DNA from: Candidatus Bathyarchaeota archaeon
GTDB lineage: Archaea > Thermoproteota > Bathyarchaeia > Bathyarchaeales > Bathyarchaeaceae
NCBI GenBank assembly: GCA_963697165.1
Contig: CAVOMX010000011.1
Coordinates: forward strand, 64,001-128,000
DNA length: 64,000 bases
Direction: 5' to 3'
Below the pieces are notes generated by a model that did not search any database, was not told the DNA's origin, and saw nothing but the letters and a program-made list of their open reading frames with translations. Both the position numbers and the translations under genes were made by a program. Positions 1 through 64,000 of this stretch are shown here, in pieces; the stretch's first letter is position 1, and every line of letters begins with the position of its first letter.

Positions 1-161
1 TCACGGCTATTGATGTAAAAGAGATCGCTATAACTGCACTTAAGACATACAGGAGATTGTCCATAATCAACTATGTTAAGCAGCCCAGAAAAACATTGAA
101 GAGTGTGATGAGTCAGCCAAATCTTGTTGGAAAATTCATCAAGAACATGCAATCTCGATGA
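1..161 (+). CDS. 3' end of a gene entering from the left edge (product not assignable)
   Basis: Open frame from nt 3 (TAIDVKEIAITALKTYRRLSIINYVKQPRKTLKSVMSQPNLVGKFIKNMQSR) ending at TGA 159-161. Confidence 0.5.
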   Translation, partial: TAIDVKEIAITALKTYRRLSIINYVKQPRKTLKSVMSQPNLVGKFIKNMQSR

Positions 162-367
162 ACAACGCAAAACATCAAGATGGGAAAACAAATCAGTAAT
201 TGTTTTTTTCTACTTGTAGGATATGCGTCATTTTGGGTGTTGTTTTAGAAACCTTTAATTCAGGATATTCGATAGAATCAAATGCATGGTAAAGGCAGCT
301 AGGGTTAAATCGCCTACATCTTACAGTAGAATCGCGGTTTTACCCTTTCACAAGATAACGCTTTGAA

Positions 368-3244
368 GTGAAAAACATGAGAATCACAAAAATTACCTGT
401 TCAACAGTTGCATCCGTCTTAGTTTCGTTATTGATTGTATCATCTTTTATGATGGTCCCAGTTTCTGTTAGCGGCATCGTTGCTGATGCAAGCACTACAC
501 TAGATGATTACGGCGATTTACTTCAGTATGAGTGGCCACAGATTCACGGCGATTCAGGTTTTACTCGTTACTCGGAGGGACCAGCCCCCGAATCAGCGGA
601 CATCCTGTGGAAAACAACCATCGAGGGGATAGAAAGTTATGTTGCAGCATTTAACGGTAAAATCTTCGTTACAACAGCAACGAATGTTATTGCCCTTGAC
701 AAGGACACAGGAGCAATCATCTGGAATACCACCCTTCCTGACCGTCAGCGGTGGCCAGCGGTATTCAAAATTGATGAAACTCGCCTGATCATATCAAATT
801 ATTGTCTTGAAACAGAAACTGGAGAAATTTTGTGGAGAAGTGACGAGTTTTCTGCTAAAGTGTCCTATTGGGCTGAAAGTGTTTACAGTCCAGAAGAAAA
901 AATGTTCTATACTCAAGGTGACTCGGTAGTTCTAGCTTGGAACGTCTCTGATATGTCAGAGCCGCCCGTACTAGAATGGGAAACCTATGTGTCGGGAAGC
1001 ACAGGATCTGGAACGGGTATACAATATGGCGATGGAAGAGTTTTCCCCGGATCTTTTGAGCCTCACCAGATGGCTCTTAATGCCACGACAGGCGAGGTTC
1101 TTTGGGATGTTGAAACAACAGGTGCAATGTGCTTCTCAGGTTCCTATTATGAGGGCAAGTTACTCAAGGCTGCTGAGCAAGATAACATGTTTTACTGTTT
1201 CGATGCTGATACGGGCAACATATTATGGGAGTATAGTCCAGGAACTCAGCTTGGATATTGGGTCAGCGGTAGCGCCGTAGCGTATGACATGGTCTATGAA
1301 CTCAATAAGGATGGACATCTTTACGCATTGGATGTGAACACGGGTAAATTGGTATGGAAATACCAAGGCGCAGATTACATGTATTGGCCAGGTTGGCCAG
1401 TGGTTGGTGATGGAAAAATCTATGCCACAGTAGGTCAAAGAGTGTCTATTCATCCTTACACATTGGAATATGGTGAATCTAAGTTTGTGTGTCTCGACGC
1501 CTATACGGGAGATCTCATCTGGGAACTGCCTATAGAAGCCTATGCTCCAAGAGAGTCTACTACAATCGCGTACGGAAACTTGTATCTTATTCCGGGTTAC
1601 ATTGAAGAATTCAAAATGAATAGCTACGTAACTCTCAACGAGGTTTGGGCTATAGGCGCTCAGCCAAGGTCTATGTGGCGTAGCGATTCGGAGAACACTG
1701 GAACGGGTCAGTCAGGTCCCACCAATCTAAATGTCAGGTGGAAGTTTACGACAGGCGGCGGAGTTGTTTCTACGCCAAGCATTGTCAATGGAAGAGTTTA
1801 TGTTGGTTCACAAGACAAAAACATCTATTGTCTCGATGCAGGAGACGGCAGACTTTTGTGGAATTTCGCGACTGAGGCTCGAATCAAATCGTCACCAGCT
1901 GTGGTTAACGGAAGGGTGTATATTGGACCCGACGATGGGTATGTTTATTGTCTGGACGCAAAAGATGGCAGCTTCATCTGGAAGAGTTACGCTGGCGGTT
2001 ACATTGAAGCCCACTTCGATGCTGTAACTGGAATACGCTCTTCGCCCATAGTGGTGAATAATATGCTGTATGTTGGTTCGCTGGACACCAATTTATACTG
2101 TTTAGATGCAGACAACGGAGATGTCCTGTGGACATACAAGACCGATGGTCAAATCACGTCCTCTCCAGCGGTATCAGATGGCGCAGTTTATGTCACTTCG
2201 CAGGAGCCGACCTCGGGTGCTCTATACAAAATAGATTCCATCAATGGAGATTTCATTTGGAAGCTGGATATTTCGTATATTCTTTCGGCTGATAGAGGCA
2301 TTGATTTGCATGTATCGCCAACAGTTGCAGATGGCATGGTTTTTGTAGCTGCAAATAAGGATGAGTATCATGGGGTAAACGCGACAACGGGTGAAGTTGT
2401 GTGGACATTCGTTACTGCTAGGGGCACAGAAGATGCAGGAGGATATTTGGTTGGTTCTATGGCGTATCATGATGGCAAACTTTTCATTATTGACATGTTC
2501 TTCATAACAGCCCTTGACGCAAAGACTGGAGAAGTCATTTGGAAGAGCTGGCAGGGAACGGAGTTGTATGCTTCACCTACCTATGCTGATGGCAAAGTCT
2601 ATGTTGCTACAGACAGGCGCATAATTTACGTCCTAAATGCCTCAGATGGAAAGAGGCTCTCATTTTTTGAGCCTAACTCTAACTGCTGGTCCTCCCCCGC
2701 AGTCTATGAGGGAAGAATGTACATAGGAAGCAACGACTGGAATGTCTACTGCTTTGGCAATTACCCAGTAACAAATGGTCAGATTTCCCTCATATTAAAC
2801 AATAATCAAATTAAACAGGGAGAATCTGTTACGGGTAGTGGTCAAATTACTCCCGGAATTGCATATGCGCCCATAACTGTGTCTTTTGTAAAATCTGACG
2901 GCACCACAGACAAGTTACAAGTTAGAGCACGCAATGATGGAACCTTCAACTTTGATTACATACCCGATAAAGTGGGCGAGTGGACAGTCTCCATCAGGTG
3001 TTCAGGAGCATCATATATAATGCAGAGCATGGAACTCTCCTTCAATGTTGTTGATAATCAGCAATCTGTACCAGAGCAAACACCACCAGAACATGAAGAA
3101 CCGACAAATGAGCAGACCTCAGGCATACCAGCAGAATATATCATTGTGGCGGTTACCGCATTAATTGTGGCGGTGATTGCAGTAGTTGCTTACCTATTTG
3201 TTAAGAAGAGGAACCGAAGTTCACCTGTTGCGATAACAAGCTAA
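368..3244 (+). CDS. Membrane-anchored surface protein with two PQQ-like (BamB-type) beta-propellers and an Ig-like domain
   Basis: N-terminal signal/TM segment; repeated xSPxVxxGxVYVGSxDxxxYCLDAxxGxxxW blades; C-terminal TM helix followed by KKRNR. Confidence 0.9.
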   Translation: MKNMRITKITCSTVASVLVSLLIVSSFMMVPVSVSGIVADASTTLDDYGDLLQYEWPQIHGDSGFTRYSEGPAPESADILWKTTIEGIESYVAAFNGKIFVTTATNVIALDKDTGAIIWNTTLPDRQRWPAVFKIDETRLIISNYCLETETGEILWRSDEFSAKVSYWAESVYSPEEKMFYTQGDSVVLAWNVSDMSEPPVLEWETYVSGSTGSGTGIQYGDGRVFPGSFEPHQMALNATTGEVLWDVETTGAMCFSGSYYEGKLLKAAEQDNMFYCFDADTGNILWEYSPGTQLGYWVSGSAVAYDMVYELNKDGHLYALDVNTGKLVWKYQGADYMYWPGWPVVGDGKIYATVGQRVSIHPYTLEYGESKFVCLDAYTGDLIWELPIEAYAPRESTTIAYGNLYLIPGYIEEFKMNSYVTLNEVWAIGAQPRSMWRSDSENTGTGQSGPTNLNVRWKFTTGGGVVSTPSIVNGRVYVGSQDKNIYCLDAGDGRLLWNFATEARIKSSPAVVNGRVYIGPDDGYVYCLDAKDGSFIWKSYAGGYIEAHFDAVTGIRSSPIVVNNMLYVGSLDTNLYCLDADNGDVLWTYKTDGQITSSPAVSDGAVYVTSQEPTSGALYKIDSINGDFIWKLDISYILSADRGIDLHVSPTVADGMVFVAANKDEYHGVNATTGEVVWTFVTARGTEDAGGYLVGSMAYHDGKLFIIDMFFITALDAKTGEVIWKSWQGTELYASPTYADGKVYVATDRRIIYVLNASDGKRLSFFEPNSNCWSSPAVYEGRMYIGSNDWNVYCFGNYPVTNGQISLILNNNQIKQGESVTGSGQITPGIAYAPITVSFVKSDGTTDKLQVRARNDGTFNFDYIPDKVGEWTVSIRCSGASYIMQSMELSFNVVDNQQSVPEQTPPEHEEPTNEQTSGIPAEYIIVAVTALIVAVIAVVAYLFVKKRNRSSPVAITS

Positions 3245-3261
3245 ACAATATAGAACATATA

Positions 3262-4458
3262 TTAGACCAAGATTTCCGATGCTTCAGAGTAGACCTGAAA
3301 CATTTTCTGGGAACAAATGTCCCAAGAAAAGTTTTTGCTAACAAAGTATCTGCCAGAGCGCCCCATCTTTTCCCGTAAGTCTTTGTTTGAAAGCAGACAG
3401 GAAATGGCGTTGGCTAGCTCGTAACTGTCGGGTTCAACAAGTAATCCAGTTTCTTTGTTTTTTACGACCTCATTGATTGCGCTAACGTTGAATGCAACCA
3501 CTGGCTTAGCCGTGGCTTGTGCCTCCAACAAGGATATTCCCTGCCCTTCCTGTATTGATGGTGAAGCAAAAACATCAGCGCAATTATATAACCTGTGAAG
3601 CATGGCTTCGGAAACGTCGCCTAAAAAGGCAAACGTGTCCATTACACCTTGCTCTTTTGAGTAGGAAATCAGATTGTTTTTGAGTGGGCCTTCTCCAACT
3701 ACCACGAACTTTGTTTCTTTATGCTCTTTGATGACATGTTTTGCTGCTTCGATTAGGTAATGTAAGCCTTTTCTGGGTATTAGGTTGCCAACGAAGAGTA
3801 CCAACTGTTTGTTGTTTCCGCCGATTCTATCCTTGAGGTGTTCACAATTTTGTGTTGGCTTGAATCTTTGGATGTCCACACCATTTGGAACTATCCGTAT
3901 TTTCTTACTATCAACAGCATACAACTGAACCAATTTTTTGGCTGAATATCTGCTGACAGTAACTATCAAGGTTGCGTCTCTTGATGCTTCCTTTTCGATT
4001 CGTGCAAGATTCCACATGAAAACGTTAGAGAGCTTCATTCTAAGGGATGGAGAAACACTCTTTGACGATTGAATATACTCGTCCGCCAGAACCCCATGAA
4101 CAGTCTGAATGAATGGCTTTCGGATTTTCCGATTTTTTAAGGCTTTCAGGAATTTGTATCCGCTAACAGTGTGCGCTTCATAGACGTCGGCTTTGATGAC
4201 ATCAACCATTCTTGAGAGGGAACGGTTGAAAATCCAGTTGTCCAACGGAAAAAGCACATCAGTAGAGAGGACGGGAACGAGGGTGGTTCCGTTTATCACA
4301 GCAGGTTTGTTGAAGCCCTTTTTTGTTCCGCTGTAAACTGTCGTGTCGACTTTATTTAGCAAGTTTTTGGCATTCTCAACTATTCGGCGTTCAACGCCTC
4401 CGAAGTAAAGGTGAGGTGGCTGAGTGTTAAAGACGGCTACCTTCAGCTTCCTGTTCAT
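3262..4458 (-). CDS. Glycosyltransferase family 4
   Basis: GGVERR N-terminal motif, VPNGVD, FVGNLIPRKG, EGQGISLLEAQA (ExxG...E). Confidence 0.95.
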   Translation of the reverse strand: MNRKLKVAVFNTQPPHLYFGGVERRIVENAKNLLNKVDTTVYSGTKKGFNKPAVINGTTLVPVLSTDVLFPLDNWIFNRSLSRMVDVIKADVYEAHTVSGYKFLKALKNRKIRKPFIQTVHGVLADEYIQSSKSVSPSLRMKLSNVFMWNLARIEKEASRDATLIVTVSRYSAKKLVQLYAVDSKKIRIVPNGVDIQRFKPTQNCEHLKDRIGGNNKQLVLFVGNLIPRKGLHYLIEAAKHVIKEHKETKFVVVGEGPLKNNLISYSKEQGVMDTFAFLGDVSEAMLHRLYNCADVFASPSIQEGQGISLLEAQATAKPVVAFNVSAINEVVKNKETGLLVEPDSYELANAISCLLSNKDLREKMGRSGRYFVSKNFSWDICSQKMFQVYSEASEILV

Positions 4459-4530
4459 GTATGTGTGCCTCTAAGTTTGAAGCGTTTTTTCCTATGCCAT
4501 TCTTTGGCAACATTAAGTATTAAAATGGAA

Positions 4531-5544
4531 CTAGATGGGGTAAGCCCCGCATACTTTACAGAACTTGCTTTTTACGTTGCCGCCTGTAGATTTGCAGTAT
4601 GGGCACTGTTTGCCTTCTACATCTTTGAAGGCCTCAGAGGGTACCCCAAAAGTGGACCTGAAAATCTCATAATAGAACAGGTGCTCTTTGTCTCTTATTG
4701 TGACCTGATCAGTTTCCTGATACTTTTTGGATTTCTGTTGGAAATATTTGTCAGAAATTTTTTCGCCGAAAACTTTTGGAAAAATGGTGGTTCCTGAGCC
4801 AAATTCTAGTGGAGTTTTTATTCTCCACACGATTTCGTCGGGCAGGAGACCCTCGTAGGCTTTACGCATTATCCATTTTCCCCACATTTTGCCGCGTTCA
4901 CGCCTAATCATCAGATTTGTGTCAACATTGTAGGTGTACGATTTGAATTCAGGATCAAGAAACGGGGGCTTGGATACTAGTCCGAGCGATTTTGCCATGG
5001 GAATCGATGTGAATTGCATCACCTGCCACATGTTTGACAGGTAGTCCTTTAGTTCTTGTTCGTTGAGACCAAAAAGCCAACTGTATCCGCCTAGGAGTTC
5101 GTCTAAACCATCGCCTGTCATCATTGCTTTGATTCCATTTTCTTTTGCAGCTTTCAAACCGACGTAGGCTGCTACGCTGTTTCTGACGTCCATGGGGTCA
5201 AAAACCTTCAGAATCTTGATTACATCTTGGATGGCTGAGTGCATCTCCTCTTCGCCAAAAACATGAACAGTGTGATTCATCTTCAGCAAGTCTGCCATCA
5301 GCTTTGCATACTTGAGGTCTAGAGCAGGCGAGTTCTCGAAGGCGACAGTGAATGACTCCAGTTTAGTGTATTTCGATGCTTCAAATGCGACGATGCTTGT
5401 GTCTAATCCTCCAGAAAACAGGATTCCGTCAGTTAGATTTCTTTTCACAACCTTGTCTGTGAGTTGACGAATCTCTGAACAAATTTGATTGATTGAATCC
5501 AAATCTAATCCCTTCAGAACCGAGCTTACAGGATGGTTATGCAA
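4531..5544 (-). CDS. Asparagine synthase C-terminal-domain protein (N-type ATP pyrophosphatase, no glutaminase domain) with C-terminal zinc ribbon
   Basis: FSGGLDTS PP-loop, TGDGLDELLGGY, PFLD, KWIMRKA; C-terminal CPYC...CKVC. Confidence 0.85.
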   Translation of the reverse strand: MHNHPVSSVLKGLDLDSINQICSEIRQLTDKVVKRNLTDGILFSGGLDTSIVAFEASKYTKLESFTVAFENSPALDLKYAKLMADLLKMNHTVHVFGEEEMHSAIQDVIKILKVFDPMDVRNSVAAYVGLKAAKENGIKAMMTGDGLDELLGGYSWLFGLNEQELKDYLSNMWQVMQFTSIPMAKSLGLVSKPPFLDPEFKSYTYNVDTNLMIRRERGKMWGKWIMRKAYEGLLPDEIVWRIKTPLEFGSGTTIFPKVFGEKISDKYFQQKSKKYQETDQVTIRDKEHLFYYEIFRSTFGVPSEAFKDVEGKQCPYCKSTGGNVKSKFCKVCGAYPI

Positions 5545-5613
5545 ATTTAAGGTTTGTTAGCTAAACCTCAGCTAAATCAACAAGTATGTCCTAGTTTGGA
5601 AGCTAGAAAATGT

Positions 5614-6180
5614 TTACTGAATTTTGTATTTTCGAATTAAAGCCACTGCAGCCAAAGCAACAACTAGAGAACTCAATGATGGAAGCGCTGTTACTAGGGT
5701 TAAACCGAATGGAGTGAAACTTAAGAAGAGACCTGCTAGGGCTGTGATGGCAAAGCTTAATCCTATGGAGAAAGTGATTCTTTCGATTACATCTAGTGCT
5801 TGCTCTTTGGGAAACAGTGTTTCGGTTAGGCAATAGCCTGGCAGAAAGGCTACGAGAATGAAGGCAAATATGTAACGTATGTAGGATAGCGGGTGTCCGG
5901 TTTCTGGAAGTAACAGGATTGAAATGAATGAAAGAGCGGATGTGACTATTGCTATCCAGAACCAGCGGCTTGTTTTCGGAGACAGGAATCTGATGAAGTT
6001 TTTGTGGTATGCTGGTTCTTCTAGGGCAACTAGCCCTTTTTTGTGGAGAGCCTTTATTTCCTGTTCTATGGCTATGGGTGTAGCGTCAACCTGTGCTTGA
6101 ACTAACTGAAATAGCTCTTTCACATTGCCTGGTTGCTTTGTCTCTAAGATGTCTAGTATTACATTTTCGAGGGAGTTCAT
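5614..6180 (-). CDS. DUF1616-like membrane protein with N-terminal winged-helix-like segment
   Basis: FLPGYCL...LFP...ERITFSIGLS motif; four hydrophobic helices. Confidence 0.75.
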   Translation of the reverse strand: MNSLENVILDILETKQPGNVKELFQLVQAQVDATPIAIEQEIKALHKKGLVALEEPAYHKNFIRFLSPKTSRWFWIAIVTSALSFISILLLPETGHPLSYIRYIFAFILVAFLPGYCLTETLFPKEQALDVIERITFSIGLSFAITALAGLFLSFTPFGLTLVTALPSLSSLVVALAAVALIRKYKIQ

Positions 6181-6324
6181 TTGTACACCAGTTTTCTTAT
6201 TGGCGGTTTACCATAAAAGCGTAGTTCTTGAACTGTGCTGGTTTAGAACTGTAAATAGGACAAAAACAGTAGAAGTCGATACTGCTAAGCTGTTCACAGG
6301 GCGATAAGGCTAGGAGTCTAATAG

Positions 6325-6351
6325 AAAAAATAAAAGAGGGCATATTAGCCC
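6325..6351 (-). terminator. Putative terminator after mtrH
   Basis: Minus strand GGGC-TAATAT-GCCC hairpin followed by TCTTTTATTTTTT. Confidence 0.45.
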
Positions 6352-6379
6352 ATAGGAAATTTCTGGTTTGCTTAGGGAT

Positions 6380-7297
6380 TTAGCCTACTAGCTTGAAGAG
6401 CGGATGTTTGCCTTCTTCGGCTGGTCGTGTGCCAAGCTCTGCGGTCGCAGTCAGTATGTATGTGTCAACTACTGCAACAGCGGGGAAGACGAATTCTGCA
6501 AATTCAATTGGACCAAACATGATCCAGTCACATCCGATCATTGGCAGTATGGCATTCTGTGCTGCGTCGACGGCTTTTTTGATGTCTTTCGGGAAGTTGC
6601 CTTTAACCCATCCAAGGGTGTCAGAAACGTTTCCGATGCCGGTTCCAACGGCTCCGCGGTCACCATACAGTTCTTTGATTACATATATGGATCTGAGGCC
6701 TGCTCCTACGCCTATGCCCCATGCGGGCATAGCTGTGTCGATGAGAGCGCCTTCTATTCCCGCTTGGTCAGCCATTTCTAGTATTCCGGGTAAAACATCG
6801 AGTTTGCCTTGGACGGTGTCGTCTGTGGGGTTGTCACATAGGATAATGGATGCTTTTACGTCGCTGTCTTTCAGGTTTTGTAGTTCTGCTTCTTTGACTC
6901 CTTTGTAGATGGAGTTGTTGATGAGTCTAGCTGATAGGCCAACTTCGTGTGCCCATTTGATTGTTTCCATTCTGAGTTTGGGGCTTATGGCGTCTATTTG
7001 TATTGGTGCTTGTGTTACTTCGCTGATGAAGGTGATGTATTTTTGGAATGCGGGTACCGAAGTGCCTACAACATCCAAAATGAAGGGGTTGGTTGTCATG
7101 TCAGAGAGCTCGTCCATCCTGTTGATGAGAGCTTCTGCGCGTGCCTTGTCGAAGATTCCTTCCTTCTTATCTGTAACAATCTTGTGACCACTGTAAAAGA
7201 TTGTGGCAGTAAGAGCTGTTGGAACTTCTCCAGGTTGACCTCCGACTTTAATGCCGCCAGCGTTTATAATTTTTTGTTCCTTTTCAAACCTAAACAT
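6380..7297 (-). CDS. mtrH: MtrH/MtxH-family methyltransferase (tetrahydromethanopterin S-methyltransferase subunit H-like)
   Basis: MFRFEKEQKI...KVGGQPGEVPT..TIFYSGHKIV.D...GIFDK start; DWIMFGPIE; HPLFKL end. Confidence 0.9.
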   Translation of the reverse strand: MFRFEKEQKIINAGGIKVGGQPGEVPTALTATIFYSGHKIVTDKKEGIFDKARAEALINRMDELSDMTTNPFILDVVGTSVPAFQKYITFISEVTQAPIQIDAISPKLRMETIKWAHEVGLSARLINNSIYKGVKEAELQNLKDSDVKASIILCDNPTDDTVQGKLDVLPGILEMADQAGIEGALIDTAMPAWGIGVGAGLRSIYVIKELYGDRGAVGTGIGNVSDTLGWVKGNFPKDIKKAVDAAQNAILPMIGCDWIMFGPIEFAEFVFPAVAVVDTYILTATAELGTRPAEEGKHPLFKLVG

Positions 7298-7341
7298 TCT
7301 AATTCACTTCTCGCATTTTTGCGGAGAATTTACCGCTGAAC

Positions 7342-7767
7342 TTACTTTCCTAGAGCCTTCTTTGCGAGGGCTACAGCTTCTTCCCTAGTCTCGCCGAAGA
7401 GAGCACCTATTTCTTCAGCATCATCTTTGTCTACTGCAGCGCCACCGATCATGATAGTGACTTTGCCTTTTAGGCCTGCAGCTTCTATGGCTGACATTAG
7501 GGCGGGTATGTTGTTTTTGGCGGGTGCGGTGTTTATTGATACTGCTATGATGTCTGCGTTGACTTCTTTTGCTTTTTGGGCGAATGATTCTGCTGGTGCT
7601 TTTTTGCCTACGTCATAGCATTTGAATTGTGCTTTTGTTAGTGATTTTCGTACCATTTCTTTGGGGGTTAGGTGTACGTCAGGGTCTAGGGTGCCTATTA
7701 CAATGATTCCAAGTGGGTTTTCTGGTTCAGCCGGTTCTTTTTCCATCATGGATTTTAACCAAGACAT
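7342..7767 (-). CDS. Small cobalamin-binding (corrinoid) protein, Rossmann B12 domain only
   Basis: IGTLDPDVH (DxH), DIIAVS, IMIGGAAV motifs. Confidence 0.85.
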   Translation of the reverse strand: MSWLKSMMEKEPAEPENPLGIIVIGTLDPDVHLTPKEMVRKSLTKAQFKCYDVGKKAPAESFAQKAKEVNADIIAVSINTAPAKNNIPALMSAIEAAGLKGKVTIMIGGAAVDKDDAEEIGALFGETREEAVALAKKALGK

Positions 7768-7942
7768 AAAGATTTCATCCTTTATTGTTGAGTAACTGGG
7801 GTTTTATGGATAGACGGGCGTATAAGCTTTTTGTCGCAACATTATAAAAAGACAGTTTTTGGTGTTGTTTATTGGGCAAGCTTAAAAGTATATTATGGTT
7901 CATAGTTTTGCTTGTCAATGCGTATTTGGAGGCTGTTCTGGG

Positions 7943-8683
7943 TTGCTTGTTAAGGGCTTGAAGGGTTTGTTTGGTTTTTTAACGATTTTGCCTATTGGGA
8001 TGGAGTCTATTGAGGCGTTGTCTAAGTACTTTTTTTTGTGCCCCATTGTAGGGTTGGCTATTGGTTTGGTTGCTGGGGCTGTAGGATTTGGGGTAGGTTT
8101 TGTTTTGCCTGATTTGATTTGTGGTTTTCTTGTTTTGGTTGTTATTCAGCTTTTGACGGGTTTTCATCATTTGGATGGTCTTTTGGATTTTAGTGATGCA
8201 GCGATGGCTAGGGGCGATACGAAACGGAGGTTGGAGGTTATGCATGATATGTTTACGGGTGCGGCTGCTGTGGCGTCTGGGGTTATTGTTCTTGCTTTGA
8301 CAGGTTTGGCCTTTGGAAGTTTTTCGGGTTTGGACATCTTGAAGGTGGCGATTGTTGCTGAGGTTGTGGCTAAGGAGAGCATGGTTTTGACTGCATATCT
8401 TGGAAAGAAACCAACCTACAAGGGGTCAGGATATTATGTGGTTGAAGCCATGGAGAAAAAGCATCTTGAGGCGTTTTCTTCTTTGGTTTTGTGTGCTGCT
8501 GTAGGTTTTGTTTTGGTGGGGGTCTGGTTTGTTTTTGTTTTGGCTGCTATGGGTGTTGCTGTTTTGGTGTTGACGTCTTACTCTAACAAGACTTTGGAGA
8601 GTGTAACCGGAGACGTTATGGGAGCAAGCAACGAAATCAACAGAATGATAGCACTTATCATGATGGTCGCAATAATGGTCTAA
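7943..8683 (+). CDS. cobS: Adenosylcobinamide-GDP ribazoletransferase (cobalamin synthase)
   Basis: GFLTILP, LTGFHHLDGLLDFSDA, VMHD, TGDVMGASNE; TTG start chosen 10 nt after GGAGG (ORF extends to 7895). Confidence 0.92.
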   Translation: MLVKGLKGLFGFLTILPIGMESIEALSKYFFLCPIVGLAIGLVAGAVGFGVGFVLPDLICGFLVLVVIQLLTGFHHLDGLLDFSDAAMARGDTKRRLEVMHDMFTGAAAVASGVIVLALTGLAFGSFSGLDILKVAIVAEVVAKESMVLTAYLGKKPTYKGSGYYVVEAMEKKHLEAFSSLVLCAAVGFVLVGVWFVFVLAAMGVAVLVLTSYSNKTLESVTGDVMGASNEINRMIALIMMVAIMV

Positions 8684-8878
8684 AAACAGAAACTTGATAC
8701 ATTAAAACCAAATTAGCACTGATTTCAGAAAAGTTACTGTTTTCAACAATGAAGTATCATTAGTCTCCTAATACCGATACGGGTTTTGGGAAAGCAATAA
8801 ATTATGTTCAACAGAAAAAGGTAATCATATTGGCTTTGCTGGTGGTTTACAACGAGAAACAAGAAAATACTGCTGCTT

Positions 8879-11135
8879 TTGCTAATATTCGCTTTTTCAT
8901 TCTTGCTTAGAGTAGCAGTCATCTTTCATAACCCTTATCCCCCAAGTTCAGACATTGGCTTTCACGGCAGCATCATAAACCTCATACTCGATCAAGGAGA
9001 ATTACCAAACTGGAACCCGTATCATATGGGAGGCGAACCACTCGCAACACCACCCGGATTCCACTTTTTCGTAACTACCATGATACTTCTCACTGGAATG
9101 GATCTGATACTTGCAGAACTAATCACAGCTGCATTCTACAGCTCAGTCATAGTATTTCCTGCATTTCTTGTATCAAAGAAAATATGGAATAACAACAGTG
9201 CAGGTTTACTTGCAGCATTTTTTACAACAATTTCAACTTTGAGTCTTGAGATGATAAGTTGGGGCGGATACACAAACATTGTGTCCCTCTTGCTAATCGT
9301 AATAATTTTTTATCTGTTCCTCAAAGATACAAACAAACCAAAACTTAGTCACTTGCTTATAGGTGCCCTTCTTTTTGGGAGTCTAATTATAACTCATACG
9401 TTTAGCTTGTTTGTAGTTTTTCCAATCTTAGGGTTCTACCTTGTTTTGTTGCTGATAGGAAAATGGAAGAAAATAGAAGACATACAAATAAAGAGTGTGT
9501 TGCGTTTTTTTGTGGTTTCTGTAGGTGCAGGTGTTGTAGCCGTGTCGCCATGGATACTTAGGGTCTTTAGTTTTTATGTTGGTGCATCATCTGAAGGGGC
9601 AGCAACTGGTGGACTTGATAACCGAAACATTATACTTGAGAACCGTGCGGTTGATAGTATAATTTTGCTGTTAGTGATTGTTGTTATTCCAGCATTGGTT
9701 ATGTTTAAAGTATCAAGAAAAAAAATGTTTGACATCCAAAGTCTTCTTTTGATTGCATGGTTTCTTGTTCCGGTAGTTATGACGCAGGCTTACCTGTTTG
9801 GAGTAATCATTGATTACTCAAGATTCATGTACTTTTTTGACTTCCCAGTAATCATAATAATCTCAGCAGGGCTACTCTACCTTTTCCGTTACACAGCGAT
9901 AGCTATCAAGAAAGCCCCAAGAATCAGATTGAACAGAATCAAAAAAACTCTCCCAATAACAGCATTAATTACAAGTATAATCATTTTCATCATCGTTTCG
10001 CCAGGGTCAATCTTTCCAGACGATGCCATGCAAAGAGGGAACTTCTACTCAACAATACAAGAACCTGAAGCCGCAACACTAGAATGGATCAGAAACAATA
10101 CTCCAGAAGACTCTGTTCTTGTAGCAGATCACTCCTATGGATGGTGGCTTGGAGGAATTGGTGAAAGAACAACCCTGAGCGCTGCAGACTTTGAATTTCT
10201 CATATATTCCCACGAGCTGGAGGTTGCCAGAGCAGCACAGCTTTTTTTTGACAAAAACGACTACTATTTTGATAATAGCTTAATTCAAGTTAGAGACAAC
10301 GAGGGAAACGTTTCGGGTAAAGGCATAGAAGTTAGCATAGAACTGTTGAGTGGAGAATCTTTCCCAATATTTAACATCCAAGAAGAGGAGATGGTTTTTG
10401 AGTATCTGATTTACACTCAGGGAAAAGAAATCAATAGAACCAGAACAGTTTCAGAAATGGAAAGGGTTGGAACACCTACCATAATTAAAGAGGAAAACTC
10501 CTTTGTAACATTGATGGTACAATACCAAGATGAATTGTTCACGGTTAATAGAACATTGACAGTAAAACGAGGAGAAAGATTCGCTGAACTGTCATATGAC
10601 ATAGGGGTCAAAAATTTTCAAACTAACCTGTACCACATTTGGTTTCCAATAAATGTTAGAGAAGGTATCATGACCCGAGATGAGCTAGGTTTTCGCCAGG
10701 TTGGATTTTACTCTTGGTTTGGATTTTACTACTACCGGAATCAATTGTTTGGACAGGTAATCTTCCAAGAAGACCTCCCTGGACAGATTGATCACATAGA
10801 AAAGGAACCAAAAAGGGTCCGGATGCTGTTTAGATACCCAGGAAATAGAACTGTAAACATCAAAATGTTGATTGGGGTGTTTGACGCCCACGATCTAAGC
10901 TGGTCAGACGAGAGAAATAGTAGAAGACAAATATCTTGAATTTCTAGCAGCGCCCCAAGAAACAGAAACCACAGACTCATTGTTTATATGGGATTACACA
11001 GAAATGATCGAAAAATACAAAGTTTCATTTGTAGTTTGCAGAGACCAAGAAGTCTATTTGAAGTTCTCTGAAGATCCCAACTTTCGGCTATTATTCAACA
11101 GCGGAAACGTCGCCATTTTTCAAGTAGTAAAATGA
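8879..11135 (+). CDS. STT3/GT-C-like multi-pass membrane glycosyltransferase, paralog 1 (frameshifted near 10920-10990)
   Basis: PPSSDIGFH, EMISWGGYTN, LEWIRNNTPEDSVLVADHSYGWW; the C-terminus WDYTEMIEKYKVSFVVCRD...NSGNVAIFQVVK continues in another frame to TGA 11133-11135. Confidence 0.75.
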
Positions 11136-11437
11136 CCTATTTCTATTAGGTTCAAAAGGAATCTGGAAGACCAAAAATCATCTATTCTATCCTAAGTAAA
11201 ATTAACCGCCAACTGTCCCACTTGCTTCTAGAAGACTAGCGAAGATAATACATCTCAAATTAAACTGCCGTAAAACCTTCTGCAAATATGAGAAAAGCGG
11301 ATACTAGAAAAAGATAAAGAGCATTCAATGACAACTAAAACAGCATCCAAAAGATCTCAGTATCTGAGGAAGTAAAAATAAAATATATTACTTCCCAGAA
11401 TAATCTGGTCTCATCCAATTCAAAGTAAAATCAACCA

Positions 11438-11752
11438 TTGAATCCAGAAAGGTGTAGGCGTATGATTGAAAATGAATTCAATATTCTACCAGGAGGTTGG
11501 CGCAACAAGGATGAGCCTATTATTCTTTGGGAGACTTTGGAAATACATAGTGCGTGTATAGTTATTCAGACTTTGAATAAGGCATACTATACGAAGTCTT
11601 ATCAGAGAATGCCTTTCGAGGTCTTTGTTGAGATTACCAGCAAAGGATCTATAGATAATCTTTTTACAAAGATAATTTCTTTAGAGGAGTCAATCAAAGA
11701 ACGAGTATGGTATGTTGGTGGCTTCTATAAGGCGGAGATCGAATATTCATGA
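11438..11752 (+). CDS. Hypothetical protein
   Basis: 104-codon ORF directly upstream of the GT4 gene; no recognised motif. Confidence 0.5.
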   Translation: MNPERCRRMIENEFNILPGGWRNKDEPIILWETLEIHSACIVIQTLNKAYYTKSYQRMPFEVFVEITSKGSIDNLFTKIISLEESIKERVWYVGGFYKAEIEYS

Positions 11753-11786
11753 GCGATACTATTGTCCCTGTTTACGCGGAATATAA

Positions 11787-12926
11787 TTGGGCTTCAAGGA
11801 TTGGATGTATAGTGGTGTGCAAAACCTGAAAATAGCTTTTCTGACCGAGTTTTTCCACCCCCACGTAGGCGGATGTGAGCGAAGGTATTTGGAAATTGGG
11901 AGTAGACTAGCGACCAAGGGCCATGAAATAGATGTGTTTACCATTAAATATGATCAAAATTTGCCTAAAGAAGAACAAGTAAACGGAATATCTGTACACC
12001 GATATGCTTATTCTCGGAACTACGTTTCACCTAATGGCTTTCGTTCTTTTGGGGGTATTGCAAAATATTCAGCAGCCACTTTCATGCGATTACTAGGCTC
12101 AGATTACGATCTTTATTACTGTAACCAGTGGCCAATGCTTCACTCTGTATTTGCAAAACCTGTAGCTACTCCTCTAATTCAGGAGTGGTGTGAAGTTTGG
12201 ACTAATTTTATAAAAGTAATTTTGATGCAGAGACTACTAAAGAAGGTTGGCGACTACCATGTTGCTGTTTCAGAATTTACGAGACAAAGACTATTGAATC
12301 TTCTGAAGATTAGCCCCTCAAAAGTTGCCTTGATTCCCAATGGGGTCGACTTCGCAAAGTTTAGCAGTTCACATACCAAGGTATGGGGGCGGATCGTCTA
12401 CGCCGGCCGTATCGAGTCTCATAAACATGTAGATTTGTTAGTTGAGGCTTTTCGTAAAGTTAAAAATAAAATACCTGCCACAGAGTTACATATTATAGGT
12501 TCTGGTACAAAACTTCAGTCAATCAGGGACAGGGCTGCGGGTATCAAGGATTGTTTTGTTCATGGCTTTATGCCCGAAGATGAGATGGTTGATTTATTGA
12601 AAAGTGCTTGGCTTTTTGTTTTGCCAAGCGAGAGAGAAGGTTCAGGTATTGTGGTCCTGGAGGCAATGGCGGCGGGTGTACCCTTTGTTACTATAGACCA
12701 TCCAGATAACGCCACAAAGGAATTTTGCAATTTCAAATGCGGTCTAGTGGTAGAACCGCGAGAAATTTCAATTGCTGCAGCTATTACTCAGCTTTTTAAT
12801 AATGAGGAGCTATGGAAAGAACTGAGCTTAAACGCTTTGAACTTTGCTAAAAAATACGACTGGGATATAATCACAAATTATGTTGAAGACTTTTTTGGAC
12901 GGGTAGTCAAGAATGCTGGCAAATAG
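11787..12926 (+). CDS. Glycosyltransferase family 4
   Basis: GGCERR, IPNGVD, AGRIESHKHVD, REGSGIVVLEAMA. Confidence 0.95.
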   Translation: MGFKDWMYSGVQNLKIAFLTEFFHPHVGGCERRYLEIGSRLATKGHEIDVFTIKYDQNLPKEEQVNGISVHRYAYSRNYVSPNGFRSFGGIAKYSAATFMRLLGSDYDLYYCNQWPMLHSVFAKPVATPLIQEWCEVWTNFIKVILMQRLLKKVGDYHVAVSEFTRQRLLNLLKISPSKVALIPNGVDFAKFSSSHTKVWGRIVYAGRIESHKHVDLLVEAFRKVKNKIPATELHIIGSGTKLQSIRDRAAGIKDCFVHGFMPEDEMVDLLKSAWLFVLPSEREGSGIVVLEAMAAGVPFVTIDHPDNATKEFCNFKCGLVVEPREISIAAAITQLFNNEELWKELSLNALNFAKKYDWDIITNYVEDFFGRVVKNAGK

Positions 12927-15171
12927 GCGTTTGTCTTCATATCTTCCTTTGTTTCTAATTCTACTGCTAGTAATCATTTCTTTCGTTTATTATTTTGTTG
13001 GGTTAAGCAATTTCAAGGCTCCGCCTGGTTCTGATTATGGGAATTATCTTACTCAAGTAGAGATTTTGCGTGGAAACGACTTAAGAGGATGGGGTCTTCG
13101 GCATAACCCAATTTTTTTTATCATACTTGATATTTTTCTTAGAATATTTGAAGAGTTTGATGCATTGAAAATTGTAGCCTCTTTGGTCTTTTCATTATTG
13201 GCTATTCCATTTTTTCTTTTTGCAAAAAAACTCTCGGGTAGTCGTCTTGCTGCTGTGATTTGTACATGGCTTTTTGTTTTCTTCATAAGTAATTCTGAGA
13301 TGATTTCGTGGGGAGGAAACCCCAACTTTCTAGGTTTTTCTTTTATGTTACTCACTTTATTCTTTTTTACCGATTTAATGGATGAACCTTCTAAAAAGAA
13401 CCTACTACTTTCAGGTTTCTTCTTGAGCTTAGTTATAGGCACACACATTCTTGTTGCAATTTACTTGTTGTTTTCGTTTTTGATCTTCTTTATAGCGACA
13501 ACGTTGGCGAATAGAGGAATTAACAAAATCCGAGTCAAAAATATATTTCTAATGACTTTAGTTACCGTGGTATTTTGCATACCCTACTTTTCTTTTTACA
13601 TTAATTTTCTTAGGAATTCTTCAAATGAGATGGCGCAAAATACTCTTTTTCAAATACAGATACCGCAAATTTCCTTTGGTAGCATATGGGGATTGGTGGA
13701 ATACTGGGAATTCTTTGTTGTAGCAATTGTATTTGTTCTAGGCATCTTTGCGCTATCTAAATACGTTAAGGAGGAGAATAAAAATAATGGACTGCTTCTC
13801 TGCAGTCTTTCCCTGTCGCCACTTCTTCTAGCTTTGGTTACTGAACACCTTTTCCGATGGCTCTATTTTCTGCCCATCCCCCTGATTTTGTGTTTCGGTA
13901 TTTACTTAAGAGACCTGTTTTTCGATGTAGTCTGGCTTTTTGACAATATCAAAGAAAACATCATTATACATGCTTACAAGAGTGTTAAAAATTCAAGGAA
14001 GACCATTTACCTTCTTGTTATTTGTTTTATATCAATAATCGGTTTCTATTCAACAGTAATGACGTTTAGATATTTTTATCCGAACAATAGATCAGTAATA
14101 GCAGCACCACTAAGTTACCAGTTCATAGAGAATGATGAAATCGAAGCATTCAAATGGATCAAAGAGAACACTGCCCCGAATGCCACAATAGCAACCTCTG
14201 GACATCCAAATGGGAATATAGGTGGCGGAGGCAATTCATACGGCTGGTGGATCGAAGGATATTGCAAGCGAGTATGTGTATTTTCAGGAGATCTCAACTA
14301 CTTCTCGTACAAACTTGAGCGAGACGAAATCCGAATCGCCAATCGCATTTTCGCAGGAACTTATTCTGCTGAATACGAGAATCTTAGAGTAACCGAGTCT
14401 TATCCTTCAAGCACCACAAACCCAAAGATCGCTGCCTTTATTGATAACGATTATCAAGACATGTCTTACCTTAAACGATGCCCAACATCAATTGTTTTTC
14501 TCTCCAAACGAAAACCATCTGAAAATAGGATTGCTCCATTCTACTCTGAAAATAGGACTTCAAGCATCGAATATGGCGATACATGGGCAAACCTTACTTT
14601 TACCTACGAGCAACCTTATTTTGAACTCATTCGAAGTATAATCATTGGAGAAGAGAAGTCATCGGTGGATGTCGTCTTTCAAATACTGCCCAAAAACTCT
14701 ACGCTGAGGTTGTTCAAGGTTAATCTATGGTGCATTGTTCGACACATCACTGGAAGATTGTGAGCCAATAGAAGATTATGGATTTTCCCTTTCTCAAACA
14801 CCACCCAATGAAGATGCACAAACTCAAATCACATTACAAGAAACCAACGGAAACGTTGACGAGTGCCAAAGTCCTGTTCGAAAACCCAAAAGGCTCCATG
14901 CCAGTTATATCTTACTCCTTCGAACCATTGCAAGACAGTCTTTATGTTCGTATTAGGATATTAATAGAATCCCCCACCGAGGATACCGATGACACTCAGG
15001 AATTTCAACTTTTACGATTCATATGACTTGATCAAAGATCTGACACATTGATTATATCCTCCTAAACAGGTATCGAGTGAACGAATTTCAGAGGTTTCTT
15101 TATGACTCTGAACACTTTACCTTTTTGAAGAGTTTCAAAACGAAAGCATAGTTATATTCAAAGTTAATTAG
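12913..15171 (+). CDS. STT3/GT-C-like membrane glycosyltransferase, paralog 2 (several frameshifts after about 14465)
   Basis: PPGSDYGNY, EMISWGGNPN, FKWIKENTAPNATI...SYGWW; overlapping frames continue to IDYILLNRYRVNEFQRF...FQNESIVIFKVN, TAG 15169-15171. Confidence 0.7.
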
Positions 15172-15217
15172 GTTGAATTCAAAAATTAGAAGAAAAGGCA
15201 TTTATTCGCTGTTTCGT

Positions 15218-15804
15218 TTACAATGGTACATTGGGAAGATAGCTAACGTAGATTTCAAAATAGTTAATATTCCTGTTAGTTGTGGCAAACACCATATTAA
15301 TGGAGACGGTTTCTCCGCTTTTCAGACTCAACTCGTAACAGCCCCGAAATGGATTACCGCGATGAAGCGTCCCCACAATGTCTCCTTCTTCATCATACAT
15401 GTATACATCTATCCCGACGAGACAATCGCTAATGCCTTCTTGTCGAGAATTGAATAATTTCCTCTACGGTGTAATCATTCCTGACTGTTGCGTTTATTAC
15501 AATTGCAGGAACACCCATGTAAGCCTCATAGCCGCTATCGGACGTAAAGCTTACGTTGGAATAATCGTAAGTTAGAGTGGCTGATTCAAGAAAGATTTTG
15601 GTTATTTTATAACTGTTGTTTGGAAAGTATGGTGGCCTAGATAAATAGTGTGGACCAATTGTCATAGTATCAGATGCTGAAAAATCAGATAGTGCGTCTG
15701 ATTCCTTGAGATGACAATCGGTGTTTGTTAGCATAAAGAACAAACAGTATACTGACTCCTACAATAATGACTGCGATTGACGAAATCCAGATGCGTCTTC
15801 CCAA
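15218..15804 (-). pseudogene. Secreted/membrane-anchored protein split by frameshifts (pseudogene or assembly error)
   Basis: TTG 15804 opens MGRRIWISSIAVIIVGVSILFVLYA; continues in ORFs 15429-15743 and 15218-15400. Confidence 0.55.
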
Positions 15805-15879
15805 CTCACTCAAGCTCTCGACTGTATTATAGGGTTAACTATAATTAAACTTTTAAAGCCGAGATAGGATATTATTTGT

Positions 15880-15988
15880 TGTTTTCCTTTTGTCGTGGAG
15901 AGAGTTGCTACCTGAAGTTCTCGGAATACCCAAACTTCAGATTCGTATTCAACAGCGGAAACGTCGCAGTTTTCCAATAGTAAAATAA
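15880..15988 (+). pseudogene. Degenerate copy of the 3' end of GT-C paralog 1
   Basis: Translates YLKFSEYPNFRFVFNSGNVAVFQ versus YLKFSEDPNFRLLFNSGNVAIFQ near 11055-11125; exact 22-nt match 15946-15967 = 11092-11113. Confidence 0.8.
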
Positions 15989-16175
15989 AACGGTTCTATC
16001 AATGACAGCTTTTCGCGTTCACATGCACAATCGTTTCAACCATATCATCTAATTCGTTGACAGTTACATGTCTTATTGAATCCAGCACCTTAATTCACCC
16101 CGCCTAAACGATCAATGATGGTTGGGCACAATTTAGTTCCATTGATTAGAACAGACTGTTCTAGTTACTGAACAT

Positions 16176-16388
16176 TCACTGCGTCTGAATTCTTTTACGG
16201 TTTTTTGATAATCTGAAAAGAATACTGGAAACCAGCCTCTTTCGTTTGAGGTTTATTTCCAGAGTCCCAGTTTCCATGCAATCCAAACAGATGTTAAACT
16301 CGCAGGCCAAACCGTCATGAAAAACAAACTTGCAGGGATACACTGCAACAACCGAATCGCCGCAACAATCACAGAACATGTGCTTCAT
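16176..16388 (-). CDS. Small putative zinc-binding protein
   Basis: MKHMFCDCCG...NICLDC (two CxxC pairs) and a basic tail. Confidence 0.55.
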   Translation of the reverse strand: MKHMFCDCCGDSVVAVYPCKFVFHDGLACEFNICLDCMETGTLEINLKRKRLVSSILFRLSKNRKRIQTQ

Positions 16389-16663
16389 GACTTCAACCTT
16401 AAGAGGCAAGAGATGACACAACTTAAAAGGAAAGTTTCTTGAGCAAAAATGCTAGTAAAACGGATGTATTTACGAATTAGATATAATACAGTATAGAAAC
16501 AAAGCCAGACCAAAAAGGAGCAAATAATAATTCTCACCCAAAAGAAGAACAAAAAACAACATACACTAGAAGATGCCGCTAATCCACGTGAAACTGATAT
16601 TTTAATTAAGGCAATCTCTGTAACAATGTACTTCTGGCGCCCAATAACATTGGAGGACTATTA

Positions 16664-18964
16664 GTGCGAAGATTAAAACTATCAACTATTGAACTGATTT
16701 TCATACTAATTTCCGTATCCATGTTATGTTCTATCACATTTTACCAAATGTCCACAGCAGGAATACTACCAGGCAACGACCCTGGAGTACACCTTGGAAA
16801 ATCACAAAAAATCGTAATCGACCAAAGAGTCACATACAGTGCAGTCCCATGGTATCCCCCCCTATTTCACACAATACTCGCAATGCTCCAAATATTAGCA
16901 GGAACCCTAGACGTCATAACAGCTGCATTTATATTAAAAATGCTAATCGCAACACTCAACATCCTAATCCTATTATCCACCTACCTGCTGTGCCGAAAAT
17001 TATTCGGAACAGGCGTCGCAGTTGCAGCATCCGTCTTTACGATTTTGTCAGTTCCACTTTCTGAAATGATCTTCTGGGGAGGCTATGCAAACTTTCTGGG
17101 TTTAGCATACATAGCATTCATTTTTTATATAATGAACAAAGACATACAAGTTTACCTTAAAATGGGACTCCTATTTGTTGGATCATTCACCATCGTATTG
17201 ACACATCAACTTGCCACCTTCGTCTTCATTCTAATGTTCATTCCTGCTTTTCTAGTCAACAGAACAAGCGGCAAAAAAAGAAAAAACCTAGCATTACTCG
17301 GAGTTGTTATTGGCGGAGGCTTAGCACTGCTGGCATGGTACGCAAGGCTGTTAATCGAGTATTCCAGCATGATTATTGAGCATCTCTTTTTTGCAATGCA
17401 AGAGAACGTTTACAACATACCCGAAGTATGGTTTGACGCATTAATCAGAAACAATTTTGGGGAATCACTATTTTTGGCGTTAGCAGGCATTCCCTTGACC
17501 TTCATCTTACTAAAGAAAAAGAGAATGTGGGAGGCATTAGTATTAATTTTTTCGTGGATTGCCATTCCCTTTCTTTTGTCTCAGTCATACCTTTTTGAGC
17601 TGTACTTACCATACATTCGTTTCGTCTACTTTTTTGCCACACCAATAGCCATTCTCGCAGGAGTATTCACCTACAGTCTCACAAAGATACCCGAATTCGT
17701 CGAGAAGAAAATCGCCTCAAACAACAGAATAAAACAAACAATCATGAAGGCTACCAAAGTTTTCACTCTGACAATAATAATTGCGTTATTCATCATACAA
17801 GGCGCCTTCTTTCTACAAAGAACCGAAACATATCCACAATTCTATGAAAGAGGGTCAATCTCAAGCTACAGTTCGGGTCTTTGGATAAAAGAACATTCAC
17901 CATCAGAAGGAACAATTGTTACAGCAAGAAGCCCGGGGTCATTGTTCTCCATCTTTTCGGGTCATCAAACAATTGAAGAAACAAACCCTTATTATTCCAG
18001 AACCGCAGTTGCCGAATCAGTATTGTATAGCTTCTATGAGATAGAAAACAGTCGCACGCTCATTCGAGAGTATGCGCATGCAACCCCAAACGCAGGACAG
18101 GAAATTTATGTCCCAATTCATAACATTTGGAAGAGAGGCATCAGCATAACTAACCAAAATGCAAGCCTGATTTATATTGATCCGCTAGGCAAGTGGGTTA
18201 CAATTCCGCTATCCGAAACAGAGGAATCGATTCACTGGGTTATGAGAACCCCTGATGAGGCACAGCTGGTTTCAGAATATATTCACGATATTTTCACCGT
18301 CGAGAAGATTGTTACGTTTTCGAGCAACAGTTCAGTAATTGATGTTAGTTGGGTTATTGAGGCTCACAAAAACTTAGCAGACGTCAAACTGACAGTTAGC
18401 AATGATATGGATCCATCTTTAGATTTTAAGGAAGCCATTGTTCCAGGAGTTCTTGAATGGCAGAATCCTTGGGACAACTCCACATACGTTCACGAGAACG
18501 GTCTTTGGACTGTTATAGAGGGTTCTTTCGATATGGTAGACGGAAATGTTGTAGCGATACTTGATCCAAAAAATGATGTGTTAGCGGTTTTCGAATTCCT
18601 TGACAGACCAGATTGGCTTATCCTTGGCGCCCTAGAAAACCGGTTCATAGACGTTTTGAGGCTCCGATACGAATTAGGCAATTTGAATGCAAACGAAAAA
18701 AAGGAAATCTCATGTTCAATACTTCTTTGCACCTCAGACTTCCAAGACATCAAACAGTGGGCAGCATCGGATTTGCAGCAACAATATGATTCAACAACAA
18801 AACTAAAGATCGAAGAAAGAGACTATGCCACATACATTGAAGAGTATGACATCAAGTTTGTGGTCTTTGACACAAAACAGGTTCTTACAGACAAAGTGGC
18901 ATCTCCTGACCTAGACAGAATTTACGACAACAACAGAACCACAATATACACCACAAAAAGATAG
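16664..18964 (+). CDS. STT3/GT-C-like membrane glycosyltransferase, paralog 3 (intact)
   Basis: GGAGG RBS plus GTG; PGNDPGVH, WYPPLFH, EMIFWGGYAN, LWIKEHSP; about a dozen TM helices, then a soluble domain ending IEEYDIKFVVFD. Confidence 0.8.
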   Translation: MRRLKLSTIELIFILISVSMLCSITFYQMSTAGILPGNDPGVHLGKSQKIVIDQRVTYSAVPWYPPLFHTILAMLQILAGTLDVITAAFILKMLIATLNILILLSTYLLCRKLFGTGVAVAASVFTILSVPLSEMIFWGGYANFLGLAYIAFIFYIMNKDIQVYLKMGLLFVGSFTIVLTHQLATFVFILMFIPAFLVNRTSGKKRKNLALLGVVIGGGLALLAWYARLLIEYSSMIIEHLFFAMQENVYNIPEVWFDALIRNNFGESLFLALAGIPLTFILLKKKRMWEALVLIFSWIAIPFLLSQSYLFELYLPYIRFVYFFATPIAILAGVFTYSLTKIPEFVEKKIASNNRIKQTIMKATKVFTLTIIIALFIIQGAFFLQRTETYPQFYERGSISSYSSGLWIKEHSPSEGTIVTARSPGSLFSIFSGHQTIEETNPYYSRTAVAESVLYSFYEIENSRTLIREYAHATPNAGQEIYVPIHNIWKRGISITNQNASLIYIDPLGKWVTIPLSETEESIHWVMRTPDEAQLVSEYIHDIFTVEKIVTFSSNSSVIDVSWVIEAHKNLADVKLTVSNDMDPSLDFKEAIVPGVLEWQNPWDNSTYVHENGLWTVIEGSFDMVDGNVVAILDPKNDVLAVFEFLDRPDWLILGALENRFIDVLRLRYELGNLNANEKKEISCSILLCTSDFQDIKQWAASDLQQQYDSTTKLKIEERDYATYIEEYDIKFVVFDTKQVLTDKVASPDLDRIYDNNRTTIYTTKR

Positions 18965-18984
18965 TTGCCTTTACGTTGCAGACT

Positions 18985-20067
18985 TTACCTTTCACGTAGA
19001 CTTTTTGGAATATACGCGCATGAAGGATCAGACTCGAAGATATCACCAGTGTACATTTCTGCTCTGGTTCGGCATCCACCGCAAACGTCATTGTATTCGC
19101 ATACGCCACATTTGCCCTTCAAGTTTTTACGGTCTCTAAGCTGTATTGCAAGCTCTGATTTTTGCAGTTCGCCCCAGGTTTGCTTCAACGATTTATTCTG
19201 GATGTTTCCCAGTCGGATACGGTCATTGAAGCTGCATGGAATAATGTCTCCGTTTTCGATTACGCTCATGTATTTGCCTGCGATTGCGCATTTGCCAAGG
19301 AAGAAGTTCTTGAACCAATCATCAAAGTTTGGGATTCCCCGCTGTTTAGCAACCCGCGCATAGAATGGACAATAAACGTTGACTTCAGGTTTCCCTTTAT
19401 ACTTCATGCTCAAATCGTAGACGTCGTTCCAGATTCTTTCGTACTGCTGTGGCGAGGGGTTCTTGGCGAGGTGCTCTTTTGTGTTGTTGAATGGAACGAA
19501 TCCGTGAATCACAACCCACCGTGCGCCATTTGCTTCAGCCAATTTGATGATGTGCTCCATATCTTCGGCGTTGACGTTATTACGGTCTTGGTCGACGTTA
19601 GCAAGGGTTGCAACAAGACAGTCCAGCAGTCCCGCTTTGGAGCTCTTCTCTATTGCCGAAACGGCTTTTTCGTATGCACCTTTTCCGCGTATGGCATCGT
19701 TGATTTCTTCGGCTCCATCAATACTTACTGAGATTCTAACCCCATTTCGGACTAGGACGTCGAAGATTTTGTCGTCAAGAAAATAGCCACTGGTTATTAG
19801 GCTCACATTCAAGCCTACTTTTTTGGCGTACTCAATTATTTCGGGGAGATCCTTTCGTTGAAGAGGTTCTCCGCCGCTTATTCCAAGAAAGGTTGCCCCA
19901 AAATCATAGATTTCATCTATTATATGCTTGGTTTCTTTGGTTCCAAGCGCGTCAGAGGCTACGGGAGTTGATGCAAAACCGCAGTGCAAACAGTTGCTGG
20001 TGCAGGCTTGTGTACATCTCCAAGGCAAAATAAACAGGGGTCCAGTTTGTCTCACAATACTCACCAT
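18985..20067 (-). CDS. Radical SAM protein with SPASM domain (NirJ/Ahb/PqqE-like)
   Basis: CTSNCLHC, SGGEPL, SIDG; SPASM C...GDIIPC...CGVCEYNDVCGGCR...DPSC. Confidence 0.92.
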   Translation of the reverse strand: MVSIVRQTGPLFILPWRCTQACTSNCLHCGFASTPVASDALGTKETKHIIDEIYDFGATFLGISGGEPLQRKDLPEIIEYAKKVGLNVSLITSGYFLDDKIFDVLVRNGVRISVSIDGAEEINDAIRGKGAYEKAVSAIEKSSKAGLLDCLVATLANVDQDRNNVNAEDMEHIIKLAEANGARWVVIHGFVPFNNTKEHLAKNPSPQQYERIWNDVYDLSMKYKGKPEVNVYCPFYARVAKQRGIPNFDDWFKNFFLGKCAIAGKYMSVIENGDIIPCSFNDRIRLGNIQNKSLKQTWGELQKSELAIQLRDRKNLKGKCGVCEYNDVCGGCRTRAEMYTGDIFESDPSCAYIPKSLRER

Positions 20068-20358
20068 ACGCAGACGTTAAGAGTTTAATGATGAAATAAA
20101 AACGTATTTCCTAAAAATAACTTTGCTCAATTTTGGGAAAGACAACTAAATCAACGGCATCTGGGTTTTCCAAGAAAATCATCTAAAAAGCAAACAATCC
20201 AGATTGAACAGTTCGGGTTAAATTTTAGGCCCCAAACCCAAACATTTACGTTTACTTTTACATTCTCTCTTACTCTTACTCACTCACATAGAAAACACGC
20301 TACACGCACGGACATGCGCTTACGTGTGTATGCATTACTGACAGGTCATGTGTTCCTT

Positions 20359-21144
20359 CTACAACCATCCTAATTTGTTCGCATCAACATCAAAATTACA
20401 GGCTTGCAGTTCCTTAATTAGCTCAAAATACCACCCATTTTTATATTCAATCCAAAGAACTCCGTTGTAATCGTTTGGAATTTCGAAATCTTTCTTTTTT
20501 CTATAAATTGCAATCACGTTTTGTCTTCCAAGTCTTCCTAAAAAATAACCTAATTCAAAAATGACGTTTTGTCTTGCTCTATATTTTGCTTCATCTGAAG
20601 TTTTTTCTTCTGGGTAAGCTAGATCATCGGGGGATAAAAGCACTACCGCAAATGAAACGTGCGCATAATCAGTAATTTTCTCGATTATAGTTCGTCCTCT
20701 ATTTGGTTGTTCATGTAAAAGGATGGGATCAAGATCTAACTTTTGCAGTGTTTGAGCCACATCTAATTTCATTTCGTTGTCATGGCCATGAACTACAAAA
20801 ATCTTGTTTGATCTAACCTGATTGTTCACTTTATTATCTGAAGCAGGTGGAGATAACAAAAGCTTTACTTTTTGTAACAAACTATTGGATGCATTGGTAA
20901 TTTCTCTTAATTTTGCTTGTTCATGTTTAGTAAATCCAGTGGTAAATGATTGGTCACTAAATGGAACGTGTTCAATAAACTTCAATTCTTTAAAAAAGCC
21001 TAGAACTTGTAAATCTTTCAACAACAAATTAAATTTATCTACGTACGTTTCGTAACTATTCCAAAATTCGTTAGAAAAATCTTCCTTTGAACTAGAAGCA
21101 AGTGTTTCTAAATCTACTATTAAAGAACCAAAATCTATCCCCAT
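20359..21144 (-). CDS. TIR-like nucleotide-binding domain protein (Cap12/Pycsar-effector type TIR) with N-terminal helical domain
   Basis: KIFVVHGHD, HEQPNRGRTIIEK, FAVVLLSPDD, RARQNVIFELGYF. Confidence 0.88.
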   Translation of the reverse strand: MGIDFGSLIVDLETLASSSKEDFSNEFWNSYETYVDKFNLLLKDLQVLGFFKELKFIEHVPFSDQSFTTGFTKHEQAKLREITNASNSLLQKVKLLLSPPASDNKVNNQVRSNKIFVVHGHDNEMKLDVAQTLQKLDLDPILLHEQPNRGRTIIEKITDYAHVSFAVVLLSPDDLAYPEEKTSDEAKYRARQNVIFELGYFLGRLGRQNVIAIYRKKKDFEIPNDYNGVLWIEYKNGWYFELIKELQACNFDVDANKLGWL

Positions 21145-21504
21145 TTACCCAACCACTTTTAAAAACTAATTCCTTTACCCCCTATATTACATATTCTTTG
21201 AATAAATTGACATTAACCTTTTCAATAACACAATTCTTGGATTCCACGTATTTCTTTCAAGGTATAGATATTCTCGTTTTTTAGCTTCTTTCTAGTGCCG
21301 TTCTCGGTTTTGATTATTAAATCGTTATGGTTAAAGTTTTGACAGTACTCGATTAGAAAATCATCTATTAAATAACGATAGAGTTCCATGAAGAAACAAA
21401 CAAGATTAGGTTTTCCATACTGTACCGAATGGAGGAAACGAGATGTGATGCTAGTTTTGCTTTGACTAATGCCCTGTGAGTTTTCGATGATGGTATTTCG
21501 TAGG

Positions 21505-22797
21505 CTAGGTTGAAGATGTTGTTTGTTTTTCTTTGTTGTTCTTTGTTTCTAAGTTGTTGATGAAATTTACTAGTTCGCGATTGCTCTTCACGGTTATGGC
21601 GCCTTTGTTTTTGAGTTTCTTTAGGTATTCTGTGGCTTTGCCGTTCGTGAAGTCTCTCTCTTCGATGAACCCCTCTTCAAGCAGGATGGTTGGTATTCCT
21701 TTCTCCAAAGCTGTTTCTGCAGCGTCGAGGTTACGAAGGTTTCCTTCACCAAACTGGGTCGGCGTTACCACAAGAACATCGACTTTACTTATCATCTGCA
21801 GGTTTGCCTTGTGTGCTTCGTCTGTTATCGGAGAAAATGGAGCCTCGTTTGTTGTTGGAACAGACAGCAACTGGGCAGTCTCGTGGTCTGTATCTAACAG
21901 GTTGAGGACTCCAGCAGTTACACGGTAACCCTCATCCACCAGAGTCTTCATCACGGGGCTACCAGTTCCGCCTCCACAAATCAAGTGAACAATAATGTTC
22001 TTCGGTATCAGAATTATGGGTCTTGAGATGGGAATCACATGAAGAGAACCCGTAACAGGATGCTTCTTAACGATAGTGTCAACACCAAAAACTTTTTTGA
22101 CGTTTTCGCTTGTAAGAGTCTCATCCGATTTGCCAACAGCAACAATCTTACCGTCCTTTAAAAGAATAATAGAATCACAGTAGCGGGCAGCCAAGTTAAA
22201 ATCATGAAAAACTGCGACAATCAACAACTTCCGTGTTTCGCACAGATGTTTGATCAGGTCCATTATTTCCAGTTGGTTGCCGATGTCCAAGTGGGTTGTT
22301 GGCTCGTCTAACAAAAGAATGTTGGGTTCCTGAGCTAGGGCACGAGCAATTATCACCCGCTGTATTTCTCCACCGCTGAGTTCGGTTACAGGTCGGTCAG
22401 CAAACTTCCAAGTGCGGGTTATCTCCATGGAATGCTTTGCAATCTCTAGGTCCTTTTTGCTTTCCATCTTGAACCGTGGCATGTGAGGATTTCGACCCAT
22501 AAGAACAACTTCAAGAGCAGTGAAATCGAAAGTTACCGGCGTAGACTGCGGAACCACCGCCAACTGTTTTGCAACATCCACAGTTTTCATGTCGTAAATG
22601 TTCTTTTCGTCTATCAGAATTGTTCCTTTCTTTGGCTTTAGAACTCTGCTTATGCTTTTTAGTAGCGTAGTTTTTCCTGAGCCGTTGGGACCAAGAATGC
22701 CTAAAAACTGTCCGCTTTCAACAGCAAAACCAATATCCTTCAGGACATCAACGGAACCATAAGAACAGTTAACACCATCAATTGTTAATGTCACCAT
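21505..22797 (-). CDS. btuD: Cobalamin/iron-chelate ABC transporter ATPase with archaeal C-terminal extension
   Basis: GPNGSGKT, LSGGE, LLLDEPT, HDFNLA; extension HLICGGGTG. Confidence 0.85.
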   Translation of the reverse strand: MVTLTIDGVNCSYGSVDVLKDIGFAVESGQFLGILGPNGSGKTTLLKSISRVLKPKKGTILIDEKNIYDMKTVDVAKQLAVVPQSTPVTFDFTALEVVLMGRNPHMPRFKMESKKDLEIAKHSMEITRTWKFADRPVTELSGGEIQRVIIARALAQEPNILLLDEPTTHLDIGNQLEIMDLIKHLCETRKLLIVAVFHDFNLAARYCDSIILLKDGKIVAVGKSDETLTSENVKKVFGVDTIVKKHPVTGSLHVIPISRPIILIPKNIIVHLICGGGTGSPVMKTLVDEGYRVTAGVLNLLDTDHETAQLLSVPTTNEAPFSPITDEAHKANLQMISKVDVLVVTPTQFGEGNLRNLDAAETALEKGIPTILLEEGFIEERDFTNGKATEYLKKLKNKGAITVKSNRELVNFINNLETKNNKEKQTTSST

Positions 22798-22811
22798 CTC
22801 TTTTAGTCACC

Positions 22812-23891
22812 TTATACTGAGTATCCTCTCTTTCGTCTGCGAAGTAGATATATGAAAAACGGACCTCCTGAAAGTGCTGTGATAACTCCAACAGGTGCTT
22901 CGCCAGAACCCATTGCTATTCGTGCTATTGCGTCACAGAACATTAGAAAAGAAGCACCAACAACAGCGGAAGTGGGTAGGAGAATTCGATGGTCAGGACC
23001 TACTATAACTCGTGTCAAGTGTGGAATTATCAAACCAACGAAACCAATTAACCCACTAATAGAAACAGCGGCTGCGGTCAGGAGAGCCCCACAGATAAGC
23101 AATATCCTTTTCACTTTTTCTATTTCAACACCTAAATGCTGTGCTTGATCTTCTCCTAAAGCAAGAATATTCAAGTCGCGTGAATAAAGATAAGAAATGA
23201 CAATGCCAATAATTATGAGCGGCAAAATGGACCAAACTTTAGTCCAGTTTTCAGTAGATGATAGGCTTCCAATAAGCCAGAAAGTTAGTCCATGAAGAAC
23301 ACTTTCGCTGGCGATTACTTGCAGAAAAGTGACTATGGCACTTTGGAAGTAAGTTACCGCGATACCTGTTAAAAGCAACATTGTAACTGGAACTCTGGAA
23401 CCGTATTTAGATATGCTGTAAACAATAAGCACAGTAGTTAAAGAACCAACAAAAGCAAAGACTTGAACAGTGTTTACGCCAAAAAGGGATATTCCTATTC
23501 CAAGAACTAAGACAAGCGCTGAACCTAATGACGCACCCGACATAGCTCCAATGACGTAAGGGTCAGCCATTGGATTTCTGAATATTCCTTGATATATTAC
23601 GCCTGCAGTCGCCAAGGCTGCACCAACCAGAGCACCACAGATAACTCGCGGGAGTCTGATTTGCATAATTATTACTTCAGCAGTTTGAGTGATATCTGAA
23701 GGCGCCACCAAATCTCCTAAGAAAGGAACGTTTTTGATCAGTATATTCAAAATGTCGCTAAAAGAAATAGGGGCGTAACCAAGGTTGAGTGATAAAATAA
23801 AAATAATTCCAAACGCAACTATAAGTATGACCAGATATAGCTTCCAGTGAGAAACGTGTCTTAAATGAGATGTTTTAGTGTCTGTTTTCAT
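22812..23891 (-). CDS. btuC: Cobalamin/iron-chelate ABC transporter permease (FecCD/BtuC)
   Basis: IRLPRV, FRNPMADPY, LGEDQAQHLGV, IGFVGLIIPH. Confidence 0.9.
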   Translation of the reverse strand: MKTDTKTSHLRHVSHWKLYLVILIVAFGIIFILSLNLGYAPISFSDILNILIKNVPFLGDLVAPSDITQTAEVIIMQIRLPRVICGALVGAALATAGVIYQGIFRNPMADPYVIGAMSGASLGSALVLVLGIGISLFGVNTVQVFAFVGSLTTVLIVYSISKYGSRVPVTMLLLTGIAVTYFQSAIVTFLQVIASESVLHGLTFWLIGSLSSTENWTKVWSILPLIIIGIVISYLYSRDLNILALGEDQAQHLGVEIEKVKRILLICGALLTAAAVSISGLIGFVGLIIPHLTRVIVGPDHRILLPTSAVVGASFLMFCDAIARIAMGSGEAPVGVITALSGGPFFIYLLRRRKRGYSV

Positions 23892-23937
23892 TTATGTTTC
23901 ACAAGTTATTTTAGGGTATAAAAAAGAGAGAGATATT

Positions 23938-25024
23938 TTAGGGTTGTCCAAAGATTTCTGGATGAACCATCTTTGCAATAGCTTCTAGCGCGTCAACGAG
24001 TCTTGGACCTGTCCTAGAGATTATGTCTGCATTGATTTCGTAGAGTGCATCGTTCTGAACTGCACTTATTGAGTTCCATCCAGGACGGTCTCCCACAGCC
24101 TCTATGGTGTCATAGAAGTTATCTCGCCCCATGTACATGTCTGGGAAAAACATCACGTCAGGATTCTTTTCGATAACTGCCTCAGAACTAATTTGTGGCC
24201 AACTTGTGGTTGCATCGTTGAAGATGTTTTCTCCACCTGCCAAAGTTATCAGTTCGTCAATGAATGTGTTTGGGCCTACGCTCATGAGGGGTTCGTTCCA
24301 AACTTCATGGTATACTGTTGGAGTAGTAGTTGCACCCATTACTTGATTTGCTACGGCATCTATTCTTGCTCTCATGTCTGTAACGACGGCGCTAGCTTCA
24401 GCGTCTTTGTAAGTTGCTCGTCCCACCAAAAGGATATCCTGAAGAATAGCGTCAAGGGTTCTGGCCTTCTATTACTAAGACATTATATCCTAGGTCATTT
24501 AGAGTCGCAGCAGCGTCTAGGCTTCCAGTGCTTGCAAGAACTAGGTCAGGCTCTAATGCCACTATTGGTTCCACTGATGGTCCGTAATAATTTCCGATGC
24601 TGCTCATGTTGCCTGCTTCGACCCATGCTGTGAAATTGTAAGGATAGTCACAGTAGTCCGTAACACCCACAACCATGTCGCCTGCTCCAATAAGAAACAG
24701 TGTTTCAGTGTTGCTTGGTGCTAACGACACTATTCGTTCTGGAGCCGAAGTCAAGGTTACTACGTTACCCATAGCATCAACTAGCGTGACTTGCTGGTAT
24801 TCGGTGATTTGTTCTTGCTGTTCAGCAATAGTTTCTTGGTAGTCGGTGATCTGTCCTTGTATTGTAGTTAGTGTTCCTTGGATGTCACCTAGTGAGTTTT
24901 CTAATGAACTGTTGGAATCTGTCAAGTCATTGATTTGTCCTTGAAAAGTGACGAGTCCATAAGTTGCAACAACTAAGGAAACAACCGCTAAAATCGCTAT
25001 GATATATGTGATAGTTTTGTCCAT
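23938..25024 (-). CDS. btuF: Membrane-anchored cobalamin-binding protein with coiled-coil stalk; single frameshift near 24460
   Basis: N-terminal TM helix; PERIVSLAPSNTE; VGVTDYCDYP; ISRTGPRLVDA; the two ORFs join as VIEG..TLDAILQDILLVG. Confidence 0.85.
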
Positions 25025-25039
25025 TGATTTCTACATCCA

Positions 25040-25062
25040 TTAGGATGGATAATCCATCCTAA
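25040..25062. promoter_or_regulatory. Perfect 11-1-11 palindrome (candidate operator) between the TATA box and start of btuF
   Basis: TTAGGATGGAT-A-ATCCATCCTAA; minus-strand TTTTATATAT at 25067-25076. Confidence 0.6.
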
Positions 25063-25139
25063 CAGCATATATAAAACTTGCGACAAAACCAGACAAAAAA
25101 GGCTACAAACATACAATAAACACGGAAGTCACACAAAAT

Positions 25140-25784
25140 TTACACAATCGACACGTTAAGATAAGCCATATCCTTCCCAACCTTCCTCTTCACAGACGCT
25201 ACCTTGAACGATTTCGAGTATAACGGACACTCAAGAACTAGTGTATGAAATTCGCCGTTTTCACCCAAAGGATCAACTTTTCCAATCTTTGACAGAAACT
25301 CGGCACCCGTCTCTTCACTGATAACGAAACCCAGCCACTCTTCCCCTAAGTCTTTCAAGTTCACACCAGTAATCAATGCCTTGAATCCTGAACCGAAGAT
25401 TTCATCGAAAAGCTCGGATGTGTCTCTCCCGTATATTGGCTCAAGCAGCTCCAAACCAATCTTCTTACAGACAGCTTCAAAAGCCGTCACATGCGCCTCA
25501 ACATCAATATCCCCAGCCACCAAAGCGTCAACATTAAGGCTTTTTAGCGCCTCAACCAAAGCTTCCTCTTTATGACAATCAACAATTGTCAGATGTTTAC
25601 CCATGGATTTTGCTAATATCTTCAGAGATTCCAAGTTCTCCGCATGAGGAGAAGGCCAAGGAAGAGTTGGAAGTAAAGTTATAAGATGATCAACATTGAC
25701 GCCTTGTTTTTCGACAAGTTGCACGGCATATAGTGAATCTTTACCACCAGAAAATAGAGCAGCAGCCTTCATGGAAACAAGCAT
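25140..25784 (-). CDS. DUF71/COG2102 PP-loop ATPase (diphthine-ammonia-ligase-like, B12-associated subgroup)
   Basis: FSGGKDS, AGDI, DPLGENGEFHT; lies within the btu cluster. Confidence 0.85.
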   Translation of the reverse strand: MLVSMKAAALFSGGKDSLYAVQLVEKQGVNVDHLITLLPTLPWPSPHAENLESLKILAKSMGKHLTIVDCHKEEALVEALKSLNVDALVAGDIDVEAHVTAFEAVCKKIGLELLEPIYGRDTSELFDEIFGSGFKALITGVNLKDLGEEWLGFVISEETGAEFLSKIGKVDPLGENGEFHTLVLECPLYSKSFKVASVKRKVGKDMAYLNVSIV

Positions 25785-25822
25785 CCTCTACAAACTCTTC
25801 AAACAAACATTTGAGGAAATAT

Positions 25823-26716
25823 TTAAGAAATTGGGTTAATCATTTTTTCCAGTAGTTCTAAGGCTTCAACGAGTCTAGGTCCGGGTCTGGAAATAAAGTC
25901 TCGTGGAACCTCATAGAGTCTGCCGTCTCTAACAGCAGTTATGTTCTCCCAGCCCAGCCGTTTCTTGACAGCCTCGAAGCTTCCCCAAAATCTGGGAACA
26001 CCTGGAATAACTGGAAACACGATGATGTCAGGGTTCCGCTTTATGATGTCTTCTGGTTGGATTACTGGCCACTCTGAAACTGCGTCTTCAAAAATGTTTG
26101 TTCCGCCAGCCAAGTTGATTAGGTTACCAATCCATGTTTTTGAATTCACGCTGATGTAAGGTCTGTTCCAGACCTCAAAATATACGGTTGGCTTATGAGG
26201 CAATGTCTTCGAGTTTGCTATTACAGCGTTTATCTTATGTTTCAGGGTTTCCACAAGGTCGCTGGCTTGGGCACTGTTTCCAGTTACATTTCCCACCAGC
26301 AGGAGGTCGTCGAGAACATTATCCATACTGTGCGGAGATAAGGTCAAAACGTTTAATCCTAAACTTTTGAGTCTGTTGGCGACTTTTGTTGTCAGTTCAC
26401 ATCTGCGGCTGCAGTTCGTCTTGCAATTGTTTGTCTTCACTGTACACTGGGCTGTGGAAACCAGAATTAGGTCAGGCTTCAAGTCCACAATAGCCTCAAC
26501 TGACGGGTTCCAGTAACCTCCAACCCGCGCTATTTCGTCTGTTTCAATCTTTGCCTCTAGTTCAGCGGGATAGTTGCAGTGGTCTGTTACTCCAACAACT
26601 TTGTCGCCAGCACCAACAGCAAACAGCATCTCCGTGTTGCTGGGAGAAAGAGACACTATCCTTTCTGGATGAACCGTTAGATCCGTCACATAACTATAAT
26701 CATCTGCCATCTGCAA
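25823..26716 (-). CDS. BtuF-fold cobalamin-binding protein without signal/anchor, with a Cys-rich insertion
   Basis: PERIVSLSPSNTE, VGVTDHCNYP, ISRPGPRLVEA; GGGAG RBS before TTG; insert AQCTVKTNNCKTNCSRRC. Confidence 0.85.
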   Translation of the reverse strand: MQMADDYSYVTDLTVHPERIVSLSPSNTEMLFAVGAGDKVVGVTDHCNYPAELEAKIETDEIARVGGYWNPSVEAIVDLKPDLILVSTAQCTVKTNNCKTNCSRRCELTTKVANRLKSLGLNVLTLSPHSMDNVLDDLLLVGNVTGNSAQASDLVETLKHKINAVIANSKTLPHKPTVYFEVWNRPYISVNSKTWIGNLINLAGGTNIFEDAVSEWPVIQPEDIIKRNPDIIVFPVIPGVPRFWGSFEAVKKRLGWENITAVRDGRLYEVPRDFISRPGPRLVEALELLEKMINPIS

Positions 26717-26822
26717 TGTCGCTCCCGAGTCCTGAGTTCCTAGAATCTAGAATCAGCCGGTGACTTTAGAACCTTTTTCTTAAACCAACACAGAAACATG
26801 TTTGCTCTTCTGAACTGCAGGT

Positions 26823-28646
26823 CTATTTTACAGTGACAGATTTGGCTAAGTTTCGGGGCATATCAGGGTCATTGCCGCGCTCAAGTGCCATGTAGTATGC
26901 GAGGAGCTGAAGCGGAACAACAAAAGGTATCGGAGACAAAACTTCAGGCAATCCCGTGTCTATCTCTATGTAATCGTCAGCCAACGCTTTTATCTCCTCA
27001 TCACCCTTCTCAACCACTACGATTACGGAGGCGCCGCGGGCCTTCATCTCCATAATGTTGCTGATTATAGTTCTATGCGTGCCATCCTTTGGGCATACGA
27101 AAATTACAGGAAATCCGGGTTCAATCAGGCTGATGGGACCATGCTTGCTTTCTCCGGCAGGATAAGCTATAGACGGAATGTAAGAAATCTCCATGAGCTT
27201 CAGTCTACCCTCAAGGGCTACAGCCGAGCTGATTCCCCTTCCCAAAAAGAAGAAAACTTGCTTACCCCGATATTTCTTGGCTAATTGTTTCACCTTTTCT
27301 TCTTGACTGGCAACAGCGCGTTCAACAATTTCTGGTATTTGATCAAGCTTCTTCTCAATTTCCTCGATTTCCACATGAGAAATTTTTCCCCGCTTCTTGG
27401 CAAGCCTTATGGCAAGCTGTGAGAGCACCGAAAGCTGAGACGTGAAAGTTTTCGTTGCTGCAACTCCGATCTCTGGACCCGACTGCTGACAGATGTACAC
27501 TCTGGCGATACGTGTCAGGGTGGAGCCGATATTGTTTGTGAGTCCCAGGACTGTGGCTGCGCGTAGCCTAGCGCTTTCAACTGCGTCTAGGGTGTCGGCG
27601 GTTTCTCCGGATTGGCTGACGACCAGAAGGGTGCTGTCGATGTTCACTGATTTTCCATGTTGTTCAACAAACTCTGAGGCTATAACAGGATGGGTTGCCA
27701 AAAAGGACAGCTTGGAGAACAAGTATGACGCTGCAAGGCAGGCATGATATGAGGTTCCACATGCCACCAAAAATACTTCTCCTGCCCGATCAAGAAAGGT
27801 GGTCATCAACTCCAAGTATTTGTCCTGCAGCCTGAGGGTGTTTCTTAAACTTAAAGGCTGCTCGTGAATCTCCTTTAGCATAAAGTAGGGATAGCCCTGC
27901 TTCTCAGCCATCTCGGGAGCCCAGTCTATAGTCTCAGGTTCCCTATTGACCTGTTTCCAATCAGCGATACTGCGGATTTCGTACTCCCTATCGCTTAAAA
28001 TAACAAGTTCTCCGTCTTCAACGATAACAGACTTGTTTGTTTTCGGAAGAAAGGCTGGAATGTCAGATGCGACATACATGCTGTCCGCGGCTACTCCAAG
28101 AACAAGAGGACTCTCTTTACGGGCACAAACGATCTTGTCAGGCTCGTTAACATAGATCACGGCGATTGCGTAAGAGCCGTCTAATCGCTTCACAGTCTCG
28201 CGAACTGCATCAACAAAAAACAAACCAGTCTTCAGTTTTTCTTCGATAAGGTGCCCGATGACTTCGGTGTCGGTTTTGGATTTGAAAGTATGTCCAAGGT
28301 CTTCAAGTTCAGCTTTGAGTTCGGCAAAATTTTCGATGATTCCGTTATGAACGACTGCGATTTGGTTTTTGCAATCTGTGTGTGGATGGGAGTTCTCTTT
28401 GTAAGGTGCGCCGTGTGTTGCCCATCGTGTATGACCTATCCCCAATCGTCCAGGAAGAGCGTCGAGGTTGTGTAATTCATGAACCTCGTCAATTTTTCCG
28501 CTATCCTTTTTTATAAAAAGCCGACCATCGCTAATGGTTGCGATTCCCACCGAGTCGTAGCCTCGATACTCTAGCTTTTTTAAGCCGCAATGAATTGTCG
28601 ATGCAGCCTCACCTGTTCGTAGGATGGATCCAAATATTCCACACAT
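26823..28646 (-). CDS. glmS: Glutamine--fructose-6-phosphate transaminase
   Basis: MCGIFG, EYRGYDS, GHTRWATHG, SQSGET, PRNLAKSVTV. Confidence 0.98.
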   Translation of the reverse strand: MCGIFGSILRTGEAASTIHCGLKKLEYRGYDSVGIATISDGRLFIKKDSGKIDEVHELHNLDALPGRLGIGHTRWATHGAPYKENSHPHTDCKNQIAVVHNGIIENFAELKAELEDLGHTFKSKTDTEVIGHLIEEKLKTGLFFVDAVRETVKRLDGSYAIAVIYVNEPDKIVCARKESPLVLGVAADSMYVASDIPAFLPKTNKSVIVEDGELVILSDREYEIRSIADWKQVNREPETIDWAPEMAEKQGYPYFMLKEIHEQPLSLRNTLRLQDKYLELMTTFLDRAGEVFLVACGTSYHACLAASYLFSKLSFLATHPVIASEFVEQHGKSVNIDSTLLVVSQSGETADTLDAVESARLRAATVLGLTNNIGSTLTRIARVYICQQSGPEIGVAATKTFTSQLSVLSQLAIRLAKKRGKISHVEIEEIEKKLDQIPEIVERAVASQEEKVKQLAKKYRGKQVFFFLGRGISSAVALEGRLKLMEISYIPSIAYPAGESKHGPISLIEPGFPVIFVCPKDGTHRTIISNIMEMKARGASVIVVVEKGDEEIKALADDYIEIDTGLPEVLSPIPFVVPLQLLAYYMALERGNDPDMPRNLAKSVTVK

Positions 28647-28927
28647 TATTCATTCCTCATTTTTTTGTAGATTTTACAGTTACTGACTATAATGTAATCG
28701 GGTTGTGCAGACTTTAGTTAAACTGAAAGAGCGGCTATAAACATTTTTAGGAATCGTGTTTTAGAATTATAATGAAAATTGTAGGGGTTCTCACTAAAAG
28801 GTTAAGTACATTACAGGTACAGTTTTTCGGTTATAACGGTACATCTCATTCCACAAGACTTCAAGCTTTACACGAACTACCATAAGAAATATGAATCCAG
28901 AAGCACAACAAAAAGAGGGATAGCACT

Positions 28928-29266
28928 ATGGTTCTTTCAGACTTCCTTTACCCCGGAGAAACGATAGTATTCCAGAGCGGCAAGATTGAAAGTCTTAACG
29001 ACAACTTCTCATTCTACATAACCAATCAACGAATACTGCTCTATAGACGACGCGGAGTTTTGTTCAAGAAAGACAGAATCATTGCAGAGAGAATCGAGGA
29101 CATCAGATCAATGCAATATGTAGAAAGGGGTATATTACGAAAGAGGGGCATTTTGTGCATTGACACTTTTAGTAAGAAGATGGAGCCAATAGTGGGCAAA
29201 GTAGGGGACATTAAAGCCATATGGCAAGAGATGCAAAAATACATCAGACAAGACATGCCGATTTAG
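28928..29266 (+). CDS. Small PH-like domain protein
   Basis: L.PGETI...YITNQRILLY...G pattern typical of prokaryotic PH domains. Confidence 0.65.
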   Translation: MVLSDFLYPGETIVFQSGKIESLNDNFSFYITNQRILLYRRRGVLFKKDRIIAERIEDIRSMQYVERGILRKRGILCIDTFSKKMEPIVGKVGDIKAIWQEMQKYIRQDMPI

Positions 29267-29318
29267 TGGAACTGAAAGGCTTGACTCTAGGCTAGGTGCA
29301 TCAAATAATGGATAGACA

Positions 29319-29639
29319 TTATTCTCTTCTGAGTCCAAAAATTAAACCGACTATTAGGCTGACTATGAAGGGGATGTGTGCCAATAGTGGAGTAATCAGG
29401 GTTAGCGCTGGATTAATGGCGTTAACTATGTTTGATGCCATTTCGGATAATCCACCGTAATCTACGTTGATCACGTTTGTGTAAGCCAAAATGATCAGAG
29501 AAAAGACAACAATCCCAAGGATTAAAGCGATCTTAAGGAATTTTTTCATGGCGTAACCTATTAGAAATCCTCCGATTCCACCTATGCACAACTGAAAAAC
29601 GATGGGAAGCAGTGATTCATTAAGTGTTAGTGTCGTCAT
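29319..29639 (-). CDS. FUN14-family membrane protein
   Basis: QLCIGGIGGFLIGYAMKK...VINVDY. Confidence 0.85.
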   Translation of the reverse strand: MTTLTLNESLLPIVFQLCIGGIGGFLIGYAMKKFLKIALILGIVVFSLIILAYTNVINVDYGGLSEMASNIVNAINPALTLITPLLAHIPFIVSLIVGLIFGLRRE

Positions 29640-29891
29640 TCCATTTTTCTCTACACATTAGGCATCTAATAAAAGTAACCGTTAACTGAATCGATTAAAG
29701 TTGTTCAGGCAGTAAGCATTTGAGTTATAACATATATTATGTCTTATTAATGCATACATGAAAACAAAAAAACAGGTCATTTTTGGCTTGTTCAATGCCA
29801 TAATTTAAGTAAAAACCGATGTTCCTATGCAGCACTACAGCAATCAACCATTAAAAAAATATTTATAACACACTCAGCCATAAACTCAATC

Positions 29892-30851
29892 ATGAAGAAA
29901 AAGCTGCTCCTCAGCAATGAAGGAAGACAACTAAAAGCAAAAGACATAGCCGTTTTCGAAGACCCCGAGAGACTCAAATCAGTACTGAACAAACTCAGCT
30001 GGAAGATACTTCAAATCCTAAGCGAAACAGAAATGTACCCCATGGAAATCGCAAGAAAACTAAACGTTCACGAACAGAAAATCTATTATCACATCAGAAA
30101 ACTGATAAAAGCGGGAGCAATAAAGGTCGTTAGAGAAGAAGAAAAGAAGGGAGCAGTCGCAAAATACTACAAAGCCACTTTTCCAGCAATGGGAGTAGAA
30201 TTGCCTTTTGGTTACCAAACAATCAACAGGTTACCAATCACCAGCATAAACGAAAAAATGAAGCAGTTCCTAAGCCCCATCATCAAAGACGACACGTTTG
30301 ACGGAAAACTTGTTGTAGGAAGCCCTGACCAGCATGGCCCCTTCAAGGCAAAAGCCAGAGATGGACACTACGCCGCATACCTAACACTCTTTTTGGGACA
30401 ATTCGTGAATTTACCGGAAGACTTTGCAATAAAACTAGATGTTGACGTGAAAGCAGAGAAGGACGAAAATAACAACCTAATTCTGGTGGGCGGACCCGGA
30501 ACCAACCTTATCACCCAAGAATTCAACGAGTATTTGCCCATACGCTTTAACATGATGCCCTCTGAACATGGCTTCCTTTTGGGAGGACTGGTCTCAGAAA
30601 AAACCCAGAAGATCTACACCGCCGATGGCATGGGAGTAATAGCGAGAATACCTAACCCATGGAACAAAGAAAAAACAGTAATTGTTCTTGCTGGCAACAA
30701 GGCAGTTGGAACAAAAGCCTGTGTATTGGCTCTCACAAAATTCGGGGATAAGACGCTGAAGAATTTTAGCGGAGAAAAATTTGCTGTTGTTATTCAGGGA
30801 TTCGACCTTGAAGGCGATGGAAAGGTTGACTCCATAGAAGTCCTCGAATAA
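29892..30851 (+). CDS. ArsR-type HTH regulator fused to an S-layer-like alpha/beta domain
   Basis: YPMEIARKL...QKIYYHIRKL HTH; VVGSPD.HG, NLILVGGPGTNLI. Confidence 0.75.
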   Translation: MKKKLLLSNEGRQLKAKDIAVFEDPERLKSVLNKLSWKILQILSETEMYPMEIARKLNVHEQKIYYHIRKLIKAGAIKVVREEEKKGAVAKYYKATFPAMGVELPFGYQTINRLPITSINEKMKQFLSPIIKDDTFDGKLVVGSPDQHGPFKAKARDGHYAAYLTLFLGQFVNLPEDFAIKLDVDVKAEKDENNNLILVGGPGTNLITQEFNEYLPIRFNMMPSEHGFLLGGLVSEKTQKIYTADGMGVIARIPNPWNKEKTVIVLAGNKAVGTKACVLALTKFGDKTLKNFSGEKFAVVIQGFDLEGDGKVDSIEVLE

Positions 30852-30923
30852 CCTAAGCGTTACCGAACACAGCGTAGTTCATATACTAAAGGAATATCTG
30901 AAGGCTGCAGTATTTTTTGTAGC

Positions 30924-31355
30924 ATGAAATCTGTAACTGTTGTCTTTTCTGCACATGGACACAAGAATACACTTGCAACTCACAAGACAACCTTTGAAGT
31001 CACAAAAGAGGAGACTCTATCGAATCGGGGCGAATGTATAGTGGCTGTAGAATCAACGAAGGCTGCAGTTGATTTGCCGGTTGAATTCAAGGAAGCGGCA
31101 CGAAAAGAGGGGGCACGAATAAAAGTAACGGTTGAGGCAGGTGAACTGAAGGAAACAGTTAACGCGAAAGGGAGCCCTCTACTAGAGTTTACGCATCCCA
31201 CAGATTTGGTGGTGCGAAAAAGTGACTATGTGTGTGGTCGAACATTGGCGATTAGGGCAGACAAGGCTGCCCTTGACTTTTCAAGAGAGCTTGTTCAAAA
31301 ACTAAAAGACCCAAATCAAACAGTTAAAGTCACGTTGACAGCGGAAGTTTACTGA
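30924..31355 (+). CDS. DUF371 family protein
   Basis: GHKN..ATHKTTFEVTKE...RG.CI; VVRKSDY..RTLAIRADKAA. Confidence 0.9.
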   Translation: MKSVTVVFSAHGHKNTLATHKTTFEVTKEETLSNRGECIVAVESTKAAVDLPVEFKEAARKEGARIKVTVEAGELKETVNAKGSPLLEFTHPTDLVVRKSDYVCGRTLAIRADKAALDFSRELVQKLKDPNQTVKVTLTAEVY

Positions 31356-32416
31356 ATTTGGGCATCCACAACAACCTGCCAAGTGTACGGAGCAACCTCT
31401 CGGACGCTCTTAGCTAAAAGAAACTTCGTTACTTGCCGCATGTTTTGCTTCACTGCTTCGGTTATTAGAACTTGTGCTGTTTCCAGCGGATTTGAATCCT
31501 TCACGAAACCGTAATAATGCACAATACCGCCTCCTGGCTTGATGGCTTCGCAGGCTACATCCACAAACTCTAACGCCGTCTCCGGCAGATTCATGATTAC
31601 ACGATCAGCCTTTCCAGACAAATGCTCTCTTACAACTTGCCTAGCATCCCCAAGAAAGGGCACAACTTGTTTTTCGGCGCGGTTCACTGCAACATTTCGT
31701 TTCATAAGAGCCACAGCGTCGGGGTTAACATCAACAGCGTAGACCCGCACGTTTTTTTGTTTTTTTGCAATTGGAATTGCGAAGGGTCCGACTCCGGCGA
31801 ATAGGTCAACCACCGTTTCTCCCGTTTTCACCTGCGAAGCAACCCTGTCGTGTTCACTCGAAAGTCTTGGAGAAAAATAGGCTTTGGCAACGTCAACATG
31901 ATATGTGCAGCCATACTCTCGGTACACCGTAACGGTTTTTTTGGCTCCAGCTATCACTTCAAAGTCTCTTAGGCGATAAACTCCTTCAACCGCTCCAGAC
32001 TTTGCTAGAACAGTGCAGATCTGCTTGTGCGCGTTTAGTATTGCTTCGCCAATCGCCCCTTTGTAGGTTGAAAGTTCTGGGGGAATCTCGACGATGGCGA
32101 TGTCGCCTACAAAATCGATGGCTCTGGGGACCCCAGCTAAGAGAGCATATGGTAGCTTGTCTGCAAGAAAATCGAGTGGCACTAAATGGTGTTTCTCCCG
32201 CATAGCAAAGTATGGACAGAGATTTCGAATGTCGGATAGTTTCGTCTTGAACGTGTTGAGAACAGCAGTTGAGGGCTCACTGGCTAAGGGTATACATAGG
32301 GAGTCTTCTGTTTGCTGAATCTGTAGTTCTCGTTTAAATAGGTCAAGCTCTGCGACTAGATGAATGGCTTGTTCTCCCAAGTTTTTTGGAACCTTTAAGC
32401 ATGCTGTTTCTGGCAC
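31349..32416 (-). CDS. trm5: tRNA (guanine37-N1)-methyltransferase Trm5/Met-10+ family
   Basis: [36 protein letters not shown]. Confidence 0.85.
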
Positions 32417-32481
32417 TGTTGCTCACAAAACAATAGGTGGAAGGCATTTAAATTCGTAGAGCTAAAACAAAACAGTTTAAA

Positions 32482-34110
32482 CTATTTCCTGTTGCTCCTA
32501 AGAAGATAAACAGCCAACGCCAGTTCTAAAGCTGATGCTCCTGCCATGCTCAAAACTGCAAAAACGTGACTAAAAGAAAATAGGTAAACCACAGCATAGG
32601 CAACCAATGGGATAAGCAGGGTTATGACGCCGACGATAAGCTTTTTTAGATCATGAATTAGTGCCGCTATCTTTCCTTGGGTTACAGAATTTAGGAAGAG
32701 CTGAATCTCAAAGATGCTTGCCGAGGCTATCGACAGTATGACAAAAAATGGGATAAGTATTGTTAGGGGCGAGGTCAAGGGCTTTAGGAATGCCATAACA
32801 AGCAGAACCAGAGGCACCGGAACATAGGTTAACGTGGATATCAGAGTCTTGGAAGTTATGATTCGGTTAACGTTCAAGGGCAACGTTTTGGTGTATTCTA
32901 GCCCTGTTCCCTCTGCACTAAGGAGGGCAAGAGGCATAAGCAAAACAAAGATTCCGCCCATGAACGTCGAAACAAGTAACGTGGAAGCCCGTAGAACCTC
33001 AAAGTTGGTTACCATAAACGATTCAATAATAGTCTCTAGAACAGGAAGTGCAAAAAAGAAGGCGGTGGCAGGATTTCTTGAGGAAACCTTCAAGTCTTTC
33101 AGGACAAAACCAAACAGAGGATTGCGCGTTTTGATCGAGAAATCTTTTGCTGTCACTCTTGATATCTTGACGTCAGTTCCCTGCGATATGCGCTTGACTG
33201 TTTTTAGTATCCACTTTCCCGCAAACCCGGCAACTATAACGTATCCTATCAGAGAGGCGGCTGCAATTAATGATGTAGAATCTGCAGTAACGGGGTGACC
33301 GATGTTAGCGATTGTTATTCCAGCTGAGAATGGATGCAAAAAACAGAAGAGCACATTAGAGAGCTGGTTGGGGATAAGAAGCATCATTTCCAGAGAGGGT
33401 ACGATGTACCATGGCAAACTGATCAAGAAGCTTACTCCCATAAGCAGTGATCCCCACATCAGAATGAAAACCAAACGCAAAACCGTGCTGCCTTTGGATC
33501 GTCCTCCACGAGACAGGTTCTTCGTGAATATTCTTGAGAACCACAGAGCAACTGCAACAGCAAGAATCGCATTCACAACAGAAGCCACAAGCATAACCAG
33601 AACCGCAACAGGAGACCCAGTAAAGTAAGCCACCAAAACGACTTGGCTCAGTATCGAACCCACAACCATGTAATCCACGGATCGGACAAAAGAGAATAAC
33701 GTAATCAATGAGAAGTCATTCTGCTTCAGCGGCAAAGTAGCTAACAATGCTGAGGATTCGGCGCTAACAAATGATGAAAGCGTCTGAATTGCATACAATG
33801 CCGTGAAGCCAAATGTGACGGCTAAACTCAACGAGATGGCGCTTGTCAAGCCAAGGATTGGAGAACCAAAAAACTGTGCCGTGAAGGGAATAACCGCGGC
33901 TAGAACGTTAAATATTGCTACTAGCGACTTGTCGAATTTGGCTATCCTCAACGCTTTCTTGGTTAGCTCTAAATCGTTCTGCGCGTCTGCGCCAAGGCGA
34001 CCTCTACCAAAGCCGCCCCACCACATGCGACCTCTTTCCTCAGCTATGGACTTATACACGACCTCCTTGTAGGGCAGGCGACTTAGACGCCAAGCTTCAA
34101 GCAGCTTCAT
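32482..34110 (-). CDS. ABC transporter permease (exporter type)
   Basis: Many TM helices; KDLKVSSR and TLPL motifs; overlaps the upstream ATPase. Confidence 0.8.
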   Translation of the reverse strand: MKLLEAWRLSRLPYKEVVYKSIAEERGRMWWGGFGRGRLGADAQNDLELTKKALRIAKFDKSLVAIFNVLAAVIPFTAQFFGSPILGLTSAISLSLAVTFGFTALYAIQTLSSFVSAESSALLATLPLKQNDFSLITLFSFVRSVDYMVVGSILSQVVLVAYFTGSPVAVLVMLVASVVNAILAVAVALWFSRIFTKNLSRGGRSKGSTVLRLVFILMWGSLLMGVSFLISLPWYIVPSLEMMLLIPNQLSNVLFCFLHPFSAGITIANIGHPVTADSTSLIAAASLIGYVIVAGFAGKWILKTVKRISQGTDVKISRVTAKDFSIKTRNPLFGFVLKDLKVSSRNPATAFFFALPVLETIIESFMVTNFEVLRASTLLVSTFMGGIFVLLMPLALLSAEGTGLEYTKTLPLNVNRIITSKTLISTLTYVPVPLVLLVMAFLKPLTSPLTILIPFFVILSIASASIFEIQLFLNSVTQGKIAALIHDLKKLIVGVITLLIPLVAYAVVYLFSFSHVFAVLSMAGASALELALAVYLLRSNRK

Positions 34111-34894
34111 TTTTGAAGAATGCCTCCCCCAAGAGTCGGGTCTTGTCAGCAACCTCATTCTCTTCGTGTGTCAACTTCAAGAAGACTTCTTCCAGACTTT
34201 CGCTTTTACTTCCAGCCTTAGTTTTCAGCTGGTCAAGCGTTCCCTCAGCGATTACCTTGCCTTGATATATTATTCCAATTCTTGTGCAGAGGTGCTCAGC
34301 CACTTCCATTATATGCGTGGAAAACAGGACGGCTCCGCCCCGTTTTGCATGCAACAAAAGCAGTTCTTTGACTATTCGGCTGCTTTTGGCATCAAGACCA
34401 CTCAGGGGCTCATCCAGCAAAAGAACAGGAGGCTGATGAATAAAAGAAGCAATTAAAGCCACCTTCTGCTTCATTCCCGTCGACAACGTAGCTATTGGAG
34501 CATCAAAATATTTTGCCATGTCGAAAGCGTCCCCCAGCTGGGCTACTATGCGGTTGACTGAAGTTTGATCAATTTTTCGTATAGATGCAACAAACTCCAA
34601 GAAGTCTCTGGAAGAAAGAGACTCGTAGAGAATCGGGTTTTCAGATACGTAACCTATTCTTGATTTGACCTCTATCGGATATTTTGCGGGATCAAAGCCT
34701 CCAACCTTAACCCATCCTGAAGTTGGTTCCACCAAACCGATGATGGCTTTGATTGCCGTGGTTTTGCCGGCACCATTTGGACCCAGTAGACCATAGATTT
34801 CTCCGGGCATAACCCTGAAATTTAGTCCAGATAGGGCTTGAACTGAGCCGAACTGTTTAGTAAGCTCAGATGCTTCGATCAGAGGTGCGGACAT
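34097..34894 (-). CDS. ABC transporter ATP-binding protein
   Basis: GPNGAGKT, LSTGMKQK, LLDEP, STH. Confidence 0.95.
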   Translation of the reverse strand: MSAPLIEASELTKQFGSVQALSGLNFRVMPGEIYGLLGPNGAGKTTAIKAIIGLVEPTSGWVKVGGFDPAKYPIEVKSRIGYVSENPILYESLSSRDFLEFVASIRKIDQTSVNRIVAQLGDAFDMAKYFDAPIATLSTGMKQKVALIASFIHQPPVLLLDEPLSGLDAKSSRIVKELLLLHAKRGGAVLFSTHIMEVAEHLCTRIGIIYQGKVIAEGTLDQLKTKAGSKSESLEEVFLKLTHEENEVADKTRLLGEAFFKNEAA

Positions 34895-35015
34895 TCTAGA
34901 AAAACACCTGTTCTTGATAGGTAAACTCTTTGGAGTGTGCCGTTACTGAAAGTAATGTTTTGTTAAGTTAGAATTCATATTAACAGCGTAATCGTTGAAT
35001 AAGAAGGGGATTAAA

Positions 35016-35492
35016 TCATGGAGATTTTAGTCCGATTTCTTGTGTTATAGTTTCGAGTTTGACAGCAACTAAAGAAACGTTTTTTGGAGTTAATGAAGAC
35101 CATCCGTCTTCTTTTTTGAAGCCGTGTGCGGGAAGAAAGCTTGGGGAAAGCTTCTGTTCTCCATCTTCAGCAAGTTTTTTGATAGCTTTAGCTCTTTCCT
35201 GTGGGTCAGTAACGACTTTGAGGGTACCCAGTAGGACGATGAAGCTGTATTCGCTCAGGTCTTCTCGGTATTCTTCGATTTCAACGCAGACACGTTTGTC
35301 ATTCTCGATTAGCCTCATCTTTGTGCCGTAATCGGTGAAATGAAAATACAGAATCCCATCCAATACAATGTACTGGAAAGGAGCCATGTAGGGGTAATCT
35401 TCTCCTTTGAAGGCGATACGGCAGAGTCGCTGTCTTCGAATTAGTTTCCACATCTCTTGTTTTGTCATTTTTGGCAACTTCAAAACAGCCAC
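35016..35492 (-). CDS. Pyridoxamine 5'-phosphate oxidase-like flavin-binding protein (NimA-like)
   Basis: CRIAF..YPY.AP..LYFH...G.K...VCVEI. Confidence 0.85.
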   Translation of the reverse strand: MAVLKLPKMTKQEMWKLIRRQRLCRIAFKGEDYPYMAPFQYIVLDGILYFHFTDYGTKMRLIENDKRVCVEIEEYREDLSEYSFIVLLGTLKVVTDPQERAKAIKKLAEDGEQKLSPSFLPAHGFKKEDGWSSLTPKNVSLVAVKLETITQEIGLKSP

Positions 35493-35935
35493 AACAAATC
35501 CCCAACAAAAGTTATGGCGTAGTGGATACTTGAATTTTGTGACTGCCCTGAGAATAAACTTAAAAGATAAAAAGTTGAGAGAAAGACTTCAATGGGCAAC
35601 CACGTCTGAGAACGTGAATGACCATGCAGAACAAATCAAACGAAAAAAGATTCATGAGAGGCGAGAAACTGGAAATTACACCCCGAACCAAGGTCTATAT
35701 TATAATTACAGCATGGGTTCTTGTTGCAATTAAGACTGCGATACCCTTCCTGTATTTAAGCAATGAATGCATTTTAGGATACAAGGCAAGCTGCTCTTTC
35801 ACCCAATAAGTAATGCAATCCGTATTCTTGCGGCTTTTATCACATATGTTGTCGCAAAAAAGAAAGAATATAATATGACACAACTGAACACTTCGTTTTA
35901 TAGCTGCATAAACAGGAGTCTTTAATGGAATAATG

Positions 35936-36037
35936 TGGCGGGCCCGAGGGGAATTGAACCCCTGACCTACGGATTAAGAGTCTCAGCCTAGTCCCAATGG
36001 ACCAGTCCGCCGCTCTGCCTTGCTGAGCTACGGGCCC
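35936..36037 (-). tRNA. tRNA-Lys(CTT) with encoded CCA and a 25-nt intron at position 30/31
   Basis: GGGCCCG acceptor stem, GCTC/GAGC D stem, GCGGA-CTCTTAA-TCCGT anticodon arm after removing 35982-36006, AGGGG-TTCAATT-CCCCT T arm; 77 nt mature. Confidence 0.95.
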
Positions 36038-36086
36038 ACAAAAAGGCACTCTCCATATGTGAAAACAGTTAACCTAAATATCTTTT

Positions 36087-36126
36087 GTTCTCAAAAAACG
36101 TAAAAATAATGGGAGCAAAAAGGCTA
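36087..36126 (+). repeat. Diverged copy of the dph5 5' leader/RBS
   Basis: 34/40 ungapped identity to 38596-38635. Confidence 0.75.
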
Positions 36127-36282
36127 ATGTCTCATGTGAAGCATGAGACTACACCCACAGAAACAGAAAAAGCAATCACCACAGTGGAGCAAGAAAACAG
36201 TGAACTGAAAGACAAAATCGAAAATTTAGAAGCCATAATACAAAAAATATATCATAAAGTTTTCCGTGAAAAAATTTTTTGA
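36127..36282 (+). CDS. Small coiled-coil hypothetical protein
   Basis: GGGAG RBS; heptad-like VEQENSELKDKIENLEAII. Confidence 0.55.
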   Translation: MSHVKHETTPTETEKAITTVEQENSELKDKIENLEAIIQKIYHKVFREKIF

Positions 36283-36436
36283 ATACCCGCATGCTATATA
36301 TGCAACCGTGCATTATACTATTATGTGGAATTCTCTTAGTGAATGTCGACAAAAAGGCTTGTCGTGTTTTGTCGTTTATTTTGGGTATTCTTCTTAGAAA
36401 CAATATGAAAAAATCAGGAGGATTTAGTATTTGTCT

Positions 36437-36655
36437 ATGTCTGGAATTCAATTTAAAATGCGTCAACGGATTATTCAAAGATTTGAGAAAGTAGGAGCTA
36501 TTTCAAAGAAGACTGCTGTACCGTTTATAGCGGCTAACCTAGATTTGCAAGAACAGTATTGGCTGCCCTATTTTGGTGGAAGCTTTCTCTGTAGCATACA
36601 GAAGCCTGAGGACAAACTGTATTACCTTAAGAATTATACTGCTGACACCAAATAG
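36437..36655 (+). CDS. Small hypothetical protein
   Basis: AGGAGG upstream; MSGIQFKMRQRIIQRFEKVGAIS...YYLK. Confidence 0.6.
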   Translation: MSGIQFKMRQRIIQRFEKVGAISKKTAVPFIAANLDLQEQYWLPYFGGSFLCSIQKPEDKLYYLKNYTADTK

Positions 36656-37074
36656 GATAACCCATAATTTTTTTCGCTTAAAATATGCAACAGTAAACAA
36701 CATACCACGCTCTAGGCGAATATTTTGAGCATCCACCAATTCCTAACCCTTTTCCCCAACGCATTCATTTCATTTTGTATAATAGGATTCTTTTCTCGCT
36801 CAAATCGACTAATATGAATCTTAGTCTTTAACGCGAGCACAATATACTCCCATTTCGCCAAGTCAAAATCATGCAGAGAATAAATCAATAACAAACACTA
36901 TACTTAAGAATATTTAATTAATCATCACCAACTTTTGGATTTTGGGTTAAATTTTAACATTTTTCACAAAATTTTCACCAATTAGGACAAACTTTTGGTC
37001 TAAACTTTTAATCATGCTCATGATTTGAGTTACATAAACAATTTCAGACTCTTGTTTCATAGACTTATGAGGGA

Positions 37075-37356
37075 ATGATATCTGTGCCCATAGACAAAGA
37101 GAAATTTGAAAAGGTCTCTATTAAGTTGGAAGAAGAGATAATCTCTTTCTTGAAGAAACGTCAGGAAAAAGCATTTACTGCCGAAGAAATAATGGGGTGG
37201 ACAAGTTTTCATGTAGATTTTGATGTACCAGGGACTTCCAAAATAGCTATGTTCATGGTCGCAAATTTTGTTTCGGTTCTTCAGGATTTAGTAAATAAAG
37301 GAAAAATTTCAAGAAAAATTGTTAACAATCGAATGTATTTTAGGGTAAGTGAATAA
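37075..37356 (+). CDS. Small winged-helix-like protein
   Basis: EIISFLK...AFTAEEI...LQDLVNKGKISRK....MYF. Confidence 0.7.
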   Translation: MISVPIDKEKFEKVSIKLEEEIISFLKKRQEKAFTAEEIMGWTSFHVDFDVPGTSKIAMFMVANFVSVLQDLVNKGKISRKIVNNRMYFRVSE

Positions 37357-37376
37357 GCGCGGACCTAATTCGGTGG

Positions 37377-37465
37377 CAGTCTCGAAGCTCGCTCATGCTG
37401 ATGTTTGATGGAGACCGCTCCGCCTAAATATTAGGCGAAGAGAGGAGCACGCATGTGGGTTCAAT
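37377..37465 (+). repeat. Diverged direct repeat, copy 1
   Basis: 37377-37424 is 39/48 identical to 38491-38538, with weaker similarity beyond. Confidence 0.75.
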
Positions 37466-37470
37466 CGCAT

Positions 37471-38070
37471 TTACTCGTCGTAGCATATCAGTTCTTTTTC
37501 TTCAAGTGTTTTGTGAAGTTTATCGACCGCTGTGTAAACGTCTTCTTCTTTTGTGGCTCCGGTGCAAACAAGTTTTCCGCTGGCGAAGAGAAGAATCACA
37601 ACTTTTGGGTCATTCATTCTGTAGACGAGACCCGGAAACTGTTCTGGCTCATACATGGTCCTTTCGAGAGAGTAAGCGCAATCTTCCAGCTCTATTCGTC
37701 CCAAAAGGTTCGCTGTAGCAACAATGTTCACTATTTTAGTTTCTGGTTTGCCAGGGATGATTATCCCGCTTTTTTTCAGTTCTCTTACAACTTTCAGAAC
37801 AGCTTTTTTTGATTCATTCTCAGACTTGGCTCCAGTGCAAACCATCTTCCCAGTACTGAAAATGAGTATGGCTGTCTTGGGTTTTTTTAACCTGAAAACT
37901 AAGCCCGGAAACTTTTCTGGACGATACTCAACTAAGCAGTTCCCCTTAACTATTGCATTAAGGTCAAATTTCTGATTCAACGTAGCAGATGACACAACAT
38001 TTTGGACCCGTATGGATGCATCAAAAACAGGCGTTGGTAATTCATGAATTAAAACCTCTGAAAGAGACAA
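37471..38070 (-). CDS. tbp: TATA-box-binding protein (probably a diverged paralog)
   Basis: Two repeats: NVVSSA...EYRPEKFPGLVFR...IFSTGKMVCTGAK and NIVATA...YEPEQFPGLVYR...LFASGKLVCTGA. Confidence 0.97.
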   Translation of the reverse strand: MSLSEVLIHELPTPVFDASIRVQNVVSSATLNQKFDLNAIVKGNCLVEYRPEKFPGLVFRLKKPKTAILIFSTGKMVCTGAKSENESKKAVLKVVRELKKSGIIIPGKPETKIVNIVATANLLGRIELEDCAYSLERTMYEPEQFPGLVYRMNDPKVVILLFASGKLVCTGATKEEDVYTAVDKLHKTLEEKELICYDE

Positions 38071-38083
38071 GTCACAAACCTTC

Positions 38084-38290
38084 TTAGTTCTCTGTAGTAT
38101 TCAGATCTTCTAGAAGGCTTAGGAACTGGTCTTTCTTCTTGAAGTCTTTGTTCTTTTCTGCTTCCATTATGACAGATTGCACCCAATCTCTCAGTTGAGA
38201 ATGCAAGCTTATTTTTATCTGGGGGTTTCTATCCCTTCTTTTAATCCAAGATTGTGTTGGTCTGCTTAACTGTATATTTTTTAATTTCAT
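38084..38290 (-). CDS. Small hypothetical protein upstream of tbp
   Basis: ORF ends 13 nt before the tbp start; ATG 38290 preferred. Confidence 0.55.
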   Translation of the reverse strand: MKLKNIQLSRPTQSWIKRRDRNPQIKISLHSQLRDWVQSVIMEAEKNKDFKKKDQFLSLLEDLNTTEN

Positions 38291-38490
38291 ACGTTCCACT
38301 TTAATTTTTTCAGTAGAATAGTCAAAGAAAACGGCAAAAATGCAACTTTTTGCAATATTCAGTACGAGAATCCTATGTGGTACAGTAATGAAGAGCCACA
38401 CATATTAAGCTATTTGCTTAATAATAGCAAGTCCACTAAATTTTTTGCCCATCTAAAATTTATTCAGTTTCTTGTCTTTTGTTTGGTTAA

Positions 38491-38586
38491 CAGCCTCAAA
38501 GCTTGCTCAGGATGATGTTCGACGGAAACCTCTCCGCCAACTGACGACGCGATGGAGTGGGCTCGCGGGCGGACTTCTAATTTTTT
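38491..38586 (+). repeat. Diverged direct repeat, copy 2; possible structured sRNA
   Basis: GC-rich intergenic stretch with GATGATG and CTGA boxes, TCCGCC/GGCGGA and CGCGA/TCGCG stems, ending in a T run. Confidence 0.6.
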
Positions 38587-38634
38587 AAGCGAGAAGTTCG
38601 CAAAGAATGTAAAGCTAATGGGAGCAAGAAGGCT

Positions 38635-39438
38635 ATGAACGAACTTGTCTTCATCGGATTAGGGTTATACGACGAAAAAGATGTCTCCATCAGGGGACTT
38701 GAGGAACTAAAAGAGGCAGACACAGTTTTTGCCGAATTCTACACTAGCCTGATGCCTGGACTCTCCATCAGAAAACTTGAGGAGATGATAGGAAAGGCGG
38801 TCAATGTTGTGTCACGAAGAGTCTTAGAGGAAGAAGATGGACAACAGATTCTTGAAGCGGCAAAGAAGGGAAAAGCAGTGTTTTTGGTTCAGGGAGACCC
38901 CATGATTGCCACAACTCATGTTGATTTGCGGATTAGCGCAGAGAAGCAGGGAATCAAAACCCGAGTTATTCATGGCGCCTCTGCTGTTTCAGCTGTTAGG
39001 GGTATTTCGGGTTTGCAGAATTACAAGTTTGGAAAAGCGGTTACGATACCGTTTTCGGAACAGGGGTTTGTCTCCGAAACCCCATACAATGTTATCAGAG
39101 AAAACAAGAAAATGGGACTGCATACCATGTGTTATCTGGACATTAAAGCTGAGGAGCAGAGGTACTTGACTGTCAATGAGGCGCTTCGAACACTGTTAGA
39201 ACTGGAAAAACAGAAAAAAGAAGAGGTTATCACTTCAAGAACTCTCGTCATAGGCGTTGCAAGAGCGGGTTCATACGAGCCGGTAGTGAAGGCAGGCTAC
39301 ATAGAAGAAGTGATAAAATATGACTTTGGCGCTCCTCCGCACACGCTCATCGTTCCGGGCAAACTACATTTCATGGAAGCCGAAGCACTCATAGCATTAG
39401 CAGGAGCGCCCAAAGAAGTTATGGAGATGACAGAATGA
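38635..39438 (+). CDS. dph5: Diphthine synthase
   Basis: FIGLGL, AEFYTS, GDPMIATTH, GLQNYKFGK, GLHT.C.LDI, PPHTLIVPG.LHFME. Confidence 0.97.
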   Translation: MNELVFIGLGLYDEKDVSIRGLEELKEADTVFAEFYTSLMPGLSIRKLEEMIGKAVNVVSRRVLEEEDGQQILEAAKKGKAVFLVQGDPMIATTHVDLRISAEKQGIKTRVIHGASAVSAVRGISGLQNYKFGKAVTIPFSEQGFVSETPYNVIRENKKMGLHTMCYLDIKAEEQRYLTVNEALRTLLELEKQKKEEVITSRTLVIGVARAGSYEPVVKAGYIEEVIKYDFGAPPHTLIVPGKLHFMEAEALIALAGAPKEVMEMTE

Positions 39439-39692
39439 AGATAGACGAACTGATTACAAAATATATCAAAGGCGCTGAACGCGTCGTTCAAGAAATAGGG
39501 CAGATACCAGCAGATGTGCACCTAAACGAAGACGAGGCAAAAACAGTTTTCGACTGGGCTAAACGTTATCTGGAAGACGCCAAATACTATCAAGAGAAAG
39601 GAAAACTGGAAACAAGCCTTACCTCCGTTGCCTATTGTGAAGGACTGCTAGATGCCCTGCGACTATTAGGAGCTGTAGAGTTCTCATGGTAA
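39435..39692 (+). CDS. DUF357 family protein
   Basis: AKRYLEDAKYY..KG...SL...AYCEGLLDA; usual dph5 neighbour. Confidence 0.9.
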   Translation: MKIDELITKYIKGAERVVQEIGQIPADVHLNEDEAKTVFDWAKRYLEDAKYYQEKGKLETSLTSVAYCEGLLDALRLLGAVEFSW

Positions 39693-40144
39693 CAAAAAAG
39701 AAAAAAAGAGTTGTCCTAGCTTCGGGAACCTTTGATTTGCTTCATCTAGGGCACGTCAGATTTCTTGAAGAAGCAAAAAAAGCGGGTGGCAAAGACGCGG
39801 AGCTAGTTGTTATAGTGGCTAGAGACAGCACCGTCAAAGCTAGGAAAGGAAAAAAGCCCATTATGCCAGAAGACCAACGGCGGGCACTCGTCGAGTCCCT
39901 TAAGGTTGTTGACGAAGCAATTCTTGGTTGGGAAGACTTCAGCATAGACAAAGTAATCGAAAAAATAAAACCAGACGTAATAGCCGTGGGTCACGACCAA
40001 GACGGAATAGAAAACGAATTACTCAAAGCGATAGAGGAAAAGAAAGCCGCAATCGAAGTTGCGAAGATTGGACGATTCGGAAAAAGAGAATTGGACAGTT
40101 CCTCAAAGATCGTTAGAAAGATAATAGAGTCATTCATCAAATAG
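39686..40144 (+). CDS. ribL: FAD synthase (cytidylyltransferase family)
   Basis: GTFDLLHLGH, VARD, GHDQ; adjacent to ribK. Confidence 0.85.
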   Translation: MVTKKKKRVVLASGTFDLLHLGHVRFLEEAKKAGGKDAELVVIVARDSTVKARKGKKPIMPEDQRRALVESLKVVDEAILGWEDFSIDKVIEKIKPDVIAVGHDQDGIENELLKAIEEKKAAIEVAKIGRFGKRELDSSSKIVRKIIESFIK

Positions 40145-40153
40145 GGTAAAGAG

Positions 40154-40855
40154 CTAGGGCAGAATCAGAATCTCCACTTTAACCTTGTTCCCGTCTTTCA
40201 GTTTCAAGCTACTTCGAAGAAACGTTGGAGAAACAATCTCCATCACAGAATCCCCGTAATGGCTTCTTAGAGCATAGATGACTGCGCCCTTCACTTTGTT
40301 GTTTATTATTGCAGGGTAACACTTCACTGGACCAAAAGTTCTGGACTCGTCCTCAAAACCTTCAAGCTCCACACAAGGATACGCCTCAAGCTCAGACATG
40401 GCTTTTATGTCATAGTCGGTCGTCAGTTTGATGTTAAAGGTGCCGGGATAGGGATCAAAACCAAGCTTTTCCATAAACTGTTTACGATACCCCTCTTTAT
40501 TCACGTAATAGGCGCCCTCACCCAACCCGCTGAACAAAACGCCCTCCAAAGTTAATGACGGCGGATACTCTGACTCAAAAATCAAACGCAACTCAGAATA
40601 CAGTTTCTTTAACTCGGCAACTCCTAGACTAGTGATTTTCGTCAAACAGCCTTCCGGAGTTATGGTTCGTTTTATCCAACCCATCTTCTCCAAGTTGATA
40701 AGGTGCCTAGATGCTGTCTGCTGAGAAGATCCAATCTTTTCAGCTAGATACTCCGTGGAAACCTTAACAGTTCGGCTAGAAGCACCCAACTCCGCTAACT
40801 TATAGAGAGTAAAGAAGAGCTTCCAGGACCTTAAATCAAGTTTCAGGTGGTCCAC
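40154..40855 (-). CDS. ribK: CTP-dependent riboflavin kinase with N-terminal wHTH
   Basis: SQQTASR HTH; SGLGEG.YY, PYPGTFN, LKDG. Confidence 0.93.
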   Translation of the reverse strand: MDHLKLDLRSWKLFFTLYKLAELGASSRTVKVSTEYLAEKIGSSQQTASRHLINLEKMGWIKRTITPEGCLTKITSLGVAELKKLYSELRLIFESEYPPSLTLEGVLFSGLGEGAYYVNKEGYRKQFMEKLGFDPYPGTFNIKLTTDYDIKAMSELEAYPCVELEGFEDESRTFGPVKCYPAIINNKVKGAVIYALRSHYGDSVMEIVSPTFLRSSLKLKDGNKVKVEILILP

Positions 40856-40918
40856 GTTAATCGCCTATTTCTGAGAAGAGACAAACTACCTATTTATACG
40901 TAACCCGAAACCGAAACT

Positions 40919-41818
40919 TCACTCAGATGCCCGCTGTAGGCATTCAACTTCTTTCACAGCTTTTATTGCAACTTCGATCATGTCGTCGTCAGGCTGCCTA
41001 GTTGTGAAACGTTGAAGAAGCATGCCCGGAGCCACTAAGGCTCTAACGATGAACGAATTTTTGTATCTGTCGCTGAGACGCAGAAGCTCGTATGAAACGG
41101 CGCTAATGATGGGAATGAGAACAATACGGTAGGATAACCTTGTTAGATAGTCAGCACTTGGCATAAGTGAGAAAAACAGAATACTGATCAACGTGACTAT
41201 CAGAAGAAACGATGTTCCGCATCTAGGGTGAAAACGGGAGTATTTTCTGACGTTTTCGACATTCAATTCAACTCCAGCCTCATAGGCGTTGATTGATGCA
41301 TGTTCTGCGCCGTGATACTGGAGTATCCGCCTGAAGTCTCCAAGCCTAGATACGACGGCAAGGTACACCAGCAAGAACGTGAGGCGAACTACTCCTTCAG
41401 CAACATTGAAGAGAACTCCTCCTCCAAGATTGAGGAGGGACGTCAAAAAGAAAGGAAAGACACTAAACAGGAGCACCGACAGTAAAAGGGACACGACAAG
41501 GGTTACAGCGATTTCTTTCGGGTTAAGGCTTGCCTCTTCATTATCTCCAAAAGTGGCATTCGCAGAAAAGTAGATGCCTTTTATTCCCGAATATAACGTT
41601 TCAAACAGCGCAAGGATACCTCTAACGAAGGGAACTTTCAGAAACCTGTACTTTTGAGAGAGCGAACGCAGTTTTTCGGTCTTTGTTACTATTTCTTGGT
41701 TGGGCTGCCGCACACATATTACCAGATTGTTTTTGGAGCGAATCATCACGCCCTCCATCACGGCTTGTCCACCAAAGGCTAATGACGGCTCTTTCTTTCC
41801 CTTATCGGTTAAACTCAT
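40919..41818 (-). CDS. DUF1385 family membrane protein
   Basis: GGQAVMEGVM, YHGAEH, HPRCGTSF. Confidence 0.93.
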   Translation of the reverse strand: MSLTDKGKKEPSLAFGGQAVMEGVMIRSKNNLVICVRQPNQEIVTKTEKLRSLSQKYRFLKVPFVRGILALFETLYSGIKGIYFSANATFGDNEEASLNPKEIAVTLVVSLLLSVLLFSVFPFFLTSLLNLGGGVLFNVAEGVVRLTFLLVYLAVVSRLGDFRRILQYHGAEHASINAYEAGVELNVENVRKYSRFHPRCGTSFLLIVTLISILFFSLMPSADYLTRLSYRIVLIPIISAVSYELLRLSDRYKNSFIVRALVAPGMLLQRFTTRQPDDDMIEVAIKAVKEVECLQRASE

Positions 41819-41923
41819 ACCTGAAGGAGATTTTATCGATTCTTATATGTTTTTGCGAAAAAAATTTGAACTTAAGAAAGTTTTTATGCCCCAAACCCTT
41901 TAGGGCATACTGGGGTATGACTC

Positions 41924-42274
41924 ATGGAAGGAAAATGGGTTAACGACTGCCAACGGATTTTGAATGAAATAAAGAACTCGGCGAAGGTCGAAGGGTCTGA
42001 CCGACTAGACATGATGCGGACAATCAGGTTCACAATACTTGCATTGCAAAGAAGCGTAACGGGCTGGATGCAGTGGGCAGACAATCCCGACATTATGGCT
42101 CAGTTTTCGTTAGATGAGTTGACGGAAATAAACACGAATCTCGCGGATCTTGTTTGCGCCTTTGTAGACTACGACGCGAAAATAACTGGAACTCAAGAAA
42201 GAAAGATAGAAAAGAAGATGCAAAAAGAGACCATAAAGAGTCAAGACACAAAGGACATGTTCTACGTAAAATAA
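41924..42274 (+). CDS. DUF2153 family protein
   Basis: DRLD...SV.GW.QW..NP..M..F..DEL...F..YD..IT. Confidence 0.85.
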   Translation: MEGKWVNDCQRILNEIKNSAKVEGSDRLDMMRTIRFTILALQRSVTGWMQWADNPDIMAQFSLDELTEINTNLADLVCAFVDYDAKITGTQERKIEKKMQKETIKSQDTKDMFYVK

Positions 42275-42378
42275 AGCGCCGCGCTTACACGATTTTGGAT
42301 TTTTTAAGAATAACTCGACAAGTAATTACATTTAGTTGTGAACTTAGAAAATGAATGCACAAACGGGCACAGTTTGTC

Positions 42379-44876
42379 CTAATGTTTTCTCCTGTAAAGC
42401 ACTAATAATGCTATGGCAACCAGAAACAGCACAACAAGCAGCAAAGAGACAAGAATCCACCAAGAGTCCTGAACAACAGAAGAGAACATTATTTGCTGAT
42501 TAATATTCGAGTTGACGGTTACAGTTCCAGACGACAAAGAAGCCATGTAATCAGCTGGTGCAACAACAGAGAAGGAGTAGTCGCCGCTTTGCACTTCGAA
42601 ATTTATTGTGTACGAACTGGAGCTCTTCGTCTGATCGTTAAAGGTTACAGTCCAACTTGTTTCTTCGGGCAAGCCTGACGCAACGAAGGATACTTGGTAG
42701 GTTTGGGGGCTAGGCGAGTAATCACCTATTGCATAAACTATGTGATCATATGAACCCACATAAACTATACCATTGGCAACAGCAGGAGAAGAAACCACAG
42801 CATCACCTGTTTTGTAATTCCATAGTTGGGCGCCTGTTGTAGCATTCAAATGCGTAAAAGTTTTTGTCTTCTGAACCTACGTAAACCTTGCCATCAGCCA
42901 CAGCAGGAGAAGAATCCACGTAGCCACCTGTTGTGTAATTCCATATCATATCACCAGTAAGAGCATCTAATGCGTAAATGTTGTGATCACGTGAGCCAAT
43001 GTAAACTATGCCGTCACCCACTGCAGCAGATGAATACACTGGACCACCAGTTGTGAAATTCCACACCAAGTCGCCGTTAGATGCATCCAAAGCGTACACC
43101 TTCTGGTCCTGTGAGCCAACATAAACCAAACCACCAACCACAACAGGCGACGACAGAACCATATCACCTGTTTTGTAACTCCATAAAGGATCACCTGTTG
43201 AAGCATTCAAAGCGTAAACTTTGTTAGTCTAATGAGCCTATGTAAACTATGCCGTTGGCAACAGCAGGAGAAGACATCACAATCTTGCCGCCAGTTGTGT
43301 AGTTCCATACGAGGTCACCAGTTAAGGCATCCAAAGCGTAAACCTTGTGGTCCTGTGAACCAACATAAACCAAACCGTCAGCTACCGCAGGAGAAGAAAC
43401 AACATAAAGGTCTGTTTTGTAATTCCAAACATGAGCTACCCGTTAAAGCATCCAAAGCGTAAACGCTTGTGATCATACGAGCCAACATAAACAATACCAT
43501 TAGCCACTGCAGGAGAAGATAAAAGAATCATATCTCCGGCAGTGAAAGTCCATATGACAGTGTTGTGTAGCTCCAGATCGAAACCTACCATGCCTGTTGT
43601 AGCGTTCAATGCGTAAACTTTGTGATCATGTGAACCTACGTAAACTATGCCGTCAGCTACTGCAACAGAAGAATCCACCTTTCCTCCAGTTCTGAAAATC
43701 CATACAAGACTCACCATCTAAAGCATCCAAAGCGTAAAGCTTACCGTCCCATCCGCCCACGTAAACTATACCGTTAGCAACATCAGGACGAGAAACCACA
43801 AGATCATCTGTTGTGTAATTCCATACCAAGTCGCCGTTAGATGCATCCAAACAGTAAACCTTGTTATCTTGTGAACCCACGTAGACCTTGCCATCAGCCA
43901 CAACAGGAGAAGACGATACGCCCCCCCTGTTTTGTAATCCCAAATATGAGCACCCGTTAAAGCATCTAAAGCGTAAACCTTGCTATCTTCTGAACCTATG
44001 TAAACCTTGCCATCAGTCACAACAGGAGAAGAATACACTGGACCACCAGTTGTGAAATTCCATACTAAAGTCGCCGTTAGATGCATCCAAAGCGTAAACC
44101 TTGTTATCTAATGAACCCACATAAACTAGGTCATTGACAACAGCAGGAGAAGAAACAACATTATCTCCAGTTTTGTATGCCCATATGAGGCTCCCATTAA
44201 ACGCATCTAAAGCGTAAATGTTGTTGTCTATTGAGCCAAAGTAAACTATGTTGTCAGCCACTGACGGAGAAGACAACATTATTTGACCGCCTGTTTTGTA
44301 ACTCCAAATATGAGTACCGGTTGAAGCGTTCAAAGCGTAAACCTTGTTGTCAACTGATCCCACATAAACAATACCATTAGAGTATGCGGGATCTGTATCC
44401 ACGAAGTATTCTGTTGTGTAGTTCCAGACTTCAGCACCATTGACTGAATCCAAACAATAAACATTGTAGTCTTCTGAGCCTACGTAAACTAAACCATCAA
44501 CCACTACAGGACGAGAAACCACTACCCCACCAGTTACATAATTCCATGCTTGAGTACCGTTAGTTGCATCCAAAGCGTAGATTTTTCGGTCATAGGAACC
44601 AACATAAACCAAACCGCCAACCACAACAGGAGAACCTACTTGACCACCAGTGTTGAATTTCCATAAGGTCTGGTTTGTTTTAGGCGCTGTTGACTCTGAC
44701 TTGCCAGTATTCGCTAGATTCTGGTGAAACATAGGCCAATCGTCTGTTTCTGAGGGCTCCGCCGAGACTTCAGATGCACCAGCAGATTCGATTGTTGCGG
44801 ATAGGAAGGTGATGGAAAGGGGTGAGACTAAAAGGAGCACAGCCAAGACTAGACAGGTAATGGCTTTTTTGTTCAT
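42379..44876 (-). CDS. Surface protein with 16 PQQ-like blades, a small beta-sandwich domain and a C-terminal TM anchor; broken by multiple frameshifts
   Basis: Signal peptide; DDWPMFHQN; tandem SSPxVxxGxVYVGSxDxKxYALDA units spread over ORFs 42379-44876; YQVSF..SGLP..TSW.V domain; TM helix plus RRKH. Confidence 0.85.
42725..44665 (-). repeat. Tandem coding repeats of about 120 bp (propeller blades)
   Basis: Recurring gcatc(c/t)aaagcgta and caggagaaga every about 120 nt; near-identical blocks at about 43032-43096 and 44031-44095. Confidence 0.85.
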
Positions 44877-45312
44877 GATATTTTATCCTTTTTCATATTT
44901 GTCTGAAGCATTTTTATGCAGAAGCAAGATTTCTGGGGGAACAACAGCAACATGATACATGCAGCCAATAGTATTAAGCGTTCAGCAATTAATAAAAAAC
45001 TATCTTTTTTTAGACTGCAAATACCCAAACCAAATATGATTCAAACCTTTTTTTGGGTTAGAAAACAATTTCAGAAAAAAGGTCAGGTTTAATTATCGAA
45101 TGAAAAATTATACTAAAAGTCTACAATGCAAAGTTATTGTGATTCTCTTGGTGCCTTAGAATCATTCAACTCAAAAAAGAGGAAAAAGGCATACCCATAA
45201 TCCATATTGGTTTTGTCCTGTTAGTAATATTTGGAATTGTTTCAACAATAGGAGTGACGTTACTAGCATTCACCATGGTAACGGATAAGATTGGATACGC
45301 ACTAAACTGAGT

Positions 45313-45810
45313 TTATGATTTTTGGGTTGTTTCTTCAGCTCTCCTTTGCTGCAATAGTTCTTTGGCTAAATCTCGGGCATGCTCATGATAGATTAAATCA
45401 ATAATTTTGTTCCAATCAAAATCTTGTTTCATGTTATAATGAGAAAATTCTTCACGAGAAAACATGACAAGCTTGTCTGAATCATACAAAATCCTGAAAG
45501 CCAAAGAAGGATTGTCGGGATGATCATGATGAGTGCGCACAATCTCGCAAACCTCATCAACAAAACTTTTGTCGTACCCCAGTTTCTTTAGAATAGACCC
45601 GGCTATTCCTGGACCATCCTGATACTGTTTTTGGATGGTGCTTCCGCCGATGTCATGCATGATTATGGAGCAATAAATCAGTTCTTCCAAATCTTGTGGG
45701 ATATCAAAGTTTTTTTTGGAAATCTCAAAGACTCTTCTGGTGTGAGGTATTCCGAAATCGTTTTTCTTCAAGTATGGTTTTGCTAGTTGAAACACGGTTT
45801 CCCAGTTCAT
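45313..45810 (-). CDS. HD-domain protein
   Basis: HTRRV...MHDIG...HHDH...DSDKL. Confidence 0.85.
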   Translation of the reverse strand: MNWETVFQLAKPYLKKNDFGIPHTRRVFEISKKNFDIPQDLEELIYCSIIMHDIGGSTIQKQYQDGPGIAGSILKKLGYDKSFVDEVCEIVRTHHDHPDNPSLAFRILYDSDKLVMFSREEFSHYNMKQDFDWNKIIDLIYHEHARDLAKELLQQRRAEETTQKS

Positions 45811-45920
45811 TCTTCTTCATCTGTATCTTATTTGCGACAGCATATATTCTATCTTGTTTCCACCCTGAATCTCGCATTTCAACATGTTATTTCTGAGATC
45901 AGCACACATGTTGATGCAGT

Positions 45921-46451
45921 TTATTCTTTATTGTAAACTTTTATTCCCCAAGATTTGAATGCTTGGATAAAGCTGGAACTGCTCAAAGTTTTGAGTATAG
46001 CATAGCCTATTCCCGACATCACAATTAAAGTGCTAATTGTAACGCTTGCAATCATAGCAACCCATGGTGGAATTTGTAATCCAAAGATGTCTACTTGGAA
46101 ATTAAAGAATAACCAAAGGTAGCTGCCTACAGTTACTCCAATCGGCAAAGAACCAGCAGTGCAAGCCAACAGTTGCCGTTTTCTAAGCAGAAAAACTATG
46201 GTTGCTGCGATTAAGTTAGCAATTGTTCCAAAGACAACGTCTTCAGTACCCAACCAAACGTATGAGTTACCCACAAAGCATCCAACAGTTACACCTGCGA
46301 TTGCTGGCCAACCAAACAAAGCTGCTAATGGAATCAGACAGTCTGCAACACGCAATTGCACAGGACCTTGACCCATTGTTCCTAAAGCAATGACTAAAAC
46401 TGCATACAGACTTGTAAAAACTATCGTTAAAGTTATTTCATTTGTTTTCAT
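45921..46451 (-). CDS. queT: QueT-family (preQ0/preQ1) transporter
   Basis: SLYAVL...GPVQLRVADCL..L...G.TVGCFVGN...DVVFG..A. Confidence 0.88.
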   Translation of the reverse strand: MKTNEITLTIVFTSLYAVLVIALGTMGQGPVQLRVADCLIPLAALFGWPAIAGVTVGCFVGNSYVWLGTEDVVFGTIANLIAATIVFLLRKRQLLACTAGSLPIGVTVGSYLWLFFNFQVDIFGLQIPPWVAMIASVTISTLIVMSGIGYAILKTLSSSSFIQAFKSWGIKVYNKE

Positions 46452-46462
46452 TATCTATTTTT

Positions 46463-46518
46463 ACCTCCCCACTCCGGGATTTTTAATGCGGAACGGGTGG
46501 GAGGCTCCACCTACCCGC
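46463..46518 (-). promoter_or_regulatory. Structured 5' leader of queT (candidate riboswitch)
   Basis: GCGGGU/ACCCGU stem whose loop carries GCCUCCC, complementary to the SD GGGAGGU; UCCG/CGGA hairpin between; TTTTTAAG box about 25 nt upstream. Confidence 0.5.
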
Positions 46519-46990
46519 AAAGAGAAAAGATTATAGGAATCTCTTAAAAACATTTAGCATAGAATAATAATCCTTCGCGTCATAAAATTAGTTGTAGACA
46601 ATCATTTTTAAGTCGCTATAAAACATCTCAAAATATTCCAAACGGGTCATCTGCAACATTCTGTATAGAGTTGTCTTTTTCCCATTCTTCGGTTAACCCT
46701 TCTGGCGTGAATATGTTGTTTAATCTTTTTCGGCAATCTTGAAGAAAACACCCAGTTTAAAGGCATCATCTTTGGAAAAGAAAATGTTGTCAGCATTGTA
46801 CTTTCTCATTAACGAAATTGTTTCGTTTGGTTCAATCGTGGTCAAAGCTTGGGTTTTTCGGCTAACAGGAGTTACGGGACACAAAAACAAGAACAACATG
46901 AACAAGAATCAAGAAAAAAACTACACAAAAAACCAAACTAACATTCATATTAGAAGACTAATAACAGATGATTGTTGAAATCAATCTTTT

Positions 46991-47164
46991 TCAGGAATCC
47001 AACGTCTTCTTAATTTGAAGATAAAGAAAAACGTCATCAAACAGGCTTTTCTGCGTCTTGATTTCTTTAAGGATTTTAGCAAGCTCGTTTTTATCAACCT
47101 TGTCGTTGATAAGGTGAGATTCTAGGATTTGGCGCTCTTCATAAGTAAAAATTTTGGTTATCAT
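46991..47164 (-). CDS. 57-aa hypothetical protein (not in the ORF track)
   Basis: MITKIFTYEERQILESHLINDKVDKNELAKILKEIKTQKSLFDDVFLYLQIKKTLDS. Confidence 0.55.
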   Translation of the reverse strand: MITKIFTYEERQILESHLINDKVDKNELAKILKEIKTQKSLFDDVFLYLQIKKTLDS

Positions 47165-47226
47165 ACTTCCATTTTCTCAAGAGCACATAAAACCTTTTCC
47201 CGAAACAGAAAATGGGGTCGTTGTGT

Positions 47227-47463
47227 TCAACTTCTTGTGTTCAGCAGTAAGTCTAATCTTTGGTATTTATTAAGAAATCCCTTGCCCTTATCAGTTGTAT
47301 GATACGAGCTTCCTATTGCTAGAAGACCCGTTTCTAGCAATAGATCCAAATACTTCTGAACGAACCTGTAGCTGAGTCCACAAACGTACATAATGCGCGT
47401 CTTTTTTGCTCCATTCTTTGCAGTCTCTAAGATTTCAGCGATTATATCAAAGGAACTTCTCAT
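47227..47463 (-). CDS. Winged-helix transcriptional regulator (HTH_45 type)
   Basis: RSSFDIIAEIL....GAKKTRIMY...LSY...KYL..L...GL...Y.TT.KG. Confidence 0.9.
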   Translation of the reverse strand: MRSSFDIIAEILETAKNGAKKTRIMYVCGLSYRFVQKYLDLLLETGLLAIGSSYHTTDKGKGFLNKYQRLDLLLNTRS

Positions 47464-47621
47464 TTAACTCACATTCCACACTAGAACGAAACCGCCATTT
47501 TTCTATAAATAGCATCCTCTACAACAAAACATATTACAACAATCGGAATATTATAGCTTGCATAAAGTTAGGAACGACAAACTAAAAAAAGAAAAAACTG
47601 TCAAAAGAGGGAAAAAGGCGG

Positions 47622-47900
47622 TTATTTTTCGATTCTCACGGTCTTCCTGATTAACAAGCTAACCTTCTCTTTCTGATGTTCCTCTCAATCTTTTTAACAA
47701 GAGTATTCAGTTTCTTTTCACCAGATTCGTTTTTATTAATCCATTCCTTGGCAAACTTCCCGCTCTGAACATCCTTAAAAGCTTGACACATCTTCTCCTT
47801 AACGCTTTCATATGCAAGCTTAGTTCCAACAGTTACTCGACCATAATTTGCAGTCTTCGAAACAGCATTGAGCATATGTATATTTTTTAACCTATTCACT
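47622..47900 (-). pseudogene. ilvC: Remnant C-terminus of a short (class I) ketol-acid reductoisomerase
   Basis: MLNAVSKTANYG..TVG...VKEKM..AFKDVQSGKFAKEWI, then frameshifted EEHQKEKVS.LIRK..RIEK; matches the SxTAxYG...IQSGxFAKEW...EHxIExVG pattern. Confidence 0.85.
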
Positions 47901-47968
47901 AATGTCAACAAGAAAAAGAATTTTTTATTAACTGCAACCTATTTATTAGAATCGTGTGAGGAGTCATT

Positions 47969-49015
47969 ATGGTTGAATTGGATTTCGGAGGAATAAAAGA
48001 AACTGTAGTAACAAGAAAAGAATTTCCTGTAGATCAAGCAAAAGAAATTCTAAAGGACGAAACAATTGCTATCCTAGGATATGGTATTCAAGGACGGGCT
48101 CAATCCTTAAACATGAGAGATAATGGATTTAATGTTATTATAGGCCAAAGTAAGGAATTTCCAAAGAATTACGAACAAGCAATAGAAGACGGATGGATTC
48201 CTGGGAAGACATTATTTTCGCTGAAGGAAGCTGCTGAAAGAGGAACCATCAAACAGTATCTATTGACTGATGCTGCGCAGAAAGAATTATGGCCAATAAT
48301 CAAAACCACTTTTAAAGAGGGTGATGCACTATATTTTTCACATGGATTTTCAATAGTTTACGGAAAACTTACAGGGGTTATTCCTCCACAAAACATTGAT
48401 GTTATCTTGGTTGCACCAAAAGGTTCTGGAACATCAGTAAGAAAGAATTTTCTGGCAGGTAGTGGAATAAACAGCAGTTTTGCAGTCCATCAAGATTTCA
48501 CAGGTAGAGCTGAAAATAGAGTGAAAGCCATTGGAATTGCTATTGGCTCGGGTTACTTATTCCCAACCACATTTGAAAAAGAAGTATATAGCGATCTAAC
48601 GGGAGAAAGAGGAGTTCTAATGGGAGCACTTGCAGGAATAATGGAAGCACAATATAATTGTTTGAGGGAAAATGGTCATAGTCCTAGTGAATCATTCAAT
48701 GAAACTGTAGAGGAATTAACTCAAAGTTTAATCAGGTTAGTTGACCAGAACGGCATGGATTGGATGTATAACAATTGCAGTGAGACTGCAAGAATAGGAG
48801 CCCTTAGATGGAAAGAAAGATTCAGGGATACTGTAAAACCCCTATTTGATTCTCTTTATGAATTGGTAGCTTCAGGAGAAGAAGTAAAAATTGTTCTTGA
48901 AAAAAGCGCAGAATCTGATTATGGAAAGAAATTGAACGAAGAATTAGAAGCGATGGGAAATTCTGAGATGTGGAGAACTGGTAAGACGGTGAGATCATTA
49001 AGACCTGATACATAA
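47969..49015 (+). CDS. ilvC: Ketol-acid reductoisomerase, Bacteroidota/fungal Ilv5-like type
   Basis: LDFGG..ETVVTR.EFP N-terminus, GYGIQG, FSHGF, APKGSG, SDLTGERG, CSETARIGAL. Confidence 0.95.
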   Translation: MVELDFGGIKETVVTRKEFPVDQAKEILKDETIAILGYGIQGRAQSLNMRDNGFNVIIGQSKEFPKNYEQAIEDGWIPGKTLFSLKEAAERGTIKQYLLTDAAQKELWPIIKTTFKEGDALYFSHGFSIVYGKLTGVIPPQNIDVILVAPKGSGTSVRKNFLAGSGINSSFAVHQDFTGRAENRVKAIGIAIGSGYLFPTTFEKEVYSDLTGERGVLMGALAGIMEAQYNCLRENGHSPSESFNETVEELTQSLIRLVDQNGMDWMYNNCSETARIGALRWKERFRDTVKPLFDSLYELVASGEEVKIVLEKSAESDYGKKLNEELEAMGNSEMWRTGKTVRSLRPDT

Positions 49016-49387
49016 TCTTAAGAAAACTCAAAAAACATAGTATGAACGATTTTAGAATTAATCAGAGTTCTGGCTCAATAAGATTGCAATACATCTGATC
49101 TTTTCTGGGGTTTCTTTTCTCTCCCTCACTTTCTTTGCTACCTTGCATATGTCGACTTTTCTAGAGGATATTTTGTTGAAAATTAACATAAAACAAGTCT
49201 TTAAACTAGAGAACTTTTTATTAGCTAAACAATTGAATTTTTTTGTTCATTTATTTTTGTCTTTCAATATTCTATGGAAAAATTATCTATTTTTGAGGGT
49301 GTTACAGGGTTTGTGGGGTTAATTTTTGTTTGTTTTTTTCCGGATTTTTAGATTTTTGTTACTAATAATAGTGTATTAACCTAGATT

Positions 49388-49915
49388 TTATTCATCTATT
49401 TTCACGGATTTGGGTCCTCTTGATAGGGCAGTTATTCCCGTTCTAGCCACCTCTTTAACTCCAAAAGGCTTCATTAAATTGATAAAAGCATCTATTTTGT
49501 TCGATGTACCAGTAATCTCCATCATCAAAGACTCAGAGGAAACGTCGACCACCCGAGCCCTGAAAATGTCAGCGTAGTTAATGATGTCTGAGCGTGCCTT
49601 AGTGCTCGGGGCATTCACTTTGATTAGCGCTAATTCTCTTGTTACAATGTTTTCCGGGTCTAGCCTAGTGACTTTGATGACGTCAATCAATTTGTTCAGC
49701 TGCTTGACCACCTGCTCGATAGTTCTGTCATCTCCCCTCACCATTATGGTCATTCGGGCTAAGCCCACCTCTTCGGCAGGTCCAACAGAAATACTATCTA
49801 TGTTGAAACTTCTGCATCTGAAAAGGTTCGAGACACTATATAAAACACCGGGCTTGTTCTCCACAATTGTAGATATTATGTGATTATGTTCTTTTAACAT
49901 ACTTAACACCCCCAA
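49388..49915 (-). CDS. ilvN: Acetolactate synthase small subunit
   Basis: VENKPGVL, FNIDSI, KQLNKLIDV, RELALIKV, EVARTG. Confidence 0.96.
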   Translation of the reverse strand: MGVLSMLKEHNHIISTIVENKPGVLYSVSNLFRCRSFNIDSISVGPAEEVGLARMTIMVRGDDRTIEQVVKQLNKLIDVIKVTRLDPENIVTRELALIKVNAPSTKARSDIINYADIFRARVVDVSSESLMMEITGTSNKIDAFINLMKPFGVKEVARTGITALSRGPKSVKIDE

Positions 49916-51612
49916 CAGCTATCCTTCAATCCTTTACCCGGTGGAACCATCGGAAACACATCATCCTCAGGGGAAATAGGAACATCAATGACCGTGGTCA
50001 CTTCTGTCTTTAAGGCTTTTTTCACAGCATCAGCGAACTCATTTAATGAACCAATCCGAATTCCCTCGGCGCCATATGCCTGAGCCAACTTGGCGAAATC
50101 AGGAACGCTTCCCAGCTTCACAGCAGCGTATCTTCCCTTATAGAAAAGACGTTGCCACTGAGCTACCATACCAAGCATAGAATTGTTTAGCACAATCACT
50201 ATTACAGGTATATCCTCAGTAACTGAAGTTCCAAGCTCCTGCTCGGTCATTCTGAAGCTTCCATCTCCCGCTATATCAACGACTGGACAGGAAGGACATG
50301 CTACTTTAGCTCCGATAGCCGCAGGAAAACCGAAACCCATAGTTCCTAGCCCTCCTGAACTGATGAATGTCCTAGGCTTGATTGTCTGGAAGTGAAGAGC
50401 CGCCCACATCTGATTCTGACCAACCTCAGTAGCTATGATGGCGTTCTCTGGAAGAAGCTTTCGAAGCTCTTTTAGCAGTTTTGGAGCCGTCAAGTCACCT
50501 TTGCCAAGATCCATCTCACTAAGAAACTTCTCCTTGACTTCTTTTATTCTGTTAACCCATAGATTGTTCTCTTTCTTCTTTATTCTATGAACTAGCTGCT
50601 GGCGAATCAGTCTAAGTGTCGGTTTTGCGTCAGCAACAATCGGCACTTCAACACCAACGTTCTTTCCTATCTCCGCAGCATCTATGTCAATCTGTATTAT
50701 CTTTGCATCGGGACAGAAATCATCCAAAGTTCCTGTGCTTCTGTCCTGGAATCTTGTTCCAACCGCCACCAAAACATCAGCTTCCAAAATCATCTTGTTT
50801 GCCAATCGGGTCCCGTGCATTCCAATGTTTCCCATGGATAATGGATGATTTTCGGGGAAACAACTTTTTCCCATGAATGTTGTCGCCACGGGGATCATCA
50901 AAAGTTCAGCAAGCTGCAAAAGCTCAGGGGAAGCATTCGAAAGATTCACACCCCCTCCTGCCAATATCATGGGACGCTCTGCCTTTAGGAGCAGTTGAAC
51001 AGCCTTTTTAATCTGAAGTGGATGTGGCTCAGTATTGGGTTTGTAGCCTCGAATCTGCAGATTGCCTGAAAAGTCCATTTCTACTTTTTCAGTTTGAGTG
51101 TTCTTTGGAATGTCAATCAAAGCTGGTCCAGGTCTGCCTGTTGTGGCAATATGAAAAGTCATCCGTACCGCCTTAGGAATCTCTGCTGCGCTCTTCACTT
51201 GGACATTATACTTGGTGATTGGTGTAGTTATTCCTATAATGTCTGCTTCCTGGAATGCGTCCCGCCCAATCATGTAAGATGTATTAGCTGAATATGTGGG
51301 TACCTGACCTGTGAGTGCAATAACTGGTGAAGAATCCAAGTATGCATTTGCTAATCCCGTAACAATATTTGTGGCCCCGGGACCGGAAGTAGCCATAACT
51401 ACTCCGGCTCGACCGCTTGCTCGGGCGTAGCCGTCTGCCGCGTGCGCTGCGCCTTGTTCATGACGAGCAAGGATATGCCTTATTTCGGAATTGTATAGAA
51501 CTTCGTGGATGGGCAGGAGTGCTCCTCCGGATATGCCAAAGATCACTTCTACCTTTTCTCGTTTTAAAGACTCTATAAGAGCTTGTGCTCCCGTCATTTT
51601 TGCCATTTTCAT
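49903..51612 (-). CDS. ilvB: Acetolactate synthase large subunit
   Basis: RHEQGA, TSGPGATN, GQNQMW, SGGLGTMG, GDGSF...NN. Confidence 0.97.
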   Translation of the reverse strand: MKMAKMTGAQALIESLKREKVEVIFGISGGALLPIHEVLYNSEIRHILARHEQGAAHAADGYARASGRAGVVMATSGPGATNIVTGLANAYLDSSPVIALTGQVPTYSANTSYMIGRDAFQEADIIGITTPITKYNVQVKSAAEIPKAVRMTFHIATTGRPGPALIDIPKNTQTEKVEMDFSGNLQIRGYKPNTEPHPLQIKKAVQLLLKAERPMILAGGGVNLSNASPELLQLAELLMIPVATTFMGKSCFPENHPLSMGNIGMHGTRLANKMILEADVLVAVGTRFQDRSTGTLDDFCPDAKIIQIDIDAAEIGKNVGVEVPIVADAKPTLRLIRQQLVHRIKKKENNLWVNRIKEVKEKFLSEMDLGKGDLTAPKLLKELRKLLPENAIIATEVGQNQMWAALHFQTIKPRTFISSGGLGTMGFGFPAAIGAKVACPSCPVVDIAGDGSFRMTEQELGTSVTEDIPVIVIVLNNSMLGMVAQWQRLFYKGRYAAVKLGSVPDFAKLAQAYGAEGIRIGSLNEFADAVKKALKTEVTTVIDVPISPEDDVFPMVPPGKGLKDSCWGC

Positions 51613-51622
51613 AGTTCCTCCT

Positions 51623-53134
51623 TTACTTTTTTTGATTGTTATAGTTGCTCATCAGCACGTTCATGCCGCTGAGCATTGCCTCGACGCTTGCTATGACTAT
51701 GTCCTCGTTAACTCCAACCGCCGTGGATTTTTTGTCTCCTTTGCTGAGGCTCACAGCCACCTCGGTTACGGCGTTGGTGCCTCCCGTGATAGCCTTGACA
51801 GAATAGTTTTCCAGCTGTATCGGCTCAACGATTCCAACCGCCTTTTTTATTGCATTAATAGCGGCGTCTACTGGACCTACTCCAGTAGCTGCTTCAGTGA
51901 GCATGTTACCGTTGACGTTCAATCGCACAGAAGCCGTTGAAGTTATTCTGCTACCTGTGACAACTGTTATTTCCTCAAGTTTTATTGGACGAATCGTAGG
52001 CAAACCCATAACGGCTTCAGCGATTGCCTGCAGGTCAGCGTCAGCAACCCGTTTTCCTTTATCTCCAAGGCTCTTCACGTGCAGAAAGATTTCTTTCAGT
52101 TGCGCATCGTTGGGTTCAAGTCCCATTTCGTTTAGAGATGCCCTGATTCCTGTTGAGCCAGAATGCTTTCCCGCCGCTATTCTTCTTGTTCTCCCAATCA
52201 TTTCAGGCTTGAAAGGCTCGTAGGTTGATGGATTAGCCAGTATTCCGTGAGTGTGCATTCCCGACTCATGAACAAAGGCGTTCTCGCCTACAATTGACTT
52301 GTTTGGCTGTAACGGAAAATCGGTTATCCGCGAAACCAAACGGGACATCTCGTAAAGCAACTCAGTTTTTATCGCCAAGTTCACATTATATTGCACTTTG
52401 AGGACAACAGCCAGCTCCTCTAAGGAAGCGTTTCCTGCTCGCTCTCCAAGACCATTCATTGTCACGTGGGCTTGATCTGCCCCAGACTTCAACGCAACTA
52501 TCGAATTCGCTAATGCTAAACCAAAGTCGTCGTGACAGTGGACGCTCAACGGAACATTCTTGAACCTTTTCTTCAGTTCCACATATAGTTCACTGGTTCT
52601 TTCAGGAATCAGAACTCCAACAGTGTCACATGGGCATAATCGGTCTGCGCCCGCAGCAACTCCTGCCTTGAACATTTGGGTAAGAAAATCGAGGTCACTC
52701 CTCGTAGCGTCCTCAGCTGACAACTCAACTGTGAGTCCATGATCCTTAGCGTACTGGGTGGTGTCCGCCGTGATTTCCAAAATTTCTTCTCGGCTCTTCT
52801 TCAATTTGTATTGGAGATGCAAATCTGATGAAGGAATAACCAAATGCACTCCCATAGCGCCGGTTTTCAGTATGGCGTCTATGTCATTTTTTACGCCCCT
52901 GGCCATGCTGTAGACTTCTGCCCTGAGTCCTGCATCGGCAATGAGTTTTATCGCTTCCATTTCGCCTTCAGAAGCCGCGGCGAAACCAGCCTCCATGGCA
53001 TCAACCCCGAGCTGGTCTAAGTTTTCAGCAATTCTAAGTTTCTTTTCGGGGGTTAAAGAAACTCCAGGTGTCTGTTCGCCGTCTCTGAGGGTGGTGTCAA
53101 AAACTCTTATCTTTTTGGGGAAGCTAGACGATAA
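51623..53134 (-). CDS. cimA: (R)-citramalate synthase (LeuA/CimA family); start codon unclear
   Basis: Frame extends upstream of the listed ORF through DTTLRDGEQTPGVSLT; HLVIPSS.LH, ELSAEDATRSD and CDTVG resemble methanogen CimA; C-terminal regulatory domain GPVDA. Confidence 0.8.
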   Translation of the reverse strand, partial: LSSSFPKKIRVFDTTLRDGEQTPGVSLTPEKKLRIAENLDQLGVDAMEAGFAAASEGEMEAIKLIADAGLRAEVYSMARGVKNDIDAILKTGAMGVHLVIPSSDLHLQYKLKKSREEILEITADTTQYAKDHGLTVELSAEDATRSDLDFLTQMFKAGVAAGADRLCPCDTVGVLIPERTSELYVELKKRFKNVPLSVHCHDDFGLALANSIVALKSGADQAHVTMNGLGERAGNASLEELAVVLKVQYNVNLAIKTELLYEMSRLVSRITDFPLQPNKSIVGENAFVHESGMHTHGILANPSTYEPFKPEMIGRTRRIAAGKHSGSTGIRASLNEMGLEPNDAQLKEIFLHVKSLGDKGKRVADADLQAIAEAVMGLPTIRPIKLEEITVVTGSRITSTASVRLNVNGNMLTEAATGVGPVDAAINAIKKAVGIVEPIQLENYSVKAITGGTNAVTEVAVSLSKGDKKSTAVGVNEDIVIASVEAMLSGMNVLMSNYNNQKK

Positions 53135-53286
53135 AGCGATCCCCCATTTTATGTCCCTCGAGAACCCAATTATCCCTCACGATTCATTCCTCGTTTCATC
53201 TCAACAACTTAAGCATTAATATAAAAGTTTTTCTGTGTCGCCCAACTTCTCTTTCACGTTAACTATTTCATTGATGTCTGACAAAA

Positions 53287-53450
53287 TTGCCTAAGGTCTT
53301 TTGGGAAACACACAGCGCTCTCCCAAAAGAAGGACCGGGTGATAACGAGCCAACAAAGAAAACATACCTGATGCTCGAAGGCTTGCCAGAAAATCCGCGA
53401 TTACTGGACATTTGTTCGAGTCCGGGTGTGCAGACAATCGAGTCTTTTCT
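53287..53450 (+). pseudogene. N-terminal fragment of a class I SAM-dependent methyltransferase
   Basis: FWETHSALPKEGPGDN...LPENPRLLDICSSPGVQT (decayed LDxGCGPG), then truncated. Confidence 0.65.
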
Positions 53451-53551
53451 TTCTTTTAATTACCAACGCTCGTATTAACTCCACACGCATGCGCACACGC
53501 AAGAATTTAAAAGCAATATGTCCTAAATTGCTATTCTGGGGAACAATAGAA

Positions 53552-53833
53552 ATGAAATTTAGTGATTTGATTGATGAAGATGTTTTTGCTCAAGGCGTAA
53601 AAATTGGGGAAGTAAAAGACATGTATATTGATCCTCAGGAATGGGAAATAACCCATCTTGAGATTCAGTTGACAAAAGAAGCAGCTTTTGAAATACTGGG
53701 AGCAAGAACAGCAATTCGAAATAGTTTATCGATATCAGCTCTAAAAAAAGGAACCGCTTGTTGCACAGATAATGGGATAGAACTAAAACTCTCACTAGCA
53801 CAACTACACATCTACTTAAGGCCTCCAGAATAA
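53552..53833 (+). CDS. PRC-barrel domain protein
   Basis: SDLI...V...G.KIGEVKD..ID...W.ITHL. Confidence 0.8.
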   Translation: MKFSDLIDEDVFAQGVKIGEVKDMYIDPQEWEITHLEIQLTKEAAFEILGARTAIRNSLSISALKKGTACCTDNGIELKLSLAQLHIYLRPPE

Positions 53834-54477
53834 CTCGGACACAAAAAACCCACACACGCACGGATTGTAGCTTAAAGAGAATAATGAAAGTTAAGCTAGA
53901 AACTCCTAATTTCTCCCTGTTCTATACGCGTATTAGTTGGCTGTTCCTTGTTTGCTAATATCTGAGATAATCTTAATATGCTCCAGAAAAATTGTTATTG
54001 TTTTTGGGTAGTGCTTGAAATGGATCTAGTTCAATTCGCTATTGGTTTGATTATGATTCTGATTGTGAATAGCGATAATAATTAGTCCAGAACTTGCTAC
54101 AATTATTGCTGCTGTAATCGTGATTTTGTGAGCATTAGGAGTTTATGATGCAGTTTACGGAACAAAGAACTAATCTTTTTTCTACTAGATCAACAAAAAA
54201 GGCGCAAAGGAAACGTGCTTGGCTTATTTTATTCAGAAATCAGAATTAACTTTTCTACTTTCAAGGAAACATGAAAACGATAACAACAAGAGAATACATC
54301 GAAAAAACCATTACAAAACAAGAAAAACAGCTAAAAAACAATTAATAGCAAAAAAGCATCAAGAAAAAACGGAAAAAAGTTGAATTTTAACTCCTAAACA
54401 CATGTATTCTCTGATTTTTCAGAGATTTTTTGCAAAAAACCTATTTACCATCATCTCTTAAATGGATAATGATAATT

Positions 54478-54918
54478 ATGCTGAGTATTGGGCTAGGACA
54501 TCCTAGGTTCCTTCATACAGACCTGAACTTTTTGACACAAGTTATAACTTTATTGATAATTTTTCTAAGTCTCTACTACAAGAAAAAAGGCAAAATAAAA
54601 CTACACGGAACAACTATGGGACTCGCAGTAATTCTACACGCCCTTACTTTCGTTTTGGTGATGGGCCCTATATTTTTCCAGAATTTCGAGTTCTTTTCAA
54701 CCGAAACTAGTTTAGCGTTGGTTCAAACTATTTGGTTACATGCAGTTCCAGGAGCTATCGCTCTAATATTGGGAATATTCCTTGTTGCAATATGGGCTGT
54801 ACAATCTTCAAAAGTTTCTGCTTGTTATTCACGGAAAAGAATTATGGATGTAACGCTACTGCTTTGGGTATTTTCATTAGTGTTTGGAATAGCTACTTAC
54901 GTACTATTCTATTTCTGA
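54478..54918 (+). CDS. Four-TM membrane protein (DUF420-like)
   Basis: Four TM helices with His residues (LHG, LHA, WLHA). Confidence 0.7.
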   Translation: MLSIGLGHPRFLHTDLNFLTQVITLLIIFLSLYYKKKGKIKLHGTTMGLAVILHALTFVLVMGPIFFQNFEFFSTETSLALVQTIWLHAVPGAIALILGIFLVAIWAVQSSKVSACYSRKRIMDVTLLLWVFSLVFGIATYVLFYF

Positions 54919-55017
54919 TGTTGTCAAGTACCTTCAGACTCTTCAGCTGTTGTTTGGTAAAAAGATTTAACAGAATCAACTATTCTATTTGTTTAATCAC
55001 TTACAGAGGGACAGAAC

Positions 55018-56676
55018 TTGAGAAGCGACGCAATAAAAGTTGGGTTTCAAAGGGCTCCTCACCGTGCCCTATTAAAGGCTCTTGGACTTGCAGACGATGA
55101 TATGAGCAAACCATTCATTGGCGTAGTGAATAGTTACACAAATGTGGTTCCTGGACACGCCCATCTAAATCAGGTTGCTGCAGCAGTGAAGGCAGGCATA
55201 ATTAGCGCCGGCGGTGTTCCCTTCGAATTTAATACTATAGGGATCTGTGATGGAATAGCAATGGGTCACAGCGGAATGCGGTATTCTTTGCCCTCTCGGG
55301 AACTGATTGCCGACTCTGTTGAGGCTATGGTTGAAGCTCACAGATTTGACGGCATAGTTCTGATCAGCACATGTGATAAGATAACTCCCGGAATGCTGAT
55401 GGCAGCGGCTAGACTCAACATCCCGGCAATAATGGTAACTGGGGGTCCAATGCTTTCGGGAATCTATAATGGAAAGAAAGTGGGAACTGATTCAATGTTT
55501 GAGGCAATTGGCAAAGTTGCAGCAGGCACAATGGATGAGAAAGAATTGAAGTGCCTTGAGGATGTTGCGTGTCCTACTTGCGGGTCGTGCAACGGAATGT
55601 TTACTGCAAATACTATGGCCTGTGTAACTGAGGCTCTTGGCATGTCCTTGCCTGGGTGTGCTACTCCGCCTGCTGTAAGCGCTGAAAGGATGAGAATTGC
55701 AAAGGCAACAGGAAAAAGAGTTGTTGGATTAGTAAATGAGGGCTTGAAGCCCAGAGACATTTTATCTTCTGACTCTTTTGAGAATGCTATTATGGTGGAT
55801 ATGGCTCTTGGAGGCTCAACTAATACTGTGTTGCATGTTACGGCTATTGCAAATGAAGCCGAAATTGATTTGCCCTTATCTCTCTTTGATAAGCTGAGTA
55901 AACGTGTTCCCCATCTGTGCAGCATGATTCCAAGTGGACCCTACGATATGCAAGACTTGGATGAGGCAGGAGGAATCCCAGCAGTGATGAAACAACTCAG
56001 CGGCGCACTTCATCTAAATGCAATAACTGTAACAGGAAAAGCCGTCAAAGAAAACATTGCGTCTGCTGTTGTTTGTAACCCTGAATTGATTCGCCCATTT
56101 GGTAATCCGGTTCATCATGAAGGTGGAATAGCCATTTTGAAGGGAAACTTGGCTACTGATGGAGCCGTGGTTAAGGCTGCGGGTATATCAGCCAACATGA
56201 TGGTCCACCAAGGTCCTGCTAAAATCTTCGATTCTGAAGAGGCTGCAATGAATGCCATACTGAACAAAAAAATTCAGAAAGGCGACATAGTGGCCATCCG
56301 CTACGAAGGACCAAAAGGAGGACCAGGAATGCGCGAGATGCTCTCTCCTACCGCTACCATCGCAGGGATGGGCTTAAGCGAGTCCGTTGCCCTAATTACT
56401 GACGGAAGATTTTCCGGAGCAACCAGAGGACCATGCATTGGACACGTATCGCCTGAGGCTGCTGTCGGCGGAACCATAGGCCTACTGAAAGATGGCGACA
56501 TAATAGAAATTGATGTTCCGAAAAGAAAACTGAGTGTGAAACTGAGCGATGAAGAACTGGCTAAACGTGCAAAGTCTTGGACTCCAAAAGAACCGAACGT
56601 TAATAGCGGCTACCTTGCACGATATTCTCAGCTTGTTCAGTCTGCACACAAGGGAGCTATCCTGAAACAGGACTAA
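55018..56676 (+). CDS. ilvD: Dihydroxy-acid dehydratase
   Basis: [43 protein letters not shown]. Confidence 0.98.
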
Positions 56677-56726
56677 TCCTGTTTTCCTTTTTAAGCCAAA
56701 ACGGGTCAACTGTTTGCGTGTTTGGT

Positions 56727-57911
56727 CTATTCAATTATGTTGTGGTACCAGTTTAGTATGTACTCTGGCAGAATGAGGCCTTTCACGCTTAATTTTTCCG
56801 TCAATAAGATGGGTAGGCAACTCAGTACATAGGCTGCTCTCATGTAGAACCTTCTTGGTTTTCCCTGTTCAACTACCTCTTCAAGTAGAATCTTCAGGTC
56901 TGAATTCAGGTCTAGAGCTGTTCCTTCGCGTCCAATAACCGAGAAGACAGTTCCACCCAAGCCCCTAAACCTGTTACACCAGCCAACAACAGGCTTTGTT
57001 CTTCCTGAGTATGATATCAGAATTTCTAGGTCTCCAGCTCGTGGATGAGGCGTGTTTACTCCTCGGGCAATGTAAACGTTGTCTCCCAGAAACTTTTTGA
57101 TGTGAAACAGCCGCACAGCAGTCATTTTGGCTACTTCTTCGGCGGTTCCTCTTCCACCCAAGAAAACGTCACTGCGTCTTTCAAGAAAAACTAGTGCTGC
57201 CTCTATTGCTTCAGAATGAAGTGCGTTCTCGGTGATGGACATCAAAACTGGGGCTTCTTCAGCTATGAGCTCAATGACTCGCTCCACGGAGCTGTCTTCG
57301 GATAACGCTTCGGTAATCATCTGTAGCAAAAACAAGCTGCCAAGCTCAAAGATGTCTCCCATTATTCCTGTTTCGCTGTATATATCAGCTGAGGGCAACT
57401 GTTTCTTTTCTCTGCCCTCGACCACAACCACATGACCGTGTCGCTGAACAATTTTTGCGATTGAAGAGTTGGCGTTGGATGTTATTAGCCCCATAGAAAA
57501 ATTGGGGCTGCCAGTCTCTTCTAAATATTTTTCCAACTCTTCAGCAAGGTGCCTGGGGTCATCGGATTCTCCGCTTCCAGAACTGATTAGAAGAACAATT
57601 TTCCGATGTCTTTTTTCAAGTTCTGCGGCTGCGTCATACATTCCTCTTCCCGGAAAACCAACATCTTCCCGGGTGATAATCACTTTGGGCTCCTTCATCA
57701 TGGCTATTTGACTCATTGCCATGTTCAAAGAATGGAGGGATCTTCCTGAACCGCCACATACGATGCAATCGGCGGCTCTCAATTCTTCGTACAATGGGAG
57801 CAGTCGTTTATTAGTTATTTTTAGAAGATTTTTGGCGATTCGTTCGACATACTCTACTCCAGAAATTTTTTGGCTAATCTTCATCACCAACCATAGAACA
57901 ATATGTGCCAT
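56727..57911 (-). CDS. Tandem SIS-domain sugar-phosphate isomerase-like protein
   Basis: GSGRS...ISSGSGES and GRGTA...ISYSGRT motifs; MGDIFE. Confidence 0.7.
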   Translation of the reverse strand: MAHIVLWLVMKISQKISGVEYVERIAKNLLKITNKRLLPLYEELRAADCIVCGGSGRSLHSLNMAMSQIAMMKEPKVIITREDVGFPGRGMYDAAAELEKRHRKIVLLISSGSGESDDPRHLAEELEKYLEETGSPNFSMGLITSNANSSIAKIVQRHGHVVVVEGREKKQLPSADIYSETGIMGDIFELGSLFLLQMITEALSEDSSVERVIELIAEEAPVLMSITENALHSEAIEAALVFLERRSDVFLGGRGTAEEVAKMTAVRLFHIKKFLGDNVYIARGVNTPHPRAGDLEILISYSGRTKPVVGWCNRFRGLGGTVFSVIGREGTALDLNSDLKILLEEVVEQGKPRRFYMRAAYVLSCLPILLTEKLSVKGLILPEYILNWYHNIIE

Positions 57912-58017
57912 GAACTGTTACAGTTCCTTAAACCTACCGAGGACGTGCAAGAAAGTTATTGATCATCATCTAATAACTTTTATCCACGAGACAAACTATC
58001 TGCTTGAAGTTGTTGTT

Positions 58018-59046
58018 TTAGGGTGAAGTCTCTTTGAAAGCAGTGGTTGCAACTTCTGTTACTGGTTTTCCGTCTTTATAGGAGCACTGTATTCCAAATT
58101 TTCTAACCGCTTCTACGCATAACGCTGGATCACATAGGGATGTGCTTAGATATTTTTCTCCACCATCTGGAGCTATCGCCACTATCACTCCTTTGTCGAT
58201 CTCGCGTGCCTTCTTTGTGGCTATATGAAAAATGGCTCCTGAGCTCGGTCCAACAAACAGGCCTTCTTGAAGAGCTAAAAGCCTCGCCGATTCCTCAGCA
58301 TCCTTTGGAGAAGCCGTACGTATTTCATCTACTCGTTCAAGTTTCCAGATGGTTGGAACATACTGAGTCTTGAGGTTTTTTAGTCCTTGAATCTCACTGC
58401 CTATTTCTGGTTGAACAGCTATTATCTGAATGTCTGGATTAAGTTCTTTTAGTCTACGCGATACGCCCATTAATGTTCCACTTGTGCCTAAACCCGCCAC
58501 GAAATGTGTGATTTTGCCTTTGGTGTCTTTCCATATTTCTGCAGCAGTGGTTTCGTAGTGGGCAAGAACATTGGCTTGATTTGCAAACTGGTTGGGTACA
58601 AAGTATTTTTTCGGGTCCTGTTTGGATATCTCGTGGGCTAGGTCCTCGGCTCCGTCCATTCCTTTTTTTCCTTCGCTCAGGATAACTTTGGCGCCTAACG
58701 CTAACAGTATCTGGCGTCTTTCTCGTGTCATTGTGTCAGGCATTACGAGAGCTAGGTCATATCCTTTTACACGGCAAACTAGGGCAAGTCCGATGCCTGT
58801 GTTTCCGCTTGTGGGTTCGATGACGATCATTCCCTTTTTTAGTTGCCCACTCTTTTCTGCGTTTTCGATCATATATTTGGTTATACGGTCCTTGACTGAG
58901 CCGCCTGGGTTAAATTTTTCAAGTTTTATTAACATCTCGATGTTAGGGTTTGGGTTTAGATGGTTTATTCTTACCATTGGCGTGTTTCCGATGCATTCTA
59001 AGATGTTGTTTGCGATCATTTGTTTCACCATTGGGTTTTGCCTCAT
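58018..59046 (-). CDS. PLP-dependent cysteine synthase family protein (CysK/CysM-like)
   Basis: KLEKFNPGGSVKDR, PTSGNTG, NQF.N, GLGTSGT, PDGGEKYLS. Confidence 0.93.
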   Translation of the reverse strand: MRQNPMVKQMIANNILECIGNTPMVRINHLNPNPNIEMLIKLEKFNPGGSVKDRITKYMIENAEKSGQLKKGMIVIEPTSGNTGIGLALVCRVKGYDLALVMPDTMTRERRQILLALGAKVILSEGKKGMDGAEDLAHEISKQDPKKYFVPNQFANQANVLAHYETTAAEIWKDTKGKITHFVAGLGTSGTLMGVSRRLKELNPDIQIIAVQPEIGSEIQGLKNLKTQYVPTIWKLERVDEIRTASPKDAEESARLLALQEGLFVGPSSGAIFHIATKKAREIDKGVIVAIAPDGGEKYLSTSLCDPALCVEAVRKFGIQCSYKDGKPVTEVATTAFKETSP

Positions 59047-59187
59047 GTTTCTATAACGCTGTTAAAAAGATTTTGTGGTTAACTAGAATATGGCCTATAT
59101 AAAATAGAGAATAACCAAAAAAGTAGAACAGAAGACTGGTTTACATAACGTTCTAATACCTCTAGGCGACTCCAATACGAGGTCACC

Positions 59188-60240
59188 ATGTGTTGTGCAT
59201 CTTCAGACGATTACTTTACTGACTCTGTTAAGGTGCAATCTTTTGAAGAAATTCAGATCATAGTTGAGTCGGAATTTGATGTGACCGAAAGTTATGTTGA
59301 GCATGGTGTCCCCACATTCCATGTGAATTATCGGGAGGACTCAAAGGAAGCTTTCCTGAAGCTTGTGAAACGTCTGGACTCTCTAGAGCTCATTCCACTT
59401 CTTAGGCAGAAAGACGAAAAAGTTGTTCTCCAAGTCTTGTCGAAGCCTCCCTCACAACCCAGCCGAAACATAGTAAATGTTGCATTGTTTTTTGCGACAC
59501 TGGGAACCGTTTTCATCTCCGGATACTATCAGTCTGCCGATATTTTAGGCGCCCTACTCTTTACTGGAGCGATAATGGCTATACTTGGTTCTCATGAGAT
59601 GGGACACAAGCTATTGGCAAACAAACACGACGTTGAAGCCACTTACCCATATTTTATTCCAGGTCTTCCACCTATTGGCACATTCGGAGCTCTCATCCGA
59701 CAGAAAGCTCTTCCCCCAAACAAGGACGCCCTCTTTGACATAGGCTTCACAGGACCAATAACAGGCTTCATAATCGCAGTTATAGTGACCATCATAGGAA
59801 TCCAGCTGTCTTCACTTGTTCCCGCAGACCCCAATTCATCATTACTTCCTGTGCCTCTCATGTTCCAGCTAATCGTAACGCTGTTTCCGCCCAACGGTGC
59901 AGGAGCACTTATACTGCTGCATCCTGTTGCCTTCGCAGGTTGGGTAGGCATGATCGTAACTATGCTAAATCTTGTTCCTTCAGGAATGTTTGATGGCGGT
60001 CACGTGGCTAGAGCCGTAATTGGGGGTAAAGCACACAAAATTGTTTCATACTTAGGTATCGCTTTGTTAGCTATCACCGGATGGTGGCCTATGGCTGTCC
60101 TTGCGCTCTTTTTCTCTTCAGCTAAACATCCCGGTCCTCTAGATGACGTGTCCAACTTAACAACAAGCAGAAAAAGTGGCGCCATCGTACTGGCTGTTGT
60201 CTTCATTCTGTCAGTGGTTCCAATTGGATTATCATTTTAA
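59188..60240 (+). CDS. Site-2 protease (peptidase M50)
   Basis: HEMGH, GP, NLVP...DGGH. Confidence 0.93.
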   Translation: MCCASSDDYFTDSVKVQSFEEIQIIVESEFDVTESYVEHGVPTFHVNYREDSKEAFLKLVKRLDSLELIPLLRQKDEKVVLQVLSKPPSQPSRNIVNVALFFATLGTVFISGYYQSADILGALLFTGAIMAILGSHEMGHKLLANKHDVEATYPYFIPGLPPIGTFGALIRQKALPPNKDALFDIGFTGPITGFIIAVIVTIIGIQLSSLVPADPNSSLLPVPLMFQLIVTLFPPNGAGALILLHPVAFAGWVGMIVTMLNLVPSGMFDGGHVARAVIGGKAHKIVSYLGIALLAITGWWPMAVLALFFSSAKHPGPLDDVSNLTTSRKSGAIVLAVVFILSVVPIGLSF

Positions 60241-60337
60241 GTATTAACCCTGAACATGCAACAGAGAGCAACCTCAAGACAAGACATGTTCTATTTCATT
60301 TTTTGAAAAACCTTTTTGGCGAAGAGCCTCAGTCCAT

Positions 60338-60969
60338 TCAGGTCAGGAAGATCGCCGAAAAACAGCATAAAATGTCGGCATGCTGAGCCGTCACCCTTAG
60401 TGTCAGTTTTTCTCCGCATCCCCCAATAACTATGGAGGGATGGGGCTTCTGCAAGGGCTTAGGTTCACAAACAGTGTCCCTTATACTGTAATATTTCCCG
60501 CTGTAGTTTGCTTTTTCTTCTGTCCACAGTTTTTTTATTATTTCTACTGCCTCATTCAAACGTTCTATCCTAGACTTTGGTGCTAGAAAAGGGAACCCGT
60601 AGGCGTAGTGTTCGTTCTTCTGGACTCCCGCTCCAATACCTAGCTCTAGCCGCCCATTTGATATGTTGTCAAGGGTTGCAGCCATTTTGGCGAGCAACGC
60701 GGGGTTCCTGAATGAGTTGCAGGTCACCATGTTACCCAATCTTATTGTTTCAGTTACTCGTGAGAGAGCTGAAAGGGTTGTCCAGCACTCAAGAATTGGC
60801 ATTTTGTTTAGCATCAAGTGGTCGTCCAGCCAAACCGAAGAGTATCCTAGCCTTTCACATTCTAGGACGGCATCTTGGATCTGATTAAACAACTGTGAGG
60901 CTCTTTTTCAGTTCTGAACGTGTAACAAGGAAAAAACACGCCAAACCTGATTTTATCTGGCACCTGCAT
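60338..60969 (-). pseudogene. Truncated LLM-class flavin/F420-dependent oxidoreductase
   Basis: IRFGVF start in another frame from ATG 60969; SVWLDDH, RNPALLAKMAATLD..SNGRL.LG.GAG; similarity stops after AQHAD. Confidence 0.75.
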
Positions 60970-61122
60970 CTCTCCTGTTGAATAAAACTTATTGTCCTGC
61001 CTTTGAAATGAGTTGTCGCCAAAAACTAATATATTTTAAGCATTTGTAAACAGGTCCTCGTGAAAATGCGTGACAACATCAGCAACGAACTATTGTAAGT
61101 TTCTTTGACGTTTGATTAGATT

Positions 61123-64000
61123 CTACACGACTGCAACGTACACTTTCTTTTTGTCCAGCTTGTTTTCGTGCCACTCGACTTTAATTTTTGCCCGCTCCCT
61201 TTGAACATTAACCTTTTTGGCGCGAACAAGCCCCTCCATCTCGACAATGTATGGTTTTAGCAGCTCTATGTCATTCTGGTCTAGTTCCGCAATGTGGACT
61301 GCTTCAACAATGTCCGTGGGCGAGAATCCCAACTCTTTTCTGAGTGCTTGAACCCGACGGGCTAGGTCACGCATGAGTCCTTCTCCCTCAAGAGAGTCGT
61401 CACGAATTCTGTCAAGCAGAACCTGTGTTTCACCCTCAGAAGCCATTGCCCATATCTCAGAGTCAACTTCAGGAAGCTCATCCGCATACTCAACCGCCTT
61501 TATGTTCCCCAGTTCAAGAAATAGCGCTTCCAGTTTCTGGATTGCTTCCTGAACCTTTTTAGGTGCAGCAACCACTGCTTTCGCTAAAGGCCATCGCCGT
61601 TTCAGTTGAGCATCCTGCCTTGCAGAATAAATGATAGGAAGAGTTTGTAGTAATATTTCGAATTCTTCTTCTAGGGCACCGTCTTTTAGGTCTGTGTCTG
61701 GTTTGGGCCAGCTTTCCAGATTCACTGTTTCGGGTAGAGAATCATCCAGTTCCTTGTAGACTGTCTGGTACAATGCTTCGCTCAGGAATGGCGTTGCGGG
61801 GTTAGAGATGAGAACCAACGTTTTCAGGACATGCCATAGGGTCGAGTAGACTGCCAGTCTGCGGTTCAGCGTTTCTGGGTCGTCGCTCCATAGGTCTTTT
61901 CTGATCATTGGGACATACTCGCGGCTCAAAATGTTGACGACAAAGTCTTCTAGTTTAGATAACGCAAAATTGAATTCACATTCTTCTGCTCTTTTCGTGA
62001 ATTCCCTTACGAGACCCTGCAGTTTTGATAGTAGCCATCTATCTGGGGCGTTTAGGACATTCTCTTTTTTGGACCATTGAAGTGTGTGCGTTTTTGGGTT
62101 GAAGTTGTCATATTTTGCGTTTTGCATGAAAAAGTTGTGAAGGTGATAAAGTGTGCTTAGAACTTGGTATGGGCGCCCCTTCAGTTCTTGGGTGTCAAAG
62201 TTCATTGAGTCGATTGGTGAGCATTTCCACAGAAAGTAGAAACGACTGATGTCTGCTGAGCGTTCCTGTAGCAGCTTGTTGATTTCCAGCACGTTTCCAA
62301 GGCTCTTGCTCATCTTTCTGCCTTTAGCATCCAAAACAAAGCCCTGAAACAGAAACTCCTCGTAGGGCGCTTCAGCTTTGCCTGTTAATATGACATGTTC
62401 GATGAGAAGCGAGTTTCCCCAACCTCGCGTCTGATCCACAGCTTCAGTCAAGAAGTTGGTTGGAACTAGCTTGCAGAATTCTTCTTCTGTGAATCTTGCG
62501 TAGGGTGAGGCGCCACTGTTGTGCCAGACATCCAAAACAAAATGTTCTCTAATCATTCTGCCGCCGCATTCGTCACATTTCAGTATCACGCGGTCTATCC
62601 ATGGTTTGTGGAGTTCAAAGTCTTTGCCGGGCAGCTCCAAGGCTTTATCGATCAGCTCTTTTTTGCTTGCCACCAACGTTTTGGCTCCGCATTTTTCGCA
62701 GACCCAGATGGGCAATGGTGAGCCCCAGACTCTGTCTCTTGAAATGCACCATGGTTTTCCTTCTTTCAGGAAGGCAAGGAACCTGTTCTTTGGGCTTTCA
62801 TAGAAGTATTTTACCTTCTGTGCAGCTTCCATAACCTTGTCGTTTATTTTGTCTGACCAGATGAAGTATTCTCTACGAGCCATCCACACTAGCTTGTGGT
62901 GGGACCTCCAGCATGTAGGATACTCATGCTTTATGGTCTTTATTTTAAGCAGTAGTCCCCTGTTTTTGAGTTCCTCTACAACCATGCTGTCTGTTTTTCT
63001 GACAAAGAATCCCGCAAACTTGCCTGCTTCTTCTGTGAAAATTGCCTGTTCATCGAAGGGGGCGAACATGGGTAGCTTGCGTTTCTGGGATGCTAAAAAG
63101 TCGTCTTCGCCGTTTGCTGGCGCAAGATGCACTATGCCTGTGGCTGTGGTAACATCAACGAAATCCTCCGCTACTACCGTGTGTATAAGGGGGGTTTCGT
63201 CAAGTTCTGCCTGTTTGGGAATCATGTCCTTGAAGGGGTAATCGTATTTTGTGCCCACCAAGTCTTTGCCCTTAATGACCTTGAGAACTTCAAATTTTTC
63301 TATTTCCAGTTCTTTCATGATGGGTTCGACGCGTGCTCTTGCCAGAATCCACACTTCATTGCCCACTTTGACTCTTGCATATTCCTCTTTAGGGTTAACG
63401 CCTATGATCATATCCGTAACTAGGGTGAATGGCATTGTGGTCCAGATAACAAAGTACTCGTTTTCTGTTCTGTCTACTCGGAACTTGAAGTGCATAGAGG
63501 GGTCTTCAACCTCTTTGTATCCTAGTCCCACTTCGGCGTTGCTAAGGGAAGTCTGGCAGTGGGGACAGTATGCAACAACGTAGTATCCTTCTCCGAGGAG
63601 GTTCTGTTCCCATGCACGTTTTAGATATTGCCACTCCCGCTCAATATACCTGTCCTGATGGGTGTAGTATGCTTTGTCATGGTCTATGAAAAGGCCCAGC
63701 ATAGTGTCAGCCTCAACCCATTCGCGGTGATACTTCATGATGCTCTTTTTGCATTCCTCAACGAAGAGTTCTTCACCTACCCGCCTTATCAGTTCCTTCT
63801 TGTTTTTTGCTCCAAGAGTCTTCTCTACCGCCAGTTCTACGGGTAAGCCTTGGCTGTCCCAGCCAGCCCAGAATGAAACATAAAAATTCTGCATTGTTTT
63901 CAGGCGATAATGGAAGTCTTTTATGACTCTGCCTCGGGCATGACCAACATGCGGGATGCCATTTAATGTTGGGGGACCCTCAACGTAACCTAACAGTTTC
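61123..64000 (-). CDS. ileS: Isoleucine--tRNA ligase (5' end outside the window)
   Basis: EGPPTLNGIPHVGH, GWDSQGLP, WTTMPFT, WCISRDR.WG, DQTRGW, KMSKS. Confidence 0.95.
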   Translation of the reverse strand, partial: KLLGYVEGPPTLNGIPHVGHARGRVIKDFHYRLKTMQNFYVSFWAGWDSQGLPVELAVEKTLGAKNKKELIRRVGEELFVEECKKSIMKYHREWVEADTMLGLFIDHDKAYYTHQDRYIEREWQYLKRAWEQNLLGEGYYVVAYCPHCQTSLSNAEVGLGYKEVEDPSMHFKFRVDRTENEYFVIWTTMPFTLVTDMIIGVNPKEEYARVKVGNEVWILARARVEPIMKELEIEKFEVLKVIKGKDLVGTKYDYPFKDMIPKQAELDETPLIHTVVAEDFVDVTTATGIVHLAPANGEDDFLASQKRKLPMFAPFDEQAIFTEEAGKFAGFFVRKTDSMVVEELKNRGLLLKIKTIKHEYPTCWRSHHKLVWMARREYFIWSDKINDKVMEAAQKVKYFYESPKNRFLAFLKEGKPWCISRDRVWGSPLPIWVCEKCGAKTLVASKKELIDKALELPGKDFELHKPWIDRVILKCDECGGRMIREHFVLDVWHNSGASPYARFTEEEFCKLVPTNFLTEAVDQTRGWGNSLLIEHVILTGKAEAPYEEFLFQGFVLDAKGRKMSKSLGNVLEINKLLQERSADISRFYFLWKCSPIDSMNFDTQELKGRPYQVLSTLYHLHNFFMQNAKYDNFNPKTHTLQWSKKENVLNAPDRWLLSKLQGLVREFTKRAEECEFNFALSKLEDFVVNILSREYVPMIRKDLWSDDPETLNRRLAVYSTLWHVLKTLVLISNPATPFLSEALYQTVYKELDDSLPETVNLESWPKPDTDLKDGALEEEFEILLQTLPIIYSARQDAQLKRRWPLAKAVVAAPKKVQEAIQKLEALFLELGNIKAVEYADELPEVDSEIWAMASEGETQVLLDRIRDDSLEGEGLMRDLARRVQALRKELGFSPTDIVEAVHIAELDQNDIELLKPYIVEMEGLVRAKKVNVQRERAKIKVEWHENKLDKKKVYVAVV

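Follow-up and report, generated by a model that had tools for sequence, protein, structure and literature searches.

A probable archaeal riboswitch class: a compact pseudoknot that pairs with the Shine-Dalgarno sequence ahead of queT and other 7-deazaguanine genes

Here we present a compact RNA pseudoknot, almost certainly a real and previously uncatalogued archaeal cis-regulatory RNA, which lies in the leader of queT in a 64,000-nt stretch of a Candidatus Bathyarchaeota genome (the window). Judged by comparative sequence analysis, it probably represents a new, archaea-specific riboswitch class that works as a translational OFF switch. Covariation supports an H-type pseudoknot made of a stem P1, a loop carrying an anti-Shine-Dalgarno (anti-SD) sequence, a 2-nt loop L2, an A-rich loop L3 that ends in AAA-N-CCC, and the Shine-Dalgarno (SD) sequence itself. 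By comparison, the element shows what is expected of a riboswitch: a covarying structure, a cis position before unrelated genes of one pathway, and an expression platform that pairs with the SD. Native validated riboswitches of archaea are very few, and whether archaea own riboswitch classes is a live question. No description of this motif was found in the mostly open-access literature searched, and the accessible parts of PMC5737381, PMC10043782 and PMC9723716 do not mention it.

The minus-strand text of the first-pass annotation, which has a T-rich box at 46550-46543, a GC-rich element at 46519-46463, the SD at 46469-46463 and the ATG at 46451, was confirmed. The features of the locus, in window coordinates, are as follows.

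46551-46557, minus strand: putative BRE-like A-rich promoter element, at a peak of A content that precedes the first G of the motif by 41-37 nt (n=217)
46543-46550, minus strand: TATA-like box, at a T/A-rich peak 36-29 nt upstream (n=217)
46515-46519, minus strand: P1 5' strand, from outer-pair covariation in 217 instances
46506-46514, minus strand: loop L1, an invariant G and U, then two purines, then an optional G-rich rest
46499-46505, minus strand: anti-SD, the outer part of the pseudoknot helix P2, with partner 46469-46463, from duplex energies and compensatory variants
46494-46498, minus strand: inner part of P2, able to pair with 46476-46474 and 46472-46471
46492-46493, minus strand: loop L2 (UU), second U invariant
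46487-46491, minus strand: P1 3' strand, from covariation
46476-46486, minus strand: A-rich loop L3, ending AAA-N-CCC, with a 5' part of variable length
46463-46469, minus strand: SD sequence, 11 nt before the start codon
45921-46451, minus strand: queT, ECF-type S component of 176 aa (PF06177, E 5.4e-24), the regulated gene

The queT gene is single-copy in the window's genome, and the 16S 3' end identified in the same genome carries the matching anti-SD sequence. The promoter box lies 24-34 nt upstream of the motif's first G in 165 of 217 instances. The spacing of TATA box and BRE over the 217 instances is as expected for archaea, whose promoters keep a typical distance from box to start, so that transcription can be placed to begin a few bases before P1, probably at about 46521-46519. 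RNA contigs from two studies cover the leader at shallow depth, and from such contigs start, strand and level are not readable; two of them stop at 46516 and 46521, a weak hint on the start, and two others of one run continue. The folding energy of the element is unremarkable (z -0.86, in a model that does not include pseudoknots), and a search of the leader for a terminator-like hairpin found none. At gathering scores, Rfam reports one tRNA only in the whole window.

The surroundings of the element hold several further observations. Directly behind queT lies an HD-domain gene (45313-45810, minus strand), and an HD-domain gene also stands behind the queT-queC operons of six other loci (L008, L011, L408, L409, L410 and L414), so it may belong to a salvage operon. 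A PQQ-type beta-propeller repeat gene (42379-44876, minus strand) is broken over several frames. On the plus strand, a C-terminal fragment of ketol-acid reductoisomerase (47651-47911) directly precedes a full-length-looking ilvC-like gene, the two spanning 47651-49015. A tRNA gene (35939-36037, minus strand) has about 29 extra bases in its anticodon region, probably an intron, and the open reading frame at 40154-40855 (minus strand) is presumably an HTH-fused CTP-dependent riboflavin kinase.

Two CGG and two CCG triplets in the core allow for two alternative folds. The first-pass annotation had proposed a 6-bp stem, a second hairpin and a 7-bp pairing of loop and SD in a layout resembling preQ1-II, and every pairing that it named can be formed on paper. 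In favour of that fold as the functional ligand-bound state, 98.5% and 94.9% of cells pair in its two stems in an alignment of 54 sequences, with the two stems worth -9.7 kcal/mol against -6.7 for P1 alone. However, neither stem shows a single double-sided change in those 54 sequences; mismatches break the 6-bp stem in 20/217 and 4/217 instances, and the closing pair of the hairpin is lost in 64/217. Both stems are missing from 12 RNAs of a longer sister form that retain P1, and the fold cannot coexist with P1, the stem whose outer pair covaries. The 6-bp stem, the second hairpin and the preQ1-II-like layout thus did not hold up, and we regard that fold as very unlikely to be the bound state; it may exist as an alternative conformer.

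The pseudoknot that we favour is built on P1, in which 46519-46515 pair with 46491-46487 over 5 bp. At its outer pair, 203 of 217 instances keep canonical pairing, with GC, UA, AU, CG, GU and UG all represented. Mapped to a tree of 194 QueT proteins, the two partners of this pair change jointly on 16 branches against 1.56 expected, 13 of the changes ending in a Watson-Crick pair, while control pairs on the same tree show 3-5 joint changes against 1.2-3.7 expected. The four inner pairs of P1 and three inner pairs of P2 never vary and therefore contribute no covariation; most of the motif searches held these invariant bases fixed. The second U of L2 may pair with G46514. Two cautions apply to the alignment: the shortest variants were misplaced in the first MAFFT version, from which 17 of the 71 rows, most of them short or almost identical to others, were excluded, and the UA/CG changes at its columns 24-25 are mostly a one-base length difference and not independent substitutions.

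The second helix, P2, joins the loop to the SD. Across 79 pairs of anti-SD and SD, the duplex with the own partner gives -16.1 kcal/mol and that with a swapped partner -13.7, a difference that none of 5000 permutations reaches, bearing in mind that kin among the pairs are not independent. Loop and SD can form at least 5 contiguous base pairs in 216 of 217 instances. In separate lineages the whole helix has been replaced with the pairing kept (L170/L181/L243/L244; L310; L245/L413/L454; L158-L161; L165; L460). Support is weaker for the inner part of P2: its flanking pair goes from CG to UA on six branches, but it is unpaired in 132 of 217 instances, and a subtype of five members has lost the 3' partner of inner P2. 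An SD-sequestering pseudoknot, as originally suggested, is thus supported, and the proposed comparison of orthologous leaders has yielded conservation together with covariation, in the P1 outer pair and in the SD helix.

These results also bear on whether there is an RNA function at all. P1 could be read as an inverted repeat just behind the promoter, hence as a DNA-level operator, and bacterial tRNA-Asp has a 3' end that fits the core pattern, hence a tRNA remnant. Between instances, however, the spacing of the arms differs by more than 10 nt, loop and SD are connected by compensatory changes, the model gives tRNA-Asp no more than 10-11 bits (E about 0.1), and there is no tRNA in the locus, all of which leaves this explanation hardly credible. 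The tRNA-Asp likeness was met in two sequences (L135:252-328 and L141:299-375), where the 3' end of a bacterial tRNA-Asp matches both core blocks at 10-11 bits; we judge it a coincidence.

Within L1, an inner hairpin of at least 3 bp folds in 205 of 217 instances, and the minimum-energy fold contains it. In the model, the G-rich rest of L1 can pair with 46500-46496 as such a competing inner hairpin, a candidate ON fold. In the nested ensemble, four of the seven SD bases are still paired, with the L3 tail, so that this ON fold is not clearly open. A reading as a T-box was also considered and dropped, as the stretch of L1 that we take to be T-box-like is not conserved in many members.

A gene-first search for QueT in 61 related genomes found 55 places, distributed over 50 of these genomes, one place being at a contig edge, and the element stands directly upstream of queT or at the head of its operon in all 54 that could be examined (53 in the short form described above, one in the long form). 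In this set, which is free of motif-search bias, the 5' core is unchanged in 53 of the 53 short forms and the middle core in 52. A pattern blind to genes matched 201 of 401 genomes of the window's class, compared with 8/401 that had any match of the reversed control, and a stricter pattern matched 68/401 genomes of the phylum with no control matches. A conserved cis-acting RNA, as had been claimed, is borne out by these counts, which chance does not come near to explaining. Outside the class, a covariance model gave strong matches in families f46, f58, f62 and f66; of its matches at E >1e-4, two were inspected (L249 and L250) and proved to be chance.

About a third of the pattern matches, 71 loci, were inspected, and 66 downstream reading frames were scanned: 63 encode QueT, one QueC, one a QueE-like protein, and one an ECF S-like protein followed by a fusion of GATase and QueC (GAT-QueC). 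Pooling the gene-first and motif-first sets, with a filter for the purine-rich tail, gave 217 distinct short forms, which lead queT in 209 cases, queE-queC in two, queC-queT in one and an S component-GAT-queC operon in one, with one gene unassigned and three instances at contig ends. In many other families of the phylum queT is present (122 of 251 genomes) and the element is missing, so the element is, by its sequence distribution, lineage-limited. Forty queT leaders from pattern-negative genomes contained one short form, one long form and one 3' half at a contig edge; neither form was found in the other 37, one of which is a leader of only 128 bases.

In wider scans, a loose pattern gave at least 120 matches in named genomes, and among those listed one is true (L034) and the others are chance; the QueT of L034 groups with QueT of genomes from the window's order. 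A metagenome scan likewise gave at least 120 matches, with true and chance ones mixed among those listed, and of two scans of viral sequences one gave 20 chance matches and the other none. As far as the listed matches of scans beyond the phylum tell, the riboswitch class has so far been seen only in archaea of one phylum. Two copies stand apart. In L027 (1343-1500) the motif lies about 130 nt upstream of queT and belongs to the subtype that lacks the inner P2 partner; some 90 nt follow, and then a second copy of its 3' half before the gene, which looks like a duplication or insertion. In L314 (176-980) a good copy of the motif precedes a 250-aa frame that has no Pfam match.

The long sister form was found in 12 leaders of five families (f11, f61, f67, f69 and f81), at the following loci.

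L537, L538, L546-L550, L552, L554, L555, L562 and L564: long form, from position about 1500 (L547: from 1027)

The pattern searches behind this set were of mixed yield, 8 of 17 matches being real in one and 11 of 14 in another. The long form keeps the letters of P1, the flanking G and U and the AAA-N-C tail, and it has a small loop, a multi-stem insert after P1, placed in the length-variable 5' part of L3, and a separate SD hairpin. A hairpin loop of the insert keeps GAUGA, and 8 of 24 predicted pairs show double-sided changes in 11 sequences. It leads queT in 7 of 12 cases and yhhQ (Vut_1) in 5, with queC next in the 2 of 2 that were checked. One leader, L538, is intermediate in sequence between the two forms. 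From the shared core letters and gene context the two forms may share ancestry; scored with the short-form model, the long form reaches 7.7 bits at best, which is not significant. Inspected by eye, the long form has a plain candidate for an ON state, in which its purine-rich strand ahead of the A-tract would pair with the anti-SD and so release the SD.

The genes led by the element speak to its ligand. QueT, YhhQ, QueE, QueC and GAT-QueC are unrelated and share only the 7-deazaguanine pathway, so the operons of queT, queE, queC, GAT-queC and yhhQ that the element or its long sister form leads point to a 7-deazaguanine ligand; the ligand class first suggested is thereby supported as a best guess. 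QueC occurs in 9 of the 61 relatives, each time in a motif-led operon. A TGT is present in 58 of the 61, and two of two tested are of the G15 archaeosine type (TIGR00432, 573 and 574 bits against a cut-off of 350), while QueF was found in none of the 61, so that preQ1 is probably not made. According to the accessible part of PMC5485725, preQ0 is the base that arcTGT inserts, and archaeosine base is not accepted by the canonical enzyme but might be by those of crenarchaea; E. coli YhhQ/QPTR imports both preQ0 and preQ1 (PMC5372724 and PMC11130926, accessible parts). The presence of TGT, the lack of QueF, the substrate of arcTGT and the import by YhhQ together make preQ0 the best-guess ligand, a choice that we hold with evenly divided confidence. 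ArcS was above its cut-off in none of five genomes, and some genomes have QueC without QueD and QueE, so archaeosine base and CDG stay candidates; archaeosine base, CDG/ADG and preQ1, taken together, are a tentative and somewhat unlikely answer. In the window's own genome, which is 81% complete, TGT and a true QueC were not found.

Some observations on the pathway stand beside this. In five genomes (G005, G016, G013, G046 and G060; loci L008, L011, L408, L411 and L412) QueC lies beside a QueT paralogue and neither QueD nor QueE was found in the genome, which suggests uptake and salvage of CDG or ADG, a route that to our knowledge has not been described. QueD was also not found in three genomes with a long form before yhhQ. 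In L397 (1471-3105) and L399 (1471-3093) the arcTGT is about 545 aa long and includes a DUF5591 domain of the ArcS type; a match to the PUA-like C-terminal part of ArcS is a separate gene. ArcS and QueF were not found in the class genomes tested for them. A second, divergent TGT-family gene of 343 aa lies beside or near motif-led queT in L013 (312-1358) and L449 (3587-4618), falling between TgtA and DpdA and below both cut-offs, and a weak TGT match occurs in G057 as well. Finally, in L466 (1-3421, genome G260) the gene directly behind the motif is an ECF S-like one that does not belong to the QueT family, followed by GAT-QueC and an MFS transporter; the S-like gene and the MFS gene are two candidate new deazaguanine transporters.

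In the mechanism that we propose, transcription would start a few bases before P1; comparison shows that P1 forms and that its loop pairs with the SD as an H-type pseudoknot. When no ligand is bound, the model suggests, the loop would be held in the short inner hairpin, P2 would breathe, the ribosome would load and translation would proceed. The ligand is predicted to bind where P1 joins P2, surrounded by the invariant G, U, U and AAA-N-C bases; once bound, it would lock P2, bury the SD and shut off import and synthesis. We consider it likely, on comparative grounds, that the element is a new riboswitch class of this kind, a translational OFF switch for a 7-deazaguanine of the archaeosine pathway. 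The short form has no C where preQ1 classes I-III read the guanine face of their ligand. The same missing C would suit a leader bound by protein, in which a preQ0-sensing or tRNA-modifying protein, for example an idle arcTGT, binds the pseudoknot and hides the SD; the invariant stems would fit recognition by a protein, and arcTGT is nearly universal in the relatives. Yet we noticed no regulator gene common to the neighbourhoods of the loci inspected, and a small RNA with invariant bases at its junction that stands before both transport and synthesis genes, as found here, is the usual pattern of a riboswitch, so we think a protein-binding leader unlikely.

If the riboswitch reading is right, a selective aptamer for preQ0 or archaeosine would add a fourth mode of 7-deazaguanine recognition by RNA and possibly a gene switch for archaeal genetics, and its regulon predicts the transporters that feed archaeosine synthesis. 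Half of the genomes sampled from a large uncultured class carry the RNA; at about 60 nt it can be made easily, and five candidate ligands suggest themselves, so that the question of native archaeal classes can be put to a direct test. A bolder form of the reading could go either way in our estimate: that this is the first riboswitch class native and restricted to Archaea, and the first tuned to a ligand of the archaeosine branch (preQ0 or archaeosine base and not preQ1), with a pocket unlike those of the three preQ1 classes, and one aptamer core in two architectures, a compact SD-burying pseudoknot and a long form with an insert and a separate SD hairpin. It would then mark environmental salvage of archaeosine precursors, including in QueC-only genomes that import CDG or ADG.

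The closest known systems are the preQ1 riboswitches, whose review (PMC11625349) does not contain the word archaea in its accessible part. An Rfam search of the leader at E up to 10 gave four chance matches and no preQ1 family, neither RF00522, RF01054 nor RF02680, as the first-pass annotation had anticipated, and a search of four long-form loci gave three chance matches and again none of these families. With preQ1-I (RF00522) the element shares the H-type pseudoknot, the 5-bp P1, the A-rich L3 ending in As and then C, the SD in P2, and the genes queT, queC/E and yhhQ. It differs in its invariant GC-rich P1, in a loop of about 15-30 nt that holds a long anti-SD, and in archaeal hosts that lack QueF. 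Class I reads its ligand by a C before the P1 3' strand, a U in L1 and an A in L3 (PMC11625349, accessible part). The element has no such C: the P1 3' strand is preceded by UU in 216 and AU in one of 217 instances, in a scan that allowed one change in the block, and by UU in 52 and AU in one of the 53 gene-first cases, not by AC or UC. In the short form the loop opens with G and not U (U or C in the long form); if G46514 pairs with U46492 and so extends P1, the loop then begins with U, which is the class I base. A preQ1-I aptamer that has diverged strongly, with a larger loop but the class I pocket, would have the same function and a different ancestry; the shared topology and genes favour it, the bases before the P1 3' strand, the G that opens the loop and the lack of any preQ1 match in Rfam oppose it, and we find it quite unlikely.

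With preQ1-II (RF01054), which is limited to Bacillota in the accessible part of PMC11625349, the element shares its place ahead of queT and a whole SD that is Watson-Crick-paired to an anti-SD in a loop. Classes II and III read their ligand by a first-loop C, a U and U-A-U triples (PMC11625349, accessible part). In contrast to class II, the short form has no P4 hairpin, first-loop C or U-A-U triples: its loop starts G, U, purine, purine where the class II pocket needs a first-loop C and a pocket U, and the second hairpin of the first-pass fold, the candidate for the P4 hairpin of an HLout fold, shows no compensatory changes and shares bases with P1, which covaries. PreQ1-III (RF02680) has the same link to queT, and the long form likewise places extra stems between P1 and the A-tract and has a separate SD helix; its stems are different, however, there is no pocket of the C7/U8/U17 type, and no match to the five-helix fold with a class II-type pocket was found in the leader or the four long-form loci. 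The element thus shares its topology with class I and buries the whole SD as class II does, and in sequence it lacks the pocket bases of classes I-III.

Among archaeal RNAs, sRk28 of Thermococcales was proposed as a pseudoknot beside a gene with a QueC-like domain and likened to preQ1 riboswitches, and is not described as validated in the accessible part of PMC3124441. Compared by eye with the accessible part of its supplementary alignment, our element differs, sharing neither P1 sequence nor A-tract and C tail, and sRk28 lies, according to the same part of the paper, inside an operon and lacks a promoter of its own. The only native validated archaeal riboswitch named in the accessible part of PMC11549558 (2024) is that for fluoride (crcB). 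Both it and the element would be RNAs of archaea that sense a small molecule or ion, whereas the fluoride class is common to bacteria and has another ligand and another fold.
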